IMG/VR virus record: IMGVR_UViG_2565956624_000015
Length of the DNA: 4,155 nucleotides
Direction: 5' to 3' (one strand)
Source: a virus
Lineage: Duplodnaviria > Heunggongvirae > Uroviricota > Caudoviricetes
Part shown: piece by piece, positions 1 to 4,155 of the stretch
Position numbering within the stretch: position 1 is the stretch's first letter
Layout: every line of letters starts with the position of its first letter
Position numbers and translations under genes: made by a program
The notes under the pieces: generated by a model
Told to the model about the DNA's origin: nothing
The model's input: only the letters and a program-made list of their open reading frames with translations
Database searches by the model: none

Positions 1-31
<31 letters not shown>

Positions 32-51
32 GTTTACGCCGCATCCGGCAA
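32..51 (-). repeat. REP-like (repetitive extragenic palindromic) remnant downstream of ybhC
   Basis: Minus-strand reading TTGCCGGATGCGGCGTAAAC matches the conserved half of E. coli REP units. Only one half-palindrome is present, so this is a partial copy. Confidence 0.4.
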
Positions 52-65
52 ATAGTTAATAGCTC

Positions 66-1349
66 TTACTTCTTCGCCTCTGCAACCACTTTGCTACCCA
101 CGCCGCGGTTATTGTATTCCCACATGCGGTTGTAGTTAGTGTCATTCAGATTGCGTTGTATTTCGTCGTTATCATCAACGCTGCCGGTGTTACCCGCAAA
201 CGGACGATTAGAGATCACCGCATCAGCCCAGGGTTTGGCTGTGTTAAAACCTTCGTTGATGGCGCTATCACGGATCACCACCTGACCGTTGGTATTGGCA
301 TCAACATCCAGCGAGCGACCCAGTTGCGCCACGCCATCACCGGAAGCATTGAAACGGCTGTTTACGGCGAGGAAACCGTAATAGATGTTAGACAGCGTAG
401 CCGGTGCAAACACATACGCTTCTTGCTGAGTACGTGAGTTCACCACGCGGAATTCGGTGTTATCGAACACCACTGCGCCGCGACCAGAAACGATATCCAC
501 ATCCCCTTCAATGTAACTGTTGGTCACCAGAGTACGCGGCTGACGGTTGGTTTCCAGACGGTTTTGCACACCACTGTTGGTGACAAAGAAGGTATTCTGA
601 CGACCGAGAATGTTGACGTTATTGATCTGCACTTTGTCACCATCAGTACGCAGTGCCACCGCCGGATGGTTACCCGCATCTACGCTATCGCCCAGCGTGT
701 TTTCGATGGTCAGATTTTGCAGTTGCAGGCCATTGTTTTGTGACCAGAAGACCGCAGAGCAGAGAACACCGATACTGTCGCTGCGTTTGCTCTGGCAGCT
801 ATCGTACATATACCACGCTGGTTTACCTGGCATATATTTGCCGCGCGGGTTGACGTCGTGACGCCAGTCGGCAGGGCTCATGCCCCCATCAAGGGAAAGC
901 CCAATCTTCACATCAATCGGTTTTTCACCTGTACCGTACAGAGTAATTCCACCCGGAGCGGCAGGGACATACACCGTTCCCTGATACTCACCAGGCATCA
1001 CGGCAATATACTGGCGCTTGTTGGTGCGCTTGATAATTGCCGCATCTACCGCCGCCTGAATCGTGGTATGCGTTACACCTTGAGTACCCGCCGGGCCGAC
1101 AACAAAGTCAGGTTGCGCAGGCAGGGTAATCGGGGAAGGATTCCACGCTGCCGCACCTGGTGTCAGGGATGCAAAATAGTGTTGAGCATCGAAATTCTGC
1201 GCTTCTTTTGCCGACAGAATCGGGCGAGAAGAGGTACCAGGCGCGGTTTGATCAGAAGGACGTTGATCGGGCGGTGTTGAGCTACAGGCGGTCAGCGTCA
1301 CGCCAAAAGCCAATGCCAGCGCCAGACGGGAAACTGAAAATGTGTTCAC
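66..1349 (-). CDS. ybhC: Outer-membrane lipoprotein YbhC (pectin-methylesterase-like esterase family), the host gene flanking att-lambda on the gal side
   Basis: 427-aa ORF from the track. N-terminus MNTFSVSRLALALAFGVTLTAC is a lipoprotein signal peptide with lipobox L-T-A-C. GTG start at 1347-1349 with GGAG 5 nt upstream on the minus strand. Length, sequence and position next to attB match what I recall for E. coli YbhC. Confidence 0.85.
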   Translation of the reverse strand: MNTFSVSRLALALAFGVTLTACSSTPPDQRPSDQTAPGTSSRPILSAKEAQNFDAQHYFASLTPGAAAWNPSPITLPAQPDFVVGPAGTQGVTHTTIQAAVDAAIIKRTNKRQYIAVMPGEYQGTVYVPAAPGGITLYGTGEKPIDVKIGLSLDGGMSPADWRHDVNPRGKYMPGKPAWYMYDSCQSKRSDSIGVLCSAVFWSQNNGLQLQNLTIENTLGDSVDAGNHPAVALRTDGDKVQINNVNILGRQNTFFVTNSGVQNRLETNRQPRTLVTNSYIEGDVDIVSGRGAVVFDNTEFRVVNSRTQQEAYVFAPATLSNIYYGFLAVNSRFNASGDGVAQLGRSLDVDANTNGQVVIRDSAINEGFNTAKPWADAVISNRPFAGNTGSVDDNDEIQRNLNDTNYNRMWEYNNRGVGSKVVAEAKK

Positions 1350-1380
1350 AGGTTGCTCCGGGCTATGAAATAGAAAAATG

Positions 1381-1487
1381 AATCCGTTGAAGCCTGCTTT
1401 TTTATACTAAGTTGGCATTATAAAAAAGCATTGCTTATCAATTTGTTGCAACGAACAGGTCACTATCAGTCAAAATAAAATCATTAT
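1381..1487. other. attL: Lambda attL (B-O-P'): host arm, 15-bp core 1396-1410, phage P' arm
   Basis: CCGTTGAAGCCTGC (host B arm as in E. coli attB), then core GCTTTTTTATACTAA, then GTTGGCATTATAAAAAAGCATTGCTTATCAATTTGTTGCAACGAACAGGTCACTATCAGTCAAAATAAAATCATTAT, which is the P' arm of lambda attP. The sequence right of the core is phage (GTTGGCATT...), not the host continuation CTTGAGCG. Confidence 0.92.
1435..1487. promoter_or_regulatory. P' arm protein-binding sites: IHF H' site (about 1435-1448) and Int arm-type sites P'1-P'3 (about 1457-1487)
   Basis: TATCAATTTGTTG fits the IHF consensus WATCAAnnnnTTR. AGGTCACTAT, CAGTCAAAAT and AAATCATTAT fit the Int arm-type consensus (C/A)AGTCACTAT. Site boundaries are approximate. 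Confidence 0.65.
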
Positions 1488-2554
1488 TTGATTTCAATTT
1501 TGTCCCACTCCCTGCCTCTGTCATCACGATACTGTGATGCCATGGTGTCCGACTTATGCCCGAGAAGATGTTGAGCAAACTTATCGCTTATCTGCTTCTC
1601 ATAGAGTCTTGCAGACAAACTGCGCAACTCGTGAAAGGTAGGCGGATCCCCTTCGAAGGAAAGACCTGATGCTTTTCGTGCGCGCATAAAATACCTTGAT
1701 ACTGTGCCGGATGAAAGCGGTTCACGACGAGTAGATGCAATTATGGTTTCTCCGCCAAGAATCTCTTTGCATTTATCAAGTGTTTCCTTCATTGATATCC
1801 CGAGAGCATCAACATGCAATGTTGTTGGGATGGCAATTTTTACGCCTGTTTTGCTTTGCTCGACATAAAGATATCCATCTACGATATCAGACCACTTCAT
1901 TTCGCATAAATCACCAACTCGCTGCCCGGTAACAACAGCCAGTTCCATTGCAAGTCTGAGCCAACATGGTGATGATTCTGCTGCTTGATAAATTTTCAGG
2001 TATTCGTCAGCCGTAAGTCTTGATCTCCTTACCTCTGATTTTGCTGCGCGAGTGGCAGCGACAGGGTTTGTTGTTATATGGCCTTCAGCTATTGCCTCTC
2101 GGAATGCATCGCTCAGTGTTGATCTGATTAACTTGGCTGACGCAGCCTTGCCCTCGTCTATGTATCCATTGAGCATTGCCGCAATTTCTTTTGTGGTGAT
2201 GTCTTCAAGTGGAGCATCAGGCAGACCCCTCCTTATTGCTTTAATTTTGCTCATGTAATTTATGAGTGTCTTCTGCTTGATTCCTCTGCTGGCGAGGATT
2301 TTTTCGTAGCGATCAAGCCATGAATGTAACGTAACAGAATTATCACTGTTGATTCTCGCTGTCAGAGGCTTGTGTTTGTGTCCTGAAAATAACTCAATGT
2401 TGGCCTGTATAGCTTCAGTGATTGCTATCCTCCTGTCTCTGCCTAATCCGAACTCTTTACCCGTCCTTGGGTCCCTGTAGCAGTAATATCCATTGTTTCT
2501 TAAATAAAGGTTAGGGGGTAAATCCCGGCGCTCATGACTTCGCCTTCTTCCCAT
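1484..2554 (-). CDS. int: Lambda integrase (tyrosine site-specific recombinase)
   Basis: 356-aa ORF MGRRRSHERRDLPPNLY...HLLGHKSDTMASQYRDDRGREWDKIEIK, recognised as lambda Int (tyrosine-recombinase H-x-x-R...Y catalytic region near the C-terminus). Stop codon lies inside the P' arm, as in lambda. Confidence 0.97.
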   Translation of the reverse strand: MGRRRSHERRDLPPNLYLRNNGYYCYRDPRTGKEFGLGRDRRIAITEAIQANIELFSGHKHKPLTARINSDNSVTLHSWLDRYEKILASRGIKQKTLINYMSKIKAIRRGLPDAPLEDITTKEIAAMLNGYIDEGKAASAKLIRSTLSDAFREAIAEGHITTNPVAATRAAKSEVRRSRLTADEYLKIYQAAESSPCWLRLAMELAVVTGQRVGDLCEMKWSDIVDGYLYVEQSKTGVKIAIPTTLHVDALGISMKETLDKCKEILGGETIIASTRREPLSSGTVSRYFMRARKASGLSFEGDPPTFHELRSLSARLYEKQISDKFAQHLLGHKSDTMASQYRDDRGREWDKIEIK

Positions 2555-2750
2555 TTCTGATCCTCTTCAAAAGGCTACCTGTTACTGGTCGATTTAAGTC
2601 AACCTTTACCGCTGATTCGTGGAACAGATACTCTCTTCCATCCTTAACCGGAGGAGGGAATATCCTGCATTCGCGCACCCATCGACGAACTGTTTCAAGG
2701 CTTCTTGGGCGTCGCTGGCGAGCGTTCCACTCCTGAAGAGTCAAGTACAT
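2532..2750 (-). CDS. xis: Lambda excisionase
   Basis: 72-aa ORF MYLTLQEWNARQRRPRSLETVRRWVRECRIFPPPVKDGREYLFHESAVKVDLNRPVTGSLLKRIRNGKKAKS, recognised as lambda Xis. The 3' end overlaps the int start by 23 nt (2532-2554), as in lambda. Confidence 0.95.
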   Translation of the reverse strand: MYLTLQEWNARQRRPRSLETVRRWVRECRIFPPPVKDGREYLFHESAVKVDLNRPVTGSLLKRIRNGKKAKS

Positions 2751-2776
2751 CGCAAAGTCTCCGCAATTACACGCAA
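2730..2776 (-). promoter_or_regulatory. pI promoter region with cII-binding direct repeats TTGC-N6-TTGC (2763-2776) just upstream of the xis ATG
   Basis: Minus strand reads TTGCGTGTAATTGCGGAGACTTTGCGATGTACTTGAC. TTGCgtgtaaTTGC is the cII recognition motif flanking the -35 of pI. The -10 and transcript start then fall inside xis, so the pI transcript encodes Int without Xis (established lambda biology). I did not assign exact -10 coordinates. Confidence 0.7.
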
Positions 2777-2777
2777 G

Positions 2778-2800
2778 AAAAAACCGCCATCAGGCGGTTT
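2778..2800 (-). terminator. Putative intrinsic terminator between the 55-aa ORF and the pI/xis region
   Basis: Minus strand AAACCGCC-TGAT-GGCGGTTT is an 8-bp stem with a 4-nt loop, followed by TTTCTT. The TGA stop of the 55-aa ORF sits in the loop. Confidence 0.5.
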
Positions 2801-2957
2801 GGTGTTCTTTCAGTTCTTCAATTCGAATATTGGTTACGTCTGCATGTGCTATCTGCGCCCATATCATCCAGTGGTTATAGCAGTCGTTGATGTCCTCGGC
2901 TTCGATAACTCTGTTGAATGGTTCTCCATTCCATTCACCTGTGACTCGGAAGTGCAT
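2790..2957 (-). CDS. Small hypothetical protein, 55 aa (matches my recollection of lambda 'ORF-55' between xis and ea8.5)
   Basis: Hand translation of the minus strand: ATG at 2955-2957, TGA at 2790-2792, giving MHFRVTGEWNGEPFNRVIEAEDINDCYNHWMIWAQIAHADVTNIRIEELKEHQTA. GGAG lies 7 nt upstream of the ATG. Not in the supplied ORF track, probably because it is below the length cutoff. Confidence 0.6.
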   Translation of the reverse strand: MHFRVTGEWNGEPFNRVIEAEDINDCYNHWMIWAQIAHADVTNIRIEELKEHQTA

Positions 2958-3014
2958 TTATCATCTCCATAAAACAAAACCCGCCGTAGCGAGTTCAGAT
3001 AAAAGAAATCCGCA

Positions 3015-3467
3015 TTAAGCGGCGTCGGTGAATTCAAATAAAAAACCGGCTTGCGCCGGCTCTCTCATCTTTCTGTCTACCCATGCTGATATCGATGGCG
3101 GATGCACCTTTTCAATAGCAGCGCGAAGTACAGCTGTACGTGCCAGTTTGTCGGTAATCTCAGGAAATCGCTTCTCTGTCTTCGGTACGTTAACAGCAAC
3201 ATTAGTAGAATCCGCACTGGCGAACGGATACATACCAAGAACTCTCACGTCGAGCATTCGAAGACCATGAATTTTCACTTTCAAATTACGATTGATATAA
3301 ATCTCAGTAAAAACTTCATCCATTCTCTGTTCCCACCATTTAGAGCGTATGTGCCTGTGTGGGCCGCAGCATCCAATCGCCACCCATTCAAATTTTCCAG
3401 AAAGGCGTAAAAGACGTTCAATTGATTCGTCGTATGCCAGACCGGAACCGCTTTTGATTTTAGCCAA
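3015..3467 (-). CDS. Hypothetical protein (ORF B), no family recognised; possibly the out-of-frame C-terminal part of a frameshifted gene, or a shorter gene starting at the internal ATG 3321-3323
   Basis: 150-aa track ORF that begins at a TTG directly after an in-frame TGA. The first ATG in frame is at 3321-3323 (102 aa) with GGTGGG 8 nt upstream. It overlaps ORF A by 187 nt in the -1 frame. Confidence 0.4.
   Translation of the reverse strand: MAKIKSGSGLAYDESIERLLRLSGKFEWVAIGCCGPHRHIRSKWWEQRMDEVFTEIYINRNLKVKIHGLRMLDVRVLGMYPFASADSTNVAVNVPKTEKRFPEITDKLARTAVLRAAIEKVHPPSISAWVDRKMREPAQAGFLFEFTDAA
3036..3059 (-). terminator. Putative intrinsic terminator hairpin embedded in the 3' end of ORF 3015-3467
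   Basis: Minus strand CCGGC-GCAA-GCCGG (5-bp GC stem, 4-nt loop) followed by TTTTTTATTT. It lies within the last ~15 codons (…REPAQAGFLFEFTDAA) of the 150-aa ORF. Confidence 0.45.
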
Positions 3468-3814
3468 TCAGGAACCAACTCAATCTGCTCGTCGTTTTCT
3501 GCCTCTGTCCCTTCGATAACGTCAGGTATAAGAAACCATTCAATTCTGCTGAACCACTTCCCAACAAAGTCGTAGAATTTTGCTCGTCTCTTACTCCAGT
3601 CTACCGGAGTGCCTTTCTTTAATGCTTTCATCCAGTCGCTAAAAGCGCCGTTATCAAGGCGTATATCACAAGGGAACATGGCAATCTTTTTCATCTGCTC
3701 TGGTCTGGCAAATGAAACAAAAGCCCCACTATCACGGTAAAGGGCTTTAATAAGCATATCTGTAGGGGCATGCTCATCACCCCATATTGGGCTGCCGTGA
3801 AAGTGGATGGTCAT
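3281..3814 (-). CDS. Hypothetical protein (ORF A), 177 aa, no family recognised; accessory (moron-like) gene
   Basis: ATG at 3812-3814 with GGGGA 5 nt upstream. N-terminus MTIHFHGSPIWGDEHAPTD; no signal peptide or obvious transmembrane segment. The last ~60 codons overlap ORF B in another frame. Confidence 0.55.
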   Translation of the reverse strand: MTIHFHGSPIWGDEHAPTDMLIKALYRDSGAFVSFARPEQMKKIAMFPCDIRLDNGAFSDWMKALKKGTPVDWSKRRAKFYDFVGKWFSRIEWFLIPDVIEGTEAENDEQIELVPDWLKSKAVPVWHTTNQLNVFYAFLENLNGWRLDAAAHTGTYALNGGNREWMKFLLRFISIVI

Positions 3815-3872
3815 ATTATCCCCATATAAAAGAAATACCCGCGAGTGCGAGGATTGTTATGTAATATTTGGT

Positions 3873-3997
3873 TTAATCATCTATATGTTTTGTACAGAGA
3901 GGGCAAGTATCGTTTCCACCGTACTCGTGATAATAATTTTGCACGGTATCAGTCATTTCTCGCACATTGCAGAATGGGGATTTGTCTTCATTAGACT
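3873..3997 (-). pseudogene. ea8.5: 3' remnant of lambda ea8.5, truncated by IS1 insertion
   Basis: Minus-strand frame ending at TAA 3873-3875 encodes ...SNEDKSPFCNVREMTDTVQNYYHEYGGNDTCPLCTKHIDD, which matches the C-terminal ~40 residues of lambda Ea8.5 as I recall it. The match stops exactly where IS1-like sequence begins (3998). No start codon is in frame, and the frame hits TGA at 4086-4088 inside IS1. Confidence 0.65.
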
Positions 3998-4155
3998 GGT
4001 AATGGTGCCAACTTACTGATTTAGTGTATGATGGTGTTTTTGAGGTGCTCCCGTGGCTTCCATCTCCATCAGTTGTCCCTCCTGCTCAGCTACTGAAGGC
4101 GTGGTGCGTAACGGTAAAAGTACTGCCGGACATCAGCGCTATCTCTGCTCTCACT
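3998..4155 (+). mobile_element. IS1 insertion sequence, left end (left inverted repeat about 3998-4020); element continues beyond the window
   Basis: GGTAATGGTGCCAACTTACTGATTTAGTGTATGATGGTGTTTTTGAGGTGCTCC... closely matches the IS1 left terminal repeat and leader as I recall them (IS1A: GGTGATGCTGCCAACTTACTGATTTAGTGTATGATGGTGTTTTTGAGGTGCTCCAGTGGCTTC...). Several substitutions indicate a divergent IS1 isoform. Confidence 0.85.
4053..4155 (+). CDS. insA: IS1 InsA (transposition regulator / N-terminal part of the InsAB' transposase), 5' partial
   Basis: GTG at 4053, then [33 protein letters not shown], which matches the InsA N-terminus ([37 protein letters not shown] as I recall it), including the CxxC zinc-finger motif. 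Confidence 0.8.

Follow-up and report, generated by a model that had tools for sequence, protein, structure and literature searches.

A simple IS1 insertion in ea8.5 of a lambda-type prophage, with little predicted effect on excision

The window, by which we mean the whole 4155-nucleotide stretch of DNA analysed here, carries part of a lambda/HK106-type prophage of E. coli that sits at the lambda attachment site beside ybhC, and it stops inside an IS1 element which, judged from its junctions, is a simple insertion in ea8.5 and not the end of a deletion. An earlier note on this DNA had placed IS1 upstream of xis and int in the leftward pL operon and within ea8.5, both of which hold, and had suggested that the element might reduce Xis synthesis and excision by polarity. 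The explanation that we favour as a whole, with a probability of about 0.65, combines the simple insertion with N-dependent read-through of IS1 and near-normal excision; we infer the last two from the arrangement of the operon and from known lambda systems.

From left to right the window runs ybhC – attL – int – xis – ORF55 – a frameshifted HK106-type gene – the 3' part of ea8.5 – the IS1 end (Table 1). Its left edge is marked by the end of an IS1397 element, and it has the appearance of a complete contig from short reads that broke off at IS repeats; this would explain why its other end falls inside IS1. A public 244-kb scaffold, L012, holds the entire window at 4155/4155 identity, both IS-bounded ends included. 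As pL lies outside the window, the structure on the pL side was read from L012. This is a metagenome scaffold, for which assembly over a 768-bp repeat can err, and the source genome of the window need not be the L012 genome; both IS1 junctions and the perfect target duplication were, however, seen independently.

The recombination genes are intact and of lambda type. In Int, the catalytic residues R212, K235, H308, R311, H333 and Y342 are all at their lambda positions and the arm-binding N-terminal domain is present. The 3' end of xis overlaps the 5' end of int, the hybrid 15-bp attL core is followed by a P' arm, and the cII box of the predicted cII-activated pI promoter, which the earlier note had called intact, is identical to that of lambda, as is the sequence around it. 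From its position, pI would give a transcript without a complete xis. Together these features identify a lambda-type attL–int–xis module. The HK106 gp29 homologue further upstream is split by a 1-nt deletion near 3433, and the same split ORFs are annotated in the IS-free siblings; the intact HK106 protein matches PHROG 887 (E 9e-102).

Table 1. Coordinates of features in the 4155-nt window
Feature	Position	Strand	Basis
IS3-family element (IS1397), last 31 nt, in REP sequence downstream of ybhC	1..31		Identical to L011, annotated IS1397 ending there; empty site in L001
ybhC, chromosomal gene flanking the lambda attachment site	66..1349	-	Annotation of 100%-identical genomes; Pfam Pectinesterase
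attL core GCTTTTTTATACTAA; bacterial arm left (ybhC side), lambda-identical P' arm right to ~1483	1396..1410		Comparison with lambda attP; phage matches start at 1396
int, lambda-type tyrosine integrase, 356 aa, intact	1484..2554	-	4 substitutions versus lambda Int; Pfam Phage_integrase and Arm-DNA-bind_1
xis, excisionase, 72 aa, intact	2532..2750	-	1 substitution (G59S) versus lambda Xis; Pfam Exc, E 4e-41
cII recognition box TTGC-N6-TTGC of predicted pI promoter	2763..2776	-	Reverse complement TTGCGTGTAATTGC, identical to lambda
Hairpin plus U-tract just upstream of xis; positional homologue of phage 434 t'-I	2781..2800	-	Terminator scan, about -14 kcal/mol; kept in lambda with one base change
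ORF55, lambdap35 homologue	2790..2957	-	PHROG 676, E 5e-39; lambda annotation
Terminator-like hairpin upstream of ORF55	2977..2996	-	Terminator scan, about -11 kcal/mol
HK106 gp29 homologue, frameshifted (PHROG 'queuine tRNA-ribosyltransferase'); ORFs 3281-3814 and 3015-3467	3015..3814	-	Alignment with HK106
Strongest leftward terminator-like hairpin, 3' end of HK106-type gene	3040..3065	-	About -17 kcal/mol, U6 tail
Weak hairpin just downstream of ea8.5; homologue of lambda/434 t-L4 region	3838..3851	-	About -6 kcal/mol; 434 annotation
ea8.5 3' remnant, residues 54-93 plus stop; no in-frame start before GTG 3965	3873..3997	-	Translation versus intact 93-aa Ea8.5 of sibling L001; Pfam Lambda_ea8_5 for the intact protein
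9-bp target duplication, left copy CATTAGACT	3989..3997		Same 9 bp after IRR in L012-L016
IS1 left end: IRL 3998-4020, insA promoter-like site 4005-4032, insA start GTG 4053	3998..4155	+	158/158 identity to complete IS1 copies; promoter scan

The IS1 portion of the window amounts to 158 nt (insA codons 1–34) and is identical at every position to the IRL/insA end of the full-length (768-bp) IS1 copies in L006 and L007; identical IS1 copies are annotated by RefSeq as 'IS1 family transposase, programmed frameshift'. The L012 copy, also identical over these 158 nt, is a complete 768-bp IS1 with the insA and insB frames open, and it displays the size (~768 bp) and the insA-then-insB (-1 frame) order of the family. 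The terminal inverted repeats of the IS1 family (~23 bp, GGTRATG…CCAACTTAYTGAT) are present, the IRL in the window and the IRR (…ATCAGTAAGTTGGAGTCATTACC) in L006, L007 and L012. The 9 bp that precede the IRL stand on both sides of the element in L012, forming a perfect duplication, and follow the IRR in L013–L016; the L006 and L007 copies are likewise flanked by 9-bp duplications. The right-hand junction of L012 was found on four further contigs, one of which was seen in 16 samples. In this orientation insA runs opposite to leftward pL transcription and points away from xis. No intrinsic terminator was found in IS1 on either strand, so any polarity of the element would need Rho, and the IS1 end facing xis has no outward promoter-like site, even under relaxed criteria.

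Similarity to lambda and to the IS-free sibling prophages ends at 3997, inside codon K53 of ea8.5, and both parts of the gene are found in L012. The truncated Ea8.5 retains 56 of 93 residues fused to three IS-derived codons, its frame terminating 4 nt into the IRR, and has lost the cysteine-containing C-terminal part. A simple insertion that duplicates 9 bp predicts a particular 56-aa product, and exactly this product exists; the products expected from other duplication lengths were not found. What IS1 certainly does is destroy Ea8.5: the N-terminal fragment that is left has 56 aa, and the C-terminal remnant is untranslated. Plaque formation does not require ea8.5, and knocking the gene down leaves plaques unaffected (PMC10695390). 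IS elements have hit ea8.5 repeatedly and independently (IS1 once, IS2-like elements in three or more cases), as would be expected of a dispensable gene.

Beyond IS1, L012 continues into a pL arm with ea22 … RecT … ral, sieB, N, a nutL-like leader, cI, cro and cII. This arm is colinear with that of an IS-free sibling and 99.97% identical to it over 10,166 bp (three mismatches), with nothing deleted. IS1 thus sits in the leftward operon with a pL-like promoter ~6 kb before it and xis ~1.25 kb beyond it in the direction of transcription. The N protein, encoded outside the window in L001, L003 and L012, has 90 aa, an arginine-rich motif (NARNRRRARRQAQ) and a Pfam N_peptide match; upstream of its gene is a site that resembles nutL in sequence, with a boxA-like GCTCTTTAACA followed by a boxB-like hairpin CCCGCCGAAATGCGGG. 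The terminator scan gave seven or eight leftward hairpin-plus-U-tract sites from N to xis, at least three of them between N and IS1 and four or five between IS1 and xis; two are homologous to annotated phage 434 terminators. No other promoter-like site was found on the leftward strand between IS1 and xis. Distal expression in this pL operon would require antitermination past these predicted internal terminators.

What IS1 adds to the transcript is length without translation: the untranslated stretch is ~946 nt, compared with a 58-nt intercistronic gap in the IS-free sibling, and it holds several 78-nt windows with C/G ≥ 1.5, a measure that is heuristic only. Long untranslated RNA with C in excess of G is, on composition, the substrate needed for Rho-dependent polarity.

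In the account that we propose, a complete IS1 has transposed, with the usual 9-bp duplication, into codon 53 of ea8.5 with its transposase genes against the pL transcript. It adds some 0.95 kb of untranslated RNA to the operon and spares attL, both recombination genes (int and xis) and the pI site that depends on cII. After induction, N acting at nutL would modify the polymerase leaving pL. Because several intrinsic terminators precede and follow IS1, this polymerase would have to be N-modified, and the terminator-like hairpins on both sides imply that any transcript reaching xis would be antiterminated with or without IS1. Such Rho-resistant polymerase should cross the element and still make Xis and Int, and excision would be expected to be normal or only slightly reduced when the host Nus factors are normal; a polar effect would show only under limiting N or Nus function. 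In a normal host we predict that Xis would fall little or not at all. In lambda r14 and r32, N-modified polymerase is known to get past the Rho-dependent termination that IS elements induce (PMC4807359). The earlier note had added as a caveat that N antitermination suppresses IS polarity, and we take this suppression to dominate.

Polarity of IS1 occurs in either orientation, and the strong form of the earlier note's suggestion, in which Rho loads on the untranslated antisense-IS1 RNA, ends a large share of pL transcripts despite N and leaves Xis limiting and excision poor, has the correct geometry of IS1, pL and xis in its favour, together with the 946-nt untranslated gap and its C>G windows and the lack of an alternative xis promoter downstream of IS1. 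Termination is indeed enhanced by insertion elements in lambda operons that need N, yet lambda r14 and r32, which carry such elements, still plate on a wild-type host and show a stronger defect on nus mutants (PMC4807359). Only N-modified polymerase would be expected to get past the hairpin terminators upstream of IS1 in any case, and those between IS1 and xis have to be passed even in IS-free phages. The allele moreover persists in many samples with the prophage arm otherwise undecayed, and is found in linkage with a second immunity region as well. We therefore regard strong polarity as unlikely: the geometry described in the earlier note stands, but nothing in the sequence supports reduced Xis and poor excision, and the terminators on both sides, the N gene with its nutL-like leader and the r14/r32 precedent suggest that any effect is small. 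Some points nevertheless weigh against N-dependent read-through with near-normal excision. Xis is unstable and needed in excess, and a modest drop could matter. N antitermination is less than 100% efficient, and each extra Rho-dependent site costs some read-through; r14 and r32 measurably 'enhance termination' (PMC4807359), the several C>G windows in an untranslated stretch so much longer than the sibling's could load Rho, and the N and nut of this prophage differ from those of lambda. A more speculative idea, which we hold to be very unlikely, gives IS1 the role of a cryptic excision attenuator: under limiting N or Nus activity, for example in weak or spontaneous induction, Rho would terminate within IS1, Xis would drop below its threshold and the prophage would replicate or express genes in place and not excise, the repeated IS hits in ea8.5 then reflecting selection for damped excision and not mere dispensability.

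Any phenotype might instead come from the loss of Ea8.5, with induction efficiency slightly shifted and Xis normal. Ea8.5 is a small zinc-finger/homeodomain-like protein of the exo–xis region, a region reported to modulate lysogenization and induction, and the C-terminal part lost here contains cysteines. Those effects were mostly reported for the whole region when over-expressed in multicopy, however, and both the knock-down result and the recurrence of IS hits fit a dispensable gene; this account seems to us improbable. Least credible of all is that, in the source genome, IS1 marks the end of an IS1-mediated deletion or rearrangement that has cut xis and int off from pL and locked the prophage in. 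The far side of IS1 is not in the record, and such an event has a parallel in E. coli XJ5.2 and VE-T9, where another IS1 of the same orientation lies ~100 nt from ea8.5 and directly adjoins ybcN/ninE, the whole region from ea22 to P being deleted. Against this, L012 contains the whole window without a mismatch, down to the IS1397-bounded left end, together with the 9-bp duplication and an intact arm; the matching right junction recurs on the four other contigs; and a short-read contig break at IS repeats accounts for the window end.

The insertion is ordinary and of a long-known kind, and probably has little importance. Accessory genes of prophages often carry IS insertions, and it has been known since the 1970s that IS elements are polar and that lambda N suppresses this polarity. 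The IS1 allele does mark a recognisable E. coli/prophage lineage, and ea8.5 appears to be a recurrent IS landing site. Complete-genome IS-free siblings, identical over the shared sequence, provide a clean natural control for how an IS in the pL operon affects excision; were excision strongly reduced, this would be a natural case of IS-mediated 'grounding' of an otherwise intact prophage.

Several known systems resemble this one in part. The r14 insertion of lambda is reportedly an IS1. In lambda r14 and r32, as here, an IS lies within a lambda operon that needs N, and the added termination is largely overridden by N, the defect being evident in nus mutants (PMC4807359). Those insertions are laboratory-selected and sit ahead of the replication genes in the pR operon, whereas the present one is in the pL operon upstream of xis and int, in natural isolates and with other N/nut specificity. 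Adhya, Gottesman and de Crombrugghe reportedly showed in 1974 that pL transcription under N modification, from a lambda prophage at the same locus, crosses polar insertions in gal. The locus and direction are the same, with the pL transcript running past xis, int and attL towards gal, but there the IS was in the host gal operon downstream of int and here it is inside the prophage upstream of xis. IS2 insertions near xis and int are said to have given int-constitutive lambda mutants (Pilacinski et al., 1977). In both cases an IS near the recombination genes alters, or may alter, their expression; the IS2 reportedly supplies an outward int promoter, in contrast to the IS1 end facing xis.

Two further prophages come closer in layout. 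That of E. coli XJ5.2/VE-T9, at ybhC/attL, shares the same-orientation IS1 adjoining ea8.5 and has intact int and xis; there, ea8.5 itself is intact, the IS1 isoform is only ~91% identical, and ea22 to the replication genes, pL and cI included, are deleted, while nothing is deleted here. In the lambdoid prophage of L017/L018, ea8.5 has also received a simple IS insertion of separate origin, with the recombination-gene arm on one side and a xis-like gene on the other. This prophage differs in its IS3-family (IS2-like) element, which by its ends is probably IS2, in the position of the insertion (codon 43 instead of 53) and in its integrase type and attachment site. Both ea8.5 halves are kept there, with a 5-bp direct repeat at the flanks, and the insertion is present in many contigs.

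The window carries the left end of a lambda-type prophage with the classical attachment site, and its recombination module agrees with the lambda int/xis/attL system in all sequence-level features (see the table). The cII box had been described in the earlier note as intact, and it is; an Rfam scan of the window returned no family. The homologue of HK106 gp29 belongs to PHROG 887 ('queuine tRNA-ribosyltransferase', DpdA-like; no Pfam hit) and is divided into two ORFs by the deletion, which lies near 3433. The frameshift is also annotated in the IS-free sibling genomes, so that this pseudogene is older than the IS1 insertion. The IS1397 copy at the left edge is inserted in a REP sequence between ybhJ and ybhC; this insertion occurs in MS14387 and a few other genomes and is absent from the hosts of the IS-free sibling prophages. 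As IS repeats lie at both edges (IS1397 on the left and IS1 on the right), the window is probably an entire short-read contig, which suggests that breakage at these repeats accounts for its end-points.

Features of the window, with strand where assigned
Feature	Position	Strand	Remarks
IS3-family element (IS1397), final 31 nt	1-31		
ybhC	66-1349	-	
attL core GCTTTTTTATACTAA	1396-1410		P' arm identical to lambda
int	1484-2554	-	Differs from lambda Int at 4 positions; all six catalytic residues kept
xis	2532-2750	-	Differs from lambda at 1 position
cII box	2763-2776		Box and surroundings identical to lambda
ORF55	2790-2957	-	
HK106-type gene	3015-3814	-	Split by a 1-nt deletion
ea8.5, 3' part	3873-3997	-	
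IS1, IRL/insA end	3998-4155		

Homology to lambda and to the IS-free sibling prophages runs out at 3997, and the adjoining IS1 segment is identical at 158 of 158 positions to full-length (768-bp) copies of IS1 from elsewhere in E. coli. IS1 thus does interrupt ea8.5, as had been proposed; in translation the break falls inside codon K53 of the 93 codons. The insA gene starts at 4053 and reads rightward, so a leftward pL transcript would cross IS1 antisense to the transposase genes. The uninterrupted form, with an intact ea8.5, no IS1 and 100% identity to window positions 32-3997, is present in 10 or 11 complete E. coli genomes, and the IS1/ea8.5 junction is absent from all 5,426 complete E. coli genomes. 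FDAARGOS_1288 is an example of an IS-free sibling lysogen. Scans for exact matches to the left junction, and to the right junction as predicted, gave 0 hits in genome_contigs, metagenome_contigs and viral_contigs. A 70-aa plus-strand ORF spanning the junction (3807-4019) had no recorded match, and the sole return for the 30-aa ea8.5 remnant was an unrelated 249-bp lambda-type contig.

The window stops within IS1, so pL is not visible there, and the far side of the element was reached by deriving the protein expected from the other junction and matching it exactly. For a simple insertion with a 9-bp duplication, the predicted product of the 5' part of ea8.5 is 56 aa long and ends …KVYKSNG, at a stop codon within the opening bases of IRR; duplications of other lengths would yield different proteins. 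A search of the protein collection recovered the 56-aa product but none of the alternatives. One of the contigs that encode it is L012, a 244-kb scaffold in a metagenome assembly from ENA, which holds the entire window without a mismatch, the IS1397-derived left end included. Its IS1 is the full 768 bp with the insA and insB frames open and is flanked on both sides by CATTAGACT, with the remainder of ea8.5 beyond; every testable IS1-defining feature (inverted repeats, length, insA/insB and 9-bp duplication) is present. The arm past ea8.5 (ea22, DUF genes, RecT, ral, sieB, N, the leader, cI, cro, cII and replication genes) is colinear with the IS-free sibling over 10,166 bp at 99.97% identity, which bears out the placing of IS1 upstream of xis and int in the leftward pL operon. 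The same right junction was found on four further contigs, each ending inside IS1, one of which is recorded in 16 samples. Samples with the allele include SRR8541364 and 15 others that share its contig, ERZ28588544, ERZ894258 and ERZ27274229, and the strain behind GCA_043057505.1 is an isolate that carries it. Among the four contigs, L014 (1-4620) shares with L012 the junction and 4.5 kb of adjoining arm at 99.8% identity. There the arm is linked to another N gene (of 102 aa) and another repressor region, and ral was not called; the IS1-bearing arm has thus gone through at least one recombination event, which placed it in a second immunity background.

As the window ends in IS1, the element might just as well have marked a deletion end-point. 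E. coli XJ5.2 (L002, 23300-24350) and VE-T9, in which the whole immunity and pL region has been lost near ea8.5, have another IS1 isoform, oriented as here, ∼100 nt beyond an intact ea8.5; it abuts ybcN/ninE, the genes from ea22 to the replication genes are deleted together with pL and the repressor, and int and xis are stranded. For the present allele such an IS1-mediated deletion is rejected in view of the full IS1, the duplication and the colinear arm of L012. With the whole window matched without mismatch, the repeat on both sides and the arm intact, it is very improbable that the genome from which the window comes is built differently from L012.

The insertion certainly destroys ea8.5. 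In addition, the 58 nt that separate ea8.5 from the next ORF give way to ∼946 nt that cannot be translated, because stop codons are abundant in all three antisense frames of IS1 and the ea8.5 remnant lacks a start ahead of 3965. An intrinsic terminator was found on neither strand of IS1, so any polarity would have to be Rho-dependent. An outward promoter from the IS1 end toward xis, on the model of the int-constitutive IS2 insertions, was sought, was not found even under relaxed criteria and is rejected, and no other leftward promoter-like site was found between IS1 and xis.

Whether Xis would be starved depends on the state of the polymerase. Three terminator-like hairpins lie on the leftward strand between N and IS1, and a further four or five between IS1 and xis; two of this second group are homologous to phage 434 sites that bear the names t-L4 and t'-I in the 434 record. 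A polymerase arriving at IS1 would therefore already be termination-resistant, and such resistance would be needed to reach xis even without IS1. Judged from its sequence, the prophage has the parts needed for antitermination: an N protein of 90 aa with an arginine-rich motif, unlike lambda N, and an N-gene leader (29804-30175 in the IS-free sibling L001; 3953-4321 in L012) in which a boxB-like hairpin CCCGCCGAAATGCGGG comes after a boxA-like GCTCTTTAACA. The latter resembles the boxA of the P22/phage 21 type. Although int and xis are lambda-like, the nut specificity thus probably differs from that of lambda.

Together, the hairpins on either side of IS1 and the N and nut-like parts lead us to expect a small polar effect: a pL polymerase made termination-resistant before IS1 would cross the element and reach xis. 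We put at about 65% the reading in which Xis and excision are normal or slightly lowered in a normal host, with an effect only if N or Nus function is limiting. The untranslated RNA, with its windows richer in C than in G, is a plausible Rho substrate and would suit a strong polar effect, but we consider this unlikely given the hairpin context and the fact that lambda r14 and r32, which carry insertion elements, plate on wild-type hosts (PMC4807359). It is likewise doubtful that any phenotype would come from the loss of Ea8.5 itself, the gene being destroyed but dispensable for plaque formation (PMC10695390). The premises of the polarity proposed in the earlier note are sound; a polar effect could occur but would be expected to be weak, and the sequence offers nothing in its favour.

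IS elements have hit ea8.5 repeatedly (proteins P0008, P0011 and P0014). In a different lambdoid prophage (L017/L018, 5001-6620) an IS3-family element lies at codon 43, flanked by the 5-bp direct repeat GTCGG, and this insertion is present in 15 contigs; at codons 25 and 33, other truncated Ea8.5 products run into similar IS ends. The ends at all three codons look like those of IS2. In a Logan contig from SRR1577774 (L020, 1453-1731) the N-terminal part of Ea8.5 ends within 1 nt of the IS1 insertion position (…GGTTTATAA), followed by unrelated sequence and then glycosyltransferase genes, with no IS; the contig may be chimeric, or the break may reflect a mosaic joint or an old rearrangement.

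Insertion of an IS within a phage operon under N antitermination is a classical arrangement. Adhya and co-workers reportedly found in 1974 that N-modified transcripts from the pL of a prophage at this same locus pass polar insertions in gal; a literature search turned up no explicit statement about N and such insertions in gal. The closest documented cases to IS1 in this operon are r14 and r32, whose elements 'enhance termination' in an N-dependent operon and which are markedly impaired only on nus mutants (PMC4807359). The present case is distinguished by its position in ea8.5, on the upstream side of xis, by its occurrence in nature and by having IS-free siblings that are otherwise identical.

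Follow-up and report, generated by a model that had tools for sequence, protein, structure and literature searches.

The question raised by this locus is what lies between orf55 and ea8.5, two genes that are 88 bp apart in lambda and 915 bp apart (positions 2958-3872) in the stretch of 4,155 nucleotides analysed here, which is referred to below as the window. A preliminary description of this DNA had put about 827 bp down as extra relative to lambda, had recognised neither of the open reading frames that they carry, and had proposed an undescribed function for them. The analysis presented here leads to the conclusion that the 827 bp are very probably a one-gene accessory cassette encoding a singleton DpdA, inactivated in the window by a 1-bp deletion. 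Earlier publications already cover the gene family, its occurrence in phage HK106 and the chemistry that it is likely to perform. The present analysis itself establishes that the DNA is inserted, that the gene has the homology, fold and conserved residues described below, and that it is frameshifted.

The window covers the left end of a lambda-like prophage that has integrated at attB, beside ybhC. This E. coli gene, identified from the open reading frame list and by BLASTN, occupies positions 66-1349 on the minus strand and is followed by the lambda attachment core GCTTTTTTATACTAA at 1396-1410. Then come, all on the minus strand, a lambda-type int (1484-2554), xis (2532-2750) and a homologue of lambda orf55 (2790-2957; lambdap35, PHROG 676, function unknown), the last recognised by its PHROG match and by BLASTN. 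On the far side of the interval in question lies the C-terminal part of ea8.5 (3873-3997, minus strand), which matches the Pfam family Lambda_ea8_5 (E 1.8e-21, profile positions 43-90) and has its stop codon at 3873-3875, where the preliminary description had placed it. The gene is cut at 3997/3998 by an IS1 terminus that runs from 3998 to the window end at 4155 (91% identity to an IS1 end by BLASTN), and this ea8.5/IS1 junction is present in none of the complete E. coli genomes in the collection. The truncation of ea8.5 by IS1, taken together with the inactivation of dpdA described below, is consistent with a decaying prophage.

Comparison with lambda (NC_001416) by BLASTN defined the extra DNA precisely. 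Window positions 1396-3011 align with lambda 27724-29339 at 98.2% identity, and window positions 3823-3997 align with lambda 29324-29498 at 97.7% identity. Across the cassette the offset to lambda shifts by exactly 827 bp, in agreement with the earlier estimate, and the two junctions share 16 lambda bases. The restriction sites noted earlier, GGATCC (1644-1649), GAATTC (3030-3035) and ATCGAT (3091-3096), are likewise all found in the sequence. The left copy of an 11-bp direct repeat, ATAAAAGAAAT, bounds the extra DNA at 2999-3009, and the right copy (3826-3836) immediately precedes the Shine-Dalgarno sequence and ATG of dpdA; lambda has one copy only, in the slightly different form ATAAAATAAAT. 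Read on the minus strand, the 11-mer is a T-tract following a small hairpin, the right copy coming after the hairpin downstream of ea8.5. That short hairpin (3838-3851, minus strand) is common to lambda, as is a terminator-like hairpin between the insert and orf55 (2977-2996, minus strand). The cassette is inserted within a terminator-like spacer, at a short repeated AT-rich sequence, and a short duplicated flank in such a spacer is the pattern expected of short-homology recombination between mosaic lambdoid genomes.

The identity of the inserted gene emerged from comparison with phage HK106, to which window positions 1396-3860 align at 98.1% identity with a single gap (BLASTN). The gene in its intact form is 98% nucleotide-identical over 801 nt to HK106 gp29 (YP_007151699, 266 aa), which carries the RefSeq name ‘queuine tRNA-ribosyltransferase’. 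HK106 gp29 is likewise the first gene past xis and orf55, and HK106 and the window have the same left junction. The two loci differ on the other side, where HK106 has a 29-aa open reading frame (gp30) and a DUF4752 gene after gp29, whereas ea8.5 stands at this point in the window. They differ also in that HK106 gp29 is intact, whereas the window copy is one base short and split. The gene appears in the window as two open reading frames on the minus strand, ORF A (3281-3814, 177 aa) and ORF B (3015-3467, 150 aa), which are present as originally described; the frame-corrected fusion of the two, suggested at the same time, is indeed one gene with a single base missing relative to HK106.

Profile comparisons place this gene with the phage DpdA proteins. 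Both open reading frames fall within PHROG 887 (phrog_887, ‘queuine tRNA-ribosyltransferase’), ORF A matching at profile positions 10-142 (E 5.7e-50) and ORF B at positions 135-318 (E 8.6e-46). The same PHROG takes in the experimentally validated DpdA of phage 9g with an E value of 2e-98, compared with 9e-102 for HK106 gp29. A collection of homologues at E <1e-3 yielded 2,230 sequences, from which 51 diverse members were aligned as a family profile. When this profile was compared with the 9g DpdA family alignment by hhalign, a match of 96.2% probability (E 2.5e-9) was obtained over 151 columns. Moreover, the family motifs LDNGAFS, PVWH, HGL and SADS lie in register with LDSGAFS, PCFH, HGF and SCDS, respectively, of the 9g family.

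When the two open reading frames and the intact HK106 protein were used as queries, searches of Pfam, NCBIfam, PADLOC and PDB sequences produced no matches at E values up to 1-10, the Pfam TGT and PADLOC DpdA models included, and the PDB search with the 51-sequence profile returned a chance match alone (E 1). The validated 9g DpdA is equally invisible to Pfam and PDB sequence searches, and for this reason the negative results from those two sources carry little weight. With routine searches empty and intact E. coli copies labelled ‘hypothetical protein’ by PGAP, it is understandable that the gene was not recognised at first reading. That initial view of the open reading frames has nevertheless to be given up, given the 98% match to a gene which is annotated in RefSeq and has been catalogued as a DpdA. 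Hutinet et al. 2019 (PMC6884629) enter YP_007151699 of HK106 under DpdA in their Supplementary Data 1 and record no further gene of the pathway for this phage. Of such DpdA-only phages the same authors state that they may depend on preQ0 made by the host, that it is difficult to predict whether they are modified, and that functional divergence is possible (PMC6884629). The searched literature contained no functional test of HK106 gp29 or of any lambdoid singleton DpdA.

Examination of the 51 aligned homologues shows that D54, N55, D98, H127, H183, D189 and D202 are invariant in all 51; P124 and W126 are also invariant in the family. The segment D54-N-G-A-F58 fits the D-x-G-x-F acid/base motif and aligns with LDSGAF of 9g, F58 being conserved in 49 of the 51 sequences. 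In the hhalign alignment D202 lies within the SADS motif, opposite SCDS of 9g DpdA, and H127 aligns with 9g H141, whereas 9g D114 falls opposite E101 and not opposite D98. In bacterial DpdA the role of general acid/base falls to Asp95 and that of nucleophile, which forms a covalent enzyme-DNA intermediate, to Asp256; Asp130 and His181 recognise the base, on which Phe99 stacks (PMC10164549). When the residues of the window family were mapped onto the bacterial enzyme, on the basis of published work and of the motifs aligned with those of 9g DpdA, D54, H127 and D202 appeared to correspond to its catalytic residues. The conserved base-recognition histidine is missing from DpdA2. Finally, the predicted structure of the family has the (β/α)8 barrel fold of the TGT type.

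The protein nonetheless differs from bacterial DpdA in its architecture. The DpdA of the Dpd restriction-modification system of Salmonella Montevideo (PDB 7UI4) comprises 413 aa with four insertions, whereas the window-family protein, at 266 aa, is 147 residues shorter. One of the bacterial insertions, the 128-residue Ins8, is pinned by a CXCX2CX22H Zn site; neither this motif nor the Ins8 Zn subdomain is found in the 266-aa protein, which has no cysteine past D202. In addition, bacterial DpdA requires the DpdB ATPase, whereas the window gene has no dpdB or dpdC neighbour. Because the Zn motif and the insertion are absent, the gene is not filed as a bacterial DpdA or as a TGT; judged by its sequence, the predicted product is a phage-type DpdA.

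Several characterised phage enzymes provide points of comparison. The DpdA of Salmonella phage 7-11 shares 58% amino-acid identity with the window family, and that of Pantoea phage vB_PagS_MED16 43%, in both cases over nearly the full length and with the same motifs. Virion DNA of phage 7-11 contains dADG at approximately 50 per 10^6 nt. Phage MED16 also has dADG in its DNA, with dpdA as the only pathway gene that it encodes; its DpdA matches T. maritima TGT at 99.2% in HHpred, and MED16 DNA is still cut by most of the restriction enzymes tried. Like the window prophage, phages 7-11 and MED16 have no preQ0 synthesis genes. They differ from it in being virulent phages with low measured levels of dADG, whereas the window gene belongs to a temperate, lambda-type prophage and is broken. 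The DpdA1 enzymes of phages 9g and CAjan are more distant, at about 20% identity; they belong to the same PHROG, have catalytic motifs that align with those of the window family and likewise have no Zn-site motif. These enzymes modify about 25-30% of guanines. When E. coli expresses 9g DpdA by itself, dPreQ0 appears in plasmid DNA, which indicates that host preQ0 suffices for a DpdA.

The genomic neighbourhood of relatives is informative as well. In the P22-like phage BTP1 and Shigella phage SfI, genes of the same family occupy the corresponding position, with the recombination genes on one side and xis/int on the other, and in E. coli 2014C-4587 the orf55-dpdA-ea8.5 trio adjoins a different integrase. 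In one relative (P0006), which is 76% identical, the DpdA domain is joined to a DNA adenine methylase of the Dam type (Pfam E 4e-58); directly upstream of this fusion gene, in a prophage early region, and overlapping it by 4 nt, lies a gene for which a Vut_1 match is on record, Vut_1 being the family to which the preQ0 transporter YhhQ belongs. Similarly, a Vibrio phage homologue with 48% identity overlaps a neighbour that is annotated as a putative preQ0 transporter but scores 21.3 bits against Vut_1, under the Pfam cut-off of 27.2. The Dam fusion and the transporter linkage tie this subfamily to DNA and to the supply of 7-deazaguanine. Neither the window nor the matching prophage was found to contain a preQ0 synthesis gene or a YhhQ transporter, and the lack of linked 7-deazaguanine supply genes is the defining trait of the ‘singleton’ DpdA group.

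In the window itself the gene is an 800-nt copy of the 801-nt, 266-codon gene, delimited by the HK106 alignment and PHROG 887 to positions 3015-3814 of the minus strand, with a GGGGA Shine-Dalgarno sequence upstream of its ATG. Pairwise alignment with HK106 located a 1-bp deletion at 3432/3433, directly after the H127 codon. This change, CATACCGAC to CATACGAC, is the sole indel relative to HK106 gp29; on the plus strand the site reads TCGTATG in the window and TCGGTATG in HK106 and in the intact E. coli alleles. As a consequence ORF A consists of the N-terminal 127 codons of dpdA, including D54, D98 and H127, and an out-of-frame tail of 50 codons. ORF B, in the -1 frame, begins with 11 out-of-frame codons and continues with the C-terminal 139 codons of dpdA (residues 128-266), that is, from D128 onwards, and holds the putative nucleophile D202. 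Restoration of one base yields a 266-aa protein with 3-5 substitutions relative to intact alleles, all of them at non-conserved positions, and with no non-conservative change at the invariant residues.

The gene is present in 82 of 5,426 complete E. coli genomes, the majority of which carry the intact 801-nt form. At least 11 complete E. coli genomes, which come from several laboratories, carry an identical copy (100%) of the 800-nt allele. A sequencing error was considered as the cause of the frameshift and rejected: the site is a CC dinucleotide and not a long homopolymer, and the allele recurs in those complete genomes. The sequence is most simply read as a recent inactivating mutation that was inherited by one lineage. 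The window copy does not have an intact reading frame with all catalytic residues in one chain; because these residues are divided between two reading frames, it is predicted to be inactive, and it is most likely a dead, frameshifted pseudogene.

Other readings of the gene have to be weighed against this. The lack of a curated Pfam or NCBIfam model and of any PDB sequence match, together with a Foldseek ranking in which aldolases and PdxJ come above DpdA, might suggest a TIM barrel of unrelated function, on which the DpdA label would be an over-extended annotation. The aligned motifs and the gene context speak against such a protein, and this possibility is regarded as highly improbable. A TGT-like enzyme with a target other than DNA, which the fold taken alone would allow, is also improbable, if slightly less so. 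Such a target could be host or phage tRNA, as for TGT and ArcTGT, or a protein, as for Cap10 of CBASS, which attaches a 7-deazaguanine derivative to a CD-NTase. TGT, ArcTGT and Cap10 act on tRNA or protein substrates and possess extra domains, and they show no sequence-level match to the window family, whose relatives at this level are phage DpdAs. The Zn subdomain and the C-terminal RNA-binding domains found in TGT and ArcTGT are both missing from the family, and no gene for a QueC-like Cap9 or a CD-NTase lies nearby. Moreover, close relatives come from phages with dADG in their DNA, and the fusion of one relative to a DNA methylase argues in the same direction.

A further question is whether the split gene could still work, either by programmed -1 frameshifting or through the reassembly of two polypeptides into one TIM barrel. 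The frameshifted allele has been kept at 100% identity in the genomes mentioned above with no further lesions, and the two open reading frames share an overlap of 187 nt, both of which would be in keeping with retained function. The identical copies are, however, most simply explained by one recent clonal lineage, and relative to the majority 801-nt allele the change is a simple deletion. No X XXY YYZ heptamer is found between the upstream stop of the ORF B frame (at about 3470) and the deletion, and a ribosome that slipped before it reached the deletion would lose the invariant residues P124, W126 and H127. For ORF B as a separate polypeptide the only start is a mechanically called TTG with no evident Shine-Dalgarno sequence. 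Function of the split gene is accordingly judged to be extremely improbable, and the inactivated singleton DpdA gene is the interpretation retained in what follows.

The surroundings of the gene bear on how it would be expressed. A terminator-like hairpin followed by a T-run (3040-3065, minus strand; an 11-pair stem with 5 GC pairs) lies within the last dpdA codons, where it encodes the tail REPAQAGFLFEF; residues 256-266 have pLDDT values below 50 in the structure model, and the tail is disordered. At the other end, a consensus scan, which constitutes weak evidence, revealed no sigma-70-like promoter upstream of dpdA. Of the promoter and terminator of its own that characterise a lambdoid moron, the cassette therefore presents a hairpin at the 3′ end of the gene and, in the consensus scan, no promoter-like site. 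It has the appearance of a passenger in the leftward early operon. Since there is no promoter-like site of its own and the gene lies distally in the operon, at its far end, dpdA would be expected to be expressed under antitermination during lytic growth and not in the lysogen.

By analogy with the TGT superfamily, the intact enzyme would be a compact TIM barrel that exchanges selected guanines in double-stranded phage DNA. The reaction would proceed by double displacement, with D54 of the LDNGAF motif acting as general acid/base and D202 as the putative nucleophile; a 7-deazaguanine base, preQ0 or one of its derivatives, would then resolve the resulting covalent intermediate. Since genes for preQ0 synthesis are missing from the phage, the host queuosine pathway would have to supply this base. 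Progeny DNA would be marked at a low level, and this mark is presumed to give protection from host nucleases. The protective role is uncertain, because modification is very low in the singleton phages tested and because MED16 DNA is still cut. In the window prophage, the deletion parts the half that carries D54, D98 and H127 from the half that carries D202, which would leave the product inactive.

An alternative view of the biological role, which is unlikely, is that lambdoid singleton DpdAs have diverged so as to place a rare, sequence-specific, host-derived 7-deazaguanine mark, for example dADG, and do not simply insert preQ0 as an anti-restriction measure. If this were true, the mark might evade or trigger a particular defence system, or might serve as a self-mark of temperate-phage DNA. 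Repeated loss of the gene in lysogens, as seen here, might then reflect a cost of carriage.

Overall, the placing of the locus in an accessory region past xis, as put forward in the preliminary description, has stood up, and a DNA modification gene fits the sphere of defence and counter-defence that had been suggested; the undescribed function has not stood up, the gene being a known DpdA. As a gene of a known kind in a dead copy, the locus itself has little discovery value. It does expose a gap in annotation, in that Pfam, NCBIfam and PADLOC have no model for this subfamily and the PGAP label ‘hypothetical protein’ is attached to a gene found in 82 of 5,426 genomes. Because no model catches the subfamily, genome scans will go on flagging the gene as unknown. 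HK106 and these prophages, in turn, would provide a tractable system for studying whether the phages divert preQ0 from the host into their DNA, and to what effect.

Among lambdoid prophages, the block formed by orf55, the phage dpdA gene and ea8.5 moves separately from the integration module. This follows from its copy at the sbcB locus of E. coli 2014C-4587 (L005, 4620-7366), where the same three genes adjoin an integrase and excisionase pair different from that of the window.

Terminator-like sites are in excess across window positions 2700-4155, with 6 observed versus 1.1 expected. One of these is a bidirectional hairpin (AAACCGCCATCAGGCGGTTT, 2781-2800) located between xis and orf55, which is common to the window and lambda. 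Inside the last dpdA codons, on the minus strand at 3040-3065, is a strong terminator-like hairpin with a stem of 11 pairs and a T-run after it. The sequence of this hairpin codes for the low-confidence C-terminal tail of DpdA (residues 256-266); the dpdA cassette thus appears to have a terminator of its own, embedded in the coding sequence.

In the window, ea8.5 is broken by an IS1-family terminus (3998-4155, junction 3997/3998), and the C-terminal 41 codons alone remain. This terminus shares 91% identity with the IS1 end of phage PhiR11_1_star. The combination of this junction with the window dpdA allele was not found in any of the complete E. coli genomes of the collection, which indicates that the IS1 insertion is peculiar to the source strain of the window.

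The DpdA subfamily of the window is an annotation gap. Intact dpdA copies occur in approximately 70 complete E. coli genomes, where 'hypothetical protein' is their sole annotation. Pfam, NCBIfam and PADLOC hold no model recognising either this subfamily or the experimentally validated DpdA of phage 9g; PHROGs is the only curated model library that recognises both.

Finally, two contigs (L012 and L013, both at 4540-6383) carry a prophage early region encoding P0006, a 460-residue protein in which a DpdA domain, 76% identical to the window family protein, is joined to a Dam DNA adenine methylase. In both contigs the P0006 gene is overlapped by 4 nt by a gene for a transporter of the Vut_1 family (YhhQ-like). 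No description of this gene pair was found in the literature searched. Together, the Vut_1 gene and the DpdA-Dam fusion look like a compact, two-gene DNA-modification module.

Follow-up and report, generated by a model that had tools for sequence, protein, structure and literature searches.

A frameshifted DpdA-family pseudogene at the left end of a lambdoid prophage in Escherichia coli

The stretch of viral DNA analysed here, in the following called the window, comprises 4,155 nucleotides (IMG/VR record IMGVR_UViG_2565956624_000015) and contains E. coli chromosome and, integrated at the lambda attachment site, a lambdoid prophage of which the left end is included. Two overlapping open reading frames on its minus strand, ORF A (3281-3814, 177 aa, ATG start) and ORF B (3015-3467, 150 aa, TTG start), are best explained as one prophage gene at 3015-3814, a homologue of the phage DNA transglycosylase DpdA, which was frameshifted by the loss of a single nucleotide. 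We assign a probability of roughly 93% to this reading, an ordinary but real and inherited pseudogene.

A single-base deletion in one gene

A preceding interpretation of the letters, referred to here as the sequence-only reading, had described two frames that are both open across 187 nt (3281-3467), and the ORF list agrees. ORF B lies, as stated there, in the -1 (= +2) frame, its start being 347 nt into ORF A, and the three-frame translation places its TTG directly after a TGA (3468-3470). The main proposal, that a 1-nt indel divided one gene, is borne out by intact relatives. Gene gp29 of phage HK106, identified by megablast against phage genomes, is one CDS of 801 nt with 98% nucleotide identity along its full length, and the pairwise alignment with the window requires a single gap, at column 399 (HK106, GGCATACCGACGAA; window, GGCATA-CGACGAA). 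The 1-nt deletion is thereby located at 3431-3433 on the minus strand. A C is missing from codon 128 (ACC to AC) at 3432/3433, inside the overlap, which corresponds to one G of a GG on the plus strand; the coding strand reads CAT AC-G ACG in the window versus CAT ACC GAC in intact alleles. The lesion is situated in a CC dinucleotide and not in a homopolymer run. An uninterrupted 801-nt ORF was also present in four further E. coli prophage copies, which differ in chromosomal site, integrase and neighbouring genes.

Whether intact homologues consist of one ORF or two had been named beforehand as a way to decide the matter. About 2230 homologues were found; over the range of 98% to about 45% identity, they are encoded by single ORFs of roughly 240-290 aa. 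Insertion of one C into the window copy restores a clean ORF of 266 aa, where a fusion of about 265 aa had been estimated earlier, and the whole pseudogene thus measures 800 nt compared to 801 nt (266 codons and stop) in intact relatives. Besides the deletion, the window allele carries only two private substitutions, a synonymous one at L21 and G29S, both upstream of the lesion, which marks the inactivation as recent.

The two ORFs divide the gene between them. The native N-terminal coding part, codons 1-127, occupies 3434-3814 on the minus strand, starts with the ATG at 3812-3814 behind a GGGGA Shine-Dalgarno sequence at 3819-3823, and holds the conserved D54 (LDNGAF), D98 (IPDV) and H127 (PVWH) as well as the predicted barrel strands beta1-beta5. 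The evidence for it comes from its PHROG 887 match, the invariant columns and the predicted strands. Since ACG also encodes threonine, Thr128 is kept, and ORF A runs through 128 native residues before it continues out of frame for another 49 (TNQLNV...SIVI; 3281-3430, minus strand, including the stop at 3281-3283). ORF B begins with a spurious 5' extension of 12 out-of-frame codons (TTG-AKIKSGSGLAY; 3432-3467, minus strand), likewise recognised in the three-frame translation, and continues with native residues 129-266. The corresponding C-terminal coding part, codons 129-266 and stop (3015-3431, minus strand), matches PHROG 887 as well and holds the GCCG motif, H183-G-L and the predicted nucleophile D202 (SADS). 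In the PHROG 887 profile, residues 1-135 of the 177 in ORF A align to positions 10-142 and residues 12-150 of ORF B to positions 135-318 (E = 6e-50 and 9e-46 for the two halves; E = 9e-102 for the repaired protein). By these matches, ORFs A and B are abutting, collinear halves of a single family.

The extent of the overlap had been regarded as uncommon by chance (about 5%), a view that does not hold once a frameshift is assumed. When every base of the repaired gene was deleted one by one and the resulting overlap recorded, its median was 82 nt, and it reached at least 187 nt at 11.7% of the positions. The 187-nt stretch that is open in both frames is a passive footprint of the frameshift.

A full-length protein could in principle be made from both frames by programmed -1 ribosomal frameshifting or transcriptional slippage, and ORF B does lie in the -1 frame. 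The sequence-only reading had found this mechanism unsupported, a judgement we share, on the grounds that the overlap contains no canonical X-XXY-YYZ heptamer, which is not correct: one formal match, A-AAT-TTG, occurs at 3395-3389 in the frame of ORF A. This heptamer, however, is located 12 codons past the lesion, so that a shift there would replace the nearly invariant residues E130, S131, R134 and L138. It is not conserved, HK106 having AAATGTG, and AAU-UUG is not known as one of the efficient bacterial slippery sites. The RNA 3' of the heptamer does not fold in an unusual manner (MFE -19 kcal/mol versus -18.2 for shuffles, z = -0.31), and the lesion lacks a homopolymer. Furthermore, the intact relatives have the same sequence plus one C and need no shift, and the two-frame layout is not conserved among the single-ORF homologues. 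Based on the position and conservation of the heptamer, the RNA folding and the homologues, programmed frameshifting was rejected as extremely improbable.

The second alternative was a two-gene module, in which ORF A (177 aa) and a protein of 102 or 150 aa are expressed separately and cooperate, for instance as the two parts of one TIM barrel. The internal ATG at 3321-3323 indeed yields 102 aa, overlaps ORF A by 43 nt, as had been noted before, and is the start used by PGAP; it corresponds to Met165 of the intact protein. For the identical allele in strain FDAARGOS_1288, PGAP annotates two 'hypothetical proteins', WP_001544360.1 and WP_001544359.1, the latter being the 102-aa product, and current RefSeq also gives two CDSs. 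In addition, the allele is widespread (about 460 contigs), and split barrels are sometimes able to reassemble. However, the two-gene layout is limited to one near-identical allele, found in 11 genomes that are 100% identical over 3966 nt, and the more diverged relatives are single ORFs. Neither the 49-residue tail of ORF A nor the 12-residue head of ORF B finds a match in the family profile. On inspection of the letters, a Shine-Dalgarno sequence is missing before the TTG at 3467 and only weak before the ATG at 3323, and the 102-aa product would be devoid of alpha5, beta6 and the GCCG motif. The single-ORF state of the homologues, together with each ORF matching only its collinear half, excludes a conserved two-gene module, and we consider joint action of two separate products very unlikely.

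Distribution of the allele and the prophage setting

Single-base indels are the commonest type of assembly error, and it might be argued that the true genome possesses an intact gene. The dpdA-like gene is present in 79 of 5426 complete E. coli genomes, 11 of which carry the frameshift allele with 100% identity across 70 nt around the deletion; in the remaining 68, every copy among the matches listed (52) spans one extra base. The 11 genomes were determined in unrelated projects, among others in the USA and Japan, and all are identical to the window over 32-3997 (3966 nt, the ybhC-int-xis-dpdA region). The exact 177-aa product was called on 460 contigs and the exact 102-aa product on 465 (NCBI, ENA, JGI and Logan); among intact 266-aa sequences, the commonest occurs on 890 contigs. 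The CC dinucleotide at the lesion, not being a homopolymer run, also speaks against such an error. Because the same allele appears in 11 complete genomes and, across four repositories, on some 460 contigs, an error of sequencing or assembly, one of the alternatives left by the sequence-only reading, is excluded for practical purposes and was rated exceedingly improbable. The deletion is a genuine mutation that is inherited within an E. coli or prophage lineage.

Within the window, the chromosomal gene ybhC (66-1349, minus strand) adjoins the prophage, with the lambda att core (GCTTTTTTATACTAA) near 1396-1411. It is followed by a lambda-type integrase (1484-2554), an excisionase (2532-2750) and a gene similar to lambda orf55 (2790-2957; PHROG 676 match), and all prophage genes, ORFs A and B included, are on the minus strand. 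The dpdA-like gene lies 3' of the pL-side accessory genes and 5' of orf55, xis and int. Matches to the otherwise identical genomes begin only at window position 32, so that 1-31, downstream of ybhC, are left unaligned; the match to one ETEC genome (H152), by contrast, starts at base 1, and the difference is probably an intergenic variant.

Several terminator-like elements surround the gene. A GC hairpin with a T-run is found at 3040-3065 on the minus strand, inside the last codons of the dpdA-like gene (EPAQAGFLFEF, with GAGCCGGCGCAAGCCGGTTTTTT encoding EPAQAGFLF), a second hairpin at 2977-2996 (minus strand) just 3' of the gene, and another at 3838-3851 (minus strand) on its other side. The hairpin at 2977-2996 falls within 2960-3011, a stretch matching the part of HK022 (X51962) annotated as the tL4 terminator. 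Altogether, six terminator-like sites were observed in 2700-4155 compared to 1.1 expected from shuffles.

At the far end of the window, an IS1-family element is represented by its left end (3998-4155; inverted repeat GGTAATGGTGCCAACTTACTGAT..., InsA N-terminus from 4053), which sits inside an Ea8.5-family gene just upstream, on the pL side, of the dpdA pseudogene. The matches of the 11 complete genomes that share the frameshift end at 3997, so the insertion is private to the source of the window. A polar effect on the transcription of dpdA, xis and int from pL is to be expected and adds to the signs that the prophage is decaying.

DpdA family membership and predicted consequences of the lesion

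Searches of Pfam, NCBIfam and PDB sequences with the ORFs, the repaired protein and an 81-sequence family profile yielded nothing useful; NCBIfam gave no match for the window protein, and no Pfam family was matched even with E values up to 10. The validated DpdA of Escherichia phage CAjan likewise has no Pfam match, and the Pfam negatives are therefore no argument against membership in the DpdA family. The CAjan protein matches PHROG 887 at E = 8e-96, and hhalign aligned the 81-sequence profile with it at a probability of 95.8% (E = 8e-9). The motifs LD(N/S)GAFS, P-x-(W/F)-H, (A/T)IG, K(I/L)H and S-x-DS were in register, and SADSTNV of the family, the region of the predicted nucleophile D202, was paired with SCDSSSW of CAjan. 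A confident AlphaFold2 model of the intact protein is a TGT-like (beta/alpha)8 barrel (pLDDT 93.4, pTM 0.89), of which the C-terminal 11 residues are predicted to be disordered (pLDDT <50 at residues 256-266). The active-site residues D54, D98, H127 and D202 are invariant across the 81 homologues and fall into the CAjan-aligned motifs. By motif order only, they would correspond to Asp95, Asp130, His181 and Asp256 of the bacterial DpdA structure 7UI4. The DpdA mutants D95A and D256A lose guanine-exchange activity (PMC10164549), and Supplementary Data 1 of Hutinet et al. (2019; PMC6884629) counts the HK106 protein (YP_007151699) among the DpdA homologues. The intact protein hence combines the sequence homology, barrel fold and active-site set of the phage DpdA proteins; the window copy has all but the uninterrupted frame and, judged by its sequence, is a pseudogene of this family. 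The family itself is already catalogued.

One metagenomic protein (P0006, 460 aa), 76% identical over the DpdA-like part, is a natural fusion with a C-terminal Dam-type DNA N6-adenine methyltransferase domain (PF05869, E = 4e-58). Such a fusion would agree with a DNA-directed role.

In the AlphaFold2 model, strand beta5 and helix alpha5 flank the break, which follows H127 directly. ORF A retains D54, D98 and H127, whereas the GCCG motif and D202, the predicted nucleophile, belong to ORF B. Translation from the normal ATG would produce the 128 native residues and then the 49 out-of-frame residues, and the remaining 138 native codons would be in the -1 frame without a good start. No activity is expected of either product, since D54, D98 and H127 end up on a different chain from the predicted nucleophile. 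With the predicted TIM barrel interrupted and its catalytic residues distributed over two polypeptides, the window allele is, by this anatomy, most likely null.

Relatives carry at least one further independent frameshift and probably two more lesions. In contig JAOVLP010000026 (GCA_025798125.1; L008), an independent 1-nt deletion occurs at about 1860-1880, near codon 69 (GGCACTCC to GGCCTCC); the whole gene aligns with one gap and is split into ORFs of 70 and 154 aa. Protein-level comparison pointed to a stop at W117 in P0124 and a frameshift after D98 in P0131, which are probably two more independent null alleles. Evidently, the dpdA-like gene is dispensable in lysogens and decays repeatedly. 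Selection for its loss is conceivable because laboratory escape from two 7-deazaguanine-dependent defences, GrwAB (PMC12137116) and Dag1 (bioRxiv 10.1101/2025.10.29.685425), occurs through dpdA mutations. We nevertheless regard it as unlikely that the repeated independent knock-outs of stand-alone dpdA in enterobacterial prophages were selected and do not represent neutral decay. If they were, loss of dpdA could let the prophage or lysogen escape defences acting on 7-deazaguanine-modified DNA (GrwAB, Dag glycosylases); alternatively, the host chromosome could be spared self-modification.

The dpdA-like pseudogene poses no challenge to current understanding, and its practical value lies in annotation. 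In hundreds of E. coli assemblies, RefSeq presents two 'hypothetical proteins' (WP_001544360.1 and WP_001544359.1) where one frameshifted pseudogene of a DpdA-family DNA transglycosylase should be annotated. Biologically, it provides a predicted natural null allele of a stand-alone prophage dpdA. The intact and broken alleles in otherwise near-identical prophages would form a ready isogenic pair, with which it may be asked whether lambdoid phages modify their DNA with host preQ0.

Proposed function and comparison with known systems

E. coli synthesises preQ0 and preQ1 by means of FolE, QueD, QueE, QueC and QueF. The intact 266-aa protein would act as a stand-alone enzyme that excises guanine from double-stranded phage DNA and inserts a 7-deazaguanine base, probably preQ0, or preQ1, taken from the host's own queuosine pathway. 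In the double displacement envisaged, D54 would serve as general acid/base, D98 and H127 would read the base, and D202 would be the covalent nucleophile. The modification would shield the phage DNA from restriction. Post-replicative exchange of guanine for a host-supplied 7-deazaguanine is the best-supported mechanism for the intact protein, in analogy with the characterised phage DpdAs. A third group of 76 phages possessing DpdA and no preQ0-synthesis genes has been described, and the authors proposed that these could use host-made preQ0, adding that their DpdAs may have diverged functionally (PMC6884629). Among such DpdA-only phages, Orion displayed no modification and phage 7-11 only about 0.02% dADG (PMC6884629), for which reason both activity and substrate of the window family, a gamma-proteobacterial DpdA-only group, are inferred. 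Beyond the 2019 catalogue, no experimental work on a prophage or temperate-phage DpdA was found in the collection of papers searched.

No conserved partner gene was found beside the intact copies, whose neighbours differ at every locus examined and include Ea8.5, Ead/Ea22, DUF4752, DUF551, a Mom-like protein and, at one locus only, a DndB/DGQHR protein. With the gene context different at each locus, there is no evidence of a conserved operon partner. In strain 2021CK-01784 (L006), the DndB/DGQHR-domain protein (5707-6771, minus strand; PF14072, E = 4e-46) and a dATP/dGTP pyrophosphohydrolase (4311-4967, minus strand) are located 0.5-2 kb from the intact dpdA-like gene. This DndB/DGQHR-like family also includes DpdB, which acts together with bacterial DpdA. 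The L006 protein could accordingly be a partner of the DpdA-like protein at this locus, and it is absent from the other loci examined. Related prophages have further DNA-modification genes in the same accessory region as the dpdA-like gene, an XF1762-family protein with a weak Mom-family match in L005 (5146-5637, minus strand; E = 4e-5, below the Pfam cut-off) and a 'Nmad5 family putative nucleotide modification protein' in L003 (8906 onward).

Compared with known systems, the window protein of 266 aa is shorter than the bacterial DpdA of the Dpd system from Salmonella Montevideo (413 aa; PDB 7UI4; PMC10164549). The latter has large insertions, Ins8 alone accounting for 30% of the protein, as well as a structural Zn site, and requires the DpdB ATPase (PMC10164549), whereas the window protein contains only three cysteines and has no consistently adjacent partner gene.

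The tRNA-modifying Tgt (Pfam PF01702) differs by a zinc subdomain and an N-terminal lid, both of which are absent from the window protein. Its 266-aa sequence contains no structural zinc site (CxCxxC...H), the cysteines being C49, C149 and C150 only, and the family profile showed no similarity to E. coli Tgt in hhalign (probability 0.3%). An identity as tRNA-guanine transglycosylase does not agree with the missing Pfam and E. coli Tgt matches and the missing zinc site. For HK106 gp29, the annotation 'queuine tRNA-ribosyltransferase' is on the same grounds, no PF01702 or Tgt match, no zinc subdomain and no lid, to be taken as a superfamily label and not as a function.

For the DpdA1 proteins of phages CAjan and 9g, insertion of preQ0 into DNA was shown experimentally (PMC6884629). 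CAjan DpdA shares PHROG 887 and the aligned catalytic-motif columns with the window protein, and both are without a Pfam TGT match and the CxCxxC zinc motif, but only about 20% of the 153 aligned columns are identical. In CAjan and 9g, the gene is part of a folE-queD-queE-queC cluster. The window gene is a solitary one without preQ0-synthesis genes in its vicinity, and its enzyme would need host precursors. HK106, too, is a phage without preQ0-synthesis genes (PMC6884629), and its gp29 (YP_007151699) resembles the window gene in its lambdoid genome, its position next to orf55-xis-int and, once the C is restored, its product size of 266 aa. The HK106 ORF is uninterrupted, and the window copy differs from it by the codon-128 deletion and a few substitutions, including G29S.

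Follow-up and report, generated by a model that had tools for sequence, protein, structure and literature searches.

The 4,155-nucleotide stretch of DNA analysed here (the window; IMG/VR virus record IMGVR_UViG_2565956624_000015) carries the 3' part of a lambda-type ea8.5 gene, which is replaced part-way along by the left end of an IS1 element. This locus raises the question of whether IS1 transposed into ea8.5 as a simple insertion, or whether the joint has some other origin.

Prophage context

The window covers the left arm of a lambdoid prophage integrated at the E. coli lambda attachment site (attB, ybhC/bio). The left prophage edge is marked by the lambda attachment core GCTTTTTTATACTAA (attL; 1396-1410, plus strand), an exact match with 0 expected by chance, which lies between ybhC and the integrase gene. 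Six genes, all on the minus strand, were identified from the ORF map and by comparison with annotated genomes: ybhC (66-1349), a lambda-type integrase gene, int (1484-2554), the excisionase gene xis (2532-2750), a 55-aa ORF of the lambda orf55 type (2790-2957), an HK106-type gene resembling 'queuine tRNA-ribosyltransferase' (tgt-like; 3015-3814) and the 3' end of ea8.5 (from 3873).

Positions 32-3997 of the window are 100% identical over 3966 bases to E. coli FDAARGOS_1288 and to one second genome. The prophages that match this span are lambda-type, are found at attB beside ybhC and have an intact ea8.5. An exact look-up of the neighbouring 177-aa protein likewise returned only prophages in which ea8.5 is intact.

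The tgt-like gene is a single 266-codon ORF in phage HK106. Compared with HK106, the window has a 1-base deletion near 3432 (CGTCGGTATG to CGTCGTATG); the resulting frameshift divides the gene into two ORFs that overlap (3281-3814 and 3015-3467). Complete genomes whose prophages match at 100% share this frameshift, and their annotation gives two hypothetical proteins for the gene.

The breakpoint in ea8.5

The ea8.5 remnant occupies 3873-3997 on the minus strand, as established by translation and by DNA identity to the uninterrupted allele. The minus-strand frame that closes at a TAA stop (3873-3875) reads …YQSNEDKSPFCNVREMTDTVQNYYHEYGGNDTCPLCTKHIDD. Residues 54-93 of the intact 93-aa Ea8.5 (SNEDKSPFCNVREMTDTVQNYYHEYGGNDTCPLCTKHIDD) are encoded at 3876-3995 (minus strand), and alignment with the intact allele assigns the next two bases, 3996-3997 (minus strand), to the end of the Lys53 codon. 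In pairwise alignment with the uninterrupted allele of FDAARGOS_1288, the match is perfect to 3997 and the sequences are unrelated from 3998. The break therefore separates the first base of the Lys53 codon (AAG, minus strand, 3998-3996) from the second. This codon position reads CAG (Gln) in the window, and 40 of the 93 codons are left.

The sequence beyond the break opens with the left inverted repeat (IRL) of IS1, GGTAATGGTGCCAACTTACTGAT (3998-4020, plus strand); a full 768-bp copy has the identical left end. The first 158 bases of the element (3998-4155, plus strand) are present. The start of insA is a GTG located 55 bases in from the IS1 end; codons 1-34 and one further base (4053-4155, plus strand) lie within the window, and their translation equals InsA of the full copy. 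The visible part includes the CxxC…CxxC zinc-finger cysteines. Features that define the IS1 family are thus found where expected: a terminal repeat of ~23 bp as the outermost sequence of the element, and an insA frame with a zinc-finger N-terminus.

These results agree with the original prediction, made from the letters of the window, that the ea8.5 frame runs cleanly to 3997 and meets the IS1 left end at 3998, and that IS1 lies in plus orientation with insA starting at 4053. The insertion had also been placed in a Lys codon about 40 codons from the C-terminus; the codon is Lys53 and the distance is exactly 40 codons.

The intact ea8.5 product of FDAARGOS_1288 has 93 aa, and its exact sequence is named EA85_LAMBD by public sources. 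It can be aligned over its full length, all 93 residues, with the solved structure 2M7A (E = 2.5e-18). The Ea8.5 fold is a hybrid of homeodomain and zinc finger; the gene is non-essential and its function is unclear (PMC8614690). A complete Ea8.5 is a single domain of ~93 aa, and the window contains a gene remnant, not a working member of the family. The split at residue 53 has probably inactivated ea8.5, since the protein is one small domain with conserved Cys and His residues on both sides of the break.

The remnant frame enters IS1. Its first start codon is a GTG at 3965, which opens a 30-codon ORF. Both the product of this ORF and the 93-aa protein match PF20735 (Lambda_ea8_5). When the 30-aa product was looked up, the sole match was a contig of 249 bases, unrelated to this allele and lambda-like in its arrangement.

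Probable simple insertion of IS1

The most plausible explanation, to which high confidence is attached, is that a common non-K-12 IS1 isoform transposed by simple insertion into ea8.5, a small gene of the exo-xis region, in a lambda-type prophage. The joint has the signature of transposition because the break coincides with the outermost base of the IRL and lies inside an otherwise perfectly conserved ea8.5. The left end of IS1 faces xis and int; insA points away, opposite to ea8.5. IS1 favours AT-rich targets. This agrees with the target stretch, which has 30-36% G+C compared with 47% in the window.

In this process, IS1 transposase would have cut the AT-rich stretch at CATTAGACT with a 9-bp stagger, and repair would then have generated a duplication. 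The predicted left copy of this target-site duplication occupies 3989-3997. The window stops 158 bases into IS1; the right end of the element, the second 9-bp copy and the 5' part of ea8.5 all lie beyond it. Past the IS1 right end, a second CATTAGACT followed by ea8.5 codons 1-55 would be expected, in line with the original prediction that the N-terminal part of the gene lies on the far side of IS1 after a target duplication. Reading the N-terminal piece towards IS1, …AAT G should be followed by GGTAATGACTCCAACTTACTGAT…, the reverse complement of the right inverted repeat (IRR), and the piece should close as …VYKSNG-stop. The C-terminal 40 codons would be left without a usable start, save for the 30-codon GTG ORF.

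This arrangement makes a prediction that can be checked at the protein level. Products of the ea8.5 5' part reading into the IS1 end were predicted for duplications of 5 to 12 bp. Those for 6, 7, 8, 9, 10 and 11 bp were looked up in a collection of 15 billion proteins, together with intact Ea8.5 as a control. The only one on record exactly is the 9-bp product, a 56-aa protein (MSINE…VYKSNG; full sequence MSINELESEQKDWALSMLCRSGVLSPCRHHEGVYVDEGIDIESAYKYSMKVYKSNG). The products for duplications of 6, 7, 8, 10 and 11 bp are absent from this collection; the intact 93-aa control is present. A 9-bp duplication at CATTAGACT is predicted on this basis, as none of the other five duplication products looked up is in the collection. 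The 56-aa protein is E. coli HFH0597836.1 and is also found in Logan and ENA assemblies; it is encoded on five contigs, the longest being 244 kb. Its presence on record confirms a specific prediction made from a simple insertion that duplicates 9 bp, the canonical length for IS1, and supports such an insertion indirectly.

HFH0597836.1 is evidence of the complementary junction in some genome, which need not be the one that the window comes from. Which end of IS1 adjoins the N-terminal fragment is ambiguous from the protein, since both ends of this isoform start with GGTAATG.

The same protein cluster contains N-terminal fragments of Ea8.5 of 53-55 residues, some of them labelled 'partial'. This is the pattern expected of contigs that stop at such a repeat boundary. 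Salmonella, Listeria and Enterococcus records are the source of some Ea8.5 N-terminal fragments, probably through contamination with lambda DNA. In addition, two 56-aa products ending in …VYRLAP diverge at the same Lys53 codon into a different sequence.

At the DNA level, the search for both junctions covered 5,426 complete E. coli genomes. None of their records spans both sides of the left junction, and none contains a synthetic right junction composed of the IS1 right end, CATTAGACT and the ea8.5 5' part. An exact left-junction pattern and a 21-base right-junction pattern were also scanned against species-representative genomes, JGI metagenomes and IMG/VR, and both returned zero matches. Given its absence from the complete E. 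coli genomes searched, the ea8.5::IS1 junction could be used as a lineage marker.

Alternative origins of the junction

An IS1-mediated rearrangement would also place a real IS1 end at 3997/3998, with a far side that no longer adjoins ea8.5. IS1 could have promoted a deletion or inversion next to itself, or two of its copies could have recombined and thereby removed or moved the rest of the prophage. Partners for such recombination are available: many E. coli carry the isoform in several copies, with a median of 10 IS1 places per genome. Moreover, the window closes within IS1, so that nothing past it is visible, and neither junction occurs in any complete genome, which leaves no reference for the full arrangement. 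However, the complementary junction is present in E. coli assemblies with the exact 9-bp offset, on contigs as long as the 244-kb one. Had a deletion or inversion accompanied the insertion, no complementary 9-bp junction would be left, and nothing points to a later rearrangement in the source strain. Rearrangement is accordingly considered unlikely.

The ends of the window bear on a different explanation, in which assembly carried a contig end by mistake into a collapsed IS1 repeat and ea8.5 is really whole. Positions 1-31 are unlike the reference flank; they are the last 31 bases of IS1397 (IS3 family; plus strand), and the identical junction occurs in five complete genomes. IS1397 is inserted into a REP palindrome downstream of ybhC, in its loop region, and the duplication is GTTT. 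Of these five genomes, SCU-482 was inspected in detail: its IS1397 transposase gene stops 2 bases ahead of the same junction, and it carries a different prophage. None of the five can be the genome that the window comes from, since the ea8.5::IS1 junction is absent from the complete genomes searched. The fact that the window is bounded by 31 bases of IS1397 and 158 bases of IS1 suggests that all 4155 bases are one whole short-read contig, broken at two repeats, which would account for the sequence having no extension in its own source.

Ends that lie inside repeats (IS1397 at 1-31, IS1 at 3998-4155) are typical of short-read contigs, and the ends of such contigs are their least reliable part. 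A mis-join would not, however, be expected precisely at the terminal base of the inverted repeat. The phage-side sequence is flawless to its last base, and the product of the matching opposite junction is found in independent assemblies. An assembly artefact is thus very improbable. Simple insertion of IS1 remains the preferred reading, and the appropriate annotation of the ea8.5 remnant is a pseudogene that IS1 interrupts, with the contig break attributed to repeats.

Identity of the IS1 copy

Compared with IS1A of K-12, the 158 bases have 14 mismatches (91.1% identity); compared with IS1F of K-12 they have 13 (about 92%). The IRL differs from that of IS1A at two positions, 4 and 8, which bears out the altered terminal repeat noted in the original prediction. 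The visible InsA is identical to that of IS1A at 32 of 34 residues. The two changes are V4I and D15E, the latter having been noticed from the letters of the window as E instead of D at residue 15.

Positions 3998-4155 match IS1 copies on E. coli chromosomes and plasmids at 158/158 bases. These include elements annotated as 'IS1 family transposase' (158/158, E = 2e-76). Among complete E. coli records, the best match is at least 99% in 936. The proposal that the copy represents a divergent isoform thus holds relative to IS1A (14/158 mismatches) and fails overall, the visible sequence being identical at 158/158 bases to a very common E. coli IS1. On the evidence of these bases, the copy is a non-IS1A but widespread and already sequenced E. 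coli isoform.

The reference for this isoform was a full 768-bp copy in E. coli strain 4/4 (L005:1501-2268) whose left end is identical. It splits a LysR-family gene and is flanked by a duplication of 8 bp. An A6C frameshift site, at which a -1 shift leads into the insB' frame in IS1 elements, is found at position 307, and a programmed frameshift is annotated. In the copy in the window, this site and the right repeat would lie past the last base. Both ends of the element open with GGTAATG, and the IRL at 3998-4020 matches its right repeat at 20 of 23 positions. The full copy is 93.2% identical to IS1A and 95.4% to IS1F.

It is hardly credible that the copy represents a new and divergent isoform with biological interest: 14 of 158 bases differ from K-12 IS1A and 13 of 158 from IS1F, but the same bases occur at 100% on chromosomes and plasmids of many strains, with 936 records at 99% or above, and the full copy falls inside the known spread of IS1 isoforms (93.2% and 95.4%).

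Significance and related insertions

Lambda transcripts antiterminated by N pass the polarity signals of IS elements. In the window prophage, IS1 separates the leftward early promoter from xis/int. The capacity for excision is probably not lost, and little effect of the insertion is expected; expression of xis and int is probably kept because N-antiterminated transcripts would read through IS polarity. No phenotype can be predicted from the loss of ea8.5 itself, since Ea8.5 is non-essential and its precise function is unclear.

The …VYKSNG product, the fragments ending at residues 53, 54 and 55 and the …VYRLAP products cluster at the same place, which raises the speculative idea that the AT-rich stretch around ea8.5 codons 53-56 is a recurrent hot spot for breakage or insertion in lambda-type prophages; by its position ahead of xis/int, the IS element might also help to lock the prophage in. 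Both suggestions are doubtful.

IS1 insertions in accessory prophage genes are routine steps of prophage decay and have little meaning beyond annotation. The presence of IS1 in ea8.5 is a real but ordinary event of an already-known kind, within known biology.

Classical lambda mutants carrying IS1 are known. The lambda-like Escherichia phage PhiR11_1_star (PV340548.1, from ECOR13) shows an IS1 event of the same kind among the same genes: positions 1-1100 of its record open with IS1 insB, and directly after it comes a shortened integrase gene, with xis and ea8.5 next to it. This phage was considered as a carrier of the same allele and rejected, as the gene that its IS1 abuts, where the record begins, is the shortened integrase gene and not ea8.5. 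The target in PhiR11_1_star is int and ea8.5 is intact; in the window prophage the target is ea8.5.

The IS1 copy itself resembles K-12 IS1A and IS1F in having a 23-bp terminal inverted repeat, opening with GGT(A/G)ATG, and the same offset of the insA GTG. Compared with lambda ea8.5 (PF20735; homologue structures 2M7A and 2M7B), residues 54-93 are unchanged in the window; the gene is whole in lambda, whereas IS1 splits it in the window prophage. Lambda also lacks the HK106-type tgt-like gene, which the window prophage has between ea8.5 and orf55/xis.
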